In this document: in pieces, positions 1-64,000 of the stretch
How the letters are laid out: the number at the start of each line of letters is the position of its first letter
How positions within the stretch are numbered: position 1 is the first letter of the stretch
From: Bdellovibrionota bacterium
Lineage (GTDB): Bacteria > Bdellovibrionota_C > UBA2361 > JBGSMV01
NCBI GenBank assembly: GCA_041739995.1
Contig: JBGSMV010000029.1
Coordinates: 32,001-96,000 of the forward strand
Direction of reading: 5' to 3'
DNA length: 64,000 bases
Translations under genes and position numbers: made by a program
The notes under the pieces: generated by a model
Told to the model about the DNA's origin: nothing
Database searches by the model: none
The model's input: the letters and a program-made list of their open reading frames with translations, nothing else

Positions 1-278
1 CAAACTAAAGATAGAGTGCATTGATGACGCGCTTCGAGACCAGCAGCTGTTTCGTTTGCCTTTGTACATCATCGCGCGTAAGCAGGAGCGCTATTGGAAG
101 ATTCGGGAGAAATTATTTTTGTAGGGTACTCAATTGGTCGCGGGGGTTTCTATTGCGGACCATTCCGCGAGCCGGTTTGGCGCCAAGGTTGCGCTCTCGT
201 TAAGCTGAAGTGGGCGAGAAGTAGATTCCCATAAAAACATTTTTAGATTGGTGTAACCTCAAGCCCTATATTTTTCTG

Positions 279-315
279 AAAAAGGGACGCGGCAACGGTT
301 AAGTCACCGCGTCCC
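279..315 (-). terminator. Rho-independent terminator of the SPFH operon
   Basis: Inverted repeat gggacgcgg (284-292)/ccgcgtccc (307-315) with an A-run at 279-283 (U-tail on the minus strand), just downstream of ORF 350..793. Confidence 0.65.
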
Positions 316-349
316 AGTACTTCGACCGACAAGGCTCCAACAGACAACG

Positions 350-793
350 TTAGTTGCCCTTGGGAGGAGCATTCTTCTCGATGAACTTCTCCTTGGCAGC
401 CTTGTTCTCCGCAGCGGCTGTGGCTTTGAGCCGAGCCGTACGGTCTTCGAGGCCTTCCTGGGTGTCAGGCGAAACCTCTGAAGTGGCGTCGTTCGTTGCA
501 CGACCCTTTTGGATCCAGCGTTGGTCGACATCACGAGTCGGCGAATCCGCAGCGATGCGGTGCGCAAACTCGAGTTGTGCGAGCCAAACTGCACCAAAGG
601 TCACGAACACAAGCACGAGGGTCCGCATCAAGGGAAATCCCTTCGTTGCAGAACCCGCATCCTCCTTTCTCGATTTCAAGTAGGGAAGGATTCGGATTTG
701 GAAAAGCCGAATCCAGATAAACAGAAGCACCAGGGCACCGCCGAACTTGGCGAGCCCCAGCAGAATCGTCACGATGTTTCCATCGCTCATCAT
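350..793 (-). CDS. Hypothetical membrane protein (2 TM segments plus charged C-terminus)
   Basis: ORF 350..811, probable start MMSDGN at 793 immediately after the SPFH stop; two hydrophobic stretches. Confidence 0.7.
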   Translation of the reverse strand: MMSDGNIVTILLGLAKFGGALVLLFIWIRLFQIRILPYLKSRKEDAGSATKGFPLMRTLVLVFVTFGAVWLAQLEFAHRIAADSPTRDVDQRWIQKGRATNDATSEVSPDTQEGLEDRTARLKATAAAENKAAKEKFIEKNAPPKGN

Positions 794-794
794 C

Positions 795-1763
795 TTACTT
801 ACTCCCTTCATCAGAGCCTTCCGGAGAGACCGGAGTTGGCATTGCCGGGTCGGTCGAAGCGAACGCGTTCTGGGTGACGCCCATCATCATCGCCGGATTC
901 TGCAGCGCACTGTCCGGAATGATGAAAACCTTGTTTGGCGAAGCCGCCATGGTTTCCATCACCCGCAACATGCGCTGTGTCACGAATGCCGGAGTAATGC
1001 CCTTCGCCAACACCACGTTGACCTGCGCTTGAGTCTCGGCCTCAACCAGGTCGATCTCCTGCTGCCGCTTGGCGACTTGCAGTCGCGTATCGGCCTCGGT
1101 CATGTCCACTGCGCGCTGTGCCTCAGCGCGAGTGATCGCGATCTCTCGCTCTTTTGCCGCCTCTTGGGCCTGAACGATCACCTTCGGAGGCTGAACGTCA
1201 GCGAGGCCGGCATTGAGAACCACGAGAGGAGTGTCCGCCAGCGCCTTGCGCAAAGCGTTCTCGATCTCCTGTGAGACCTTTTCGCGATTCTCCAGGATCT
1301 GCATGATGGTGTACTTTGCCACCACTGCCCGGGAGACCTCACGAACTTGGTTTCGACCATAGGTGTCGAACACCTCGTCGAAGTCGATTACCATCACACT
1401 CGCGTCGTTGGACTGGCTGGGCTTCAGGCGGGCGAAGATACCGTCCACCCGCTCGCCTTCAGCGGGAATCGCCATGATGAGCCGCAGATCGAAATCCATG
1501 TTCAGCTTGTCGGCTGGCATGAAAATCTGCATGTGCTCTTCCTTGGCCTGGTCAGAGACCTCAGCCAAGATCAGCTTGTAGTTGGACTGCCACCACCAAC
1601 GGTACGGCAGTCGGAAGGTCGACGGAGGATGAACCCCCGTCTCGAGGCCGTCAGGCGAGAGCACCTTGCCGACATGCCCGGTGGGCACTTCAACGCGGGT
1701 ACCGCAGGCCGTGAGACCACACGCCAGACACACGAACGCCAGAAGCAGAGTGAGCTTCCTCAT
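795..1763 (-). CDS. SPFH/band 7 (prohibitin-like) domain lipoprotein
   Basis: Lipobox-like LTAC, V.TGHVG motif, coiled-coil AQEAAKERE...AEA region; RBS aaagggga before ATG at 1763. Confidence 0.85.
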   Translation of the reverse strand: MRKLTLLLAFVCLACGLTACGTRVEVPTGHVGKVLSPDGLETGVHPPSTFRLPYRWWWQSNYKLILAEVSDQAKEEHMQIFMPADKLNMDFDLRLIMAIPAEGERVDGIFARLKPSQSNDASVMVIDFDEVFDTYGRNQVREVSRAVVAKYTIMQILENREKVSQEIENALRKALADTPLVVLNAGLADVQPPKVIVQAQEAAKEREIAITRAEAQRAVDMTEADTRLQVAKRQQEIDLVEAETQAQVNVVLAKGITPAFVTQRMLRVMETMAASPNKVFIIPDSALQNPAMMMGVTQNAFASTDPAMPTPVSPEGSDEGSK

Positions 1764-2610
1764 TGCTATTTCCCCTTTCATGAGAAAAATGCAGAGACAA
1801 GAAAACGGGAGCACCTCACATTGAGGTGCAAACCATTAGGGAATCTACCCCTCACAAATTGGGAATGAACAAAAACTCGAAGTTCGAGTATCCAGTCAGT
1901 TATTGACGAAGTGCTAAAAGTGTTAGGTGGATTCGGTGTCGGTGAATCCCTCATTTGCGAGGTGGTCGGAGGAGGGGATCGCCGCATCTGACGAATTGTG
2001 GTCGGTCTCAGTTGATTTGGAGGCAAGTCGAGAACAAGGCGAACTCGACTGGCGGCAGCCTAAGAACTTCGGCGCTGCGCTCGCGCCACGAGCAATTGTT
2101 GAGTGAACTTCAAACTGCTGCTGCCGTGCGCATGCGGTCGACTGTGTCGGCGACCGTTCGCTGCTTACTAGGAAGGATCGCGCATCATGGGATATGCAAT
2201 CTTGTTTCTCGTCGTGACCCTGGCTCTGATCATCGCCAATGGTTAGGGCACCCCATTCTTGGTGGGCGAGCACGCCAGACGCCATGGATGGAGCCGCCAG
2301 GCCTTGATCAAGACGTATGTCTTGATCAATATCGTCGGAGTCGTCGCTTCGCTCGCATCCGTGCCGAGGGGCAAGACGTTGCTCATGTCCAGGGTTCTCT
2401 CCGGGCATCTCCACGGCGGCCAACTCTTATAGGGGGAAGGCTGATTGACGGGAAGAGCAAACTTCAGATTGATCTGGTGTTCAGGAAGTCATAATCGAGA
2501 GGAGATAGCGAGAAGTTGTGCGAATGATAGAGCGCCGCTTAAGTAAGGGCACACTGTCTTGCAACAAGCTTCGACCTATACCGATGACAGGACATTTACT
2601 TCAATGGGCA

Positions 2611-2967
2611 TCAGTAGCCCCCGGCTGCCTTTACTTTGAACCCTCTACCTTCAAGTTCCTTCAACAGCAGATCTTTATGATCGCCTTGAATTTCAATTGT
2701 GTATTCTTTGCTCGTTCCCCCGGTTCCGCAGCGAGCCTTTAGAGATTTTGCAAGCGCCTTTAATTCATCCGGGGGCAGGAGAAATCCACTGAGCACTGTG
2801 ACTATCTTGCCGTTTCTGCCTTTCGACTCGCGCTGCACTCTGATTGTGCCGTCACCAGATGGTGCAGGCATCGCGTTCTTACACACGCAGGACTTCTTTG
2901 GCTTCCCACATTCAGGGCACATCCGACCTTGGTCGGTCGAGTAAACGAGTTTTTCCGAGTCGGTCAT
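2611..2967 (-). CDS. yciH: Translation initiation factor SUI1/YciH
   Basis: LVYSTD..CP.C, KGR.GK.VT, LK.RCGTGGT, IEIQGDH motifs. Confidence 0.92.
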   Translation of the reverse strand: MTDSEKLVYSTDQGRMCPECGKPKKSCVCKNAMPAPSGDGTIRVQRESKGRNGKIVTVLSGFLLPPDELKALAKSLKARCGTGGTSKEYTIEIQGDHKDLLLKELEGRGFKVKAAGGY

Positions 2968-3033
2968 GAAGAACTCGTTGCAGGCAGTGTTTATTCTATC
3001 TTGGCCGCGTCGCCCATCAGAGAGCGAGCGTTC

Positions 3034-3666
3034 TTAGGCATTGCCTTTGAGATATTTCTCAAGTCCATCGATGTCGAGCTTTTCCGCAAGTGCGCGCAAA
3101 GTTGATGCATCTTTGTTGTTCTGATCTTCGAGCTTCAGCACAGAGCCAGCATCAAGAAATATGGTCAGGTCTGCGCTGGAAGATCCTTCCATCTTATTCA
3201 GCATTGCGGTTCTGCCATTGATGCGAAGCGTGTCCTGTCCCGCCTGCTGACCAAACATAGCGGCCATCTTACCGAGGGCTGCTAGATTTCCGAGACCAGC
3301 TCCGCCAGATCCTGATTGTCCTGTCAGTGACACGGTGACTGAGCTTCCCGCATTGGAATAGGTACGCTCGATGTTAGTAAAGCCCATGGCGCCACTCATT
3401 TCTATCTTGCCGCCCTTGTAGTCGCCGAGTTGCTCGGGGAAGAAGGTCTGAAGCCTTTGGCTATTGAGCTTCTCTAGTTCCTTTCGTGCCCAGCCAAGTT
3501 CTTCGATGGCTTTCGAGTAGTTTTTCTCGGCGACGAATCCGTTCACCCTGCTAAAAATCGCGTCTAATTCCTCCGCCAGTGACGAAGTTGGCAAGGTCAG
3601 TGCCGCGGCAAGCACAGTAAATGCACAGGTAGAATAAAAATGACTGCGGAAGGAGTAAGTTGTCAT
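3034..3666 (-). CDS. Hypothetical secreted protein
   Basis: Long ORF with signal-peptide-like N-terminus (…SSLA-EE); start uncertain (3666 or 3681). Confidence 0.7.
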   Translation of the reverse strand: MTTYSFRSHFYSTCAFTVLAAALTLPTSSLAEELDAIFSRVNGFVAEKNYSKAIEELGWARKELEKLNSQRLQTFFPEQLGDYKGGKIEMSGAMGFTNIERTYSNAGSSVTVSLTGQSGSGGAGLGNLAALGKMAAMFGQQAGQDTLRINGRTAMLNKMEGSSSADLTIFLDAGSVLKLEDQNNKDASTLRALAEKLDIDGLEKYLKGNA

Positions 3667-4038
3667 GACGGGTATCTCCAAGAGGGATGTAGTTCTGGGG
3701 CGAAATCATAGCGGCTACAACGCTTAGTTCAAGTTTTTCCACGAGCCTCTGGTTAGAGGGTACTAAAAGAAGCAGTAAGCTCAGTGATATTAATAGATTA
3801 TGTGAATGTCCGCCGATCGCTACTTGCAAATATTAGCATATTGTTAGCGTCTGAAAGTGTGGCACAGTGAGGTGGTAAGGCGTTTGATTTTGAAGAGAGG
3901 AACCAAAGGCACGGTTATTTGGCTGCCCAACATAACCAGGGAATTGCTTCTAGAGAATGGATCTGGCGAAAAGCCCTTCGATGAGTGTTTAGCTGTCGGT
4001 GGCCCAGCTCCAAGATCTCAAGTTGTTTCGAGGATTTG

Positions 4039-4872
4039 ATGTCGCAAGAGCACGCCCAGATACGTCAGCCCAGGCGGGAAAAATTGACCGAGGCGCACGT
4101 AGCAGCGCTTCCGCCTAGTGAAACAGTGATTCAGCAATTCAGGGCTGAATTTGTCGATAGCTACCCAAACCCCGTTGCAGCCAACCAAAGCCTTCAAAGT
4201 GTTATTGGCAACCGTAAGGTAGCGGCCCTTGTCTTTCTTCAGACTCGCTTTAGAGACATGCCCCCCGGCTTGCTTGGAGATCTCAATCCTGAAGATCTTT
4301 TTCTTCCTGAGATGAAAGAGCGAGTGAAGCTGTTGGTAAGAGCCGAGAGAGCCGCACAAGTGGAAGGACCACTTGGCTCGGAAGGCTATCAACAGGGGTT
4401 TCGCAGCCTGAGCAGGGATGTTCAGTCAATCACTGTGGCCGATCCAGAGCAGGCAAAATTTCCGCCGCCAAGAGCAGGCACCGATGATATCCCTGAGTAT
4501 CAAAAACTTATACGCCTGATGGGTTTGGTCGGAGTTGAGCAACTTGCGACCACGGGGAGCTCTGATGTGCTTGCTCTGTATCTTGCTAACGCCAACGTGC
4601 TTGTGGAGCATGGGCAAGGGTTCGATGCGGGGAAACTTGGTCTTGAGGAGACGCTCGATCAAGCCTCGAAGATATTTGCATTTGCGCGCGCTTTTCTGGC
4701 GTACCAGAGCAACGCAGGGGCCTACCGTAAAACAGGCAATATCTTGCGTTCTGAACCTTCGATAATACAGGCCGCGGAAGGTCTCTGGTCTCATAGGGGA
4801 GTGGTTTCTGTTCCTGTATTTTTGGCGGAAGAGTTGTCGCTCGAAACTAGCCTCCCTGCAGGTATTCGATAA
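4039..4872 (+). CDS. Hypothetical protein
   Basis: ORF 3985..4872; gagga RBS before ATG 4039; no recognised motif. Confidence 0.6.
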   Translation: MSQEHAQIRQPRREKLTEAHVAALPPSETVIQQFRAEFVDSYPNPVAANQSLQSVIGNRKVAALVFLQTRFRDMPPGLLGDLNPEDLFLPEMKERVKLLVRAERAAQVEGPLGSEGYQQGFRSLSRDVQSITVADPEQAKFPPPRAGTDDIPEYQKLIRLMGLVGVEQLATTGSSDVLALYLANANVLVEHGQGFDAGKLGLEETLDQASKIFAFARAFLAYQSNAGAYRKTGNILRSEPSIIQAAEGLWSHRGVVSVPVFLAEELSLETSLPAGIR

Positions 4873-4969
4873 GCATGCGCCAGGTTTCTGCAGTCGTCCT
4901 GTCCAGTTCTGGAAGCGTTGCTGGAAGAGTTATTCAAAAGAATACATCGATACCACTGGTAACGAGCTT

Positions 4970-5899
4970 CTAGATTTTGAGCAAATCCTCAAGATTTTCC
5001 TGTGAATCGACATTCATTCTCGCCACTGATTTGTCGATGCGCTTCATGAGCCCAGAGAGAACGTTTCCGGCACCGAATTCGACCGTGGTGCGACTTTCAA
5101 AGTCGCCGAGTACTCGCTCCAGGCTCTCGACCCAACGAACTCTGCCGCACACTTGCAGACGCAACGCAGTTCGAATTTGGTCCGGTTCGCTCACCGGCTG
5201 TGCAGAGTAGTTTGCATAAACTGGAAAGGAAGAGGTCTTGAACGTCGAGGTATGCAGGTCACCTGCAAGGCGATCTTCTGCTGGCTTCATCAAGGCACAA
5301 TGAAAGGGAGCGCTAACCGGGAGCTCCACTACCTTACCGCCGAGCGCAGCAACTGCCGCATCAATTGCTCGACTATCTCCCGCTATGACTATTTGCCCAG
5401 GAGAATTCACATTCGCTACTTGAACTATCCCGTCAGTAATGGTGGCGAGAACAGTTTCAATCTCTGCAAGCTCGCGACCAAGCACCGCTGCCATTTTTCC
5501 TGCACCCACCGGCACTGCTTCTTGCATATAGGTGCCGCGTTTGTGCACGAGCAGTACGGCGTCTTCAAAACGAAGAGCGCCACTTGCGACGAGCGCGGAG
5601 TATTCCCCCAAACTGTGACCCGCAGCGGCGACCACGGAGTATTTGCCCGAATCAATTGCATGCTCTCTGAAAAGCTCAAAACAAATCGTGCTCACTGTGA
5701 GGATCGCTGGCTGGGCTATGGCGGTTTTGGTGAGTGTTTCGATGGGCCCTTCAAAGCAGTATGTCGAGAGAGGAAAGCCAAGGACTTCGTCTGCTAATGT
5801 GAAATAGCGCTTGGCGAGTTCTGAGTTATCGTGCAGAAGTTTGCCCATCCCCACAGTCTGAGAGCCCTGTCCAGGGAATAACGCAATGATTTTATTCAT
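4970..5899 (-). CDS. fabD: Malonyl-CoA:ACP transacylase
   Basis: FPGQGSQ, GHSLGEY, VSAPFH motifs. Confidence 0.97.
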   Translation of the reverse strand: MNKIIALFPGQGSQTVGMGKLLHDNSELAKRYFTLADEVLGFPLSTYCFEGPIETLTKTAIAQPAILTVSTICFELFREHAIDSGKYSVVAAAGHSLGEYSALVASGALRFEDAVLLVHKRGTYMQEAVPVGAGKMAAVLGRELAEIETVLATITDGIVQVANVNSPGQIVIAGDSRAIDAAVAALGGKVVELPVSAPFHCALMKPAEDRLAGDLHTSTFKTSSFPVYANYSAQPVSEPDQIRTALRLQVCGRVRWVESLERVLGDFESRTTVEFGAGNVLSGLMKRIDKSVARMNVDSQENLEDLLKI

Positions 5900-6029
5900 A
5901 TTTTTGCCTAATCGTGGAGGTCTTGGGACGCCAGATTCGTCTTAAGGCCCTACAGAGGTACGTCGATACTGTTATATGAAGCTGCCCCACAAATAAAGAA
6001 CTTCGACGCAGACAGTAAGAGAGAAAGGT

Positions 6030-7172
6030 GTGACCTCCGTCGGGACAACGCAAAATACGTCAGCCAAGCCGGGATCGGTGTTGATTGTCGATGACAATCC
6101 ACTGATCGCGATGGTGCTGCGCAGCTTGCTCCAGAATGATGGACTGCAAGTAAGTGTCGCCACGAACGGCGAGGAAGCTCTCGCTGCGCTAAAGGACGAG
6201 GTCGTGGACGTGATTGTCTGCGACGTGATGATGCCGCGCATGGATGGATATGAGTTCCACGAGCGAGTGAGAGAGAACCCAGACTACTCGCATATTCCTT
6301 TCATTTTCCTTACCGCGCTGAGCGACGATCGCGAAAAGAATCGCGGGCTCATGACGGGCGCAGACGTATATCTGACCAAGCCCTTTGATCCTTCTGCCAT
6401 GGTGCCATTAGTTATGGGAAAAGTGACGCGTGCGAGGGGCTTAAAGAAAGCCGCCGAGCATGGGTTCACGACTTACCGAAAGAAGGTAGTGAATACGCTC
6501 TCACATGAATTCCGTACTCCGCTTGTCGCAATCACGACCGGCTCAGAATTGTTGCTCGATCACGCCGATAATTTCGACTCGTCCAAAGTACAGCAGTTGG
6601 TGCAAGCCATTCAGCGCGGCGGCGCCAGGCTTGAACGACTGGTAAATGACTTCATGCTGCTTCAGCAGCTCGACTTGGGAGTTGGCGCAAAGATGTATCA
6701 GTCGCGCGGAGGGGTTGCCGAGCTTAAACCTGTTATTGAGCGAGTTCTTGAGGAACGCTTTCCGGAGCTGGCGAACCAGGGGTTTGCTTGTAAAGCGGAT
6801 CTCAATGTTGAGGGGCTCTCCTTTTTCTTCTACGTAGCTCAAGTGGAAGATTTGCTAAGACGCCTGGTAGAGAATGCCGCTAAGTTTTCACGTCAGACAA
6901 AAGAAGTCTCTGTGTCGGTACAGCGGCGCGGCGATGAAGTGGTCATCACGGTGCTTGACCGCGGAGTTGGTGTAGACCCGAACCGATCGGCGCTCTCGCT
7001 CGAGCTCTTTGGGCAGGTTGATCGCGAAAAGCTGGAGCAACAAGGTACGGGAATGGGGCTCGCGGTGGTGCAGCGCTATCTTGAAATTATGGGGGGTAGC
7101 TTCACCCTGTCAGCTCGAGAAGGCGGTGGTGCGGCTGCCCAAGTCGTTCTTCCGCTGCGCAAAGCTCCTTAG
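6030..7172 (+). CDS. Hybrid response regulator-histidine kinase (REC-HisKA-HATPase)
   Basis: VDD…CDVMMP…KPF receiver; SHEFRTPL H-box; ENAAKF, DRGVG, GTGMGL boxes. Confidence 0.92.
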   Translation: MTSVGTTQNTSAKPGSVLIVDDNPLIAMVLRSLLQNDGLQVSVATNGEEALAALKDEVVDVIVCDVMMPRMDGYEFHERVRENPDYSHIPFIFLTALSDDREKNRGLMTGADVYLTKPFDPSAMVPLVMGKVTRARGLKKAAEHGFTTYRKKVVNTLSHEFRTPLVAITTGSELLLDHADNFDSSKVQQLVQAIQRGGARLERLVNDFMLLQQLDLGVGAKMYQSRGGVAELKPVIERVLEERFPELANQGFACKADLNVEGLSFFFYVAQVEDLLRRLVENAAKFSRQTKEVSVSVQRRGDEVVITVLDRGVGVDPNRSALSLELFGQVDREKLEQQGTGMGLAVVQRYLEIMGGSFTLSAREGGGAAAQVVLPLRKAP

Positions 7173-7385
7173 CGCTCGAATTCAGCCGATTCCCTTCGTC
7201 GCTGAAACGAGTATTCCCCAAAAGTCGGTGGATCGGCCCTGATTCCGGTGGATTGTCGAGAAGCTCTCCTCAATTTAGGATGCCCAAGGACTAACACCTT
7301 TACGGCAGCCATGTTTTTTACCAAATTCTATCAACACCCGAGACCCGATTGGGGTGCATCTCGATTCTCCAGCTTTAGAGGCAAC

Positions 7386-8978
7386 ATGCGGATAGAGTGG
7401 GCGGCTGCTCTGATTCTTTTGGCGGGGGCCTACTTGTTTGCGCAAGACGCGCATGCGCTACCGCAGGAGCAGGAGAGTGCGCGACCGCCAGTGATCGCCT
7501 CCACCGAAAGTTTCATGGGTAGTGCGACCGAGGTATTTCCTAGAGTTTTCGAAAAGATCGAGGTGAGGACTCTCCCCAATGGCTTGAGCGTTGCGCTCTA
7601 CCCCCGTGGAAATGCTCCGGTGTTTGCTGGTGTGGTTGCCGTTCGAGTGGGGGGGAGTGATGAGCATGTGGGGGAGACCGGCATCTCACACATGTTTGAG
7701 CACATGGCCTTTAAAGGCACACCAGAAATAGGGACCAAGGACTATCAAAAGGAGCGTGTGCTGCTCGATGAACTCGAAGTGCTTGCTGCTCAAGCTGCCA
7801 GCGAGGGTGTAGAGGTCCACGATTTAGGCGAGGAGTCTCTCAAGCTCTGGAATGAAATTCACGAAGCGCTCAAGCGCCTTTGGATTACTGATCAGTTTAC
7901 GCGCGAGTTTGAGTCGCGCGGAGCCGAGGGGCTAAATGCCACCACTGACAGTGAGATGACCAAGTATTTTGTGAATCTGCCGCGCACTGAGCTTGAGTTC
8001 TGGCTCAAAATGGAGTCAGAGCGGATTTTGCGCCCCGTGATGCGCCAGTTCTACCAGGAGCGTGATGTCGTTATGGAAGAGCGGCGAATGCGCTACGAAG
8101 ATGATCCTGAGGGCAAGCTGTATGAACTGCTTCGCTCAACAGCGTTTCTTGCGCACCCTTATAAAAATCCCGTCATTGGATATGCGTTCGATATCCGTGG
8201 GTTGACTGCTCGGATGTTGGAAAGCTTCCATCGGCGATTCTATGTCCCTGGCAATATCGCCGTTGCTATTGTGGGGGACGTCCGACCTAGTGAGGACTGG
8301 CCGCTTATCGAAAAGTACTTTGGGCGCATACCTGCAAAGCCTCTCCCCGCCAGGCCCCACGCAGTCGAACCAGTGCAGCAGGGCGAGCGGCGCATTGTGC
8401 TGGAAGCCGACGCATCACCAAGTTTCTATGTCGCTTATCGAAAGGTGCAGTATCCCCATCCCGATGATGCTCCGATTTCGGTAATGCTCGAAATGCTTGC
8501 GGGGAGTATCACGTCTCCACTTCAAAGAACTCTAGTGCAGCGTTTGCGCCTTGCAGCTTCGGTAAGTCATGCCGAGGGGCCGGGTGTTGCGTATCCAAAC
8601 TTGATGATGTTTGCGGTGAGACCACGTGCGCCGCACACAAATGTTGAGGTGCTTGAAGCCTTTGATCGAGTGCTTCAAGATTTCAAGAATTCAGGGGTTA
8701 CTCAAAATCGTTTGGACATTGCCAAGCGCTCAATCGCTACGTCTTACCTGTCGGAACTTGCCTCAAACACCTCATTGGGAAAAAATTTCGCCACCTCGAT
8801 GCTTCAGTTCGGGTCCTGGAAAGCGCCCTTCGATTGGTATGAGAAAGCAATGGCGGTTACCTCTGCTGATGTGCAGAGGGTGGCCGATCAGTATTTGATT
8901 CACACCGCGCGGAGTATTGCCATGCTTGAGCGTCCAAAGGCCGGCACCCAAACTTCTATTAACGCGGAGCAGCAATGA
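7386..8978 (+). CDS. M16 family zinc peptidase, catalytic subunit
   Basis: HMFEH (HxxEH) motif, L.NG, NATT, ERDVVMEERR; signal peptide from ATG 7386. Confidence 0.92.
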   Translation: MRIEWAAALILLAGAYLFAQDAHALPQEQESARPPVIASTESFMGSATEVFPRVFEKIEVRTLPNGLSVALYPRGNAPVFAGVVAVRVGGSDEHVGETGISHMFEHMAFKGTPEIGTKDYQKERVLLDELEVLAAQAASEGVEVHDLGEESLKLWNEIHEALKRLWITDQFTREFESRGAEGLNATTDSEMTKYFVNLPRTELEFWLKMESERILRPVMRQFYQERDVVMEERRMRYEDDPEGKLYELLRSTAFLAHPYKNPVIGYAFDIRGLTARMLESFHRRFYVPGNIAVAIVGDVRPSEDWPLIEKYFGRIPAKPLPARPHAVEPVQQGERRIVLEADASPSFYVAYRKVQYPHPDDAPISVMLEMLAGSITSPLQRTLVQRLRLAASVSHAEGPGVAYPNLMMFAVRPRAPHTNVEVLEAFDRVLQDFKNSGVTQNRLDIAKRSIATSYLSELASNTSLGKNFATSMLQFGSWKAPFDWYEKAMAVTSADVQRVADQYLIHTARSIAMLERPKAGTQTSINAEQQ

Positions 8979-10552
8979 AGATGTGTGCCGGTATTTTGTG
9001 GAACTTGTCGTTTAGAGGACTTGGACGCGGAGGGCGGGCGCAATTAGTTCTCGCCGTGTTGGCCTGCGCTGTAGTGGTCGTCGTTTCAGGGTGCTCATCG
9101 GGGCACGGGTTGAGAGATGTCTCTTCGGATCTAGGAAGCGAGGGACACAGCGCGGAACTTTCCTTGCCTCGTATCGTCCCACCAGAGAGATGGGAGCTCG
9201 ATAATGGCCTCACGGTACTTTTTTCCAGAGACGATGAGATTCCAGTCGTGTCAGGGAATCTTTTTCTCAGGGGCGGAAACCTATGGGAGCCGATTGAGGA
9301 GTTTGGCGTCTCGATTGCCATGGGAGATCTGATGCGTCGGGGTGGAGCGGGTAGTCGCGAGCCCGAGGAACTTGATCAACGTCTGGATGAGCTATCAGCT
9401 TCCGTGTCTTCAAGCATGGGACAGGAGTTTGGGCGGGTGCAGTTTGGTTGCCTCTCTTCAGATCTTCCCGAAGTGTTTGGAATATTTGCTGATGTGGTGA
9501 GAAGGCCTCGTTTCGACGAAAAGCGACTGGATCTATGGAAGAGTCAAAGTCGTGAATCGATGAGGAGGCGGGTGGACGATCCCTCTACTGTCGCGGTGTC
9601 TTCCTTCAATCAGCTGATCTTCGGTAAAAGTCCCTATGGATGGGTACTTACCGAAGCAGACCTTGGTCGCTTTACCCCGGCTCGAGTGAGAAAGAGCTAT
9701 GAGCGCTTTATTCAGCCAGACGGAGCGTTGCTTGCTATCAGTGGGCGAGTTGAGCGAGAGGAAGTTGAGAAATTGGTCGCCAAGTATTTCGGCTCATGGG
9801 AAAAACGCGAATTAATCAGTGAGGCATCGAGTGCTCAGTCCAGTCTTCTGCCCAACCTTCTGGCTCCCCCACCTGCCATCACGACTGAGCCGAAGCCCGG
9901 AATCTTTTTTATAGAGCTGCCACTGCAGCAAGCGACCATTCTTGTGGGACACCGAGGAGTGCCGCGACTTACGCCCGATTACCTTGCGATAGAAGTGTTT
10001 AATAGCATTTTTGGTTCAGGCGGATTTGGATCGCGTTTAATGAAGCGAGTTAGGACCGAGGCAGGGCTGGCCTATTCGGTGTATGGGTCAGTAGTGCCTG
10101 CGGTTACCGCAGGGAAGAACATCATTTTTATACAAACCAAGACGGACAGTGCGGGAAAGGCTCTTTCTCGGGCGCTTGAAGAGTTGGCCACGATGCAGGA
10201 AGTCTTGGTACCTGAGGCAGAGCTGCAGGAGAGTAAAGATGCGTTGCTCAACTCGTTTGTATTTAACTTCGAATCCCCCGCAAAAGTCTTGATACGAAAT
10301 GCTTCCTTTCAACTTCTTGGGTATCCCGCTGATTACGATAAGACCTATATGCCAGGCATGCGAGAGGTGTCGGCTGAGCAGGTGCGCGAAGTGGCGCGCA
10401 AGCGATGGAATTTTGAAGACCTTTCAATCGTGGTGGTGGGAAATAAAGGAGCGTTGACGGCCGTTACGGAAGCGCTTGAGGTCAGGCCTGAGCTTCAATC
10501 CTTGCTGCCGATACGTCGCGCCCGGTTCGATCAGCGCTTGGTGTTGGAGTAA
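8975..10552 (+). CDS. M16 family peptidase, non-catalytic partner (probable lipoprotein)
   Basis: LDNGL, SRL..RVR...GLAY motifs, no HxxEH; ATGA overlap with upstream gene. Confidence 0.9.
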   Translation: MKMCAGILWNLSFRGLGRGGRAQLVLAVLACAVVVVVSGCSSGHGLRDVSSDLGSEGHSAELSLPRIVPPERWELDNGLTVLFSRDDEIPVVSGNLFLRGGNLWEPIEEFGVSIAMGDLMRRGGAGSREPEELDQRLDELSASVSSSMGQEFGRVQFGCLSSDLPEVFGIFADVVRRPRFDEKRLDLWKSQSRESMRRRVDDPSTVAVSSFNQLIFGKSPYGWVLTEADLGRFTPARVRKSYERFIQPDGALLAISGRVEREEVEKLVAKYFGSWEKRELISEASSAQSSLLPNLLAPPPAITTEPKPGIFFIELPLQQATILVGHRGVPRLTPDYLAIEVFNSIFGSGGFGSRLMKRVRTEAGLAYSVYGSVVPAVTAGKNIIFIQTKTDSAGKALSRALEELATMQEVLVPEAELQESKDALLNSFVFNFESPAKVLIRNASFQLLGYPADYDKTYMPGMREVSAEQVREVARKRWNFEDLSIVVVGNKGALTAVTEALEVRPELQSLLPIRRARFDQRLVLE

Positions 10553-10665
10553 GACCGTAGTACGCTCTCTTTCTCGGTCTTTGAAGGGGGATTTCCAGGC
10601 CTGTCCAGCGTTGAGAGATGTGGGAAGTCTGGTTGGTGAGTTATTCAGGGTCAGGAAGAAGCACT

Positions 10666-11490
10666 ATGTTGGATAGGTTTCACATGCGCTGGGTCAGTGT
10701 TTCTTTTACGGGGGTTTCTTTTACGGGGGTTTCTTTTACCCGGGTTTCTTCTACTCGGGTTTCTTCGGCATGGCGTTCCTTAACCAGTCTGCTTGGTTCG
10801 TGCAGCGCTGCGGTGGTGCTTGGGCTTTTCCTGGCTGGATGTGGTGGTGGCCCCCCAGCGCCCGGACCTGACCGACAAGCGGCCGGCACTTTTGAAGGTG
10901 CGGCTACAGGCGCTGGCGCAGGCGCAGTGACTGGATTCCAACTGGGCGCAGGCACCGGGCCTGGGGCTTTAGTAGGCGCAGGACTAGGGGCAGTGGCGGG
11001 AGGTATCCAAGGAGCGGTTCAGGATTCACTTGATGAGGACCTGCTTAAGCTGTCTGCTCAAGCTCGGGCCGAGCGGGAGCGGCTCTATGCACAAGATGTG
11101 CTCCAAGACGAATTCAAGCGCAGACTTGCGTTGCATCCAACGCGGGAAATTTATGCCGCGGATCTATTCTTCAGAGGAGATGAGACTCGATTGCGTTTAA
11201 GCGCAAAACCAGTGGTGCGAGAGCTGGCGCGCCTCAACAAAGAACGGGCATCCTGGTCACGACTGGTGGTTGCTGCCTACGTGAAAGCAAGTAGCCCCGA
11301 CTCGGAGTTCGCGCAAAGACTTGGAGAGCGAAGAGCCCGTGAGCTTGTCGACGAGTTGGTGCGAGGTGGCCTTGAGCCGCGCAGGCTTCAGACCCGGGTG
11401 GTCATAACAAGTGAGCCGATCTTGATTGATCCGCTCGATAGAGTTGAGCGCTATAGCCAGGCTATCGAGTTAATTGCTCTCGACAGCTAG
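10666..11490 (+). CDS. Glycine-zipper/OmpA-like lipoprotein
   Basis: LAGC lipobox, GA-rich glycine zipper, C-terminal LFF…LGERRA..V OmpA-like pattern. Confidence 0.7.
   Translation: MLDRFHMRWVSVSFTGVSFTGVSFTRVSSTRVSSAWRSLTSLLGSCSAAVVLGLFLAGCGGGPPAPGPDRQAAGTFEGAATGAGAGAVTGFQLGAGTGPGALVGAGLGAVAGGIQGAVQDSLDEDLLKLSAQARAERERLYAQDVLQDEFKRRLALHPTREIYAADLFFRGDETRLRLSAKPVVRELARLNKERASWSRLVVAAYVKASSPDSEFAQRLGERRARELVDELVRGGLEPRRLQTRVVITSEPILIDPLDRVERYSQAIELIALDS
10699..10767 (+). repeat. In-frame 15-bp tandem repeat (~4.6 copies; VSFTG/VSFTR/VSSTR)
   Basis: gtttcttttacgggg x2 followed by diverging copies. Confidence 0.9.
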
Positions 11491-11641
11491 CTGGCCTCCG
11501 GGCCCTCTAATACTTGTGGGGGTGGAATGGTTCTTGGAACACCTCGAATTAACGTGTTCGTTAGGGCTAGGCGCACTTGAGGCGAGTTGAAGGGTTTGGC
11601 AAGTTCAGATAGGCTTGGGGAATATTTTTTCGGATAGATTT

Positions 11642-12028
11642 ATGAATAAGAAGCGAGACAGCAAGGCTAAACCCTCTTCAAAAGGTTCCGAAGGCGCTGA
11701 TGGCGTGGTGAACGGTGACGCGAATAAGGATGACGCATCTCACGGTGAGTTTGCCGTCCAAGAAATAAAGACCAAGGCGCAGCTTAAAGCGTTCCTTAAT
11801 AGTATTAGAGACAAAATGGGCGACAACACCGCTGCTCCTATCTACGCGATGTCGGCCATGAATCACATTCTGACTTTGTCGGCCGTTTATGAACTGCTCG
11901 ATAATGAGACCAAAGAAATCGCCAGGGATGTTTGGTTGAGGATTAAGCAGTCAGGGCTTCAGGTGAGAATGCCCTCTCTGCTTTTTAGCGCAGAGGAAAT
12001 TGAAGTGGGCGCGAACACAGTAAGCTAG
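11642..12028 (+). CDS. Hypothetical protein
   Basis: ORF 11615..12028, ATG at 11642. Confidence 0.7.
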   Translation: MNKKRDSKAKPSSKGSEGADGVVNGDANKDDASHGEFAVQEIKTKAQLKAFLNSIRDKMGDNTAAPIYAMSAMNHILTLSAVYELLDNETKEIARDVWLRIKQSGLQVRMPSLLFSAEEIEVGANTVS

Positions 12029-12083
12029 CGTAGTGTTACTAACGCTTCTTTACAATTTTGCAGATTTTCAATCTCGAAGCAGT

Positions 12084-12557
12084 TCAATCTCGAAGCAGAA
12101 TGTCGATGGTACGCTCGATTTCATCGAGCTGATTCAAGGCACAATAAGCGTCAGCGATTTCCGGGAGTGGGCTCGTGCCATCACTGGAAGGGGTCCTCTC
12201 GTTGAGAATGAGGACCGGTACTCCGGCTCCGCGCGGTATGGTGGGGAGAGATTTCAAATGCTCGGTCAGTTGATGACCGCTTACTCCCTCAAGTCGATCC
12301 GAAGTGATAACTAGATCGAAGTACTGCCAAACTAACCGCTGAAGGGCCTCGGTTGCTGTTTGGGTAGCAACGACTTTAAATCCCCGGGCGGAGAGTCTTT
12401 TAGTGATCGTAGTGAGCGTGGTGAGGTCTCGATCCACCAATAGAATACTTGTGTGACGAAGCCCGGAGTCAGGAAGCGGGGACGCTCCTGTTGACGGGCT
12501 AGAGTTCGAATCGAAGTGTTCGTCGGAAATTTCTAGAGATTGCTTCAAATTACTCAT
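12084..12557 (-). CDS. Atypical single-domain response regulator receiver protein
   Basis: ILLVD…FDLVITS…SG..L receiver pattern, with Ser at the usual phospho-Asp position. Confidence 0.7.
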   Translation of the reverse strand: MSNLKQSLEISDEHFDSNSSPSTGASPLPDSGLRHTSILLVDRDLTTLTTITKRLSARGFKVVATQTATEALQRLVWQYFDLVITSDRLEGVSGHQLTEHLKSLPTIPRGAGVPVLILNERTPSSDGTSPLPEIADAYCALNQLDEIERTIDILLRD

Positions 12558-12754
12558 TCAACCAAAAAATGGCAGGCGCCAAATTTCTTTCAGTCGCGAC
12601 TCCCCAGTGTACTACAAAAACGTGAGTTTCAGTCGGTAAATGTGCTTAGGCCAGCTCGGAGGAACTCGTATTTTGGTCATCGGTATCGGTAAAGATGGGT
12701 GGGTTCGAGAGCTTAGCGCGAGGTTCGGCTCGGGCAAATTTCAGAACGGACCTT

Positions 12755-12910
12755 CTACTGCGCTGAGTCAGAAGCTCATTTAAGTATTTGTCTCGCTGAT
12801 CTCGCTGAACCCATTGTGTAATTCAATTGTGTAATTCATTAAATATATTCACAAAGAGAGCAGCGAGCTCGGCGAGAAATGTTCATGGAACTCTTAACTC
12901 AAGACACTAC
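12755..12910. mobile_element. MITE-like element, copy 1 (orientation A)
   Basis: Closely matches the reverse complement of 21678-21820; imperfect TIRs; internal 13-bp duplication attgtgtaattca. Confidence 0.85.
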
Positions 12911-12989
12911 TTATCAGGGTGAAAAACTCTTTTCACAAGCCTGTTAGTGCGGTGTCGCGGTCGAAGTTCAGCTTCGCCGAGCTATGCGA

Positions 12990-13784
12990 TTAGCTTGATG
13001 CTGACTCGTACTTCTGGAGTCCTCGGTGCCATAGAAATCGAATCGCCACGGTGATTAGTGCAAGCGCCAAGAGCGAATAAAGCACGCCAAGAAATTTATG
13101 TTGGTCGAACAGAAAGTGCACCGGCGCGGAGCTGGCGAGAAGGACGGGCAGAACGAAAGTAAAAACGCGTCGAAATGTTGCTTGATACACAAAGTCCGGC
13201 CAGCGGCTAATGTCTTGAAGCTGCATCCGCAGAAAGTTCATCCCAATACTGTCCACAAGCCAAAAGCCACTGATCATCAATAGAATCTCAATGGCGGTAA
13301 TCAACGCGAGTGCAAGCAGGACCATGAAGGGCAGGGCAATCCAAGCGATCGTCGAGAGGCCAATGTTACCGCCAAAGTGTGCCATGAGGAGCCACGGGAC
13401 TGGCGCGAGAACGAAGGAGCCTGCTCGGATGAATCTAAAAAAGGTAATAAATATCGCGTTTGCAGGTCTCAAAAGTATGAAGTCGAGCGTTCCAGTGCGA
13501 ATATCAGCAGAAAAATTCCAAAAGGACTCGCTTACAAAGGTCATGTGAAGCTGGTCTACCGCCAGCATGAAACAGGCAAAAAACAAGAAGTGCTCGCGCG
13601 ACCAGCCACCCAACGGTCCGGTAAGGCGAAAGGTGAAGTCGATGGTAAACAAAATCGAGCAGTAGAAGCAGATATCCATCAGAATGAGCAGTAGGAAGTG
13701 TACGCGAAAGGCCAGAGCACGTTCGATGTTCAAGCCGAGAAGGTGCCAGTAAATGTCGAGGTAATGTCGGAGAAAGCGTCTCAT
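12990..13784 (-). CDS. ABC-2 family (DUF990-type) permease
   Basis: I..G.LDF.L.RP motif, 6 TM segments, C-terminal GL.KYESASS. Confidence 0.9.
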   Translation of the reverse strand: MRRFLRHYLDIYWHLLGLNIERALAFRVHFLLLILMDICFYCSILFTIDFTFRLTGPLGGWSREHFLFFACFMLAVDQLHMTFVSESFWNFSADIRTGTLDFILLRPANAIFITFFRFIRAGSFVLAPVPWLLMAHFGGNIGLSTIAWIALPFMVLLALALITAIEILLMISGFWLVDSIGMNFLRMQLQDISRWPDFVYQATFRRVFTFVLPVLLASSAPVHFLFDQHKFLGVLYSLLALALITVAIRFLWHRGLQKYESASS

Positions 13785-13785
13785 G

Positions 13786-14589
13786 CTACATGCCCGCCGC
13801 AGCATAGAGACGTAGCCCCTTAGACCAGAGCACTCTCGCGGTGATGGCGGCGATAAGCAGCCAAAGTACAGTCATTAATGCGGCATCATGAAATGTAACC
13901 GAACTGCTGCCCATGCAGAGCTGTACGGGAATGAAAGTGAGATAGGGGAAAGGTGTATACCAAAGAAATTCCAAAACCTTTGGCGGGAAAAGATCAAGTG
14001 GAATTATGGCTCCGGACAAGAAACGAGCAACCATCGTGAACAAAACTCTTAACACCCAGGATTCTTCAATCCAAAATGACGAGCTCGAGAGTAAAAACCA
14101 GACGCAGAACCAGAGCAGGCTCACCAATAGAGCCATGCTGCCCCCTGCGGCGAGGTGAGTCAGGGATTCGAGGGGGAGGATTCCCGAACCGAAACCAATC
14201 ACCAGTACGATTAAGGCGCTCAGACAGTTTAGAATTTGAGCGGCGCTAAAAGCCCCAAAGTGGTAGCCCATGAAACTAGTTGGATACAGCAAGAATGCCG
14301 AGATTCTACCAAAGCGAATATCCTCGGAGATATTGCGGCTCGCATACGATTGACACAGCAGTGTGACGACCAGCACGTAGGTCTGGTACTCAAGCATTCT
14401 TTCAAAGGTGTACCCCCGCAATAACTCATTGTCGCGAGCTGCAAAAATCGAGTACCAAAGGTTAATCTTAATCAAAAAGAAGACCAGGGCGGGCCCAAGA
14501 ATAAGAAGAAGGAAGTTGAGTTTGTATGCGAGCTGAGAGGCGAGCTCTATGCGAATCGTGCCCCAATACTTTGAAAAAAGCTTCTTCAT
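13786..14589 (-). CDS. ABC-2 family permease
   Basis: I.EDIR.G.I..FL..P, LSGAIIPLDLFP, GLR.Y.A.G motifs. Confidence 0.9.
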   Translation of the reverse strand: MKKLFSKYWGTIRIELASQLAYKLNFLLLILGPALVFFLIKINLWYSIFAARDNELLRGYTFERMLEYQTYVLVVTLLCQSYASRNISEDIRFGRISAFLLYPTSFMGYHFGAFSAAQILNCLSALIVLVIGFGSGILPLESLTHLAAGGSMALLVSLLWFCVWFLLSSSSFWIEESWVLRVLFTMVARFLSGAIIPLDLFPPKVLEFLWYTPFPYLTFIPVQLCMGSSSVTFHDAALMTVLWLLIAAITARVLWSKGLRLYAAAGM

Positions 14590-15581
14590 GCGGAAGGGGA
14601 CAAAAGTTGAGGGTTTGAAAGAATCGAATGCATCACTCGCTCCACCGGAATTTGCTCGGTGCCAAAGTCAGTGACGGGGTAGCGTTCAAGGATTTGTTGC
14701 ATAGTGCTCCTCAGCGCGTTTTCAGGGATGCGGAGTTCAACGTGGGTGCGTTCAGGGTCCCAATCTGGCTCAAACGGCACGAAGAAAGTGTCTTCAACTG
14801 AGATAGCTGAGGCGAAGGAGACAGAAAGAAATTTTTCGGAACCGAGAAGTCTTTGAAATTTTGAGAGTTCACCATCGAAGCGTTTCTCTCCTCCGAGAAT
14901 AAGCACCACTCGGTCGCATAGCGCTTCGACATCTGCCATATAGTGGGAAGTGAGTATGATGGTGGTGCCTCGCTCTTTGTGGAAGTTGAGCAGAAACTGC
15001 CTAATTGAAACCTGGGCCACCACGTCGAGGCCAATGGTAGGTTCATCGAGAAATACTACTTTGGGATCATGGAGCAGTGAAGCCATGAGCTCCACTTTCA
15101 TGCGCTCACCCAGAGATAGCTTGCGCACGTGAGTTCTCAGTACGTGATTAACGCCAAGAAGCGTCCCAAGTTCATCCACGCGTTGGTTGAAATTCTGGCG
15201 AGAGATCTCGTAATAGGCACGTAAGAGCTCCAGCGAATCGAGGGCGGGGATGTCCCACCACAGCTGAGACTTTTGCCCCATGACGAGAGCAATCCGTCGG
15301 CGGAATTCCTTAGCACGCGCGAAGGGGTCGCACCCAAGTACTTGCAGGCGTCCATCGCTTGGCATGATAAGGCCGCTCAGCATCTTCATTAGCGTGGTTT
15401 TGCCGGCGCCATTTGGACCAAGAAGACCGAGGAGCTCTCCTTCACGAACAGAAAATGAAAAATCTCGCACGGCAGATATTTCGTTATACTCGCGTGAAGC
15501 AAAGCTCTTGAGAGAGCCAAGGATTCCAGGATCCTTTTTGTATATCTTGAATCGTTTAGTGAGAGCTTCGCAGTGAATCAT
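14586..15581 (-). CDS. ABC transporter ATP-binding protein
   Basis: GPNGAGKTT Walker A, LSLGE signature, FLDEPT Walker B; start taken as MIHCEAL at 15581. Confidence 0.93.
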   Translation of the reverse strand: MIHCEALTKRFKIYKKDPGILGSLKSFASREYNEISAVRDFSFSVREGELLGLLGPNGAGKTTLMKMLSGLIMPSDGRLQVLGCDPFARAKEFRRRIALVMGQKSQLWWDIPALDSLELLRAYYEISRQNFNQRVDELGTLLGVNHVLRTHVRKLSLGERMKVELMASLLHDPKVVFLDEPTIGLDVVAQVSIRQFLLNFHKERGTTIILTSHYMADVEALCDRVVLILGGEKRFDGELSKFQRLLGSEKFLSVSFASAISVEDTFFVPFEPDWDPERTHVELRIPENALRSTMQQILERYPVTDFGTEQIPVERVMHSILSNPQLLSPSA

Positions 15582-15763
15582 AGGGCGTTGAAACGTGTGG
15601 TTATTACGTCGCAGTCTACTTAAATCATTATTTATCGACAGGGCTACTCTTCGTGGAAATCGAGAGGCTCGATATGGACTACTCAGGCTTGGTCTGGCGC
15701 GACCTCGAGCTCGCCTTACTTCGATAATTCTCAAGTATTTGGGATTTCAAGTTTTAGCCTTCT

Positions 15764-15849
15764 GGCGCTACAATCCCCTCTCAAAGCCACTTGAGAGGGA
15801 GGATGCCAAAGCCAGGCGCTCCTATGGAGCGCTTCCTCTTGTCAGCGCC
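15764..15849 (+). ncRNA. Candidate structured RNA upstream of the RT gene
   Basis: Outer stem ggcgctacaa/ttgtcagcgcc (one bulge) enclosing hairpins ccctctcaa/ttgagaggg and gcgctcc/ggagcgc; expression unproven. Confidence 0.4.
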
Positions 15850-15866
15850 TTGCTTCGACTTTTCTT

Positions 15867-17306
15867 GTGAGTTTTTTGGCTCATGAGGGACGAAAGAGGG
15901 TCCGTCGAAGTCAGACGTCTAACCGGCCCGTTGATTGGGCAACATTTCTCTTTGGCATCCTTCGTCTTCGGTTTGCCTCGGCGCCCTGGACTAAAACTCA
16001 ATCGCGGATTTTTCAAGAGCTTTTTCATAGAGAGATGGAGATGTCCCCGAATTTTCCGGACTGGAGATTAGTTCGTCGCACCTTAGATCACGAATGGTCC
16101 GGTAAGCGACTTCGACTCCGGGAGCAAGATTCTGAGGGGATGACTCGGCAGGAATTTTTTCGCTTTCGACACCGCTTATTAGAAGGTTCGATACGGCAGA
16201 TTCGGACCAAGACGTTTGAGCCCGCAGTGGCAAGGCCTTTCACTATCTTCGTCGATAAGCCCCGAGTTGTTTTCCGTTTTCGATGGATTGACCACTTCTG
16301 GATGGACTACCTTGGATTCTTGCTTCGTGACAAGGCCGAGGAGATCTTGAGTGACGCGGTAGTGAGCTTTCGCACGGGGCGAGGAGTGCATACCGCCTTT
16401 GAGCGCCTTCGTCCGCTCTTTGCGGATCCATCACGCGGTGATTTATTTGTATTGCGACGAGATGTTCAGAACTATGGCCCCTCTATGGACCACCGTAGAA
16501 TGCAAAACATATTTCGCTCTATAGTTCCGTCAGCTCCCTTGCTTGAGCACTTGTTCTCGAAATTCTGCTCTTTCCAGTATTTAGAGGGAGAGCAGTGTGT
16601 GGTGAATGCTTCTGGTCTGCCAGCCGGGAGCCAGCTTCAAACCGCTTTTGACAATTTGTACCTGCATGAGTTGGATCACCAACTCGATAAAATGGACGAT
16701 GCGGTATACGTTAGATTTGGGGACGACATACTTTTCGCAACCACCTCACTGCAGAGAGCGCTTGACGCTAAGCGCCGCATCTCAGAATTCTTTTTAGCCG
16801 CACAGCTCGTGCCAAACGAAAAGAAGTGCCAAGATTTTGTCATCACGCGCACCGTAAAAAAATCTACCAGCCAGAAAGAATTCACGCCGGCACAAATATT
16901 CCCCTATCTCGGCATGCTGATCGATATGCGAGGAGATGCGTACCTTCCAAGACAGAAGATGAAAAAAATTACTACCTTTCTTAAGGCGCAGCTAAAAATG
17001 GCCTTGGGGCCCTCAGCGGGTAGCGGAGATAAGAATGTTGGTTTTGAAGCCATTCAGGTAGTCAAACATGTTCTCGGAGGCGGCCTGCTCAGTGGGGAAA
17101 ATCCATTGCTTCATTATCTGCCGTTGATGAGAAATGAAAAACAGCTTCGTGCGCTTGATCGATGGATCGCAACGGCAGTTATCTCAGCAGTGCATGGAGG
17201 AGGATTTAAGAAGTCATTCTTTCGGTCAACCTCGTTCTCTGAACTAAGAGAAATGGGGCTTCCGTCTCTTGTCCACATGCGCCGAGTCGGGAATCGTCAG
17301 CGATGA
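15867..17306 (+). CDS. Stand-alone group II-like reverse transcriptase (FGDD active site)
   Basis: RT motifs: SFRTGRG.H.A, RRDVQNY.PSMDH, GLPAGS…NLYLHELD, YVRFGDD, YLG; thumb-like tail ELREMGLPSL; true start may be ATG 16035/16041. Confidence 0.9.
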   Translation: MSFLAHEGRKRVRRSQTSNRPVDWATFLFGILRLRFASAPWTKTQSRIFQELFHREMEMSPNFPDWRLVRRTLDHEWSGKRLRLREQDSEGMTRQEFFRFRHRLLEGSIRQIRTKTFEPAVARPFTIFVDKPRVVFRFRWIDHFWMDYLGFLLRDKAEEILSDAVVSFRTGRGVHTAFERLRPLFADPSRGDLFVLRRDVQNYGPSMDHRRMQNIFRSIVPSAPLLEHLFSKFCSFQYLEGEQCVVNASGLPAGSQLQTAFDNLYLHELDHQLDKMDDAVYVRFGDDILFATTSLQRALDAKRRISEFFLAAQLVPNEKKCQDFVITRTVKKSTSQKEFTPAQIFPYLGMLIDMRGDAYLPRQKMKKITTFLKAQLKMALGPSAGSGDKNVGFEAIQVVKHVLGGGLLSGENPLLHYLPLMRNEKQLRALDRWIATAVISAVHGGGFKKSFFRSTSFSELREMGLPSLVHMRRVGNRQR

Positions 17307-19534
17307 GCCTTTTTCAACCGCGAAGTTCTCGATTCCAACGTTTTGATAGAGAAACCGCGGAAATTTTAAGCGATCCTCACCCCCGAGCACCTCTGCAAGT
17401 GCTTATTAGGTTGGTGTGTTCTCAGCGCAACTATATTTTTTGGCACGTGACGTTCTTGGCGCTGCACTTTGCTGAGCTATTGGTACTCGCACTCATTCAT
17501 CGCATTTACTTTCCCCCAGAATCGCTGCTGCTATTGAGGGTCTGCTCCACGGTTTCGCTTATCGCGGTTATTGCTTCCTGTAGTGCGAGACTATCACAGT
17601 CGTTTAGTGACAGTGATGCGGAGAGAGGGGGTGGCCCGGACGCATGGCGCGTGGCGCGACTCCTCTTTCAGAGCACATTGTTGTTAATGCTCGCCCTTGC
17701 AGTTTGCGTATACCTTTCGCGTGACGCTAATTTTGCAAGTCCGCCAATTTTCCGGGCCTTGGTATTTTCTATCTTCATCACACTGCCCTTTGATTGCATG
17801 CTTAACTTCATTTTTCTCAATCAGAGGGCATTCTCAAGGCTGATTCATCGCCGTCATCTGAGAACAATCACCCTACTTGGCGACCTAGTTTCTTTGTGGT
17901 GCGTGTATACTGACCAGCCAGTGTTGTGCCTACTGTCGCGCACGCTGCCTCGTCTCTGGGCGGCCCTAGCGGTTTGGAAAGATGTGACGGGGTTCACTGT
18001 ATCTCGCCTATTTGAAGCACGCCTATTTGCCGACGCATCGGAGCGAAAGTCGGCAGTTTATCTGATTCAAACCTCTGGCCCAGCGGTGGCGTGCGCCGGG
18101 CTGATGGAGGTGTCTCTATACTGGAGCCTCTGGTTGTTGAACCGTGGGGTGGAGGGGGCGGCGCTCTTGATATTCTGTAGTCACAAGATCGTGCATCTGG
18201 GGCATCTGGTGTCGTTGAGACTCGGGATGCGACAGAGCGCGATGTTTGATGCCGCTGATGTGAGAGTGGGTACGCAAATGGGATTAGCGTTTTTACGGCG
18301 CTGGGGACTCGTGATGCTCGCGAGCATCTTGGTGGCCATTCTCTTCAGTCCCATGTTGTTGCTGCAGAAGGAGGTGGTGTTGTGGAGTTCTCACCTAGGC
18401 GAGTCCTTCGGATGGTCTCTTGCGGTGGGGCTATCCGTGCTTGCACTGACGGGAGCGCGTATTTGCACGCACGGATTAGTCACCATGGCAGCTTTGAGGC
18501 TAAGGCGTTGGCGAGAGTGCCTTCCGGTCATCATATGGATGTTGTTTGTGGGTTCCGTCTTGAGTTGGCTCACGCGCAGCGTGCTCGTTCACGAGGAGAT
18601 GGAACAAACGCTGATCTCACTTTCAAGCGCTGAGGCTTTGCTCAACCTTGGATTCCTGTGGTGTGTGGCCTGGCTGCTCATGCGAGAGCTTCGCCTGTCA
18701 CACGCGGCTCTTAAGAGAGGTGCTTCGATTAGGTTCTTAGAGGAGTTTGAGCGCGACCTCACGAAACCTTCCGACTCCGTTTGTCTTGTGTATGTAAAGA
18801 CCAGCGGAAAACTACAGAAGCCACTACTGGAAGTCGTCACTCCAGCGGAAAAGGACGGCCTTAAGCCTTTTGCGTGCTTCTCCATTATCGGCAACCAGTC
18901 ACTAATGCTTCTTCGTGCGTCCCGACCTTTGGGTAAGGTAAGGATAAGGCAGTCACTTGCTCGCTGCCTCGCGGGTGGTATTGAAGAGTTGCGGATTTTG
19001 AAATCCGAAGTAGCCGACTACCACGAGTTATTCCCCTTTGGGGTAAGTTCTGAATCGGTCACACGCTGGCTGGTCGATCTTTTGCGTCAGGGCAAACCTG
19101 AGCCTACTCTGTCGGAGGAAGAACGTGAGCGCCTAGATTTCATTTGCGAGACCGCCTTTGGCACTTCGAGGGCTACAGAGGCGGCTATGGTGCCCGGATT
19201 TGTGGTCGCAAGTGCCGCTGAAAAATGGGACCTGTCACACATATCAGAGCGAGATTTACGCAAGCAAATCGTGCGATATGGCAAGCGCCTGATTGAACGT
19301 GATCTGGTATGGAATCCAATCCCGCTATGGAAAGGTGAATTTAGGGGATTTGTTCACCTCGTTCGTAATGGAGAGGTGGTAAGGATCCTTTGGTTTGACG
19401 CCAGCCTAAGAAGTCTCAAGCCGCACATCGAAAACGCGGCCCTCGTGAGAAGTTTCGTGGAGCTCTTCTCGGCGTTTGGAGCGGCAGAACGAATGCAGCA
19501 GAACCCGCCGGAACTATCTGAGGAGTTGAGATGA
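17303..19534 (+). CDS. Polytopic membrane protein (~12 TM) with soluble C-terminal domain
   Basis: About 12 hydrophobic segments in the first ~460 aa, then ~280 hydrophilic aa; ATGA overlaps with both neighbours. Confidence 0.8.
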   Translation: MSLFQPRSSRFQRFDRETAEILSDPHPRAPLQVLIRLVCSQRNYIFWHVTFLALHFAELLVLALIHRIYFPPESLLLLRVCSTVSLIAVIASCSARLSQSFSDSDAERGGGPDAWRVARLLFQSTLLLMLALAVCVYLSRDANFASPPIFRALVFSIFITLPFDCMLNFIFLNQRAFSRLIHRRHLRTITLLGDLVSLWCVYTDQPVLCLLSRTLPRLWAALAVWKDVTGFTVSRLFEARLFADASERKSAVYLIQTSGPAVACAGLMEVSLYWSLWLLNRGVEGAALLIFCSHKIVHLGHLVSLRLGMRQSAMFDAADVRVGTQMGLAFLRRWGLVMLASILVAILFSPMLLLQKEVVLWSSHLGESFGWSLAVGLSVLALTGARICTHGLVTMAALRLRRWRECLPVIIWMLFVGSVLSWLTRSVLVHEEMEQTLISLSSAEALLNLGFLWCVAWLLMRELRLSHAALKRGASIRFLEEFERDLTKPSDSVCLVYVKTSGKLQKPLLEVVTPAEKDGLKPFACFSIIGNQSLMLLRASRPLGKVRIRQSLARCLAGGIEELRILKSEVADYHELFPFGVSSESVTRWLVDLLRQGKPEPTLSEEERERLDFICETAFGTSRATEAAMVPGFVVASAAEKWDLSHISERDLRKQIVRYGKRLIERDLVWNPIPLWKGEFRGFVHLVRNGEVVRILWFDASLRSLKPHIENAALVRSFVELFSAFGAAERMQQNPPELSEELR

Positions 19535-21681
19535 AGAGTCCCCCAAGTTGGATAATCTTGAGGGTGATAGCTCGGTGCCAAACGGCGCTGAGTAGGATCT
19601 TCGTGCCATTTCTGCTCGCGCTTTTGTTGCTCATTACAAGTGCGCTCGTTTTTGAAGGGCCGCTTCGTCGCCAATTTCCCCATAGGGCAGCGCGAATGAG
19701 CTGGGAAATTGACGGCATGAGTATTGAGATTTTCCGCTCGCGGGAATCCCGTTATTTTCCAGAAATGCGGTACTCACCGATGCATATCACCGTTCCATTT
19801 TCTCAGACTCCGCGTGGATGTGAGTTCGTGTATGGGGCCGTGGTGTATAGATATCACCAGCAAAGCGATCGTCTGATCGAACAACCCAGGTATCTTACCA
19901 AGTTTCGATATAATCTCGAGCGTGGGCGCTGTGAGTCGAAAGATCTCTTCATTATTGATGGAGAGACTCCTTTCGACATGGATGTTCAACTTGTTGATGT
20001 CGAGCTTTCAGGCGAAGAAATAATCGAGATGCCTAGGCCTGAAGGATTACGGATTATAGCCTTGAGTCCAGAAGAAGTTCGGGTAGCTAAACAGGTTATT
20101 CCAGCGCAAGAACCTTTTCGACGACCACAATTCACCAAGCGAATTTCGAAATTTTCTGCCAATCTCGACGCAGGTGAGGCCGAGATGCTTGTGGCGCCTT
20201 ACGATCAGGTTAAGCCTCTGATCTTGTCGGAGATTCGGGCGCTGATCGAACGTTGCAAGAGCAGCGGGCAAAGCAACGCGCAGTGTTCTTCTGCCCCGGG
20301 TTCGTCCATCCGCGGCGCAATTGCCGAGATTCTTGATCCGGATATCTCAGATGCAATGGAGGACGCACGTGCTGCAGGCATAGACGTTGATGTGCTCACC
20401 AACTACCGCGCACAAGCAGAGACGTCGCAGCTTGTGACGCTCGATCACGGCAAACTACGTGGCGTCACCGCTAGGTTCGATGGGCCGAGCCCTTGGATGT
20501 GGCTGCGTTTGAACCCGCATTCATTAGTGCTCAAGCTGCCAATGCATACAAAGTTTATTATCATCGGCGACTCCTTCGTATTAAGCACGAATGCCAATTT
20601 CAACTTCATGTTCACCGAAAGTAGTCGCGAAGTAACGATGGTGTATCGAAGCCCGACAGTGGTGCAGATGTTTGACGACTTGCTCGCGCAGATCCGTACT
20701 TCAGTGTATCGCCCGCTTGATGTCGATCTTCGAGATAACTTTCTTCTGCTATTCAATGCGGATCGGCCAAGGGGCTACTCAGTGACGGATCAAAAGTCTT
20801 ACGTCCCGATTAATACTAATGAAGGTGTCAGATCGAGTGCGTACGGCATTTTGCTCGAGCTTCTCGCGCGGTCAACGGGTGAGGTTGTGCTCGCCATGTC
20901 CCCCATCTCTGACGCTTGTGATACCTATCGTCGTCGGCACTGTTTGTTCGACATTCTTTCGCGGCGTGCAGGTATTGGTATGTTCCGCCTATTCATGAAT
21001 GGCTACTTCTATTTTAGCGAGGAGGTGGGAGGCCTTGATGAGTGGCGCTATGCGGCGCGTCGGTATCAAGAAGAGTTTCAGAATCGGTTTCGTGCCGTCA
21101 GGAAGATTTTTTCTGAAACTAGTGAGGATGGTCTCTCGATTTTTATGCAAAAGGGCAATTCCTACAGCCTCCATCACGAGCGCTTAGGTCTCGTGGGGGA
21201 TGATTGGGTCCTGGCAGGGTCCGCGAACCTTGGCCAAAAGGGGACACTGAATGTGATGGAACTATTGAGAAGCCCTGTCCTCATGGAGAAGGTAAAGAGC
21301 GAGGTAGCGACGTTTGATGAGCCATACTTTGTTTCCCATGCCCATGAGTGGACTCCGGAGGAGAAAGAATATCGAAATTGTGAGTTCACCTTTGAGCGCG
21401 AGCTGCTTCATTGGAGAGAGTATAAACTTAAACGCTTTCAGCGTAGCGAGGTCATTTCAGAATTGAAACGTAAGTACGGAGTCGAAGCACCCGGGACATT
21501 ATTTCTGGTGTCTCCGGCCTTTGATCCGAGGCCGGATGATGGAGTTCGCTATTTCAAGGATGTGGGAGAAAAGGTCGTCGAACTAGAGGAAGTTTTTACA
21601 AGCCTTTCAAGTTATCTCTGCATCCAGGACAGTGCGGGGCAAAGCTATGTCGTCAATGTTCAAGCGTCTGCTGGAGACTAG
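19531..21681 (+). CDS. Phospholipase D-superfamily protein with two divergent HKD motifs and an N-terminal anchor
   Basis: MHTKFIIIGD…STNAN and HHERLGLVGD…GSAN motifs; hydrophobic IFVPFLLALLLLITSALVF. Confidence 0.75.
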   Translation: MKSPPSWIILRVIARCQTALSRIFVPFLLALLLLITSALVFEGPLRRQFPHRAARMSWEIDGMSIEIFRSRESRYFPEMRYSPMHITVPFSQTPRGCEFVYGAVVYRYHQQSDRLIEQPRYLTKFRYNLERGRCESKDLFIIDGETPFDMDVQLVDVELSGEEIIEMPRPEGLRIIALSPEEVRVAKQVIPAQEPFRRPQFTKRISKFSANLDAGEAEMLVAPYDQVKPLILSEIRALIERCKSSGQSNAQCSSAPGSSIRGAIAEILDPDISDAMEDARAAGIDVDVLTNYRAQAETSQLVTLDHGKLRGVTARFDGPSPWMWLRLNPHSLVLKLPMHTKFIIIGDSFVLSTNANFNFMFTESSREVTMVYRSPTVVQMFDDLLAQIRTSVYRPLDVDLRDNFLLLFNADRPRGYSVTDQKSYVPINTNEGVRSSAYGILLELLARSTGEVVLAMSPISDACDTYRRRHCLFDILSRRAGIGMFRLFMNGYFYFSEEVGGLDEWRYAARRYQEEFQNRFRAVRKIFSETSEDGLSIFMQKGNSYSLHHERLGLVGDDWVLAGSANLGQKGTLNVMELLRSPVLMEKVKSEVATFDEPYFVSHAHEWTPEEKEYRNCEFTFERELLHWREYKLKRFQRSEVISELKRKYGVEAPGTLFLVSPAFDPRPDDGVRYFKDVGEKVVELEEVFTSLSSYLCIQDSAGQSYVVNVQASAGD

Positions 21682-21820
21682 TGTCCTGAGTTAAGAGTTC
21701 GATGAATAATTCTCGCCGAGCTCGCTGCTCTCTTTGTGAACATATTTAATGAATTGTACAATGAGTTCAGCGAGCACAGCGAGAAAAATACTTAAATGAA
21801 CTTCTGACTCAGCACACTAG
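21678..21820. mobile_element. MITE-like element, copy 2 (orientation B; most intact, 143 bp)
   Basis: CTAG at both ends; TIR ctagtgtcctgagt…actcagcacactag; left CTAG contains the PLD gene stop codon. Confidence 0.88.
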
Positions 21821-21868
21821 TCGCGCCCGATTCTCTGACAACTTAGCTTTGCACCCAAGAGGTGAGGA

Positions 21869-22261
21869 CTAGGGACAGGTCGGAGGCACTGAGTTCGGTA
21901 CGCAGGAACAGAGTCCAGAGCTTGAACTTCTACGAGTGCAGATCAGATCCTCTGCGCCGGTGCTGGATTTACAATAAATCTGTGTCGTGGTTGTGGGATA
22001 GCAAGTGTAGCCAGCCGGATATGGTGCGCAGTCGGTAAAGCGAGCGCAGCTGCACATTCCGTAGCTCCCAGGAAGACATCTCAGTGGCGAGAGCGGATCA
22101 ATCGGAGGGGATACGTCGCGACAGACGATTACTTGGGTGCCCTGGTAAGTTGTGGTTTGGAAGCCCGAAGGGCAAGCGCAGGCAGCCGAGGCTTCAGCGA
22201 CAAACGCCGCGGCGCTGCACACCATAAGTGCTATGCAATAGAGTAAGGCCCTTACCATCAT
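21869..22261 (-). CDS. Small Cys-rich secreted protein
   Basis: Signal peptide …AEASA; many Cys; CPSGF and G.CSC motifs. Confidence 0.7.
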   Translation of the reverse strand: MMVRALLYCIALMVCSAAAFVAEASAACACPSGFQTTTYQGTQVIVCRDVSPPIDPLSPLRCLPGSYGMCSCARFTDCAPYPAGYTCYPTTTTQIYCKSSTGAEDLICTRRSSSSGLCSCVPNSVPPTCP

Positions 22262-22594
22262 GTCCGTCTAATCCCTAACAAGAGAGTCGGGCCAAGAAGC
22301 TAAAAACTTAAAGGGAATTTTACCTCATGAGTTCAAGTTGGTAGCCTGGAAGCAGCTGTCCGCTGAGCCATTGAGAGCCGCTAATCTTTTGGGTTCTGGC
22401 GTCAGCCAAGGGGGGGCTAGCCCATATTGCCATTTGAGCGAAGGCTCTTGCGCGTTTGCAGTGAGCTTGGACGCACTTAGTTCTAATCCCTCTGAAGAGT
22501 CTTTTAACGAGCAGATGAGATCTTTGTTGCTCGATTTGAGGCTGGTCTGCTAGGACCTTACTTAGGAAACGTACCAATTTTGACGGAGTACCAG

Positions 22595-23347
22595 ATGGAT
22601 AGCACCAGGCAGAATGGCGAGAGAGAGAGCTGTGAGATGGACCAATCAGTAGTCGAGCAGTTGCCTGCTGGACCCGTACCTAAGGGGCCACTGAGCGCTA
22701 TCATTCTCCATCAGACCCAGACTCGCGGCATGCTTCGACACCCTTTCTATCAGGCTTGGGAAAAGGGCGAGCTTTCACTTGAAACCCTTAAAACCTACGC
22801 GAAGCAGTATTACCATCATGTGAAAGCGTTTCCTCGCTACATCAGTGCTACTCATTCGCTGTGCTCGGACCTCGAAAGTCGGCAGGTGCTCCTCGATAAC
22901 TTGATCGATGAAGAGCGTGGAGAGGAAAATCATCCGGGCAAGTGGTTGAATTTTGCTACAGGATTGGGTCAGGCTGTTGCTGACGTTGAGCATGAGGGCG
23001 CTTTCCCTGAGACCGATGCGCTGGTGGGGTCGTTCATGAGTGCTGCTCGACATTCTTATCCGGCTGGATTGGCCGCATTGTTTGTCTATGAGCAACAAAT
23101 TCCGGCCGTGGCACGAACGAAGGCTGAAGGCTTGAAGCAGTGGTATGGAATCAATGATGACCAGACTTTGGACTACTTCACCCTACATGCAGAAGTGGAC
23201 GTTGTGCATTCGGACGCAACACGACAACTCGTTGATGCGCTCCCTGGTGATCTTGCGAAAGAAGCTCTGCATGGAGCGAACTTAGCCGCAGACGCCCTTT
23301 GGCAGTTTCTCGATCGTATGCAGCAGGTCCATCAAGCTTCGAACTAA
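22595..23347 (+). CDS. CADD-family (PqqC/TenA-like heme-oxygenase fold) diiron protein, putative pABA synthase
   Basis: HPFY..W.KGEL, YAKQYY.HVKAFP.Y.S..HS.C, NL.DEE.G..NH, YE.QIP..A..K..GL, H.E.D..H; start uncertain (22595 or 22637). Confidence 0.88.
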   Translation: MDSTRQNGERESCEMDQSVVEQLPAGPVPKGPLSAIILHQTQTRGMLRHPFYQAWEKGELSLETLKTYAKQYYHHVKAFPRYISATHSLCSDLESRQVLLDNLIDEERGEENHPGKWLNFATGLGQAVADVEHEGAFPETDALVGSFMSAARHSYPAGLAALFVYEQQIPAVARTKAEGLKQWYGINDDQTLDYFTLHAEVDVVHSDATRQLVDALPGDLAKEALHGANLAADALWQFLDRMQQVHQASN

Positions 23348-23483
23348 AGAGAAGGAACTAGTCAGAAGGTCCACAAGGCGCCATTTCGTGTCCAAGCCTT
23401 TGGCTGGAGATGGAGCGCTGGCGCCGAGTGTTTTTGATGAGAAACGGCGCGTCTCCCGTGTGCGGCGAGCGTACTCGATTTGT

Positions 23484-24332
23484 ATGCCTGAGCTTCCAGA
23501 AGTTGAATCGACGGTTCGGTATCTTCGCCAGCGAGTTGAAGGGCTCGCTATCCAGGGATGTAGCGTCCTATGGAAAAGGACTTTGTCGAGCGTGTCAGTG
23601 GGGGAAGAGCTTCTAAAAGGCAAGCGCATTGCAGCGGTGACTCGCCGTGGGAAATACATTCGCATCGACCTTGCGGCACTTAAGGGCGCCCAGGTGACTC
23701 ATCATCTATTCTTTCACCTGAGAATGAGTGGGAGTCTAGAAGTCGTTCCTAGCGCCGAAGCGATTGCGCGGCACGATCGATTAATACTGAACTTCTCCAA
23801 CGGGAAAGATTTGCGCTTCAACGACCCAAGAAAGTTTGGGCGTGCCTATCTCGTCGATGACCCCAATGCGGTGGTGGGGGATCTTGGCGTTGAGCCGCTT
23901 TCGAGGGGATTCACTGCGGGTAAACTTGGCGATTTGCTTGCCCTTCGTTCAGGTGCGATTAAGCCGGTGCTCCTAAATCAGCGCATCATCTCGGGGTTGG
24001 GTAACATTTATGTGGATGAAGCGCTTTGGCGAGCGAGGATCCACCCACTGGTAAGGGCTGAAGACCTCGAAGAACGCGCGGTGCATGCATTATACAAATC
24101 GATTCGGCATGTGTTGAAAGAAGCGATTAGACTTCAGGGCACTGATTCTGGGGATGGCGTCGTGAACTATGGAAGCTATCGGCCACGGGTATGTGGGCGA
24201 GAGGGAAAACCCTGCAAACGCTGTCGCACTGTCATTGAACGAAGCGTGGTCGGACAGCGAGGCACACACACTTGCAAAAACTGCCAGCAGCGAGGACCGC
24301 GCCGGGTTCGCTCTACTGTGGGCCGTACCTAA
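23484..24332 (+). CDS. mutM: Formamidopyrimidine-DNA glycosylase
   Basis: MPELPEVE N-terminus, RRGKY, HLRMSG, DPRKFG, GLGNIY.DE, C-terminal zinc finger. Confidence 0.96.
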   Translation: MPELPEVESTVRYLRQRVEGLAIQGCSVLWKRTLSSVSVGEELLKGKRIAAVTRRGKYIRIDLAALKGAQVTHHLFFHLRMSGSLEVVPSAEAIARHDRLILNFSNGKDLRFNDPRKFGRAYLVDDPNAVVGDLGVEPLSRGFTAGKLGDLLALRSGAIKPVLLNQRIISGLGNIYVDEALWRARIHPLVRAEDLEERAVHALYKSIRHVLKEAIRLQGTDSGDGVVNYGSYRPRVCGREGKPCKRCRTVIERSVVGQRGTHTCKNCQQRGPRRVRSTVGRT

Positions 24333-24371
24333 TGGGTCAGTTTGTGAAGGTTTGCGCGTGGAGACGTTTGG

Positions 24372-24587
24372 TCACGGCAAAGACGGGGCGATAGCACGCG
24401 AGGCCCCGTCGATCAGATCGACCGTCGTGTTGAACAGGCGGTAGCCAAAGAGAATAATGTCGTCGAGTACTGGCCAGTACGCCGTGAACCCAAAGGCCAT
24501 TATCACGAGACGAAGGACCACTAGTCCGAGAATGAACTTGATTGCAAAGAAAAAGTGCGCGCCGAAATTCTCATCGTAGTAGCCCAT
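24372..24587 (-). CDS. Small hypothetical membrane protein
   Basis: 71-aa hydrophobic ORF filling an intergenic gap. Confidence 0.55.
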   Translation of the reverse strand: MGYYDENFGAHFFFAIKFILGLVVLRLVIMAFGFTAYWPVLDDIILFGYRLFNTTVDLIDGASRAIAPSLP

Positions 24588-24774
24588 GGGAAAATGATAG
24601 CAAAATCGCGTAGTTTGAGAACGACACTTCTCTCCTCGACGGCATTTTTAAGCTGAAACTATGACATTCTCTCTTGAATTCAGGTGGTTATGCGGGAGAT
24701 CGCCCAAAGTGTGAGCGGAAGGGGAGGTGGCGGTTCAAGCGATCTGGCAAAACCAAGCTATGCGACGAAGGGCT

Positions 24775-24801
24775 TAAGGACTATCTGCATTGTACCGATA
24801 C
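24775..24801 (+). promoter_or_regulatory. Possible sigma-28 (FliA)-type promoter
   Basis: TAAG-N15-ACCGATAC versus consensus TAAA-N15-GCCGATAA, ~55 bp upstream of ATG 24857. Confidence 0.45.
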
Positions 24802-24856
24802 AAAATGCAGGGAGAACATGAAGGGTTCCCCAAGTGTGTGTGGAGCAAAGGTCGCA

Positions 24857-25228
24857 ATGACCCTTAAGGTAATCCAAGGATTGGTCAGTCCGAACGCGCG
24901 GACAGGAACGGAGGTAGCCACTGCGGCCAAGGCGTCTTCGCGTCCAACGACCCAATCCCAAACAGCTCCGGTCGTATCCGTTCAGCAATCTCTCCAAAAC
25001 GTGGTGGCTACAGCAAAAAGCGTTTCCAGCGCAGGAGAAGCGGTTATTACTACAGTTCGGAGTGCTTCAAGGGCTTCTTCGTCTGAGCTCCGATCGAGCG
25101 ATGATGCCGAAAAACTAGCTCGAAAAATCGCCCGAGACCTCGGCGAAGGACGTGAAGAAGAGGCTCTGTTTTCCCATTCCGGTCTAGATACCATCGGGCG
25201 CTCAGGCCGTGGCGGAAGCCTCCTCTAG
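24857..25228 (+). CDS. Hypothetical Ser/Thr/Ala-rich protein
   Basis: Part of ORF 24674..25228; probable start MTLKVIQG. Confidence 0.6.
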   Translation: MTLKVIQGLVSPNARTGTEVATAAKASSRPTTQSQTAPVVSVQQSLQNVVATAKSVSSAGEAVITTVRSASRASSSELRSSDDAEKLARKIARDLGEGREEEALFSHSGLDTIGRSGRGGSLL

Positions 25229-25412
25229 CCGCGCTCTCAGCCCCGCTGATTAACATACTGTAAATACAAGCTAATATCTCTTAACTCCTCGCGTCGCGCC
25301 TTCGAGGTGTCTATAGGTTTATCTGCGCAAAATTTTGGCGCAAGATTTGAGTTCTCTCGCGGACTTGGGTAAGTTCACCCTTCTAAAAGTTTGAGTTTTT
25401 CGAGTGTTACGC

Positions 25413-25853
25413 ATGAGTACCTATATTCCTTCACGTGAGAAGGCCTTGGCAGATCGTAAGTGGCTAGTAATCGACGCCGCCGATAAGCCAGTCGGCCGCA
25501 TTGCTACGCAAGTCGCTTCTTTCTTGCGCGGCAAACATAAAGTCACCTTCACACCGCACGTCGATACCGGCGACTTCGTAGTGGTGGTTAATGCCTCACG
25601 AATGGTGTTCACCGGCAATAAGGCCAAGAACAAAATCTACTATCACCACACTGGCTACATCGGAAATCTAAAGGAGATCCGTGCCGGTGAGTTGCTTGCA
25701 AGAAATCCAGGGCTCGTGTTGCGCAAGGCCGTTAAGGGCATGATTCCGCACGGTCCGTTGGGGAATCGACTTATTCTTAAGCTAAAGGTGTTTAGTGGCC
25801 CAGAGCATACGCATCAGGCGCAGGTTCCTGAGGCGGTGCAGATAGCAAGTTAG
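25413..25853 (+). CDS. rplM: 50S ribosomal protein L13
   Basis: W.VIDA…GR.A..VA..LRGKHK..FTPHVDTGD. Confidence 0.98.
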   Translation: MSTYIPSREKALADRKWLVIDAADKPVGRIATQVASFLRGKHKVTFTPHVDTGDFVVVVNASRMVFTGNKAKNKIYYHHTGYIGNLKEIRAGELLARNPGLVLRKAVKGMIPHGPLGNRLILKLKVFSGPEHTHQAQVPEAVQIAS

Positions 25854-25961
25854 ATTTTCCAGATCTCTGGTGCTTGGCGGGAAGTTTAAGTTTGTCCAAT
25901 AAGTGTATTCAGTGAGGCCCTCAAGGGCGGTAGCAAGTTTGGTGATTGGTAAGAGACAGAT

Positions 25962-26354
25962 ATGAAGAAGAGTCCGATTTTTTCAATTGGCAGAAGAAAG
26001 ACCGCCGTAGCGAGAGTGTTCCTAAGGCCCGGCACGGGGATTATCACCGTTAATGGACGTCCCTACGAGGAATTCTTCGGTCGTAAGACTCTGCAGATGG
26101 TACTTCGCCAACCAGTAGAGGCTATTCCTGAAGCTAAGGAATTCGACATTCAAGTAAATGTGCGCGGTGGCGGTTCTTCGGGCCAAGCTGGCGCAGTTCG
26201 TCATGGTATCGCTCGCGCTTTGGTAAAGGTTGACGAGGCCAACAAGCCAGAGCTGCGCACTCGCGGATACCTGACTCGTGACGCTCGCATGGTTGAGCGT
26301 AAGAAGTACGGGCGTCATGGTGCTCGACGACGACCGCAGTTCTCGAAACGATAA
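25962..26354 (+). CDS. rpsI: 30S ribosomal protein S9
   Basis: [25 protein letters not shown]…QFSKR. Confidence 0.98.
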
Positions 26355-26603
26355 TCCTACAGTATCAAGGATCAATGTATCTATTCGTGCCGGATTCCTG
26401 GGCTAAAACCCGGCATGTTTTCGCCTATTCTTCGATCTATTTTACATCCCGGCTTGAGTGATTGCTCCGCGGTGGACTGCTCTGTTATGTGATGTAAGCC
26501 AACCTCGGTTGTTGGTGCGGCTAAGCTGTTCTGAACGTACCGTGTTGTTCTGAACGTACCCCGTTTCCGATTCTTTTACTGTTCTGCTGGTGTAGGGCGT
26601 TCC

Positions 26604-27158
26604 GTGTTCTTAGAAGTCGCTATTTTTTCGCTTCTGATCGTTTTAGCCCGTGTTGCTGACGTTTCGCTCGGTGTCCTGCGCCTTGCCTGTCTTGTTAGAG
26701 GGCTTAGTGCTCCAGCAGTTTCATTGGGATTTTTTGAGGCATTGGTGTGGGTATTTGCCGTCACTAAGGTGACCGCCCATCTCGATCAACCGATTTATAT
26801 GCTGGCTTATGCGGGCGGATTTGCGATCGGCAACTATGTGGGCATCGAGATAGATCGCCGTATTGCTTTCGGCAGCCAGGTGGTGCGCATTTTCACCAGG
26901 CGGGGCGTCGAGATGGGGAAAATGTTTAGGGAATCAGGGCTTAAAGTGACGACCTTCCGAGGGGAGGGAAAGGACGGAGAGATTGACCTATTGTTGCTCA
27001 AGTGCCCGCGGCGGGACGTGAGAGGAGTTCTTGCGAAGGCCTATGGCCTTGATGAGAAGAGCTTCTCGATCGTCGATGATGTGACTGAGAGCAATGCGCT
27101 GCAGCGCAGGGTGATGCGTGAGGCCAAGCGCCGTTGGTTCTCAATCTTTCGGCGATAA
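26604..27158 (+). CDS. UPF0316/DUF2179-type membrane protein
   Basis: AR..DVSL..LR, GFFE..VW, AYAGGFA.GNYVG, GEG.DG motifs. Confidence 0.85.
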   Translation: MFLEVAIFSLLIVLARVADVSLGVLRLACLVRGLSAPAVSLGFFEALVWVFAVTKVTAHLDQPIYMLAYAGGFAIGNYVGIEIDRRIAFGSQVVRIFTRRGVEMGKMFRESGLKVTTFRGEGKDGEIDLLLLKCPRRDVRGVLAKAYGLDEKSFSIVDDVTESNALQRRVMREAKRRWFSIFRR

Positions 27159-27258
27159 CACCTACTTACCCAAAGCGTCGACTTCCCTTCGGAGCGGGTG
27201 TAGGAATGGGGATCCGCGTTGGAGTAGCCACTTGCAGGAGAGGTGTCTCGTACCAGCT

Positions 27259-27387
27259 CTAGTGTGCTGAGTGAGAAGTTCAGATAAGAACCTTGCTCGC
27301 TGTTCTCTTTGTGTATTCATTAAATTCACAAGGAGAACAGCGAGCGCGGCGAGAAATATTCATCGAACTCTTAACTCTTGGTGCTCG
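27259..27387. mobile_element. MITE-like element, copy 3 (orientation A, internally shortened; right end decayed)
   Basis: ctagtgtgctgagt left end; shared cagcgag…gagaaat.ttcatcgaactcttaactc block; 18-bp internal inverted repeat. Confidence 0.8.
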
Positions 27388-27728
27388 GCCGTCCTACTCT
27401 TAAGACGCTTTGCTCTTTTACTTTGAGTGACTCCTTTGACTCACGGCATCTGTGTGGCCGTCCTGGAATTTGAACCGGCGAGCAAGTGCTGTGTTGGGCT
27501 GAGTATAATTTTTTACGTCCCGCATTTGATTTCTGGAGATCATTCGGTAAAAGGCTGCCGCCTGTGGAGCGGCGAGGAGTTTAACTGGCCCTAAAGTGGA
27601 GATGTCGGTGACAGTACTTTCTTTTGGTAGGAAAGTTGTTCCGGGCAATAGTGTTGGTGTTTGATAGTGAATAGTGCTGTTTAGTATCGCTGTGCTGGCA
27701 GCGAGCTTTCGAAGTTTGAGAGTAGTTC

Positions 27729-30700
27729 ATGATAGGTCCCTCAGAATCAGCGGCATCAGATGCCACGGATGGCTTGCTATCCTCCCAGGCTGCCGAATCC
27801 AAAGAGTTCTCTAAGTTCCCTGGGGAAGGTTCTCGGGTAACTGAAAGCGGCACTAGTGACGCATTGGACGCTCTTATAGCCCCTTCAAAGGGCGCGCTCG
27901 AAGCTCCGGCGTTACCTGGGAAAGTGCCTTTGGGGAAGGTCGCAGAGCACCTAGAGAAATTTATCAAAGAGGCACTTAAGGACTCTGACCATCAACCGCT
28001 GGGGGTGCTTGATGAATCCCTCAAGGAGCTTTCTAAGTTGCTCGGCTCAAGCGGAGAAGACGATGATATTCCCACAAAAGGTCTGAAAATTTCATATCGA
28101 CTGGGGCACCTATCTGAACTTAGTTCGGTCGACCGCCGGCGTTCAGTCAAAGCTCTGTGGGCCTGCGCGCTGAGTGGAAGTCGCCTGTCGCCGGAAATGC
28201 GAGCCGTGCTGTCCCGAATGCAGAATGTACTCGCACCTGACGAGAAAGAATCGCTGGCGAAGTGGCTCTATAACGTATCTAAGGGCGATGCTGAAGGAGA
28301 AAATGGAATCACTGCGGTGATTGGAGAAAGTGGACGTTTGCAAGCACGGAAGTTGTTGGAGATTGTATTGGAAGGGTGCAAAACGCTTACCGAATTACGA
28401 GCGGTAGTAGATGGAGTTGGAAAGCGAAATCTGATCGCGTTACGCGAACGTCCAATATCCGAGTTTGTGGCCGTTCGAGTTCTTGGATCTCGGATGCGCG
28501 AATGGCGCAAGTTCTCGATCACAGCTCCGATGCAAGCTCGTTCTATAAAGCGAGGAGGCTTTCTCAAAGAAAAAGCTCCGGCGCCAGTGGCGCAGCGCAG
28601 ACTCAAAAGTATTGCTGAAGAGCTCGATCTGAGAAGAAAAGCTCTTTCTGAGAACGGTCGCTTTGCGCGCTCTCAAGCCTACAAGAGCTACATGGCGATT
28701 CTAGACAAGAATGAACAGTACCTACGCAGTGAGCGTAGAAGGTGCAAAAGCACTAAAGACCGAGTTGCGCTAGCAAATTTACTTACGGCCACGATGGCGG
28801 TGGAGTTCAAGTATAATTTGAGACTTACTGTGGAGCGTGATGGAGCCGGCAAGCCTAAGTGTCGATGGACGGAAAGTTGGGTGCGCGACGTTGGGGCAGC
28901 TCTGGGCGGTCTTCCCGAGATGTTGATAATCGCTACACCGAAGCTCAGACAAGTGCGCCTAATCGAGGCATTCAAGGATGGTTCCTATGGGCAACGAAAG
29001 AGTAATGGTCTCGTAGAGCTTTCTTCCGACGCGGTGGGTGCGGAGTCACGCGATAAAATGGCGGGGCATGTGAGATTTGCGCGTTCCCTCATCACTCATG
29101 AAGTCGGTCACAGCATTTTTTATGGGAAGGCCGGCTGGGGGGGTGCGAAGTCAAAGGAGAATGTTGAAGAGCTCGGTCGTAAGAGCTCGCCGAAATTTGA
29201 TTTTCGAGGATTTCTTGAAATAGCAGGATGGAACGTGATCTCGCCGGACCGTTGGAAGCTCGATCAATCGCAAGAGTTGGTCACGGTGGATGGAGAACCT
29301 CAGCGCCTTATGAGACCTGTGCGCCTAAAGGGATCTAGTAGCGACGTGATTTTGTCTTATCAAGGTGAAGATCGCACTCTATATAGCTTTTCCAAACCTG
29401 AGGGGCTTCCGTCCAGTAGTTATGGTGCCGCGGATCCCTTTGAGGACCTTGCCGAAGGCTTTGTTGAATACCGCTATGCTCCGCATCGACTGATAAAAAT
29501 TGCGCCATGGAAATTTCTGTGGTTTGAAGGCGAATTGGGGCTCTACGAAGTCTCCTCAGGGAAAGACTCTAGTGTGCGAGAGGCTCTCTCAGTGAAACTT
29601 CCCGGTCTTTTCCCGCCCCGTCGGGATTTAGCGACGAAGCCGCTTGCCGAGCTTACCTTAGATCGTGTTTCCACTAGTGCCTCGGAGATCCAGTCTCTGG
29701 TTTTGCCCCGTCGAGATATCAAGGCTCTGCCAGTATCCGAAGCCCAGGTCGGGCATTTTTGCTGGAAGGTTTTTAGGGAGGGAGGCGAGATTGAGGCAAG
29801 ACTCACGTCGCCGATGGCTCCTCCTAGTTCGCGTGAAGGCAGCAGTGAAATCATAACGGTTCCAAACCTGCGCCTATCGGAAACCCAGACCATGACCCTG
29901 CTGTTGCTTGGTTTGCGCGGAGCCTCCCAGACTATCCCAGGAGATCCCATCCCCGAACATTCGAGAGTGTTGAACCTTTTGAATTGGGTAGAGGCGCGTA
30001 AAATTCCGTGGAGCTCCCCGTTAGCGGCGAACAAAGTTGAGCTCTCCGCCCATTTGCTAGAGATTATCGGAGATTCCGAGGGACGAGCGTTTTGGGATAG
30101 GCATCTTCGAAGCACTGAAGTGCTGCCGGGTATTATTTCTGTCCGTTGCGCGAATAGTGAGTTGCTTGCATCTGCCTTCTGTAGATTGCAAGAGCACTAT
30201 GAGGGGCCACATTTTCACGGAAAGGTATTCTCCTTAGACGAGTATAAGCAGTGGTATCGCAAGGAGGCCAAGGCCGGGGTCTTTTCCTACTATGAGGATT
30301 GGGGTGGTTTTAACGTACCCCGAGCAGCAGTACTGAGCTTTTTAGACGGGGAGTTCCCGAATCTTCGAGTAAGGGAAGAGAGTCTGTTGGCGAGGGCGAC
30401 GCAGAACAAAGATGCTTCTTACCTTATCGGTGTTCCGGAGGGTCAGGAGGAGCAGGAAACCTTCAATCACGAGCTAAGCCATGCGCTGTGGGCGACCAAT
30501 GAATCTTATCGCGAAGAAGCTGGTCGAATTGTTAAGGCTCTACCTTTGGAGAGTTTCCGTAGGTGGTTGATTGAGAGTGGATATTGCGATCAGGTGTTGG
30601 ATGACGAGTGCGCGGCCCACCTAGTGGATGAGGCGTCGCCGTTCTCGCACTTAACATCTGCTAGATGCGCTAATGTTTCGGCCAAAGATCGAAAGAGGGT

Positions 30701-30779
30701 GCGAGAAGGTCATCTGGAGATCGAGCAACTATTCTCGCGGTATTCTACGGGAGCCTGGGAGCGGCACGCTTCGATTTGA
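27729..30779 (+). CDS. Large hypothetical protein with two HExxH metallopeptidase-like domains
   Basis: THEVGH plus YG..DP.EDLAE.F; second FNHELSH in the C-terminal domain. Confidence 0.75.
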   Translation: MIGPSESAASDATDGLLSSQAAESKEFSKFPGEGSRVTESGTSDALDALIAPSKGALEAPALPGKVPLGKVAEHLEKFIKEALKDSDHQPLGVLDESLKELSKLLGSSGEDDDIPTKGLKISYRLGHLSELSSVDRRRSVKALWACALSGSRLSPEMRAVLSRMQNVLAPDEKESLAKWLYNVSKGDAEGENGITAVIGESGRLQARKLLEIVLEGCKTLTELRAVVDGVGKRNLIALRERPISEFVAVRVLGSRMREWRKFSITAPMQARSIKRGGFLKEKAPAPVAQRRLKSIAEELDLRRKALSENGRFARSQAYKSYMAILDKNEQYLRSERRRCKSTKDRVALANLLTATMAVEFKYNLRLTVERDGAGKPKCRWTESWVRDVGAALGGLPEMLIIATPKLRQVRLIEAFKDGSYGQRKSNGLVELSSDAVGAESRDKMAGHVRFARSLITHEVGHSIFYGKAGWGGAKSKENVEELGRKSSPKFDFRGFLEIAGWNVISPDRWKLDQSQELVTVDGEPQRLMRPVRLKGSSSDVILSYQGEDRTLYSFSKPEGLPSSSYGAADPFEDLAEGFVEYRYAPHRLIKIAPWKFLWFEGELGLYEVSSGKDSSVREALSVKLPGLFPPRRDLATKPLAELTLDRVSTSASEIQSLVLPRRDIKALPVSEAQVGHFCWKVFREGGEIEARLTSPMAPPSSREGSSEIITVPNLRLSETQTMTLLLLGLRGASQTIPGDPIPEHSRVLNLLNWVEARKIPWSSPLAANKVELSAHLLEIIGDSEGRAFWDRHLRSTEVLPGIISVRCANSELLASAFCRLQEHYEGPHFHGKVFSLDEYKQWYRKEAKAGVFSYYEDWGGFNVPRAAVLSFLDGEFPNLRVREESLLARATQNKDASYLIGVPEGQEEQETFNHELSHALWATNESYREEAGRIVKALPLESFRRWLIESGYCDQVLDDECAAHLVDEASPFSHLTSARCANVSAKDRKRVREGHLEIEQLFSRYSTGAWERHASI

Positions 30780-31124
30780 TTTATCGACCTAATACGAGCT
30801 GGAGAGTTCCGGACCGAAATACCTAGTCATTCTTGCAAATTCGAACCTACGAAAAGGGAGTGATTTGGGATGGGGGGTGCTGAACGTGCCTCGATCTGCG
30901 CGCCAGACTCCGGTGTCGCTCCCCCTTGCTTGTGGAGACTTTACTGTGAGAGACTTCGTAAGATATTGATCCCACGAGAGATCTAGCCACAGAGGCGCCT
31001 GCGCCCCTGGTTAATTTCCAAAGCGTGAATTCATTGTAGCCTGCTTTGGCGGTTTCTCTATTTGCCGAATTGAAAATTTCTTGTCGGCTAAAAAATTTGG
31101 AGGAGCGAACTAGCGCTCGAGAAT

Positions 31125-31922
31125 ATGAGCTCAATCATTCAGGCAGTACCGGATTTCTTTACCGAAACGATAGCATACCGGGAGTTCCTCAAGCAGTCAG
31201 TCCTAAGGGACTTGAGGACCAAGTATAAACGCAACGTGCTTGGCTACGTCTGGACGATGCTGCACCCGCTCGCCATGATGGCCATCCTCTCGGTCGTGTT
31301 CTCCCAGCTCTTGAGAGTGGGCATCAAGGATTATGCGATTTTCCTCTTCTGTGGACTTCTCCCCTGGAACTATTTTCAATCTACGGTGCTCATGTCCCTA
31401 GGGACGATACGAGCGAGTGCTCGTCTTTTTACTCAGGTGCCGGTACCTAAGTTCTTATTCGTCCTTTCTATTTCTTGCTCGAATTTGGTGAATCTGCTGT
31501 TTGCATTGGTCCCTCTTTTGATTTTGGCCTTTGTTTTTCAGCATGAACTTACCCCAGCTGTTTTTGCTTTCCCACTGATGCTCGTCCCGGTGTTCTTCTT
31601 CACCATGGGTGTGTCGCTTCTGGTGGCAACATTTAATATTTTCTTTAATGATACAAACCATCTGACCGAGGTGGGACTTTCCGCGATATATTTTCTTTCC
31701 CCGATTCTTTATGAGCGTTCGATGCTGCCTGAGAATTTGCAGTGGTGGCTTGATTTCAATCCGATGGTTGCTCAGATCGACCTATTTAGGGGCATTTTTT
31801 ATTCTGGGGTTCTGCCTGATCCTTGGACGTATTTGTTCGTGTTGGCACAATCCTTTGTAGTGCTTCTCATAGGACTGCTGTTCTTTCGTCGACTCGAAGA
31901 TAAGTTTTTATATTACGTATGA
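31125..31922 (+). CDS. wzm: Polysaccharide ABC exporter permease (Wzm/RfbA-type)
   Basis: RDL..KYK..VLG..W..L.PL, SPI.Y, NP motifs. Confidence 0.92.
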   Translation: MSSIIQAVPDFFTETIAYREFLKQSVLRDLRTKYKRNVLGYVWTMLHPLAMMAILSVVFSQLLRVGIKDYAIFLFCGLLPWNYFQSTVLMSLGTIRASARLFTQVPVPKFLFVLSISCSNLVNLLFALVPLLILAFVFQHELTPAVFAFPLMLVPVFFFTMGVSLLVATFNIFFNDTNHLTEVGLSAIYFLSPILYERSMLPENLQWWLDFNPMVAQIDLFRGIFYSGVLPDPWTYLFVLAQSFVVLLIGLLFFRRLEDKFLYYV

Positions 31923-33643
31923 AAGATAAACATTCGCGTCGAATTATATTGCCCGAAGGGCGCACTGCCGAGTCTGCTTACGAGGTAGACCCCGGAATCT
32001 GGGAGATTGAAGGTCCCAAGGGAGAGGTTCCTGCAATCGAGCTCAGCGGGGTGACGGTTCGGTATCGTTCCTATTTGGAGCGACATTCCTCGCTTAAGGA
32101 AGCAACGCTTAAATTGCTCAAAGGGCAGGCGCCTGAGAGCTACGAATATTTCGAAGCGCTTTCTAAGATTTCGCTCTCGATTCCGCGTGGAGCTGTTTTG
32201 GGAGTGCTTGGTAGCAACGGTTCTGGAAAAAGCACCTTACTCAAAGTTCTCGCGGGCGTGCTGAAACCTTCTCGAGGTTCGGTCACAGTTCGTGGTTCTA
32301 TCGCGTCATTGATTGAGCTTGGAGTGGCATTTGATCCTGAGTTAAATGCGATTGAAAATCTGTATCTCCATGGCGCTTTGCATAAGAAGAGTCAGTCCGA
32401 GATCGCAGCGCGCCTTGAGCATATTCTTGACTTCGCTGAACTCAAGGATATGGCTACGAAGCCAATCAAATACTATTCGTCTGGCATGATAGCGCGTCTC
32501 GGATTTAGCGCGGCGGTAGATGTGGATCCGGACGTCTTGTTAATCGATGAGATTCTTGGGGTAGGAGACGAGCGTTTTCAACGAAAATGCTCCAAGGTAT
32601 TTGATCGGTTTTTTGCAGCTCGTAAGACCGTTATAGTGGTAAGTCATTCAATGGAAATGATTGCCTCGATAGCCACGCATGCCGCTGTGATTTCCAAAGG
32701 GGAACTTCTATACGTCGGAGATCCGGATACGGCAATTTCGATGTATCGAGATGAGTCGTACGAGACTGCCCTCGTGGCCCAGGAAGTGGCAAAGAGCAGT
32801 GCGCGGAAGAGAACAACGCTAAAGGCTGATCGTTTTTCGATTCTTGGAAAACCACTTTCAAACTACAAGATCAACATTGTCACCGAGCCTGCTCCTGGAT
32901 GGGTGCTTCGTCGCATTTCTGAGGCGTTTGCGGAGGAAATGGAGGGTGCGGCTTCCGTGTCCACTGAGCCAGACCCGACCGCTGACGTGAATTTCTACGT
33001 GAATTATGCGCTATTCAAAGAACCAACGAATTGCGATGTGGGGTTCTTCACCCACCGAGAGCCTGGTCCTCCATGGAGCGAAGCGTTCGATCAGGCCGCT
33101 GCACGAATGACTTTTTGTGTGTCAATGTGTGAGCGAACTACTGAGCTTTTACCGAAGGAGAGAACCGGCGTCGTGCTGGTAGCGCCAGACCGCCAATTCA
33201 TGCGCGGCAAGCTCACCTTAGGTGTGGTTGCCAGAGAGTATGAGAGTGGTCGCAAGCGATTTGAATGGGTGGATGAGCTTCGCACTATTCCGGGAGTGGA
33301 GGTGCAAATTTCAGGCGGCCGTTTTAAGTGGGACGACATGCCTGCTTTCTACGACTCGATTGACTACCTGCTTGTGCTTGGGGGAAATGAAGGCGGACCT
33401 GTCCCATTGGTCGAGGCGCTCGCAATGGGGGTCCCAGTAATTGCTCCTGATGTGGGCTTTGTTCCGGAGTACACCACTCTCAGATATACTGAACTTTCCG
33501 ATCTTAAGGAGTTGGTGAAGCGTCTGGTGGTGTCATCAGAATCTCAAGTCCAATCGACAGAAAAACTTGTGCAGTGTTTTGAGCGTGCGATTCAGTTGGC
33601 GCGCGCCAATCAGTCGCAGAGTTCGCAGTCCGCACTTGGTTAG
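31919..33643 (+). CDS. wzt: Polysaccharide ABC exporter ATPase (Wzt) fused to a C-terminal GT-B glycosyltransferase-like domain
   Basis: GSNGSGKST, YSSGM.ARL.F, IDEILGVGD..F; C-terminal EGGPVPLVEALAMGVPVIA.DVG. Confidence 0.88.
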   Translation: MKDKHSRRIILPEGRTAESAYEVDPGIWEIEGPKGEVPAIELSGVTVRYRSYLERHSSLKEATLKLLKGQAPESYEYFEALSKISLSIPRGAVLGVLGSNGSGKSTLLKVLAGVLKPSRGSVTVRGSIASLIELGVAFDPELNAIENLYLHGALHKKSQSEIAARLEHILDFAELKDMATKPIKYYSSGMIARLGFSAAVDVDPDVLLIDEILGVGDERFQRKCSKVFDRFFAARKTVIVVSHSMEMIASIATHAAVISKGELLYVGDPDTAISMYRDESYETALVAQEVAKSSARKRTTLKADRFSILGKPLSNYKINIVTEPAPGWVLRRISEAFAEEMEGAASVSTEPDPTADVNFYVNYALFKEPTNCDVGFFTHREPGPPWSEAFDQAAARMTFCVSMCERTTELLPKERTGVVLVAPDRQFMRGKLTLGVVAREYESGRKRFEWVDELRTIPGVEVQISGGRFKWDDMPAFYDSIDYLLVLGGNEGGPVPLVEALAMGVPVIAPDVGFVPEYTTLRYTELSDLKELVKRLVVSSESQVQSTEKLVQCFERAIQLARANQSQSSQSALG

Positions 33644-33672
33644 TATTTCCATGCCTTTCGTGGGAGGAGTGA

Positions 33673-34395
33673 GTGGGAGCGTTCTGGGAGATTTTTTCGC
33701 GAGGCGCACCGCATCGAACCGGCACGACCCCATTAGGCTCAGACGTATGTTTCTATACGGCGCTATATGGGGACCGGGATATTCGACTTAATCCTGGCTG
33801 GGCAGAATTGGGCGTGCCCTTGGTCTATTTCTCTGATCGAGAAATGGCGGCGCCGGCGAATGCGACATGGCGACGGTGTCCTGCGTTGTACCCCGACAGT
33901 AATCGTTCGGCGAAATTCTTTAAGTTGATGCCACATCTGTGCATCGCTGATTTCCAGAGTTCGGTGTGGTTTGACGCCAATATCGTCCCGAAGATTGATC
34001 ATGTTCGACAATGGATCGAGAAGCGAGAAGTTTTTGCGAAATTCGCACTCTTTGGACATCCTGAACGTAGTTGTGTGTTCGAGGAAGGTAAGACCTGTGC
34101 AGAGCTGGGCCGCGATGACTCTCAGGTTATTGAGAGACAGATGGAACATTACAGGGAGCAAGGGGTCAAACCTGGCACAGGCTTGTATGCCGGAGGATTT
34201 CTGTTTCGTAGGCACCTTGATGCAATGGTCATGAGAATGAACTGTGAATGGTGGAGCGAGGTAGGTCAGTTCAGTAAGCGCGATCAGCTAAGTTTGCCGG
34301 TGATATTGCAGCGCACCGGGATTCAGCCCCAAGTCATTCCTGGTTCATATTGGAATAATGAACTGTTTGTGTACGGCCCTCATTCCGGACAGTAG
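33673..34395 (+). CDS. DUF616-type glycosyltransferase
   Basis: YTA.YG, K.FK.MPH, SVW.DAN, HP.R.C..EE, RDQLS motifs. Confidence 0.85.
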   Translation: MGAFWEIFSRGAPHRTGTTPLGSDVCFYTALYGDRDIRLNPGWAELGVPLVYFSDREMAAPANATWRRCPALYPDSNRSAKFFKLMPHLCIADFQSSVWFDANIVPKIDHVRQWIEKREVFAKFALFGHPERSCVFEEGKTCAELGRDDSQVIERQMEHYREQGVKPGTGLYAGGFLFRRHLDAMVMRMNCEWWSEVGQFSKRDQLSLPVILQRTGIQPQVIPGSYWNNELFVYGPHSGQ

Positions 34396-34405
34396 AGAAG
34401 CTTCT

Positions 34406-35497
34406 TCACTGCGGTGATTCGGCACCTGAAATAAGCAGCAATCCAATCGATCCCATTATAATATTTGCGACCCAAGCAGAGAGAACGGGGGGCAGAAGTT
34501 CGGCCTTGCCCATGGCCATACTAAATGAGTGCACCACGTAGTAGGTAAAACCAATGGCTAAGCCTGCAAGTACGCTGCTTGCCATGGAACCAGATCGAGC
34601 AGGTCGGAGCGAGAAGGGGATGACAATCAGGCCGATGATGAAGTTAATCAGCGGGAACGCAAATTTTTCCGAGAGCGATGGCATATAATCAGAGACATCA
34701 ATGCCGTTTTTCCGCTGCTGACGAATAAAGCGGCGAAGCTGAGCGATTGTCATTGTATTTGGCTCGGTTCTCACTTCATAGAAATCTGAGGGAGCGTCAC
34801 GAATGGGCAGCGGAAGGCTTGCGAACTTGGACACTCGATATTGACCCTCTTTATCAAAGTACCGTTCGGAGACGTCGAGCATGCTCCATCCCAGTTGGGA
34901 ATTAATCCAGCGTGCGGCGGCGGCGTTGGTCCTGCTTCTGGCGGTAAACTCTGGAGAAAGTTCATACATGGACAATCCGACGAGTTCATTGGAGCGCGAA
35001 TCGAAGGTGTCGACCGAGAAAAGGCGTTCCTGATCTCGCCACCAAAACTCGCTTTGGCTGTAGCCCCCTCGTTTATCTTTTTGACGAATATCAATGTTGT
35101 AGATCTCTCGTGAGCGCCGCTCGCTGAGCGGAACAATCATCTCGCTTATCACAAATGAGATACCACTAACCGCAATTCCGCAGAGAAGGATCGGTTGGGC
35201 GATTGAGAAGACCGTCAATCCTGACGCTCGCATGGCGGTAATCTCTGAGCTTTTCGAAAGAAGCCCAAGAGTGAGCAGTATTGAAACCATCATTGCGATA
35301 GGGAACATGAGCGTGAGGATTGTTGGAACTTTGAACAAGAAGTACTGAGCAGTGAGCCAGAGAGTCGCCCCCTCTGCAAGAATGTTGTCGATGCGCTCAA
35401 AGAAGTCGAAGACAAGAAACAGAAAGATGAAGACAAGCAGTGCAATACCGAGGTTGCGGAGCAATTGTTTTCCAATGTAGCGATGAAGGCGCTTCAT
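34406..35497 (-). CDS. lptG: LPS export ABC permease LptG
   Basis: L.RYI, SEITAMRASG, LPP.L.AW..N; paired with lptF. Confidence 0.9.
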   Translation of the reverse strand: MKRLHRYIGKQLLRNLGIALLVFIFLFLVFDFFERIDNILAEGATLWLTAQYFLFKVPTILTLMFPIAMMVSILLTLGLLSKSSEITAMRASGLTVFSIAQPILLCGIAVSGISFVISEMIVPLSERRSREIYNIDIRQKDKRGGYSQSEFWWRDQERLFSVDTFDSRSNELVGLSMYELSPEFTARSRTNAAAARWINSQLGWSMLDVSERYFDKEGQYRVSKFASLPLPIRDAPSDFYEVRTEPNTMTIAQLRRFIRQQRKNGIDVSDYMPSLSEKFAFPLINFIIGLIVIPFSLRPARSGSMASSVLAGLAIGFTYYVVHSFSMAMGKAELLPPVLSAWVANIIMGSIGLLLISGAESPQ

Positions 35498-36852
35498 GCC
35501 GTTTTCCTAGATTTGAAGAGAGACACAATCCCCTGGCCAAAGCGAATGGCGCGCTCGTGGAGCGCGGCGGAGACTGAGTGCCAGCTTTCCGTTGCAGTTT
35601 TATAGGTCGTAAGGGTGGCGAGGGCGACCACGCAGAGGTTAGGGATCCAAAGGGCTAGCCACGTTGGAATAACTCCGGACTGAGCCAATACCAGGCCGAC
35701 CGAAAAGAGGCCGTAGTAGAGTACGAACACGAGTAAACCGAGCACGGCAGAAAGTCCCGCACCCCAGGTGCGATGGGCTCGCGGTGGTTGAACTCCGAGG
35801 GGCATCGCAAGAAGCGCTAATGCGAGAGAGGCAAATGGCAGAGAGAAACGTTGCCCAAGTTCAATCTGAGAGCGAAGAATTCGTCGAGAAATCTGCTCCC
35901 GGGTAGTTCGCTCGACAAAGACGCTATTAGGAACTGGAAGGGGATAATCCTCAGGTTTCAAGATTCCAGGCTCGATGACTGCAACGGAGTCCTCGGTGGA
36001 TTCGGACGCGGCTATTTCTTCCTTACTTGGTAGTAGCGATGCGGTATTAGTGAGCGGTCCACCGAGATAGGCCAGACGTTCTCGCAATTCTGAGACGCTG
36101 AGTTCGGAGACGGAACGACCTTTCTGATGTTCTTGTTCGAAGAGTTCATTGGGATCTATAGAGAGACGTATCTCCTTTGATTTCCAGGGAGGGGAGATTT
36201 TTCCGCTTTGTTCATGAATCTCGGCATCGCGCAGGATAAATTCAATAGTGCGGTGGACTTCATCGGAGCGAATTGCTCCGGTGCGAGCAAGAAAGACTCG
36301 GCGCGTTTCAGCGTCACGTCGGTCGTCCACCATCACGCGGGTGAGATTCCCCGTGAGGTTGTCGATGGCCTCGGCGTAGAGAGTGATGTCTCCGAGTTTG
36401 TTGAATATTCCTGGTTCAAGCCCAGAGGTGCTTTTGCTGCGAGCTATTTCGAACAAAGTACGCGACAGTTCGCGAAAGCCCCATGGTTTTAGTTCAAGAG
36501 AGACGATAAGTCCGAGGCAAGCAATCGCAAATCCAAAAACAAAGGTGGGAAAGGTAAGCTGTCCGATGCTGATTCCACTGGCGCGCATGACGACAATTTC
36601 TGAATCTCCTGACAGTCGACCAAACGCTAACATCACGCCGAGGAGTGTCGCGAGCGGAGTAGCGATTTCAAGGAAGGTGGGGATGATCGCTAAGAAGACC
36701 GCTCCGATCTGGGAGAGTTCGACGCCCTTATCGACTACCAGCGAGGCAAAGCGCAGCATCCGCAAGGTAAGGAGAATGCCGGTGAATGCGAATAGGCATA
36801 GCGCAAAGAACAGAAGGCATTCTTTCCAGAGGTATCGATCAAGAGTTTTCAC
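35494..36852 (-). CDS. lptF: LPS export ABC permease LptF
   Basis: TLDRYL, GRLSGDSEI.VMRASG, W.PN; probable GTG start at 36852. Confidence 0.9.
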   Translation of the reverse strand: MKTLDRYLWKECLLFFALCLFAFTGILLTLRMLRFASLVVDKGVELSQIGAVFLAIIPTFLEIATPLATLLGVMLAFGRLSGDSEIVVMRASGISIGQLTFPTFVFGFAIACLGLIVSLELKPWGFRELSRTLFEIARSKSTSGLEPGIFNKLGDITLYAEAIDNLTGNLTRVMVDDRRDAETRRVFLARTGAIRSDEVHRTIEFILRDAEIHEQSGKISPPWKSKEIRLSIDPNELFEQEHQKGRSVSELSVSELRERLAYLGGPLTNTASLLPSKEEIAASESTEDSVAVIEPGILKPEDYPLPVPNSVFVERTTREQISRRILRSQIELGQRFSLPFASLALALLAMPLGVQPPRAHRTWGAGLSAVLGLLVFVLYYGLFSVGLVLAQSGVIPTWLALWIPNLCVVALATLTTYKTATESWHSVSAALHERAIRFGQGIVSLFKSRKTA

Positions 36853-37315
36853 GTACAGAAGACTAGCGTACCGCTCTGTGGCGCAACAGCCAGGGAGAGG
36901 GGGCTCGTTGACCACACTCTGGAGGGTGGCGCTTCACCAAGCGCCACCGTGGATTTTAACGAATGCATTTTCCGCCCCATAAGGGAGGTCAGCGAGAGGG
37001 GTGTCATGCTACCGAGGAAACATCCCTGTACCTTGTTTCAACAATGAAGGAAGAGACAGGAGTGTGGTCTATGCGATGGTGGAAACGTTCTCCGTGAGAC
37101 TCCAGACATAGGTCGAGGATGCGAAGTCGGGGCTTTCTAGACACAATCTACGGAAATAATTGTAGGGTCTCGGCTCAGGAGAGAATCGGGCGCAGGTCGT
37201 CGGCTGCCCTGGAGGGCGCACATGACGAGCCGACACCTCTCGTTGTGGTGGTGAGAAAGGCGGTGGTGAGAAAGTAGAAAATCGCAGGTTTGGAGAACGA
37301 GGAGAATTTGGAGAA

Positions 37316-37771
37316 CTACGAGAAGAGGAATGGATTCTTCTTCTGGCGAGCCTCTTCCTTGCGAGCCTTCTTAATCGAGTCCTTCTCTTTGCGCTTCTTA
37401 CGCTCAGACGGTTTCTCGTAATATCGGCGTGATTTGAGTTCTTTGAAGAGCCCTTCTTTGATGAGCTTGCGCTTAAGAACCTTCATCGCTTTTTCGATGT
37501 TGTTCTCTACGTAGACTTCCATGGCCTGTGGCTTTGGTCGATCGTCTCGGTCGCGATTAAATCCGCCCCGATCTCCGTATGGACGATCCCCTCTATCTCC
37601 GCGATCTGATCCGCCGCGACCACCATACGCGCCGTTTCCGTTCACTCGCACCGCGCCAGTTGCACTACCGCCAGCGGGAGCTCCTGCTCCACCCGATGAA
37701 GAAGCTGGTTCTCCATCTCTAGAAGACGTTCTCTTGGGGGTCCCTTCTGCGTTTTCGCTTCCACTAATCAT
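37316..37771 (-). CDS. rpsU: 30S ribosomal protein S21 with long N-terminal low-complexity extension
   Basis: NIEKA.K.LKRK..KEG…ELK.RRYYEKPSE.KKRK core; extension in frame upstream of internal Met 37522. Confidence 0.92.
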   Translation of the reverse strand: MISGSENAEGTPKRTSSRDGEPASSSGGAGAPAGGSATGAVRVNGNGAYGGRGGSDRGDRGDRPYGDRGGFNRDRDDRPKPQAMEVYVENNIEKAMKVLKRKLIKEGLFKELKSRRYYEKPSERKKRKEKDSIKKARKEEARQKKNPFLFS

Positions 37772-38511
37772 TCAGAGTTACTCAATTAGCAAATAACAGT
37801 TAATCAAAAGTGAACCGCTTTACGCGCGGTCCACACATCAAACCAAAAACAGACAAAGCCACCAGAGACTATACCGCCACCATCTCGACCGTTGTTCAGA
37901 TCGAACTTAAGGGACGTTTCTAAGGCATACAGCTTGCGACACGTTCTTACCCTGGCCAAGACATGCTTGCAATGCGTAGCGCCAATTCCTGACCTTGCCT
38001 TCCTGAACATGTCGATGAGCGGGGCTCACCGAAAAGCCGCCTCACGTCTTCACTAAGCACACAAAATCGAGCACAGCTAAGCTATAGGAAGCGCTCAGAG
38101 CCTTCATGGGTGCAGACGAACCGCTACCATGACGAACTGCTGCCAAATATACCGTGCCAAGTATACCACAACTTACTAATCTCGTTCCAAGCAGCAAAAC
38201 ACTACAGGGAAAAGAGCGTGGTATAATTAAGCTCGCGACCCATAACTTCTGCGCTACCAAAGCCACGGATCGTCGCAGGCTTATAGCAAAAAGACTTGGA
38301 AAAGCGAAGCATTAGCAGCTAATTTCAGTATCTTTTCGACATCCTTGTCTCACAGACTTTGGGGGCGGGTCGAAGCGCTTCCGGTGCCGCCCCTCGTAGC
38401 TACGAGACACTTCGGGCGACCCGTCGCGACCCGTCGTCTCAGGGAACTTGGAGAGCAGCAGCATGGTCGACAAGCTCGTTGTATCTATGCAGATATACAG
38501 AACTTTTGAGA

Positions 38512-39450
38512 CTACGCCCGCACTAGGGTTATTAGAGCAATCTCGGGGGCACAGTTAACCCGAATCGGAACGACAACCGTTCCAAGGCCACGAGAGGTGA
38601 ATATGGCCCTTTCTCGCCCTAAAGAATCGCTCCCGCGCCACAGCCCCTCCCGAAAGCGCTCATCTGAAATATTGTAAAATAACCCGCCGATCCCAGGGAA
38701 CTGTATCTGTCCGCCATGGGTATGGCCCGCCAGCCCCACATCGAAGTCAAGCGGGGGCTTCTTCAAAAGTGAGGTGAAGGTGTCCGGATTGTGTGCCAGC
38801 GCGATTCTTAACTCAGTTAGAGGGTTACGACTGGGAAGATCCTGAGGGGTCCTCGGAATACCGGTCCAATAGTCCTCATAGCCAATAATTCTCAAGGTTG
38901 AGTTCGCATGCTGAATTGAGACGTGTTGGTTTTGGAGGATTTTAATCCCTCCGGAAGAAAGCACCTCGTTGCAGATTTTTGCACCGATACCACCTTCGTG
39001 ATTTCCCAGAACTCCGAAGGAACCATCCGGCGGGTGGTAGTGTGCGAACGCGTCCAGATAGATTTTAAGCCAATGTGCGAAGTTCGTTTCGACCGAGGAG
39101 AAGCAGGCTTCGCCTCTCGTTGCCGACAATACTGTTTTCGAAAAAATTGAACTGAGACGCCATAGGTAGTCGCCACCATGGAGCACAAGGTTGGGAGCAA
39201 GTTCGGCAACTCGTGCGGCAACAGAGCGAAGAAATTCAACGTTCGCGCAGGTCCCAATATGCATGTCGCTTACAAATGCGATGCGATAATTCTCAAATGC
39301 GGGAGGTAATAGCGGCAGAGGAATCGCCACTTCGTTTACGAAGAGATCGTAGGTATCAAGTTTTACTCCGGCGGCGACGGCGACAGAAGCGCCAGTCAAG
39401 CCGGCGCCAAGGCCCAGTCCGAGAAACACTCTTCGTGAAAGCGGTGACAT
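38512..39450 (-). CDS. Calcineurin-like metallophosphoesterase (YkuE-like) with Tat signal
   Basis: SRRVFL Tat motif; SD.H, GGD, GNHE, H.PD, GHTHGGQ. Confidence 0.92.
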   Translation of the reverse strand: MSPLSRRVFLGLGLGAGLTGASVAVAAGVKLDTYDLFVNEVAIPLPLLPPAFENYRIAFVSDMHIGTCANVEFLRSVAARVAELAPNLVLHGGDYLWRLSSIFSKTVLSATRGEACFSSVETNFAHWLKIYLDAFAHYHPPDGSFGVLGNHEGGIGAKICNEVLSSGGIKILQNQHVSIQHANSTLRIIGYEDYWTGIPRTPQDLPSRNPLTELRIALAHNPDTFTSLLKKPPLDFDVGLAGHTHGGQIQFPGIGGLFYNISDERFREGLWRGSDSLGRERAIFTSRGLGTVVVPIRVNCAPEIALITLVRA

Positions 39451-39453
39451 ATT

Positions 39454-40008
39454 TTATGCTACTTTCTTCCTTCCAGCGGCCGATTGTCGGGCACGATCGC
39501 TCCGCACTGCACGAGCCCATCCGCCCTGTTTTATCCATGCGTTAAGTGCAGTGATTCCCGGGTGCATGCGCTCGAGATTTCGGAATCTTGGGCCGTGCCA
39601 CGCGTGTTTGCCTTTATGTACACCAACGTTTGCGCCAAGCACTGCATGGCACATTTCATGATACAAAAGTGCTTCAAGCCACTGCGAATGTTCGGGACGA
39701 TTTAGTTCCTTTGCGACTACCACGCGTTGTTTTGGAACACAGCAGGAAGCAAGAGTGCGGCGCTGTCTTCGGGTGCTCCAGGTGACGGTATAGGCGAGGA
39801 GGTCAGTCCGTTCGGGAAAGCGTGAGGTGACAAGGGTCTCCCAGAAGGAACGTAGCGTTGGGTCTGAGACCCGTGTCGAGGTAGGAGATTTTCGTGCCTT
39901 TGTGCTGCGGTTCCGCCTGGGATTTCTCTGTGGCTCTTCAAAGAGCAAGACCTGACGTCTGAGGCGAGATAAGGCGCCGCTGAGGCGCTCCAGTGAATGT
40001 CGAAGCAT
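39454..40008 (-). CDS. SprT-like zinc metalloprotease domain protein
   Basis: LYHEMCH plus H.P.F motif. Confidence 0.75.
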   Translation of the reverse strand: MLRHSLERLSGALSRLRRQVLLFEEPQRNPRRNRSTKARKSPTSTRVSDPTLRSFWETLVTSRFPERTDLLAYTVTWSTRRQRRTLASCCVPKQRVVVAKELNRPEHSQWLEALLYHEMCHAVLGANVGVHKGKHAWHGPRFRNLERMHPGITALNAWIKQGGWARAVRSDRARQSAAGRKKVA

Positions 40009-40195
40009 GCTCCCTATTTCCCCATAGGACGCTCGGGAAGGGAACCCCTCAAGGCAGGGCTCATTTTCGTTGAACCGAGGACCCCCTGAAGCGGCATCTT
40101 AAGGTTACCAGGGGTCTTGGATGGGCTTGCCTCCCTGAGGACCGTATAGGCGAAGCATCTTACGACAACTACGTACCAAATAGTGAGAACTTGAT

Positions 40196-40624
40196 ATGGA
40201 AGAGAGCAAAGCAATTCACCGCCTTGTTGAAGTGCAAGACCTGGTTGGCATGGTTGAGGACATGTTAGCTGCTGACATGGTCGAGCGTCTTTCCCCTGCG
40301 GCGTGGTCAGGTATCCGTATCACACTTCGGAATGTCAGAGAGACCATTGGCGCAAGCCACGGTGCAATGGCGACTGGGCTAGTGCAAAGGGCCAAGACCA
40401 GCATGCCTCAGTCGAGCATGCATCAGTCAGCCACTATGAACCCATCTCAGATGCCAATGGCTCAAGAATCCAAAAGCTCTGACTCAAGTACGGCCAGCGC
40501 TCAAGCTGCTTCCCGCTCTATGAATCAAATGAGCGAAAAGGGGCACGAGGACATTCGCATCAATCCGCCACTCTCCAGACGAGACCTCAAGGCTTCGCTA
40601 GAACGCCTTGTAGATCGTCAGTAG
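40196..40624 (+). CDS. Hypothetical protein
   Basis: 142-aa ORF with helical N-terminus and Ser/Gln/Met-rich linker. Confidence 0.7.
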   Translation: MEESKAIHRLVEVQDLVGMVEDMLAADMVERLSPAAWSGIRITLRNVRETIGASHGAMATGLVQRAKTSMPQSSMHQSATMNPSQMPMAQESKSSDSSTASAQAASRSMNQMSEKGHEDIRINPPLSRRDLKASLERLVDRQ

Positions 40625-40693
40625 CGATATTGGGAAGCTTCACCGTCGTCACCGACGCGGGCTAGAGCCCAGCGCTGCAGATCTATTCAGAAA

Positions 40694-40993
40694 CTATTTA
40701 GAGAACAGGCCACCGAAGAATGTCTTCATCCAGTCTCCGTCCGTGCCGCCGCGCGCCTGGGACTGCTTGATAATCTCTTCTAATTCTCCCGAATCAAGCC
40801 AAATACCACCCGAAGTTTTGCAACGGTCCACGGTGACGCCGTCCATCACGATCTCTTCCATGGGCTCGCCCGAAATAGGACTCAGTCGAGGCTTGCGCTC
40901 CCCCGATTTAATCTTTCGAAGCGCATCCTTATTCTGCTGGTCGAAGTATTGGTCTTCCTTTGCCTGTCGGCGCTGATCCCAAGAGTCGTTCAC
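40694..40993 (-). CDS. zf-TFIIB-like zinc-ribbon protein with degenerate Cys ligands
   Basis: R.AKED.YF N-terminus and VDRC…GIWLDSGEL motif. Confidence 0.8.
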   Translation of the reverse strand: MNDSWDQRRQAKEDQYFDQQNKDALRKIKSGERKPRLSPISGEPMEEIVMDGVTVDRCKTSGGIWLDSGELEEIIKQSQARGGTDGDWMKTFFGGLFSK

Positions 40994-41170
40994 GGTATTA
41001 CCTCTCTTAATTCAAATTAGGCGTGGTCTAAATTACGCACGGTGATTTTAGCCTAGGGACATGTCTACGGACAGGGCTATCGGCGCGTCATTCGTAGGGC
41101 TTCAAAATTGACTTTTTCAACCCGGTCACCTATTTACCTCGACTCGCGCGGTTTGAAAACTGCTTGATGA

Positions 41171-41246
41171 GCGGGTGTAACTCAGTTGGTAGAGTGCTTG
41201 CTTCCCAAGCAAGATGCCGCGGGTTCGAGCCCCGTCACCCGCTCCA
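41171..41246 (+). tRNA. tRNA-Gly(CCC)
   Basis: Cloverleaf GCGGGTG…CACCCGC-T-CCA; anticodon arm cttgc-ttCCCaa-gcaag; GGTTCGAG T-arm. Confidence 0.95.
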
Positions 41247-41266
41247 GATCTTCCCGCGCACTGTGT

Positions 41267-41362
41267 TATCCCTCCGGGGGTTTCACCTTCGGCGAAAGAG
41301 CTTATCCCTCCGGGGGTTTCGCCTCTGTGTTATCCCTCCGGGGGTTTCACCTTCGGCGAAAG
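41267..41362 (+). repeat. tRNA-linked palindromic repeat cluster 1 (3 units)
   Basis: tatccctccgggggtttc at 41267, 41303 and 41331. Confidence 0.9.
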
Positions 41363-41472
41363 GTTCGGCGAAGGGGGAAAGGTGGTTTGAACCGTTAGTT
41401 TTTTGGCTGGTGCCTTTAGGTTGGTATTTATTTAGGTTAGCATTTCTTGATTGTCCCTTAGGGGCCATTCGT

Positions 41473-41549
41473 GCGGGCGTAGCTCAGCTGGCTAGAGCGC
41501 TTCCTTGCCAAGGAAGAGGTCGAGAGTTCGAATCTCTTCGCCCGCTCCA
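41473..41549 (+). tRNA. tRNA-Gly(GCC)
   Basis: GCGGGCG…CGCCCGC-T-CCA; anticodon arm cttcc-ttGCCaa-ggaag; GTTCGAAT T-loop. Confidence 0.95.
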
Positions 41550-41552
41550 TAC

Positions 41553-41663
41553 TATCCCTCCGGGGGTTTCGCCTCCGGTGAAAGACTATCCCTCCGGGGG
41601 TTTCACCTTCGGTGAAAGATTATCCCTCCGTTATCCCGCTGGGGGTTTCACCTTCGGTGAAAG
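41553..41663 (+). repeat. tRNA-linked palindromic repeat cluster 2 (3-4 units)
   Basis: tatccctccgggggtttc at 41553 and 41587; partial at 41621; variant at 41632. Confidence 0.9.
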
Positions 41664-41848
41664 GGGGTTTTAAAAGAGTATTTTTAGAGAAGCTTCTTCC
41701 AAAAGGCCTCTTCGAATAATCAGCTTGGAAGGCTTCTCTTCAGCCGGCTTCCACAAGCCGACGTTCTTCAAATCAGAGCTTTTTCTCTTACTTCAACAAG
41801 CGGCACACTTTCGTACGTGCGCGAGATTTTTCTAATTTCACGCCGTAA

Positions 41849-43285
41849 CTAGTCCACGCGCAGCGCTGGGTTATCAATCGGATAGCGCAGACATGCGCCA
41901 TTAGTAAGCGCCACCTCGATATCAATCGATCGATACTGTGAGCGATAGTTGGAGCCAACCATGGTCCGATCAATATAGTGAGGTCGCAGCCTGCCACCTG
42001 GGTCTGGGTTGGCATTGCCTTTAAAGCTAAGCGTGCGAATTTCATTTCCTGAGCGCGTCATTGATTTCACACTTGAAACTTTATTGAGATAGGTTCCAGG
42101 CAGAATCACCACGGCGCCGAACTGAGTGTCGGACGTGGGCTTCCAGATGAAACCTACCTTTGCTCCATCGGTAGCATCTTGATCGTAACAAGTGCCGCGC
42201 GGAGGCGGCAGGCTGCCATCGTCATTGGTAGAAAAAGCATTGATATTTATAAGGTCTGTGGCGATTCCCGGTGGTGCCTCGAGCGTTGCTGAGGTTTCAG
42301 AGAACGGATTAAAGGCTTGAAATCCACTTTCTGTGGCAAAAGCGAATTCCTCTCCGGGATCCGACAAAAAGTCTCCTATGACGGTGTCGGCCGCTTCGGG
42401 AATTTGCGTTCGCATGATGCGTCGACCGTTTCGACCAATCACCGTAACCGCAGTAGTGCTGGACCCCCTTCGTGTAAACACAAGCACGTCTCTCCCGGTG
42501 GAGTCGCTCAGAGGGGAAGGGCGGCCGAAATTTCGTAACGAGCGCGAGATTCGATTAATTTTCTTAACTTTCCCGCTGACAAGATCGCGAACAAGGATGC
42601 GGTACTTTCCTTCATCCGGGCGTTGCAGCACTGCCGCACCGTCCCGTCGGCCATTCACGTCCATGAAGAAGGCAATGTCGTTGAATCGACCATGTCGGAA
42701 GGTTGAGGTACTCCCGGAGGAGAAAAGTCCTACGTTGACCTGCCAACGCATACGTCTGCGTGCGCGCTTGGTTATGGCTGCATCTGTAATGCCGTCTCCA
42801 TTAAAATCTCCGCCGGATATCACTAGGTCAGAAGGTGTTCCGAATAGAACGCTCTGTTCCTGGCCGCCCGAGCGAATGCCCCAGGTCAGCTGTCCGCTCG
42901 CAGAACGCACATAACCCACCACCGGAGCGGAAGAGGCAATCCAGTTTCCGACGATTAAATGATCGCCAACCTTTCCCGAAACTCCCAGGTTCGTATTGGC
43001 GCCGTCTCCCTTGGCTCGCCAACGGAGGTCTCCATCATTCTGAATCTGAACCACTAAGCGATCGCTGAGTCCGTCCTGATCGAAGTCAAGCGGCGCCGCA
43101 AGTGACACTCCAGAAACACAGAGTATAGCTAAAAGAGGCAGCAGAGCGAGCGCTGCGAAAGCGCTGGTTCTAAAAAACCCCCAAAGTTCTCTTCGGCGGA
43201 TCGACGAGAGCCGAGCGCAGCTCTTGATAAGCGCCTTTGCAGTAGCGGACTTTCCGTCGAAATGGAGGGTTCCGATATCATCCAT
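41849..43285 (-). CDS. Secreted FG-GAP/VCBS-like repeat protein
   Basis: DFDQDGLSD, GDFNGDGITD, GDFLSDPGEE motifs; hydrophobic signal; start uncertain. Confidence 0.75.
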   Translation of the reverse strand: MDDIGTLHFDGKSATAKALIKSCARLSSIRRRELWGFFRTSAFAALALLPLLAILCVSGVSLAAPLDFDQDGLSDRLVVQIQNDGDLRWRAKGDGANTNLGVSGKVGDHLIVGNWIASSAPVVGYVRSASGQLTWGIRSGGQEQSVLFGTPSDLVISGGDFNGDGITDAAITKRARRRMRWQVNVGLFSSGSTSTFRHGRFNDIAFFMDVNGRRDGAAVLQRPDEGKYRILVRDLVSGKVKKINRISRSLRNFGRPSPLSDSTGRDVLVFTRRGSSTTAVTVIGRNGRRIMRTQIPEAADTVIGDFLSDPGEEFAFATESGFQAFNPFSETSATLEAPPGIATDLININAFSTNDDGSLPPPRGTCYDQDATDGAKVGFIWKPTSDTQFGAVVILPGTYLNKVSSVKSMTRSGNEIRTLSFKGNANPDPGGRLRPHYIDRTMVGSNYRSQYRSIDIEVALTNGACLRYPIDNPALRVD

Positions 43286-44306
43286 CCCTCAATGATACGT
43301 ATAAATCAGAAACAGGGAAACCTGGATCGAGCGTTCGCATTCCGTATGAAACGTCCGCAGGAGTCGCCTCAGCGAACTGATACTGGTAAATTCTCTCAAT
43401 CGAGCCAATTTGGTCGGTCAAATAGTTCCAAACCTGCTCGCCATAGGCCAGCTGCGAGTTCACCCCTTGAGCGCCTGATTCAGTGACCCACACCCCGACA
43501 CCTAACCCGTCAAGAAAATCTTCTATACCACCGTTTCGCACCACGTTCTCAAACTGCTTGCCGTAGTAGTGAATGGCCCAACGGTCTACGAAACTGAGAG
43601 CGCCGGCATCTCGCATCGCTCGATTGTAATCGAGCGTTTCAGAGTAGTTCTGATTGATTGCGGTTGTGGCAGCGTTCAGCACCATGGCTCCTGGACTGAT
43701 TGACTTAACGACGCTGTGTGAGAAGGCTAGCATCTCAACATATGCTATCGGATCAGTTACGAATCCCATCAGTTCATTATCTGGAAATAGCGTGGTGTTA
43801 GGCTCATTCCAGATTTGATAGCCGATGATACGAGGATTATTCTGATAGCGCCTTGCCACGACTCGAACCCAACGTTCTGCGAATGTTTTGCCGCGATTTC
43901 CATCGACAAGATTGGCGGGGTTAGACAGCCAAGATGGTACGCCCGTCAACACTATCAACGCATCCATGTCCGCTGGTATCGCGGCAACGACGCTGTCATA
44001 AAAGCCGAAGTTCGGAGTGGCGGAAGGGCTTGGTTGTACCGCGTCGCTCCACGCAAACAAAACGCGCACGAACTTAAGTCCAAGCTGATTGCGAATCTCA
44101 CGAAACTGCTGTCGGGGGGTTCCAAATCTTGCATCGGCCGCAAACGCATTGGTCCCAAGGATGTTCTTGTTAATGGGCTTGCGGTCAGGATTGATTGAGT
44201 CAACTAGGTCGCTTGCAGAGCTGTTGCAGCCCCACAACACTAAGGCTGAAAGGCTGACGCACAATATCGGGGCAATAAGACGCTGGAATCCAGAAACTAA
44301 CCGCAT
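43278..44306 (-). CDS. Clan GH-A (GH5/GH39-like) glycoside hydrolase lipoprotein
   Basis: LWGC lipobox, IWNEPN acid/base, H.Y, WVTESG nucleophile. Confidence 0.82.
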   Translation of the reverse strand: MRLVSGFQRLIAPILCVSLSALVLWGCNSSASDLVDSINPDRKPINKNILGTNAFAADARFGTPRQQFREIRNQLGLKFVRVLFAWSDAVQPSPSATPNFGFYDSVVAAIPADMDALIVLTGVPSWLSNPANLVDGNRGKTFAERWVRVVARRYQNNPRIIGYQIWNEPNTTLFPDNELMGFVTDPIAYVEMLAFSHSVVKSISPGAMVLNAATTAINQNYSETLDYNRAMRDAGALSFVDRWAIHYYGKQFENVVRNGGIEDFLDGLGVGVWVTESGAQGVNSQLAYGEQVWNYLTDQIGSIERIYQYQFAEATPADVSYGMRTLDPGFPVSDLYVSLRDG

Positions 44307-44564
44307 TTAATCCTCCTGATCTTCAAGAAGTTTTTCTTTCTGAGACTCATACTCATCATCGGACAGAGCGCCTTGGTCATGAGCACGCTTTAAATCAGAA
44401 AGTTCCTGACCCACTGTGGTCATTCGATGATGATAGACCGTCTTCGCGCCGCTTCCGCCGCTACAGGCCGTGGCAAAGCCCAAAACACCACACACCACTA
44501 AACAGGTCGCAAGGCGAACAAGAGCAATCACGTGGTTTTCGTTCGGAACATACTTCAACAACAT
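44307..44564 (-). CDS. SHOCT-domain lipoprotein
   Basis: TVGQEL.DLK.A.D.GALS..EYE.QK.KLL. Confidence 0.85.
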   Translation of the reverse strand: MLLKYVPNENHVIALVRLATCLVVCGVLGFATACSGGSGAKTVYHHRMTTVGQELSDLKRAHDQGALSDDEYESQKEKLLEDQED

Positions 44565-44708
44565 CGGGTCTCCTGCGCAGCGCGCGTCAAATCAAAAGAA
44601 TTAGCGTCGGGTGAGGATACTTCACGAGGAAACTAGTCGAAAGGTTATTTCGCTGGAGGGAGGATTCTTGGGGACACGAGATACTCGTGAGGGTAGAGAA
44701 TCTAGGGG

Positions 44709-45776
44709 TTAGGGCCTGCTCGGTACTGGATCGGTATATGGGCGCTCCTTAATAATTTGGGTACGGCCCTCGAACCGTTTCTTAATTTTGAGCTCAGAGG
44801 GCACCCTGTCGTTGTGTGCAAGGTATGTATAGATCCGCTCGGCCGCCATCCGATGCGCGATCTCATTAGGGTGGCGGTCCCCGCCCGGAATCACCTGTAG
44901 GCGATCGAGCGGAATTCCTTTGAACAACTCGAACAGATCGAGAGACGCTACGTCTCCTTTCTTCAGAAAGGCGTCGACTCGATGATGGATTGGATGAAAG
45001 GGATATGAGTCGTCGAGCGGAAGCCCAAACAGTGGGAAGACTACAGCGACCAGGGGGACATTGGCTGCCTTACATTTTCTGGCAATCTCAGTGACGGCGC
45101 CTTCGAATGCCTCGCGGGAGCGGCGCTCTTCAAAAAGTTTTAGGAAATACTTCTGATATTCATCGGCGGTCTTGTTGTTATGCAGGCGCTCAATGGCAAA
45201 GCCCAACGACTTCCAATGTTTGCCGAGACGTCCTATGAAACCGCGCGGTTCATAAGCACCGAAGCTCCCGAACTCTCTGATTCCGGTTGGGCGATAGGGT
45301 TTTAGCTCCGGATCGTTGAGTGTAATTTGAAGCACTACCAAATCGCTTTGCATTGCGATGGCGCGATCGACTTCTTCGATTTCATGATTGGTGGAATACC
45401 CAGGCACTCCAAAGTTTATAACTTCTGCGCGAGTTTCTACGGCGTTTAGATTCAACATGCGTTCAAGCACTTTGGGAAACGCATCTGTAAACTGCATGTA
45501 GGGGGCGAAAGTGTAGGAATCTCCAACCACTGCAACGCGAAATGTGTGCGGCGGCTTCTGCTCAGCGTAGGCGTAGTCCTTCAAGGTGGGACTTTCCTCT
45601 GCTTGAAAGTAGAAAGCTGGACGATCGGTCCACTGAGTCGCGGGCTGCGATTGGCTCTGGAATATTCGAAATGCGAGCTCCACCGCAGCGAGTCCAAGCA
45701 CTAATCCAAATGCGCTCACTGAAGCAGAGAGCATTATCTTTGTGAGAAGCGAGCGCTCGACCGTCATAATAACCAT
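44709..45776 (-). CDS. SGNH/GDSL hydrolase, membrane-anchored
   Basis: VGDSYT, N.GVPGY, LND, D.HPN..AH. Confidence 0.88.
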   Translation of the reverse strand: MVIMTVERSLLTKIMLSASVSAFGLVLGLAAVELAFRIFQSQSQPATQWTDRPAFYFQAEESPTLKDYAYAEQKPPHTFRVAVVGDSYTFAPYMQFTDAFPKVLERMLNLNAVETRAEVINFGVPGYSTNHEIEEVDRAIAMQSDLVVLQITLNDPELKPYRPTGIREFGSFGAYEPRGFIGRLGKHWKSLGFAIERLHNNKTADEYQKYFLKLFEERRSREAFEGAVTEIARKCKAANVPLVAVVFPLFGLPLDDSYPFHPIHHRVDAFLKKGDVASLDLFELFKGIPLDRLQVIPGGDRHPNEIAHRMAAERIYTYLAHNDRVPSELKIKKRFEGRTQIIKERPYTDPVPSRP

Positions 45777-45930
45777 TTGAAACTATTCATAAAGCCCGCT
45801 TCATTCGGCCTGAGAACCGCACAAAGCCTGTGAGCATCACAAAGGCACTTTTTCAGGTTCTTTCTTGGTTTCAGAAAGCTCTCGTGTAGCGCGGTTTTAA
45901 TTGTTTCTGCAACCACCAGAAGGAACACTT

Positions 45931-46965
45931 ATGGAGCAGATTTTTGTGACAACGCCCTCAACTCAAGGGTCAAACCCTCAAGACTCCTCTTCTCAGAGTC
46001 GTTCAGAGGCGCGCGCGCAACCAAAATCGTATGAAGTGCGCGTTAAGGACTTCCTGATGGCCTGTTCTGAAGGACGCGATGAGGCGCTCAAGAACTTTCA
46101 TGGCGCCGGTGCAGCGCAGCCGCCACTTGACCGAGCCGACCGAGAAGTGGTTCTGCATTACGCACTACGGCAGGTGCTGGTCCAGACCATAGCTGATCCA
46201 CAGCCGACTTGTCAGGCCGTCGATCTTGATCGCAAGACCCAATGGGAGAGTCTCATAGCGGTGCTTCTCGGTGATGCTAAGGGCGACGCTGAAGTCGCAG
46301 TAAGGCATCCCGCATTACAGTCCGCATGCAAAGAGTGTGTGCGTTCATTGGCGGACGTGCTGAGTCTTGAAAGCGTACTTTCTGACGTGCCATCCCCTGG
46401 AATTTCAACCGCCACAGCGAAGTTTGTGCGTACCCTGCTTAACGACCTCGAGGGGAGACACAGTGATGCAGATAATTCCATTGAGCCAGATCCAGGCAAT
46501 CACATGCTGCGTGGAATGGGCGCGATTCTTTGCGGGCGCCTTCAAGTTGGTAGTGGGGAAGGGTATCAAGCTGCCGCGCAGTTCTTGAGGCATGAACTTT
46601 CCGATGAAATTGGATTTAACGCCTTTGACCGAGAGATATCACTTTACTTTGCTACTAGAGAGTTAATCGACCGCACGTTCAGTCCCGCTCATGGCAAACC
46701 TGACTTCGAGAAGCTTTCACGCGAGTGGGGGGCGATGTTCCGGCTTGCCGCATACTGTGGGCACGCGGGCGATGAGTTTGTGAGTGATCCTCATCGCGCC
46801 ATCGCGCGGGCGTTTCAAACTACGCGTGAAGCAGGGTGTGGGTTCAAGATTCTCGCCCAAGTGGCGGAGCGCTTGAGCGACGATGCGCAAAAATTATACC
46901 TAGACCATCTTATCCTCGGCGATTTGCCCGGCTCGCTCGATGCCCAGGAGCGTATCGCCGCTTAG
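45931..46965 (+). CDS. Hypothetical protein
   Basis: Long ORF; aagga RBS before ATG 45931. Confidence 0.65.
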   Translation: MEQIFVTTPSTQGSNPQDSSSQSRSEARAQPKSYEVRVKDFLMACSEGRDEALKNFHGAGAAQPPLDRADREVVLHYALRQVLVQTIADPQPTCQAVDLDRKTQWESLIAVLLGDAKGDAEVAVRHPALQSACKECVRSLADVLSLESVLSDVPSPGISTATAKFVRTLLNDLEGRHSDADNSIEPDPGNHMLRGMGAILCGRLQVGSGEGYQAAAQFLRHELSDEIGFNAFDREISLYFATRELIDRTFSPAHGKPDFEKLSREWGAMFRLAAYCGHAGDEFVSDPHRAIARAFQTTREAGCGFKILAQVAERLSDDAQKLYLDHLILGDLPGSLDAQERIAA

Positions 46966-47070
46966 CTCGGCATATGCGCCCTTAGGTTAATCCCCCTTTG
47001 CGGCCAGCTTCGCCGCTGCCTATGGTTAGTCATTACAGTCGAGTGACCGCGATTGGCGTGACGAGGAGCC

Positions 47071-48240
47071 ATGTTCAATAAAACGTCTGAATACTTTCCC
47101 ATTAAGAAGAAAACGATCTTTCTCAACAGCTGTGGGGTTTCAGGTCTGTTTGCGCCTGCGGCCGAGCGTGTTAAGGAAATTCTTGACTGCCACTGTAGTG
47201 GCGGCATGGAGATGTGGGTCAAGTATTGGGGTGATCTCGATCGGCTTCATACATCTGGTGCGGCGTTGCTTGGGACAAGCTCCGAGAATATGTCGGCGGT
47301 GTGCAACACTGCCGAAGCACTCTCCATGATAGCGAACGGATATCCGTTTGAGAGTGGCGACGAGATTATCAGCTATGTGCATGAGTACCCATCGAATCAT
47401 TATCCCTGGGTGATTCAGCAGGGCCGCGGAGTGGTGCTTAAACTCTTACCCGATGTTGCGCTCTCTTCTGGCCTGCCCGAAGGACTTCCGCGCGCTTGGT
47501 CCATGAGTGACCTTGAGAAATTAGTGACTTCCAGGACTCGCATGCTTGCGATTTCTCATGTGCAGTTCGCGAGTGGCTTTGCTGTTGACCTAAAAATGCT
47601 CGGAGAATTTTGTGCCGAAAGGGGCATCGATTTTGTAGTCGATGCCGCTCAGAGCCTAGGCGTGCTCCCTATTGATGTTGAAAGGATGAAGATCTCAGCG
47701 CTCGCCGCATCGGGCTGGAAGTGGCTCGCTGGTCCGGTTGGAAGCAGTGTTATGTACACCTCCAAGGAGTTCAGGAAAAAACTGCGGATCACCATGGCCG
47801 GACCAGAATTGATGGAGCAGCAAGAAGACTATCTGGATCATTCCTGGCGACCACTGCCGGATGGAAGAATGTTTGAATACAGCAGTCCTCCGTTGGCTCA
47901 GATTGGGGGACTTGCCACGAGCGTCGAGACTATCGGCGTGCAGTATGGAATCGAGAAAGTTTACGAAGAAGCCAAGAAATATAGGCGAATGCTTCGAGAG
48001 GGTTTAGACACCTCTAAGCTTAAGCCCGCTCTTGTCCCTGTGTATTTTGGTGACGAGCACGACTCTGGAATCATGTCGTACATGACCGTGGATGATCCGA
48101 ATGTGCTCGTGAAACGACTGCGTGCCAGTGGGCTTACGTGTTCCACTCGTGGAGGCTATCTAAGATTTGCACCGCATTTTTTCAATACGGCAGAAGAAAT
48201 GGAGCAGGCGATTAGGATAGTCAATGAGGTAATGGGGTGA
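47071..48240 (+). CDS. Class V PLP-dependent aminotransferase (cysteine desulfurase/epimerase-like)
   Basis: NT.EA, EYPSN..PW, SHVQF..G, DAAQSLG, SGWKW..GP. Confidence 0.9.
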   Translation: MFNKTSEYFPIKKKTIFLNSCGVSGLFAPAAERVKEILDCHCSGGMEMWVKYWGDLDRLHTSGAALLGTSSENMSAVCNTAEALSMIANGYPFESGDEIISYVHEYPSNHYPWVIQQGRGVVLKLLPDVALSSGLPEGLPRAWSMSDLEKLVTSRTRMLAISHVQFASGFAVDLKMLGEFCAERGIDFVVDAAQSLGVLPIDVERMKISALAASGWKWLAGPVGSSVMYTSKEFRKKLRITMAGPELMEQQEDYLDHSWRPLPDGRMFEYSSPPLAQIGGLATSVETIGVQYGIEKVYEEAKKYRRMLREGLDTSKLKPALVPVYFGDEHDSGIMSYMTVDDPNVLVKRLRASGLTCSTRGGYLRFAPHFFNTAEEMEQAIRIVNEVMG

Positions 48241-48328
48241 AGCGGCCTTCATGTGAATTGTTTGTTCCAGTGAGCGTGTTGCTCCATGGATGCCTTCTAC
48301 CGGAAGCTCAGTAGTGTTCTCCAGTACC

Positions 48329-48934
48329 CTAACCTAAAGCGCCTATAAGAGTAGCGGGTGGTCGAGGGGTGGACGTCGGTGTTGGTGTCCTTGGGAATTT
48401 GGTGATGCCTGGCGTTGGGGTGCGAGTGGGGCCTGGCGGCGGTTTAGTGAAACCAGAAGTAGGAGCGGGGGCTGGGGTTTTCGTCGCCCGTGGAGTTCGT
48501 CCTCTAGGAGTTGGCGAGGGCGTCGGACGGGATCTAGTCTCAAGATTAGTGGTGTCGACCTGACTGTTGATTCTGTCAAACTCTAGAGTGACCGATATTT
48601 CAGCGATCTCTTCTGAGATTGCTATCGACTCTGAGCTCAGAGAGGTGTTTTCATCGGTGACTATGAATGTCAACTGAGGAGCCTCAAGTGTGGTGATGAA
48701 GACGAAGGCACCTCCCGCTTCCGTCACCGTAGTTTCTCCAGACTCAGCGATTGCAACCAGCGCTCCTTCAATAGGGGATTGGTCCGTCTCTTGGAGAATT
48801 CCAAAGATCCGTGTTTGTCCGCCGAGATCTGTTCCTGAGGTCCCTCCACCGCAGCCCTGAATATGAGCCAAGCAGAGGCAAAGTAGGAGAAGAGCGACCC
48901 CCGAAAAGATGAATGACCGATTTTTACTGCGCAT
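48329..48934 (-). CDS. Lipoprotein with carboxypeptidase-regulatory-like beta domain and Pro/Thr-rich tail
   Basis: QGCGGGTSGT lipobox region, PI.GA.V…T.T...G.F pattern, TP repeats. Confidence 0.7.
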   Translation of the reverse strand: MRSKNRSFIFSGVALLLLCLCLAHIQGCGGGTSGTDLGGQTRIFGILQETDQSPIEGALVAIAESGETTVTEAGGAFVFITTLEAPQLTFIVTDENTSLSSESIAISEEIAEISVTLEFDRINSQVDTTNLETRSRPTPSPTPRGRTPRATKTPAPAPTSGFTKPPPGPTRTPTPGITKFPRTPTPTSTPRPPATLIGALG

Positions 48935-49736
48935 CTTTGTGCTCCACTACACTGAATGTACCGAGTGCCACGCGTACCAGCTTGCCCGAAAAGTTCGGGT
49001 CTGGATCGATCTCTTGGTCAAATTTGCTTAAGAACTCGCGGGTGCGCAGATGCAGATTGTGTCCCTCGCGAGTCAGCCAGGCACGTATTTCATCAAGGTT
49101 TTCATCTCTAACGCAATCATATTCTGTGTATGCGTGTAGGTTCGGAATTTTTGGTCCATGAAGAAGGTTTTCCTCTACCGCATAAATGAGTCCCTGCATG
49201 TCCCGCTCCAATAGCTGGAAGCCCTTCTCTGGATCTCCTTGAGGCACGAAAGATCCTTTAACCAAGGCCACGCCTGCTCGTCGTTTCTCAATGGTTCCGG
49301 ATCGCTCGAGTTCGGAACGAATCGCCCCAGCTCGAGTGTCGGAGCTTACCGCGGCGACAAGTTGGGTAAACTCGGAATCTTTGCGACCGATGGTGAGAAC
49401 GCGTGGCGTTCCTGCACTAGTGGTAAAGCGCTTGTCGGTTTGCCACATCCCCACGATACGAGTGATGACATTGGTGTCGCTACTTGTGGGAGGCTCCCCG
49501 CTGTTGATGTGAGCCACGTCTCGTCGATGCACCCCGGTCATCACACTAATCCGACTGTCAGTAATCCGACTGTCTGACCGCCTCAATATCTCCTGAGCCA
49601 GATCGCACAGCTCGCTTTTGGCGCAGTCCACCAAATCATGCAGCTTAAGGCCGTGCTTCAAAGCGAAGCGCAGCACAGGACGCAAAAGGTAGCGCAAGAA
49701 CTGCGCGGCTACGTCCCGTGATTGCTTTAAAGCCAT
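48924..49736 (-). CDS. DUF6502-family protein
   Basis: LLRP..RF.L..G, SRISVMTGVHRRDV, W..D..F, F..LV..VS.D motifs. Confidence 0.8.
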   Translation of the reverse strand: MALKQSRDVAAQFLRYLLRPVLRFALKHGLKLHDLVDCAKSELCDLAQEILRRSDSRITDSRISVMTGVHRRDVAHINSGEPPTSSDTNVITRIVGMWQTDKRFTTSAGTPRVLTIGRKDSEFTQLVAAVSSDTRAGAIRSELERSGTIEKRRAGVALVKGSFVPQGDPEKGFQLLERDMQGLIYAVEENLLHGPKIPNLHAYTEYDCVRDENLDEIRAWLTREGHNLHLRTREFLSKFDQEIDPDPNFSGKLVRVALGTFSVVEHKDAQ

Positions 49737-49888
49737 ATATGTAATAATTTCCCATCTCGCAATGCAAAGCAAGGTGAATCAATTATAGAGCGATATTAGA
49801 TAGTTAGACTATTTTCTAAGAATGTTTGACTAAGCCACGACCTGGCCATATTCTTAAGGTGTGATTAAATACCACCTTTAGGAGGCTT

Positions 49889-51148
49889 ATGAAAACCCGT
49901 ACGTTATTGTTACCGAGTGTTCTCTTTCTTCTCGCGCTGCCTGGTGCGGCAAGTAGTCAACAGTTCGATGTTCTCGACCTGACGGCGATTTGCGGCATGG
50001 GGACGGCCCGCATGAACGATGCAGGCGTAGTTACCGGTCGTAGCTATCAGGATGAAGCGAGCCGCGGACTTGTATTTGACCAGAACGGCTGTCACGAGCT
50101 TCCTGTTCATTCGATTCGCCCTGGATTCATGAGCGAACCTAATATTCTCAGTCCCGAAGGAATTAATAATCTGGGTGATATCGTCGGAAGCGCAAATGCC
50201 GCACGCGGAACTGCAGGCACCGATTCAGCACATGTATATAGTGCGCCAATAGCTCTGCAGAATTATTCCGCCGAGGGCGCGCGCTCTCGCCAGATTCACC
50301 TTAGGGGTACCGGCGTCGAGGGGATAGCGAGAGCTATTAATGACAATGGAATGGTAGTGGGCCATCTCAGTGAGCCCACGATTAACGATGATTTTCGGCA
50401 ACCATTCGCCGCGTTTCGGGGCGGAAGCATTCGACTGCTTCGCATGCCGCAAGGATCCGTAGGGGGAGAGGTTAGCTCGACCAATAACCGGAATGAAGCC
50501 GTTGGAACTACTGGATCACTATTCCGCCGTGACGGGTTGACCATGCTGGGTGTGAAGCCAACGATTTGGCGCCGTAGCTCCGTCGAGAGATTGACTCTTC
50601 CAGAGGGGCACACCTTTGGCGAAGCCTTGGATATTAACAGTCAGTCGGTTGTGGTCGGATACGCACGGGATGGACTGGCCGATCAAAGCAACAGGGTTGT
50701 TCCGGTGCTCTGGGATGAATCAGGTCAGGTGCGCGAGCTTTCCTCTATGCCTGGACTATACCAGTTTGACGGAAACAACCAAGGTATGAGCAGTGCGATC
50801 AATGATTGTGGTTTTGTGGTGGGAAGAACGGCTGGCGAGGGAGCAGTGATTTGGACTCCTGAGGGGCAGCGTTTCGCACTGTCGATTCTGTCCTTTCGAG
50901 GACCTCTGCATAGTGCATTAGACATAAACAATCAGGGACAAATACTGGTGACTACTGGCAGCTCAGTTCTATTGCTCAACCCTCGGCCTGGTTCAATGTT
51001 TGCGGAGAGCTGTGAGTCGTTTACCGCTATCTATCCGTCATACCCGCCTTTGACTGAAGCTCCCCCGAAGAAGAACTACAAAAAGAAGATAACCAAGAAA
51101 AAGTCTGCTCAGCAGCAGAATAAAAAGACGAAGAGAACGCGTCGATAG
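49889..51148 (+). CDS. Secreted HAF-repeat (extracellular repeat) protein with Lys-rich tail
   Basis: Repeated A..IN..G.VVG units; signal peptide; ggagg RBS. Confidence 0.85.
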   Translation: MKTRTLLLPSVLFLLALPGAASSQQFDVLDLTAICGMGTARMNDAGVVTGRSYQDEASRGLVFDQNGCHELPVHSIRPGFMSEPNILSPEGINNLGDIVGSANAARGTAGTDSAHVYSAPIALQNYSAEGARSRQIHLRGTGVEGIARAINDNGMVVGHLSEPTINDDFRQPFAAFRGGSIRLLRMPQGSVGGEVSSTNNRNEAVGTTGSLFRRDGLTMLGVKPTIWRRSSVERLTLPEGHTFGEALDINSQSVVVGYARDGLADQSNRVVPVLWDESGQVRELSSMPGLYQFDGNNQGMSSAINDCGFVVGRTAGEGAVIWTPEGQRFALSILSFRGPLHSALDINNQGQILVTTGSSVLLLNPRPGSMFAESCESFTAIYPSYPPLTEAPPKKNYKKKITKKKSAQQQNKKTKRTRR

Positions 51149-51202
51149 CTGATACTGGGAGAATCGTCGTCTGGCGGCTCTCTCTTTACTTTTGCTTGAA
51201 AG

Positions 51203-51227
51203 GCCGCCAGGGGTGTCCCCTGGCGGC
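51203..51227. terminator. Hairpin between convergent genes (probable terminator)
   Basis: Perfect 11-bp stem gccgccagggg-tgt-cccctggcggc. Confidence 0.7.
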
Positions 51228-51270
51228 TTAGTTAGAATAATTCTTCCTTCCGAGTTCTCGGTTCCCGCTC

Positions 51271-51570
51271 TTAGTACTCAAACACTATGGGCTCACAGTC
51301 TTTGCAGGTGAGAAGTACTGGCGAGATTGTCTTGCCGTTTGCCTTGATGATCATGAGTTCCATGCCCTTAGTAGACTCGATGCGGGCTTCAACTTTCGCA
51401 CCAGAAGCTCTCAGTACGTCAACTAACTCCAGCACAGCCATGATGTTTAGTCCTTGAGCCGAAACAGTGCTCGTGGCTCCTGGCTTGAGATCGATGTCGG
51501 GAGTTACTTGTGCCATCGCATTTCCAACAGCCAGTACCGAGATAACCAAGGCCACAATTAAACGCTTCAT
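51271..51570 (-). CDS. Small secreted hypothetical protein
   Basis: MKRLIVALVISVLAVGNAMA signal peptide; aaagga RBS. Confidence 0.7.
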   Translation of the reverse strand: MKRLIVALVISVLAVGNAMAQVTPDIDLKPGATSTVSAQGLNIMAVLELVDVLRASGAKVEARIESTKGMELMIIKANGKTISPVLLTCKDCEPIVFEY

Positions 51571-52070
51571 ATGCTTTCCTTTGTCTAAGTAAATCTGAGC
51601 CATTTGCTCTTAGATAAAGGTGTCGGAAAGCGTGCCGAACCCCTCGGTGCGAAAAGGCACAAGCGCCAGATATGTTGAGTAGGGATGGGCCAGCAAGAGG
51701 TGAGGTACGTGGCTAAGCCACTAAGAATATTAGAGGTAGTAACGGAGCTGTGGTGGGGACGCAGGGTAGCCCCGTTCCAAGGGCGGAAGCATCCCTCGTG
51801 GCAGTTATCGTCTCCCCAAGGTCTCTGAGGGAGAGGGAGTGCGGCTTAAGCACCTGGAAGGATTACGAATGTGGAGTAGCCCCGTTACAGCAGGGGAGCG
51901 ATATGAGTAGCGGCGCATATCGTGCGAAAAGTGAAGTGCAACACTCTCTGAACAAGGCGCATAACCTAAGGGCAATCGTTTCTTAGCGACCGTTTAGGGC
52001 AGGGGCCCTCTCATTTTCAGGAGATGGGGACGGTTGTTGTCGGTCAGGAAAAATGGAAGGGAAATAAGCT

Positions 52071-53294
52071 ATGGGACTCTCCAGCATTGCTCAGAATATG
52101 AAAGTGGCGGCGGCGGCGGCAAGTACCGCGTTAGCTGGTGTGTCTTTCGGTGGTAATCCCGGTGTCGATGATGCGCGTCGTGACGGCGCTGCCTCAAGCA
52201 TGACTTCCACCGTGGCCGATCGCCCCGCTCCAGCAGCAGGTGCGGCGCCAGATGCAGCTCCAAAGATAACCGCCCATGAAATGGTGGACGTGCAAGTCAG
52301 AGGTCCCGACGGGAACCCGGTAACAGTAAGGGTCTCCTCCCAACCACTTGCCACCGTTCAAGATGCTGACCGAGAACTACTGAGTTCTCTCGCCGGGGGT
52401 CCAAGCATTCGATCCAATCTTGGCATCGCGCTTGACAGAAAGTCGGCAGAAGGTTTCGCAAACGGGCGCCTCAGCGCCTGGGATGTAACTACCAACAGTC
52501 CAAGAATCATCGGTTCGCTTACTCAGCGTGGTCCTGAAATTTCGGCGGTGATCGATTCGCTGAAAGCTGAAGGGTATACCGGCGCGGCACTCGCTATGAC
52601 GCATGGATCGGAGCGAGGAGTTTTGTTGCTTGGCACAAAAGAGAACGGCGTGATGGCGCTTGCCTATGAGATTCCGTCGCTTCGAAGAGATGCACCAGGC
52701 ACGGATGCGAGAGATTCACTCCAATTTAAAGCACTGATGCCCGGAGTCCTTCGCGCCATGGTGCAGCAGAGCTTTGGTTTGGAAGTGGCACCCGGGGCGG
52801 CAGCTCCCACGATTGCAGTAGCGCCGGCACCAGCCGGGGCACCTCAAGCTGAACCAGCGCAACGCCGCGGTCGCGAAGCGGCTCAGCCGCCAGCAGTAGC
52901 TTCTCCCGAGGAGCTCTCAAGAGCGATCGCTGGTAGGTACGCCGAAAGATACAGTGACGCATTGGCTGGCAAAGAGCTCGCCAACGGAAACTGGCCGGTT
53001 GCATCGCTCAGAACGACCCAACGCTTGAAATGTGAGGGGTACCTTGCGGATGTTAGAGCGGTACAGCGCGGGACCGGAAACGACTTGAATGACGTAGAGG
53101 CCTCGATTAGAGCGGGAGTGGTGACGAACGAAGTCCGGATAGTTGCCGTTCGAATGGGAAGAAGTCCCGAAGAGGCAGCTAATTTGCAGTTCACAGATCT
53201 TTCTACCCTTGAGACGGATGTTGACAGGCTTCGCATCCTGGCTGCGGCTCGAGTTGGTGAGTATACCCGCAAGATTAGCGATCTCAGGCGCTAG
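52071..53294 (+). CDS. Hypothetical protein with Ala/Pro-rich linkers
   Basis: 407-aa ORF, RBS-like aaggga upstream. Confidence 0.65.
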   Translation: MGLSSIAQNMKVAAAAASTALAGVSFGGNPGVDDARRDGAASSMTSTVADRPAPAAGAAPDAAPKITAHEMVDVQVRGPDGNPVTVRVSSQPLATVQDADRELLSSLAGGPSIRSNLGIALDRKSAEGFANGRLSAWDVTTNSPRIIGSLTQRGPEISAVIDSLKAEGYTGAALAMTHGSERGVLLLGTKENGVMALAYEIPSLRRDAPGTDARDSLQFKALMPGVLRAMVQQSFGLEVAPGAAAPTIAVAPAPAGAPQAEPAQRRGREAAQPPAVASPEELSRAIAGRYAERYSDALAGKELANGNWPVASLRTTQRLKCEGYLADVRAVQRGTGNDLNDVEASIRAGVVTNEVRIVAVRMGRSPEEAANLQFTDLSTLETDVDRLRILAAARVGEYTRKISDLRR

Positions 53295-53340
53295 AATACC
53301 AGTTTAAGCTTGATCCTTGGCGCTCTAGGAGAGTATTCAC

Positions 53341-55374
53341 GTGTTCATGATGACACGTAGAAATTGCACTCTCATCGAAGCTCCGGTTACCTTCGTATTA
53401 TCAGCGCTGCTGTTCCCTGCGATGTTAGGGGCAATATGCTCGGCTCTTGCTCCAGAACTTCTGGCCGAAGAACCACGTGCAAAAACAATCGTGGTCTTCG
53501 ATGCCTCAGGCAGCATGTGGGGTCAGGTCAAAGGGCAGCCCAAAATCTCTATCGCAAAAGAAGTAGTGAGCGATCTGGTTGACGACTGGGATCCTCAAAT
53601 CGAACTTGGGCTGATCGCATACGGTCACCGCTCGAAAGATGACTGCGCAGACATTGAGTCTCTTATTCCAGTCGGAAAAATTCAGAAAGAACGCATGTCA
53701 AAGGTCGTTGGTGGAATAAACGCCAAGGGCATGACGCCACTGACTGAGTCGGTTGTGCGTGCCGCCAATGAGCTTAAATTTTCCGAGAACAAAGCGACCG
53801 TCATTCTGGTAAGTGACGGCATTGAAACCTGCGGCAAAGATCCCTGCAAAATTTCTAAGGAACTTGAGGCCAAAGGAATTGATTTTACTGCGCATGTAAT
53901 TGCATTCGATGTGGGCAAGGAAAGCGATCGTGCAAAACTAAAGTGCATAGCCGACAATACCGGCGGAAAGTTTTTGCTTGCTAGTGACGCCGCATCACTT
54001 CGCGAGTCCATCAGCGAAGCTATCACCGAAGTCGCCAAGAGCGGCGCGAACGTAGAGCTCGTTGCAGTATTCGAGAAGGGCGGAACTCCCGTTGAAAACG
54101 TGCGTTGGGAAGTCACCTCGAAACCCCAGTCCGAAATCAGCAAGGGTAAGGTAGTTCGTTACGGCGGCGGATTTCAGCCGCAGTACGAGATGGAGCCAGG
54201 AGAATATGTTGCGCGCGTTGTTTCTCATAAAGGAAAGGCAACTGCCGAGCAGGCCTTTATCGTGCCCGAAGAAGGCCTGACGAAGGTAGAGGTGCTTTTT
54301 CCTCAGGAGGGGCGAGTGGCACTCAAAGCGGTGAATACCGCCGGTGGAGAAGCGGTCAGTGACGTTCGCTGGGAAGTGCTCGCGGTGCCTAAGAACGAAA
54401 TGGATAAGCCTACCACCGTTACCTACGGTGGAGGTATTACTCCCGAGTACCAACTTCTTCCCGGTCGCTATATTGCAAAGGTTACCGCTCAGAAAGGGCA
54501 GGCCACTGCTCAGCAGGAATTTGAAGTTCAACCCGGAAAGGTAACTAACCAAGAAGTTCTTCTTAGTGAGGAGGGTCAGGTAGTGCTGCACGCAGTGCAC
54601 CAAGCTGGCAGTGATCCAGTGGAGGAGGTGCGCTGGGAGGTGCTTGCCGCAGCGACTTCAGATCTCGATAAGCCCAAAGTAGTAAAGTATGGCGGTGGCG
54701 CGACGCCGCGTTACCAGCTGCTTCCGGGAAAATATATTGCACGAGCGACGTCACTGAAAGGCGAAGCGACGGCTGAGGGTGAATTCGAAGTGCAACCAGG
54801 AAAACTACTGACTCACGAAGTGCTGATGCCACAAGAAGGAATTCTTAAACTAGCGGGTGTTCACGCTCCCGGTGGCACCCCTGTAGAAGATCTGCAATGG
54901 CAGGTCTATTCAATTGAAGAGGATTCGCTTCGAGCGCCGAAACTGGTTAAGTACGGCGGGGGCAATCAGCCCGAATATCAACTTCTTCCCGGCAAATATT
55001 CGGTCAAAGTCAAAAGTGCCAAGGGCATGGCTGAAGCTCAGTCCGAAGCAGTGGTAGAACCAGGCAAGCGGTTGCGTTTTGAAGTGACGCTACCTCAAGA
55101 AGGAGCAGTCGAGCTTGTTGCAGTGGGTTCTCAAGGAGGAGCCGAGATCGAAGGAGTGCGCTGGGAGTTGTTTCCGGTCCTTGAGGACGAGATGAAAACT
55201 CCGAAAGTTTTAAGGTATTGGTCCGGGAATGGGAAACGTCAGCAGGTACTTCCTGGGAAATATCTTGCAAAATTGACACTTAAAGATCGTCGAGTGGTTG
55301 AGCAAGAGGTAACGGTAGAACCCGGAAAGCTGGCGAAGCAGGAAGTGGTGGTGTCGGATGTTTCTGCTGGATAG
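53341..55374 (+). CDS. Secreted VWA-domain protein with five 88-aa repeats
   Basis: DASGSM MIDAS, G.TPL, SDG.ETC; RW/QW repeats exactly 264 bp apart. Confidence 0.9.
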   Translation: MFMMTRRNCTLIEAPVTFVLSALLFPAMLGAICSALAPELLAEEPRAKTIVVFDASGSMWGQVKGQPKISIAKEVVSDLVDDWDPQIELGLIAYGHRSKDDCADIESLIPVGKIQKERMSKVVGGINAKGMTPLTESVVRAANELKFSENKATVILVSDGIETCGKDPCKISKELEAKGIDFTAHVIAFDVGKESDRAKLKCIADNTGGKFLLASDAASLRESISEAITEVAKSGANVELVAVFEKGGTPVENVRWEVTSKPQSEISKGKVVRYGGGFQPQYEMEPGEYVARVVSHKGKATAEQAFIVPEEGLTKVEVLFPQEGRVALKAVNTAGGEAVSDVRWEVLAVPKNEMDKPTTVTYGGGITPEYQLLPGRYIAKVTAQKGQATAQQEFEVQPGKVTNQEVLLSEEGQVVLHAVHQAGSDPVEEVRWEVLAAATSDLDKPKVVKYGGGATPRYQLLPGKYIARATSLKGEATAEGEFEVQPGKLLTHEVLMPQEGILKLAGVHAPGGTPVEDLQWQVYSIEEDSLRAPKLVKYGGGNQPEYQLLPGKYSVKVKSAKGMAEAQSEAVVEPGKRLRFEVTLPQEGAVELVAVGSQGGAEIEGVRWELFPVLEDEMKTPKVLRYWSGNGKRQQVLPGKYLAKLTLKDRRVVEQEVTVEPGKLAKQEVVVSDVSAG

Positions 55375-55407
55375 CTGCGCGCATCTAGGTATTGTGCGCT
55401 ATTTTGT

Positions 55408-55495
55408 TTTTGCCACAGGGGTCACGGAGGTACACAGAGGAGAAGAGGGTCTAACTCCTACCTCTGTGCCCCCCCCTGAGTCCTCTGTGGTGAAA
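55408..55495. repeat. REP-like palindromic element between convergent genes
   Basis: ttttgccacagggg…cacagagg / cctctgtg…cctctgtggtgaaa nested inverted repeats. Confidence 0.6.
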
Positions 55496-55541
55496 CTTCC
55501 TCGCGCGTTATCGTGCCATTCATGTGAGCCGCGAGCTAAAT

Positions 55542-56435
55542 TTAGAGTGCCTTCGCGGACCTCAGGTGCTCTGCCACTCCCAAAAACTGCCGCATCATAC
55601 CCGGATTATGAGTGCGCACGATTCTGGCGCCGTGCGACACTGCATGGAGTGCGGTTAGCTGCGAAATGGGGTCGCGTTCCTTTAGCGATCCTCCCAGAAA
55701 TCCCTTTCGGGAGGTGGCAATACAAACAGGAAACGGAGCCAGCATCCGACACAAGCGCTCAAAGTTCTGTAGTAGTTGCCATGAATACTTCGGATCATGG
55801 CTGATGAAGCGCCCCATGCCGGGGTCAAGTAAAATTCGATTTTCCTTCACGCCGGCATGAATGGCGACCTGCGCTTGAGTAAGCAGGAACTCTGATATTT
55901 CAGACACGACATCGTCGTAATCTTTTTTTGATTCTGAAACATGAGGAGCACTGCCTGGCTCTTTGGAATGCATCAGCAGGAGGTAGGTGCCGTAGGTAGC
56001 CGCTAGTCCTGCTATGGCAGGATCGGCGCGCAGAGCAGACACGTCGTTGATGATGGCTGCACCAAGATCTAAACATCGACGCGCGATTTCACTCTTAAAG
56101 GTATCAATCGATATAATAGGAACGGGTCTATTTGGGTCGGATGATTGAGAAGTAGATCCCATGAACGAGCGAATAGTTGGTGCAAGACGTTGCCACTCTT
56201 GCTCAAGCAAAACCGGAGTAGCGCCTGGCGCAGTCGATTCGGCCCCAATATCAACAATGTCTGAACCTTGTTCTATCAGTTCCCCAAGTCTGGAGCGCGC
56301 GTCGACAGGTCCTGAATACTCTCCTCCGTCGCTGAATGAATCAGGGGTAAGGTTTAGCACGCCCATAACGAGCACTGGCTTAGTGGTCAGGAGATGCTCA
56401 AGACGCTGAATTTTAGAGTTCCCTGTAACGCTCAC
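55542..56435 (-). CDS. folP: Dihydropteroate synthase
   Basis: MGVLN.TPDSFSDGG, DIGAEST.PG, SIDT, INDVS, DPG.G, SRK.FLG, RTH. Confidence 0.96.
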   Translation of the reverse strand: MSVTGNSKIQRLEHLLTTKPVLVMGVLNLTPDSFSDGGEYSGPVDARSRLGELIEQGSDIVDIGAESTAPGATPVLLEQEWQRLAPTIRSFMGSTSQSSDPNRPVPIISIDTFKSEIARRCLDLGAAIINDVSALRADPAIAGLAATYGTYLLLMHSKEPGSAPHVSESKKDYDDVVSEISEFLLTQAQVAIHAGVKENRILLDPGMGRFISHDPKYSWQLLQNFERLCRMLAPFPVCIATSRKGFLGGSLKERDPISQLTALHAVSHGARIVRTHNPGMMRQFLGVAEHLRSAKAL

Positions 56436-56603
56436 CGCTGTTCTAAGACCTCCTTTCGCTGGAAATTAGCCACGGCAATAAGCGAGCACGGGGCTGAAGC
56501 TTTGCCGCAATGTGATGATTGATTGCGGCTAATGGTTTAGCTAGTTTCGGAGGGAATAAGAAGGGGCCATTCGCTATAGAAGCCCTAGCTGGAAAAGATT
56601 CGT

Positions 56604-57728
56604 ATGGATTTAGGTGCGCAACTCTCGGCCGAAGGGCTTGAGGTGCTTCAAAAGAAGATAGATGAAAGCTGCCGGAGCGCACAGACTGCCGCCGATGTAG
56701 ATCTGTTGCGCCGAGATCTGCTGGGGAAAGAAGGCACGCTCAAAGTGCTCTTTCAAAAGCTTCGAGAAGTCCCTGCCGACCAGAAGCCAGTCGTGGCCCA
56801 GAAGATCAATGAGCTCAAAGCGCAAGTCGAGGCATTCTTCGCTGCTAAGGACGGAGAGTCGGCTTCGAAGGGGCGCTCTGACGCACTGCGTGCGCAGTAC
56901 ATAGACACCTCCTTGCCTGGCGTGTCGCCCGGCATTGGACGCATTCATCCGATCACGCAGGTGGAGCGACAAATTGCAGCGCTCTTAAAGCCTTTCGGCT
57001 TTAGTAATGTGCCAGGACCTGAAGTAGAGACTGAGTACTACTGCTTTGATTCCTTAAACATTCCTCCCCATCATCCGGCGCGAGACATGCAAGATACCTT
57101 CTATGTCGATGCGGGCGACCTATGGGGCGCGGACAAAGAAGCACCGGCAAGGGACTCAAGGCCGATTTCTGGAGTGCTGCACCTGCTGCGTACCCACACT
57201 ACCTCAGTGCAAGCGCGCACTCTTGAGCTGGCCAGCAAGGAAGCAAAAGGTGGGGTGCCCGTGCGCGTCGCTTCATTCGGGCGAGTGTATCGCAATGAGA
57301 CCGAGGATGCCTCGCATCAGGCTATGTTTCATCAGTTCGAATTGGTGTGGCTCGACAAGGGGCTCACGCTCTCACACTTGATGGCGCTCATTACTCATAT
57401 TCTTAAAGGGCTGTACGGGAAGAGGCGAAAGGTTCGATTTGTACCGAAGTTTTATCCGTACACGGAGCCAAGTATCGGACCTCAGATTGATTGTTCCATT
57501 TGCCACGGAACTGGATGCGGCGCCTGTGGTGGTTCGGGCTGGGTCACTATTGCAGGAGCCGGCATGGTGCATCGCAATGTGTTAACCGAGTTCGGTTACG
57601 ACCCGAACGAGGTGTCGGGATTTGCCTTCGGACTCGGGACCTCTCGGCTGGCGTGTCAGCTGTGCGGGCTGCCGAACTTGAAGATGGCTTACGAGAACGA
57701 TTTGCGAGTCTATAAAGCGTTGCCCTAG
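56604..57728 (+). CDS. pheS: Phenylalanyl-tRNA synthetase alpha subunit
   Basis: HP.T, GPEVE…FD.LNIP..HPARDMQDTFY, LRTHT, GRVYR, PYTEPS, GFAFGLG. Confidence 0.97.
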   Translation: MDLGAQLSAEGLEVLQKKIDESCRSAQTAADVDLLRRDLLGKEGTLKVLFQKLREVPADQKPVVAQKINELKAQVEAFFAAKDGESASKGRSDALRAQYIDTSLPGVSPGIGRIHPITQVERQIAALLKPFGFSNVPGPEVETEYYCFDSLNIPPHHPARDMQDTFYVDAGDLWGADKEAPARDSRPISGVLHLLRTHTTSVQARTLELASKEAKGGVPVRVASFGRVYRNETEDASHQAMFHQFELVWLDKGLTLSHLMALITHILKGLYGKRRKVRFVPKFYPYTEPSIGPQIDCSICHGTGCGACGGSGWVTIAGAGMVHRNVLTEFGYDPNEVSGFAFGLGTSRLACQLCGLPNLKMAYENDLRVYKALP

Positions 57729-57771
57729 GGTAGACGTAAACACGCGGAAGAACGAAAGGGATATCACGGTC

Positions 57772-59871
57772 ATGAAGTTGCATGTTTCTTTACTTGCGAA
57801 ATGTATTGAGCTTCCAAGCTCGGTCATCACTGAATTGCGTCATGTGCTTGACGATCTTGGGCTTGAGGTCAAAGACGTCGAGGGAGAAGGTGCGAGTGCT
57901 GTCTTTAATCTAGAGACCTTGGCGAACCGCGGTGATCACCTCTTTGCGCTCGGAGTCGCTCGTGAATTGTCGGCACGCTATCTATCGCCCATTAAACATC
58001 CCAGCATGGTGCCGGCATTTCAGGATTTAAAGCCGAGCCTGCCCGTGCGCAGATTGACTGAAGCCTGCTCGCGCTATGCACTGCTAGAAGTCGAGCTCCC
58101 CAAAAACATGGTAATTCGGCCTGATGTCAGAGCGATTATGTATGCGGCGGGCCAGTCGGGGGTGGCGGGAGAATCCAATAAACCAGCGATAGTGGACACC
58201 TTGAACTTCGTGCAGCTTGAGCTTGGGCAACCGATGCATGCCTTTGATCGGGAGAAGATTGACGGTGAAATTATAATTGAGCTCACTCAAGGCAAGGAGA
58301 CGATTGAAGCCCTCGATGGAAATTCATATCAGGTTCCCCCAGGCGCCATAATCATTAAAGATCGCAAGAAAATAGTCGCGGTAGCGGGAGTTATTGGCTG
58401 TTCCAATAGCATGGTCTCGTCTTCGACCACCCGAGTGTTGCTTGAGTCTGCTTGTTTTGACCCGGTGCATGTGCGTAAGACCGCTCGCGCTATGGGTTTA
58501 AGCACTGATGCGTCTTATGCCTTCGAGCGCGGCAGTGACGTGGAGATGGTGGTTCCCGCATTACGGCGAGTAGTTTTTCTTGCCGGCGGAGCTGGCGGCG
58601 CCATAAAGGAGGAAGCGGGAGCACATGTAATTGGCTTGACCATTGCTGATGCGCCACAGAAGGAGCGCCATAAGATCCCGCTTTCAATTAAAGAGATTCG
58701 AAATCAGATGAATCTGCCGCGCCTTTCGGACGTGGAGATTGTAACCAGGTTAAAACACCTTGGGTTTTTGATTGAACCTGGTGTCGCCGAGGGCGATCAG
58801 TTTGCGGTCGTTCCGTCCTGGCGTGTTTGGGACATTCGTAACGCGGAAGATATAGTCGAAGAAGTAGTGCGCTGTTTCGGACTCTCACGGGTGAAGCAGG
58901 AGCTTCCGCCACTGGCATACGAGGTGCCAGAGGCTCCTGCGCTTGAGCAGTTAGTGGCGAAGCTCGAGCCGCTTTTGCTTGGACAAGGGTTCTTTGAGGT
59001 GATGACCCGCAGCTACTACTCGGCCGAGGTAGCCGGGTACTTAGAGAAAGTAGCGGGGAAACGCCTTCCTACTCATGTGCGTATCAACAACGCACTGGAG
59101 AAGGGCTATTCCCATCTTAAGGTCACTAACCTGGTGCATTTGGCGGAGCTGGTTGAGGAAAATCAGAAACACGGAGTGCGCGGCAGCAGGGTCTTTGAAA
59201 TTGGGAGACTATTCTCTCCAGACTTTGCTGAGAAGGACGGCTACGCCTTTGAGCGTGAGGTGATTTCTCTCGCCTGCGCAGGTCGCTGGTCTGATAATGA
59301 ATGGCGTAAGCCTGAATCGCTTGAGCAGCGGGTGCAGCTTTTTCGCGGAGTGCTCGACGGTTTAGTCGGTGCGGTCGGACAAGGGGTTTCTGTTTCCGAG
59401 TCGGATGAGCCTCTGTTGCATCCAGGCGTGCAAGGTAGCTTGAAGTCGGGGAGAAGTATCTGCGGCCATTTCGGACTTATACATCCTGAGCTTGCCGCGT
59501 TGTTGGGTTTAAAACAGCCGGTGCTCTACGCCGAGCTTGAAGCCTCTGTGCTTGGGCGTGTCAGCGGGGAAAGAAGTTTCGAGCTACCGTCGGATTTTCC
59601 TTCAGTGAAACGTGACATCACCCTGAAAATTCCTTTGAGAGATCGCGTCGGACGAGTGGAGCGCCTCATCTCGGAAGCTAAACTTCAGAACCTTTTTGAA
59701 GTGTCTGTGGCGGATGACTTTAGAAAGGAAGGGGAAGAATTTCGACGTGCCACGTTCCGACTCGTTTTTCAGAGTCGCGAACGAACCCTTTCTCATCCGG
59801 AAGTTGATGCGGGAATGGAACAGCTACTGGCTAGCCTCAAAGAGAAGCATCAGCTTGAACTTGCCGTTTGA
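57772..59871 (+). CDS. pheT: Phenylalanyl-tRNA synthetase beta subunit (short form)
   Basis: NRGD…GVAREL, ELGQPMHAFD, TDASY.FERG, PSWR..DI…DIVEEV.R, C-terminal FDX-ACB domain. Confidence 0.95.
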   Translation: MKLHVSLLAKCIELPSSVITELRHVLDDLGLEVKDVEGEGASAVFNLETLANRGDHLFALGVARELSARYLSPIKHPSMVPAFQDLKPSLPVRRLTEACSRYALLEVELPKNMVIRPDVRAIMYAAGQSGVAGESNKPAIVDTLNFVQLELGQPMHAFDREKIDGEIIIELTQGKETIEALDGNSYQVPPGAIIIKDRKKIVAVAGVIGCSNSMVSSSTTRVLLESACFDPVHVRKTARAMGLSTDASYAFERGSDVEMVVPALRRVVFLAGGAGGAIKEEAGAHVIGLTIADAPQKERHKIPLSIKEIRNQMNLPRLSDVEIVTRLKHLGFLIEPGVAEGDQFAVVPSWRVWDIRNAEDIVEEVVRCFGLSRVKQELPPLAYEVPEAPALEQLVAKLEPLLLGQGFFEVMTRSYYSAEVAGYLEKVAGKRLPTHVRINNALEKGYSHLKVTNLVHLAELVEENQKHGVRGSRVFEIGRLFSPDFAEKDGYAFEREVISLACAGRWSDNEWRKPESLEQRVQLFRGVLDGLVGAVGQGVSVSESDEPLLHPGVQGSLKSGRSICGHFGLIHPELAALLGLKQPVLYAELEASVLGRVSGERSFELPSDFPSVKRDITLKIPLRDRVGRVERLISEAKLQNLFEVSVADDFRKEGEEFRRATFRLVFQSRERTLSHPEVDAGMEQLLASLKEKHQLELAV

Positions 59872-59923
59872 CGGACGCCTAAGAGAATAATCCTCTTAAC
59901 TAACCTGCTTTCATTACTATTTT

Positions 59924-60208
59924 ATGACGCATCAGGCAGTTCTGGTTCGTATAGTGGGGAGAGTCCAAGGGGTAGGCTATAGGAACTGGACCTGCGTGCG
60001 CGCTCGCGAGCTAAAGATTTGCGGGTGGGTCAGGAACTGTGCTGATGGTAGTGTGGAAGCTCTACTCTCAGGAAGCGAGACGGCAGTAAGTTGCTTGCTC
60101 GAGGAACTGAAGGTTGGGCCTCAGTACGCCGTGGTTGAGAGAGTTGAGCAGGCTCTAGCCACCGAGCCGTTTGATGAGAAGCGATTTGCGGTGCTTGAGA
60201 CTTGCTAG
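59924..60208 (+). CDS. acyP: Acylphosphatase
   Basis: GRVQGVGYR, GWVRN..DGSVE. Confidence 0.95.
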   Translation: MTHQAVLVRIVGRVQGVGYRNWTCVRARELKICGWVRNCADGSVEALLSGSETAVSCLLEELKVGPQYAVVERVEQALATEPFDEKRFAVLETC

Positions 60209-60362
60209 TGGCCTGGGATAAGAGTTCGGTGAATAATTGTCGCCGCGCTCGCTGAGCTCTTTGCGAATATATTTAGTGAATTACACAATGAGTCCAGCGA
60301 GAATGAGTCCAGCGAGAACAGCGAGGAAAAAACTTAGACGAACTTCTGACTCAGGACGCTAG
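60205..60362. mobile_element. MITE-like element, copy 4 (orientation B)
   Basis: CTAG at both ends, homologous to copy 2; internal 15-bp duplication aatgagtccagcgag; left CTAG contains the acyP stop codon. Confidence 0.85.
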
Positions 60363-60490
60363 GGATGCTTCCTGTGAGAGGATGTCGCCTTTTGATTGCG
60401 GTGGTCTTGTGCCACGTGACAGGATAATAGCCTAGTGGTGCAGTCGCCTGTAGTGGGAAGTGGGCCAGTTAAAGTGAGAGCGGAGGTAGT

Positions 60491-60988
60491 ATGGCAAAAG
60501 AAATAGTCACAGGAGATTCAGTCGTATCAATCCACTACACCTTGCGAGGTGAGGATAAGGAAGTGATTGATTCCTCCGACGGCGGAGAGCCGTTGGTGTA
60601 CCTTCACGGGCGTAGCCAAATTATTCCTGGGCTCGAACGTGAGCTCGACGGAAAGAAAGTGGGGGATGCGCTTAAAGTCGAAGTGGCCCCCGCTGAAGGC
60701 TATGGAGAATACGATGAGTCGCTAAAGATTAGCGTCGAGCGCGGCCAATTTCCCAAGGGTGCTGAAATCAAAGAAGGTTCAATGTTTGAGCTGGCCAATG
60801 ATGCCGGCGGTAGTCTGGTGGTGCGCGTGATTGGGGTGACTGACGAGAGTGTTGAAGTTGACGGTAATCACCCACTCGCAGGGCAGAAGCTATTCTTTGA
60901 GGTAAAGTTGGTAGATATACGGAAAGCGACGGCAGATGAAATTGAGCATGGCCATGCTCATGGGCCTGGTGGGCATCATCACGATTAG
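60491..60988 (+). CDS. slyD: FKBP-type peptidyl-prolyl isomerase SlyD
   Basis: YLHG..Q.IPGLE, DGNHPLAG, His-rich tail. Confidence 0.95.
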   Translation: MAKEIVTGDSVVSIHYTLRGEDKEVIDSSDGGEPLVYLHGRSQIIPGLERELDGKKVGDALKVEVAPAEGYGEYDESLKISVERGQFPKGAEIKEGSMFELANDAGGSLVVRVIGVTDESVEVDGNHPLAGQKLFFEVKLVDIRKATADEIEHGHAHGPGGHHHD

Positions 60989-61091
60989 CGACCGTCTCTC
61001 CGGAAGATTTGCCCGGGAAGTGTGACAGGAAAGGTTTTCTCGATCTTAGTGTTTAGACCCCGGGCTCAGGAATTTCATAACGTCGAGAGGT

Positions 61092-61826
61092 GTGATGCGG
61101 ATGTTCTCAAAAATGTTTTTCAGACCGAAAGGACCAAACGCTATCTTTTCCGAAGAAAAGTTCTCTGAAGGGAAGAGCTTTGGAGCGCTGCGTGCTTGTC
61201 CAGTTCTCGTAGGTGTCGGCCTTGCTGCTACCGGATTGCTTGGTTGCGGTATGGGCCCCGTGCCTACAAGCATGGTGGTGACACAGGTAGCCCCGCAGAG
61301 TCAGCCCACAGAGCTGGTGGCTGCGCCCGAAACATCCGATTCCAATGATCAAGCCGTGGCTGGAGACCTGGCTCTTCACTCCTATGAGGACTGTGTTGCT
61401 GCCGGCAACATGACCACTCGTTCAATTCCACCAAGATGCGTGACTAAGGGTGGAAAAAGTTTTGTGCGTGGGAAGGATTCTTTGCGTGTAACTAAGCCGC
61501 AGGGTGCGCAGACTGTAGTTGGGGCAAATCCGGCTGCTGCGAATCAGAGTACCATCGACACATTTGAAGATTGCGTGGCAGCAGGCTTTGCCATTCGCAG
61601 AACGTTGCCGCCAAGTTGCGCCGACGGTAAAGGGCGTGTCTTTACTGAAGGCATTCTTGGAGTCGCACGATATGAGGGATCTTCTGGTGCCCAAGCAGAA
61701 GCCGGCGGAAAACTCTGCAAGGATAATTGCGGAGACGGAAGCTGTCAGGAAATTGTGTGCATGGCGCTTGGGTGCCCTTGTCCAGAGACCGCTGACTCTT
61801 GTCCCTCAGACTGCTCCGGAGATTAG
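61092..61826 (+). CDS. Cys-rich lipoprotein with duplicated 'EDCVAAG' module
   Basis: LLGC lipobox; two [YF]EDCVAAG…PP.C…G..F units; C-terminal CGDG.C..IVC…CPC.ET..SCP.DC; start uncertain. Confidence 0.75.
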   Translation: MMRMFSKMFFRPKGPNAIFSEEKFSEGKSFGALRACPVLVGVGLAATGLLGCGMGPVPTSMVVTQVAPQSQPTELVAAPETSDSNDQAVAGDLALHSYEDCVAAGNMTTRSIPPRCVTKGGKSFVRGKDSLRVTKPQGAQTVVGANPAAANQSTIDTFEDCVAAGFAIRRTLPPSCADGKGRVFTEGILGVARYEGSSGAQAEAGGKLCKDNCGDGSCQEIVCMALGCPCPETADSCPSDCSGD

Positions 61827-61877
61827 TCTGCGGCGCGAGATCCGCGCCTGGACGGTTCTCTTAACTACAGAATCATC

Positions 61878-62660
61878 GTGAACTTCATATTTATCTTCAA
61901 GGCTGAATGCGTTTCGGGCGATGAGTGGCGACTACGTGGCGCGCGGGCAAAACGCGCACTCGAAGTACACCGACTTGAAGTTGGGCAAGTGCGCGCGCTG
62001 TTACTGGAGGGGCAGGGGCAAAGTGAAGCTGAAGTCCTGGCGGTCTCCAGTGAAGAAGTGAAATTTCGACTTTGTGCGCGAGCGACAGACTCGGCTGGAG
62101 AGGCGGCTATTGTAAAACCAAGCGCCTCAATTTTATCCGGAAGTGTGCGTTGTATCGTAGGGCTCGCGCGGCCTCAAACCTCTAAAAAGGTAATGGAATA
62201 CTGTGCGAGTGCGGGCTTTCAAGAGATTCATTTTGTCTCCACAGAAAGAGGAGAAAAAAGCTACGAATCGTCAAAAGTCTTTGAACCTGCGTCCATGAAT
62301 GAACAGCTGTTGCTGGGGGCGGAGCAAGGGGGAGTAGCTTTTCTTCCGCATGTTCAGGTGTGGAGTCACCTCAAGGTGCTATTTTCGGAGCATCTTCCAC
62401 CCACTGCTGAAACTTCAACGGAATTCCGACTTCTTGCGGATACTCAAGGCGCGACACCCAATGCTTGGAAGTCGGTCACTCCCGGCATAGACTCCCCGAT
62501 TTGGGCGGCAATTGGTCCCGAACCCGGATGGAGCGATGAAGAGCGTGAGCTCTTTCAGAATCGCGGATTTCTTTCGGTTTCTCTGGGTTCTTCGGTGCTA
62601 CGCGTGGAGCACGCTCTCGCCACGTTGACGGGGGCTCTATTTGCTCTCGAAAGGGCATAG
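61878..62660 (+). CDS. rsmE: 16S rRNA m3U1498 methyltransferase
   Basis: AEQ, IGPE.GWS..E, SLG..VLRVE.A motifs. Confidence 0.9.
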   Translation: MNFIFIFKAECVSGDEWRLRGARAKRALEVHRLEVGQVRALLLEGQGQSEAEVLAVSSEEVKFRLCARATDSAGEAAIVKPSASILSGSVRCIVGLARPQTSKKVMEYCASAGFQEIHFVSTERGEKSYESSKVFEPASMNEQLLLGAEQGGVAFLPHVQVWSHLKVLFSEHLPPTAETSTEFRLLADTQGATPNAWKSVTPGIDSPIWAAIGPEPGWSDEERELFQNRGFLSVSLGSSVLRVEHALATLTGALFALERA

Positions 62661-62784
62661 CCCTCGCCCGTCGTCTTGCCGTTCTTGCTCCGCAAAGGTT
62701 CCGCTCAAGTTTTTCTGCCGGTGTTGCCGATTACTTCTCTGTCGAGGGGTGCGCCATTTACTCTAGTAGCTAAGGGTTTTTCGT

Positions 62785-63366
62785 ATGGCAAAAGCGGAAG
62801 AGGCAAAGAAAGAGGCAGGGGCTGAAGCTCCAAAGAAAAAGGGCAACAAGATGGTGCTTATCATCGTCGTTGCGCTTGTGGTCTTGCTTTTGGGTGGAGG
62901 CGGAATTGCCTTTGCGCTTATGAGCGGCGGAAAGGAAGAATCTCATGAAGACAAGGTAGTGGTACCCGTTCTTAAGGTCGCGAAGCTTGACTCCTTCATG
63001 GTGAACCTAGGAGATCCTAGTGCGTTTATTAAAGCCACGATTCTGCTCGAGTACGATCAAAATGTACTCGACAAAATTCTTCAGGGGCAGGGTTCTGGCG
63101 GTGGGCATGGATATGGTGGTGGTGCAGCAGGTGGTGGGGCTCCCGATCCCACGGCCCTTCCTGGATTGATGCAGGGTCGAGAGCCTATGATGCGTGACGC
63201 TATCATTCGAGTGTTCGCTTCTAAAAAAGCGCTTGAGGTGCTTTCGCCTGATGGGAAGGATCAGCTGAAAGAGGAAATTACAGAATCCGTGAATGAAGCG
63301 CTTGGATTCGATGAGCCACTTGTGACAGGCGTTTACTTCACCGAGTTCATAATCCAGCAAGGGTAA
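62785..63366 (+). CDS. fliL: Flagellar basal body-associated protein FliL
   Basis: N-terminal TM, F.VNL, RDAII, GK..LK.EI…N, VYFTEFIIQ. Confidence 0.92.
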   Translation: MAKAEEAKKEAGAEAPKKKGNKMVLIIVVALVVLLLGGGGIAFALMSGGKEESHEDKVVVPVLKVAKLDSFMVNLGDPSAFIKATILLEYDQNVLDKILQGQGSGGGHGYGGGAAGGGAPDPTALPGLMQGREPMMRDAIIRVFASKKALEVLSPDGKDQLKEEITESVNEALGFDEPLVTGVYFTEFIIQQG

Positions 63367-63465
63367 TGTTTCTTAACGCGCTCGTTGACCTTGCTGGTTC
63401 GCGTGTGCCCTTACCATAGAGTTATCGGCCATTGAGTTTATTACTAGGTCCCACGAGAGGTTAAG

Positions 63466-64000
63466 ATGTACTTTCTTCGGGTGCTTTCCACAGGGTTGTT
63501 AATTGTCCTTCTGCTTGCATTGGCAGGGGTAGTTTCTCCGACACATAACACAGGACCATATCCGCTGATAACCGAGCTTGCGCAGGTCCCGGGCCTGACG
63601 CTCGATCAGTACTCGGTTGCGGGTTCCACCGCGAAGGAAATTCGAGCGGAGTTAGACTGGCTAGGGCCGAAAGACCCCTCGGGTGCTCCGCGTGATGCCT
63701 ATACTGAGTGGAAGGTGTCTTGGCGGTGGCCGGATGGCGAGCGCGGTCCCGACTTCTCAAGAACGCAAGTCGAGCGCAAAGTACGCATTACTCTGCCTCG
63801 ATGGGAGGGAGTGCAATATGCCTCACCAGGATTGAGGGCTCAGTGGAATGATTATATGACGGCGCTCGTTACGCATGAGCGCAATCATTTAGAGCTTGTT
63901 GACAGTGGATATCAAGAAATTCCTCAAAAAATTTCAGACGCATATAAGGCTAATCCTGAGCTTTCGATCGCAGAAGCTCATCAGCTCGCAGGCGAAGTTC
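63466..64000 (+). CDS. DUF922-family putative zinc protease (truncated by window end)
   Basis: My translation from ATG 63466: Y.V.G.T..E..A.L..LGP, AYT.W, ITLPRW, W..Y..AL..HERNH; absent from the ORF track because it has no stop in the window. Confidence 0.8.
   Translation, partial: MYFLRVLSTGLLIVLLLALAGVVSPTHNTGPYPLITELAQVPGLTLDQYSVAGSTAKEIRAELDWLGPKDPSGAPRDAYTEWKVSWRWPDGERGPDFSRTQVERKVRITLPRWEGVQYASPGLRAQWNDYMTALVTHERNHLELVDSGYQEIPQKISDAYKANPELSIAEAHQLAGEV

Follow-up and report, generated by a model that had tools for sequence, protein, structure and literature searches.

Retrons are organized in the order noncoding RNA (ncRNA), reverse transcriptase (RT), effector, with inverted repeats that bracket the RNA and with accessory effectors that are diverse. 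Retrons, DRT2, DRT9 and DRT10 have each revealed unexpected DNA synthesis, and each is now a tool or a model. Published passages on the Class 2 UG/Abi RTs DRT2, DRT9 and DRT10 describe upstream ncRNAs that serve as templates (PMC9226505, PMC12632851). In DRT9 (UG28) and DRT10 (UG17), the ncRNA lies upstream of the RT in the same operon, is built from a large central or closing stem with smaller stem-loops, and contains a short region that the RT copies as template (PMC12632851, PMC9226505). The ncRNA of DRT2 (UG2), as outlined in parts of two papers, is pseudoknotted and lies immediately 5' of the RT (PMC12039810, PMC9226505). UG26, also a Class 2 UG/Abi group, is given 35 members and an inconclusive defence prediction (Mestre et al. 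2022, PMC9226505); the passages of that paper on UG26 list a Vsr-like endonuclease in 9 of the 35 members and report no ncRNA.

The locus described here lies in a 64,000-nt stretch of DNA from a Bdellovibrionota bacterium, hereafter the window, where an RT gene is the first of an operon that also encodes a polytopic membrane protein (gene B) and a PLD-like protein (gene C; Table 1). The original prediction had placed the start of the RT near Met 16035, in agreement with the RT profile, whose position 1 maps to 16041, where the database copy of the protein also starts; the protein matches Pfam RVT_1 (1e-08). The best PADLOC model is RT_UG26 (4.9e-26, 89.4 bits), for which PADLOC has no curated cut-off and of which positions 68-257 of 398 are matched. 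Some related RTs match the same model at near full length, among them that of L007 (4.1e-31, positions 26-391 of 398). Matches to Drt9 (3.3e-20, 70 bits, positions 76-320 of 488 only) and RT_UG17 (1.7e-12) follow, and the PADLOC retron models RT_II-A and RT_III-A, at 1e-7 to 1e-9, stand well below UG26 and Drt9. The RT falls below the NCBIfam cut-offs for retron_St85_RT (30.6 vs 235 bits), Drt2 (36.7 vs 390 bits) and Drt3a (48.9 vs 200 bits), and PDB entry 9ioa, an RNA-dependent DNA polymerase, matches at only 5.5e-4. A group II intron was rejected because the RT is below the cut-off of the group II intron model TIGR04416 (55.8 vs 300 bits) and no group II intron RNA is found in 15000-17500 at E<=10; since gene B overlaps the RT stop codon, there is also no room for group II domains V and VI.

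The family to which this RT belongs is unnamed, comprises 408 clusters at E<=1e-30 and corresponds to none of the named groups. The closest RTs found by word search are two at 45% identity. Searches for closer relatives yielded distant matches only in metagenomes, none in viral contigs, and group II intron RTs only in plasmids. Searches at the level of order, class and phylum contributed nothing beyond L115, L130 and L127, the last being the record of L001 again, and the phylum search repeated the class result.

Within this family, the window represents a version of three genes, in which the RT is joined by a membrane partner and a PLD-like one. Gene B has no match in Pfam, PADLOC, NCBIfam or PDB, and its AlphaFold2 model has a mean pLDDT of 39. 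Its product is a remote homologue of the ~670-aa partner protein found in a two-gene branch of the family (hhalign probability 91.9%, E 6.9e-7, 324 columns), and it is conserved 3' of the RT in L122 (tblastn 8e-26). Protein-atlas leads for gene B are weak (0.76) and point to MurJ/MATE-type flippases. Gene C, presumed to encode a phosphodiesterase or nuclease effector, has tblastn matches in L122 (1e-97), L123 (9e-94) and L124 (1e-60); the third genes of L125 and L126 match PADLOC DrmC at about 6e-13. The defence context of the RT family is weak, with clear defence neighbours at 2 of 20 loci (L007 and L013) and housekeeping genes as the window's own neighbours.

Table 1. Features of the RT locus, in coordinates of the window
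Feature	Coordinates	Strand	Description
Noncoding leader	15582..16034	+	453 nt, from divergent ABC-transporter operon to RT start codon
Originally predicted three-way junction	15764..15849	+	Local alternative fold in folding models; alone, z -4.51
Hairpin 1	15776..15799	+	9 bp, 6-nt loop; probability 0.955 in context
P1 5' strand	15800..15811	+	Long-range closing helix with 15950-15961
Hairpin 2 (P2)	15814..15834	+	9 bp, 3-nt UAU loop, 2 nt after P1; probability 0.946
Candidate pseudoknot 5' strand, CCUCUU	15835..15840	+	Complementary to AAGAGG in hairpin B loop
Conserved small three-way junction	15852..15911	+	S1, hairpin A and hairpin B; MFE coordinates
Enclosing stem S1	15852-59/15904-11	+	8 bp
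Hairpin A	15864-15887	+	10 bp, 4 G-U pairs
Hairpin B	15888-15903	+	4 bp; purine-rich 8-nt loop GAAAGAGG at 15892-15899
Hairpin 3	15926..15940	+	5 bp, 5-nt loop; MFE
P1 3' strand (P1')	15950..15961	+	Pairs with 15800-15811
P0 3' strand	15980..15985	+	Outer 6-bp helix with 15764-15769; probability 0.96
Reverse transcriptase	16035..17306	+	423 aa from Met 16035; catalytic motif RFGDD
Gene B	17303..19534	+	743 aa; six hydrophobic stretches in N-terminal ~430 aa, C-terminal part soluble
Gene C	19531..21681	+	716 aa; PLD-like (HKD); Pfam PLDc_2 1.1e-12

The length of the noncoding leader follows from its neighbours: on the 5' side it is bounded by a divergent ABC ATPase on the minus strand (Pfam ABC_tran match), which starts at 15581, and on the 3' side by the RT. 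The measured value is within a few nucleotides of the ~450 nt originally estimated. Folding the whole leader against shuffled controls, a check proposed with the original prediction, gives z -2.36, with 2 of 100 shuffles equally stable. The leader is present as a single copy in its own genome, so that a REP or MITE repeat element was rejected. Four small open reading frames in the leader (91, 62, 68 and 56 aa) were rejected as genes, being unconserved in relatives and having no paralogue in their own genome. A search of 15000-17500 against Rfam 15 at E<=10 gave no match in the leader; the sole match in that interval, to an influenza pseudoknot model (E 0.6), fell within the RT gene. A promoter and terminator scan of the leader found 0 promoter-like sites and 1 terminator-like site on the minus strand, within shuffle expectation. 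By eye, a -10-like TACAAT (15769-15774) stands 17 nt after TTCAAG, at a place where that scan found no site. GC content is flat across 9-27 kb (0.48-0.55), and no compositional island was seen there. The four sequencing runs that hold the locus are all DNA runs from one study, with no RNA run listed, and over the leader their contigs do not differ from the window, leaving no natural variants for covariation.

Every complementarity named in the original prediction was found in place by direct sequence check. The strands GGCGCTACAA (15764-15773) and TTGTCAGCGCC (15839-15849) pair over 6+4 bp with one bulged C, and CTTCGAC at 15853 pairs with GTCGAAG at 15904. When 15764-15849 is folded alone, the MFE structure is exactly the three-way junction that had been drawn, at -41.9 kcal/mol compared with -26.7 +/- 3.4 for shuffles (z -4.51, 0 of 200 as stable). 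The closing stem of this junction has a pairing probability of 0.0 in every longer frame folded (15582-16040, 15700-16040, 15750-16000 and 15764-15990), and forcing it costs about 9 kcal/mol (-89.3 vs -98.5). Both enclosed hairpins are kept at about 0.95, and the CUUCGAC/GUCGAAG stem has a probability of 0.99 in the longer frames. In these folding models, hairpins 1 and 2 and the CUUCGAC/GUCGAAG stem are thus robust and non-random, whereas the three-way junction itself is a local alternative to the favoured fold.

In the favoured fold, the upstream strand of the drawn junction (15764-15769) has P0 as its alternative partner, and a long-range helix, P1, closes the structure. P1 comprises 12 bp in the MFE, is extendable to 14 bp (15798-15811/15950-15963), and has a probability of 0.85 in the longer frames, or of 0.99 if the RNA starts at 15781; none of 200 dinucleotide-shuffled leaders contained a 14-bp stem. 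Hairpin 3 is followed in the MFE by the single-stranded segment AACAUUUCU (15941-15949) and then by P1'. The 222-nt fold of 15764-15985 reaches -97.7 kcal/mol with z -5.03, a stability matched by 0 of 200 shuffles. The fold of the minus strand is just as stable (z -5.67); 4 of the 10 pairs of hairpin A are G-U, and this helix is lost in the minus-strand fold, which was counted toward the plus strand. Hairpin 1 lies 5' of the conserved core, has no counterpart recognised in relatives, and may not be part of the RNA if the transcript begins near 15781.

Helices like P1, of 9-12 bp, occur upstream of the RTs of L115, L001, L123, L124, L130 and L122. The closing helix is individually significant only in the window, L115 and L123, and is not significant against shuffles in L122 (97/200), L130 (71/200), L125 (106/200) or L119 (158/200), the last of which has almost no leader. 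A hairpin directly after the 5' strand of P1 is common to the window, L115, L124, L001, L123 and L130. A CAA-containing single-stranded segment just 5' of P1' is likewise present in L001, L123, L122, L130 and the two-gene branch, a weak hint at most.

Additional evidence for a conserved RNA came from a small three-way junction formed by S1, hairpin A and hairpin B, whose topology recurs in L115, L122, L124, L001 and L123. It is the sole element that the window shares with all five of these relatives, and none of the relatives whose leaders were compared has an RT closer than 35% identity to that of the window. The genes upstream of the five motif-sharing leaders differ. MAFFT alignments of such diverged RNAs are not structure-aware, and a descriptor scan was therefore used instead of a leave-one-out covariance model; in the alignment of the six leaders (MAFFT and RNAalifold), hairpin B is the only consensus helix, with just 4 pairs. 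The descriptor gave 13 matches in 1.03 Mb, including the leaders of L115, L122, L123, L124 and the window, and 61 matches in the 7.62 Mb of the window's own genome, the window leader included, from which about 0.004 motifs would be expected by chance in a 453-nt leader. A relaxed descriptor was too noisy to call the motif in L130, L125, L126 or L119. The loop of hairpin B provides a second link between the same six loci. Within -2 to +12 nt of the 3' end of P2, a stretch of 5-6 nt complementary to this loop is found at 6 of 6 loci. The summed complementarity is 33, compared with a permutation mean of 22.8 and a maximum of 32; 0 of 5000 loop permutations reach 33, and of the 720 possible assignments of loops to regions only the true one does so. 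The junction and the complementarity recur in the five relatives with different sequences, and are consistent with a pseudoknot, while the p-values are optimistic, since the sequences were already known when the descriptor of the junction and the test for the pseudoknot were drawn up.

These comparisons shift the position of the conserved part of the leader. The original prediction took 15764-15849 to be the RNA itself, a claim that the analysis does not support: the closing stem is outcompeted, no relative compared has a homologous three-way junction at that position, and the 3' strand of the junction, together with an extension of hairpin 2, occupies 15835-15842 and so overlaps the conserved loop-complement. 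Judged from sequence, the conserved core appears to consist of hairpin 2 and of what had been noted as a further complement (15853/15904), just downstream of the junction as drawn.

The broader claim of a structured RNA 5' of the RT is supported by relatives, which have a conserved, covarying RNA there, and by the junction and putative pseudoknot that the window shares with five of them. The clearest case is the two-gene branch, where six leaders share 62 consensus pairs, 20 of them compensatory. A covariance model of this RNA, R1, matches the plus strand just upstream of the RT at 12 further loci (E<0.01). In a 13-row alignment, 42 of 62 pairs are changed on both sides and 94.3% of cells are paired, compared with 63.2% in shuffles (0 of 500); the alignment was fitted to the model, so that the covariation count leans towards it. 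Seven relatives' loci searched against Rfam gave 0 matches at E<=0.1, and the two-gene-branch RNA is absent from that database. Support is also found between L001 and L123, whose RTs are 49% identical and whose leaders share a 50-nt block (84%) and an 82-nt block (71%), with 9 of 47 pairs compensatory. Across 41 loci, the 240 nt upstream of the RT have a mean z of -1.71, compared with -0.24 for the next 240 nt further upstream, and z is below -2 at 16 and 2 loci, respectively; related loci among these are not independent. L001, L122 and L123 have fixed-window z-scores too little negative to stand out.

The RNA of the two-gene branch and that of the window lie upstream of RTs of the same family (profile E 1e-40 to 1e-77), in the same position and on the same strand, and both have a closing helix P1, a hairpin right after it and a CAA single strand before P1'. 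The hallmark of R1, the apical motif AGAGAYYGCGGUCUU, is missing from the window leader even with 3 mismatches allowed; the branch of the window has instead the junction of S1, hairpin A and hairpin B. R1 matches nothing significantly in the window, whether run with default filters or with filters off; in the latter case the best plus-strand match is 2.5 bits (E 0.12), and a minus-strand match is higher (5.6 bits). Two RNA types therefore occur upstream of this RT family, neither of them in Rfam, and one has strong covariation support.

Taken together, these data favour a model in which the leader encodes a structured, pseudoknotted ncRNA that is the RNA partner of the RT, with a probability of about 0.58. 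The ncRNA is probably about 165-220 nt long, and would extend roughly from 15781 or 15798 to 15963, or from 15764 to 15985 if P0 and hairpin 1 are included. Made on the plus strand, it would either form the 5' end of the RT-B-C transcript or immediately precede it, and would comprise the closing helix P1, P2, the S1/A/B junction, the third hairpin and a short single strand before P1', with the purine-rich loop of hairpin B predicted to pair with CCUCUU just 3' of P2. If the analogy to DRT2, DRT9, DRT10 and retrons holds, the RT would bind this RNA and copy part of it into DNA, and either the DNA product or the state of the ribonucleoprotein would control membrane protein B and PLD-like protein C, possibly in phage defence.

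Several other explanations have to be weighed. The one that survives best, although it is unlikely, is that the leader structure acts in cis, within the 5' UTR of the RT-B-C mRNA, for example as an attenuator, a control of stability or translation, or a site of RT autoregulation. Two states would be available to such an element, with GGCGC (15764-69) pairing with GCGCC at either 15845-49 or 15981-85, and the drawn junction and the P1/P0 fold are mutually exclusive. Directly 3' of the closing helix in L001, L123 and L115 comes a U-run, and after it the RT start codon, an arrangement that looks terminator-like; the leader of the window is also contiguous with the operon. However, the drawn junction is 9 kcal/mol worse and has a probability of about 0 at equilibrium, the window has no U-run after P1', and no riboswitch or leader in Rfam matches. 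Moreover, a simple attenuator would be less elaborate than a junction with a pseudoknot that is kept between loci whose RTs are 27-49% identical. A regulatory role and a role as partner of the RT are compatible, and the two are not exclusive.

It is improbable that the leader has no dedicated RNA function, its structure being due to chance or to DNA-level elements (for example operators, divergent promoters or a terminator that serves another transcript). The gap must house two divergent promoters, the stability is shared by the minus strand, all sequencing runs at the locus (n=4) are DNA, and the promoter and terminator scan gave nothing above shuffle expectation. Against this stand the z-score of about -5 and the 14-bp helix, neither equalled in 200 shuffles, the motif common to five relatives with differing upstream neighbours, the covariation of loop and linker, and the fact that the leader is not a repeat element. 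A retron-like arrangement, with P1 as a1/a2, the 5' hairpins as msr, and the S1 domain as an msd copied into branched msDNA, is comparably doubtful: the gene order, the long helix bracketing the RNA and the diversity of accessory effectors (here a membrane protein and a PLD-like protein) would suit it, but the RT scores far below retron models in both NCBIfam and PADLOC, and no branching-G context was identified in the leader. Least probable is that the 86-nt junction is itself the functional template or primer RNA, perhaps formed co-transcriptionally, since its stability when folded alone, the preference of co-transcriptional folding for local helices, and the closing stem with two hairpins seen likewise in the two-gene-branch core are outweighed by its loss in every longer context, its absence at that position from relatives, its consumption of the loop-complement, the -10-like TACAAT inside its 5' strand and the failure of R1 to align to it.

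If the leader does encode an RNA partner of the RT, the locus may, more tentatively, represent a new RT-RNA system, in which an RT placed between the group II intron-like and UG/Abi lineages has a pseudoknotted ncRNA of its own type together with membrane and PLD partners. The two-gene branch, with its RT, membrane partner and R1-type RNA, would be a widespread sister, and RT-copied DNA would gate the effectors of a defence or stress module. If true, such a module would be new, with an RNA family absent from Rfam. The coordinates given here for the RNA core, the closing helix and the candidate pseudoknot allow mutagenesis, RIP-seq and cDNA sequencing to be designed directly.

There are parallels between the window and the described RT-ncRNA systems. 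The layout of the leader is like that of DRT9 and DRT10, where an upstream RNA likewise has a big closing stem with smaller stem-loops, and Drt9 is among the best PADLOC matches of the RT, yet a partial one. A membrane partner is a further parallel, DRT10 needing one of the SLATT type, but in the window the partners are a polytopic protein of ~740 aa and a PLD-like one, with no SLATT. Unlike in DRT9 and DRT10, no U-rich or A-B-A' template was identified in the window leader, and neither the Rfam search nor the RNA model R1 gave a significant match there. As in DRT2, each group has an RNA structure of its own, and little of the sequence is conserved from one subgroup to another; DRT2 is a single gene whose effector is made from cDNA, whereas the window RT precedes two effector-like genes. 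UG26 is the best PADLOC model of the RT, but the match is partial, and UG26 lacks the PLD and membrane partners of the window operon. Retrons share with the window the gene order, the varied accessory effectors and, as predicted by folding, inverted repeats that close the RNA, while the window RT is outside the retron clade by score; a closing helix of 12-14 bp is not diagnostic of retrons, because one is also found in RNAs of the DRT9/DRT10 type. The window RNA thus resembles the ncRNAs of DRT2, DRT9, DRT10 and retrons in layout, and is probably a member of none of these groups.

A structured RNA upstream of the gene is a trait of the RT family. In a comparison of 41 loci that left out the window and L130 and in which related loci are non-independent, the 240 nt before the RT had a mean z of -1.71, versus -0.24 for the next 240 nt upstream, and z fell below -2 at 16 and 2 loci, respectively (Wilcoxon p 4e-6). 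The leaders of L001 and L123, two loci holding relatives of the window RT, share a 50-nt block (84%) and an 82-nt block (71%), yet their RTs are only 49% identical; a joint fold of the two contains 47 pairs, nine of them compensatory. In relatives of the window, too, a long closing helix ends just short of the RT start, and its length was compared with 200 shuffles per locus (see table).

For the window itself, the original prediction was a three-way-junction RNA at 15764-15849. All of the complementarities it listed are found in the sequence, and the segment folded alone forms the junction as drawn, with a minimum free energy (MFE) of -41.9 kcal/mol (shuffles -26.7 +/- 3.4, z -4.51, 0/200 as stable). 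However, the junction is lost in context, as its closing stem is predicted not to form in four longer frames between 15582 and 16040; enforcing that stem gives -89.3 kcal/mol, whereas the unconstrained fold reaches -98.5. For the 222 nt of 15764-15985, the MFE is -97.7 (z -5.03), which was matched by none of 200 shuffles. No dinucleotide shuffle of the leader, out of 200, contained a stem as long as the 14-bp long-range stem, the longest averaging 8.5 bp. The minus strand folds as stably (z -5.67). Four of the ten pairs of hairpin A are G-U on the plus strand, and the minus-strand fold disrupts this hairpin, which together favor the RT strand.

Features of the window and closing helices of related loci. 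Pair probabilities are from the longer frames; shuffles are those reaching the helix length.
Feature	Position	Size	Pair probability	Shuffles	Remark
ABC-transporter ATPase	start 15581				minus strand, divergent; Pfam ABC_tran
Noncoding gap (leader)	15582-16034	453 nt			between ATPase and RT
Closing stem of the predicted junction			0.0		
Hairpin 1	15776-15799		0.955		
Hairpin 2	15814-15834		0.946		
CUUCGAC/GUCGAAG stem			0.99		
Long-range helix	15798-15811/15950-15963		0.85		
Outer helix (P0)	15764-69/15980-85		0.96		
Candidate pseudoknot	15835-40 with 15894-99				CCUCUU with AAGAGG
RT	16035-17306				plus strand
Gene B		743 aa			six hydrophobic stretches within residues 44-429
Gene C		716 aa			PLD-like domain, PLDc_2 1.1e-12
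L115 closing helix		12 bp		2/200	
L123 closing helix		11 bp		6/200	
L001 closing helix		10 bp		20/200	
L124 closing helix		10 bp		26/200	
L126 closing helix		11 bp		19/200	
L122 closing helix		9 bp		97/200	
L130 closing helix		9 bp		71/200	
L125 closing helix		9 bp		106/200	
L119 closing helix		8 bp		158/200	leader almost absent

Alignment of six closing-helix domains with MAFFT and RNAalifold recovered a single helix, hairpin B, of 4 bp with an 8-nt purine-rich loop. The local junction around hairpin B is common to the window, L115, L122, L124, L001 and L123: the enclosing stem S1 is followed by a few unpaired bases, hairpin A and then hairpin B, the 3' end of which directly adjoins the S1 return strand. 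The stem sequences differ between loci, and the six loops are GAAAGAGG, UACAGGAG, GAGAAGAG, GAGAAGGG, GACAGUGG and GAGAGCAG. A descriptor of the junction matched 13 times in the 1,027,602 nt that the loci and the window comprise, and five of these matches are the elements in the leaders of L115, L122, L123, L124 and the window. In the 7,624,802 nt of the window's own genome it matched 61 times, one match being the window's element; this rate implies ~0.004 chance matches in a 453-nt leader, a figure that is optimistic because the descriptor was written after the sequences were seen.

In all six loci, 5-6 nt of the hairpin B loop are complementary to a stretch whose start is only a few bases from the 3' end of the hairpin that precedes S1. 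With the search confined to 14 nt at this hairpin's end, the summed complementarity was 33, a value reached by none of 5000 permutations of the loop letters (mean 22.8, maximum 32) and by only one of the 720 assignments of six loops to six regions, the true one. In L001 and L123, both loop and linker differ and the match is kept. While these data are consistent with a pseudoknot, interpretation is tempered by weak single-locus tests (63 to 1189 of 5000) and by similar homopurine/homopyrimidine tracts in three of the loci. The order of elements is identical in the window, L115, L124, L001 and L123: closing helix, hairpin, loop-complement, S1, hairpin A, hairpin B, S1', an optional hairpin, single strand and closing helix.

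The conserved core in the window lies within the 15800-11/15950-61 helix and consists of hairpin 2, segment 15835-40 and the junction at 15852-15911. The closing stem originally proposed takes up 15839-49 and its extension of hairpin 2 takes up 15835-38; both compete with conserved features. Through the outer helix P0, the RNA may also include hairpin 1 and 15764-69. These could instead be promoter DNA, given a TTCAAG-N17-TACAAT sequence, read by eye, that ends at 15774; a promoter scan found no promoter. The RT family profile begins at 16041, where the public-collection copy of the protein (421 aa) also starts. Met 16035 is the first start codon in the RT frame past the structured region, and an in-frame GTG, 15867, lies inside that region. 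Four sequencing runs contain the locus; all are DNA and come from a single hot-spring and biofilm metagenome study, and across the leader their contigs do not differ from the window.

A second upstream RNA was found in the two-gene branch of the family. The 15-nt motif AGAGAYYGCGGUCUU occurs upstream of the RT, on its strand, in 14 loci (L003, L004, L005, L009, L012, L016, L018, L019, L021, L023, L024, L027, L029 and L031); it forms an invariant apical hairpin, and helices P1-P3 covary. The consensus of six close leaders has 62 pairs, 20 of them compensatory, in a 26-bp closing helix and three hairpins. A covariance model, R1, matched 12 further loci at the same position and strand (E<0.01). 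In a 13-row alignment, which leans towards structure because it was fitted to R1, 94.3% of cells were paired (63.2% in shuffles; 40-48% when slid by 1-3 columns), and both sides had changed in 42 of 62 pairs, a result reached by 0/500 shuffles. The shared core of this RNA is a closing helix, two hairpins and a single-stranded 3' segment. In L019, L021, L027 and L029, a conserved sigma-70-like promoter (TTGACA-N17-GACAAT) directly precedes the closing helix, some 70-110 nt ahead of the loop motif, suggesting that the transcript begins with this RNA. Rfam 15 contains no such family.

R1 does not recognize the window: the best plus-strand match (2.5 bits, E 0.12) puts the model's closing helix on the window's 14-bp helix, and a minus-strand match scores 5.6 bits. 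Between structured core and RT start, 16003-16020 (CUCAAUCGCGGAUUUUUC) can form a 4-bp, triloop hairpin and has the 7-mer AUCGCGG in common with the two-gene-branch loop motif, a likeness that is probably due to chance. Tandem repeats directly follow the motif in L024 (5350-5560; units contain CTTGGCGGC... and GGTATCGGCGTCTCG), where the RT starts ~480 nt away, much further than elsewhere. L006 has two RT systems in tandem on one contig, each with an R1-type RNA (2889-3035 and 8062-8219). L015 has a strong R1 match (764-988, minus strand; 58.7 bits, E 1e-14) that lies antisense to its RT and near the contig end, and this may be a second system severed there.

The window RT matches Pfam RVT_1 (1e-08) and has the catalytic motif RFGDD. 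Its best named match, PADLOC RT_UG26 (4.9e-26), is partial (model positions 68-257 of 398), as is Drt9 (3.3e-20). Its NCBIfam matches each score far below cut-off (group II RT 55.8/300, Drt3a 48.9/200, Drt2 36.7/390, retron 30.6/235). Only three relatives came from a word-based search, with identities of 45% (two) and 29%. A profile search covering 1.84 billion representatives yielded 13872 proteins with E<=0.001, of which 3619 had E<=1e-10 and 408 had E<=1e-30; the top-scoring were mostly of 410-480 aa. Seven of the 124 genomes of the window's small phylum, its own included, have an RT at E<=1e-30, and scanning one genome per species yielded 33 loci with RT identities of 21-34%. G003, a genome of the window's family, has two paralogous systems, on contigs C8 (L115) and C74 (L122), whose RTs are 38% identical.

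Genes B and C each overlap the preceding gene by 4 nt, indicating an operon. Gene B was not assigned to any family by Pfam, PADLOC, NCBIfam or PDB. The order RT-B-PLD is found in the window, L122, L124, L125 and L126; L123 has matches to both B and C, and the contigs of L001 and L115 are too short for a full operon. Gene C matches L122 (1e-97), L123 (9e-94) and L124 (1e-60), gene B matches L122 (8e-26), and the third genes of L125 and L126 match DrmC (~6e-13). In the two-gene branch (L002-L033), the partner ORFs extracted directly after the RT in 26 loci are all mutually related by BLASTP, and none matches B or C. When profiles are compared, the N-terminal half of B is related to this partner (hhalign probability 91.9%, E 6.9e-7, 324 columns), making both architectures versions of one system.

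The window neighbors of the RT system are housekeeping genes; further along, 27729-30779 (plus strand) is a 1016-aa ORF without a Pfam family at E<=1e-4. Clear defense neighbors were found only at L007 and L013 among 20 loci examined (72 flanking proteins), that of L013 being IetA. L007 (13-3825, a Verrucomicrobiia contig), where the system adjoins a type I restriction enzyme and a CBASS cyclase-phospholipase pair, is the clearest defense-island context among them.

In the parts of the literature on UG/Abi RTs and DRT systems that were consulted, we found no description of an RT accompanied by a membrane protein of ~700 aa and a PLD-like protein, or of the RNA motifs described here; the gene clusters tabulated for each RT group in the supplement of the UG/Abi survey may bear on novelty (PMC9226505). 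The upstream ncRNAs of DRT2, DRT9 and DRT10 are reported to be bound and copied by the RT (PMC9226505, PMC12632851, PMC12039810, PMC12483538, PMC12489045). By analogy with these three systems, the most likely function of the upstream RNA is that of an RT-bound ncRNA that would provide the template.
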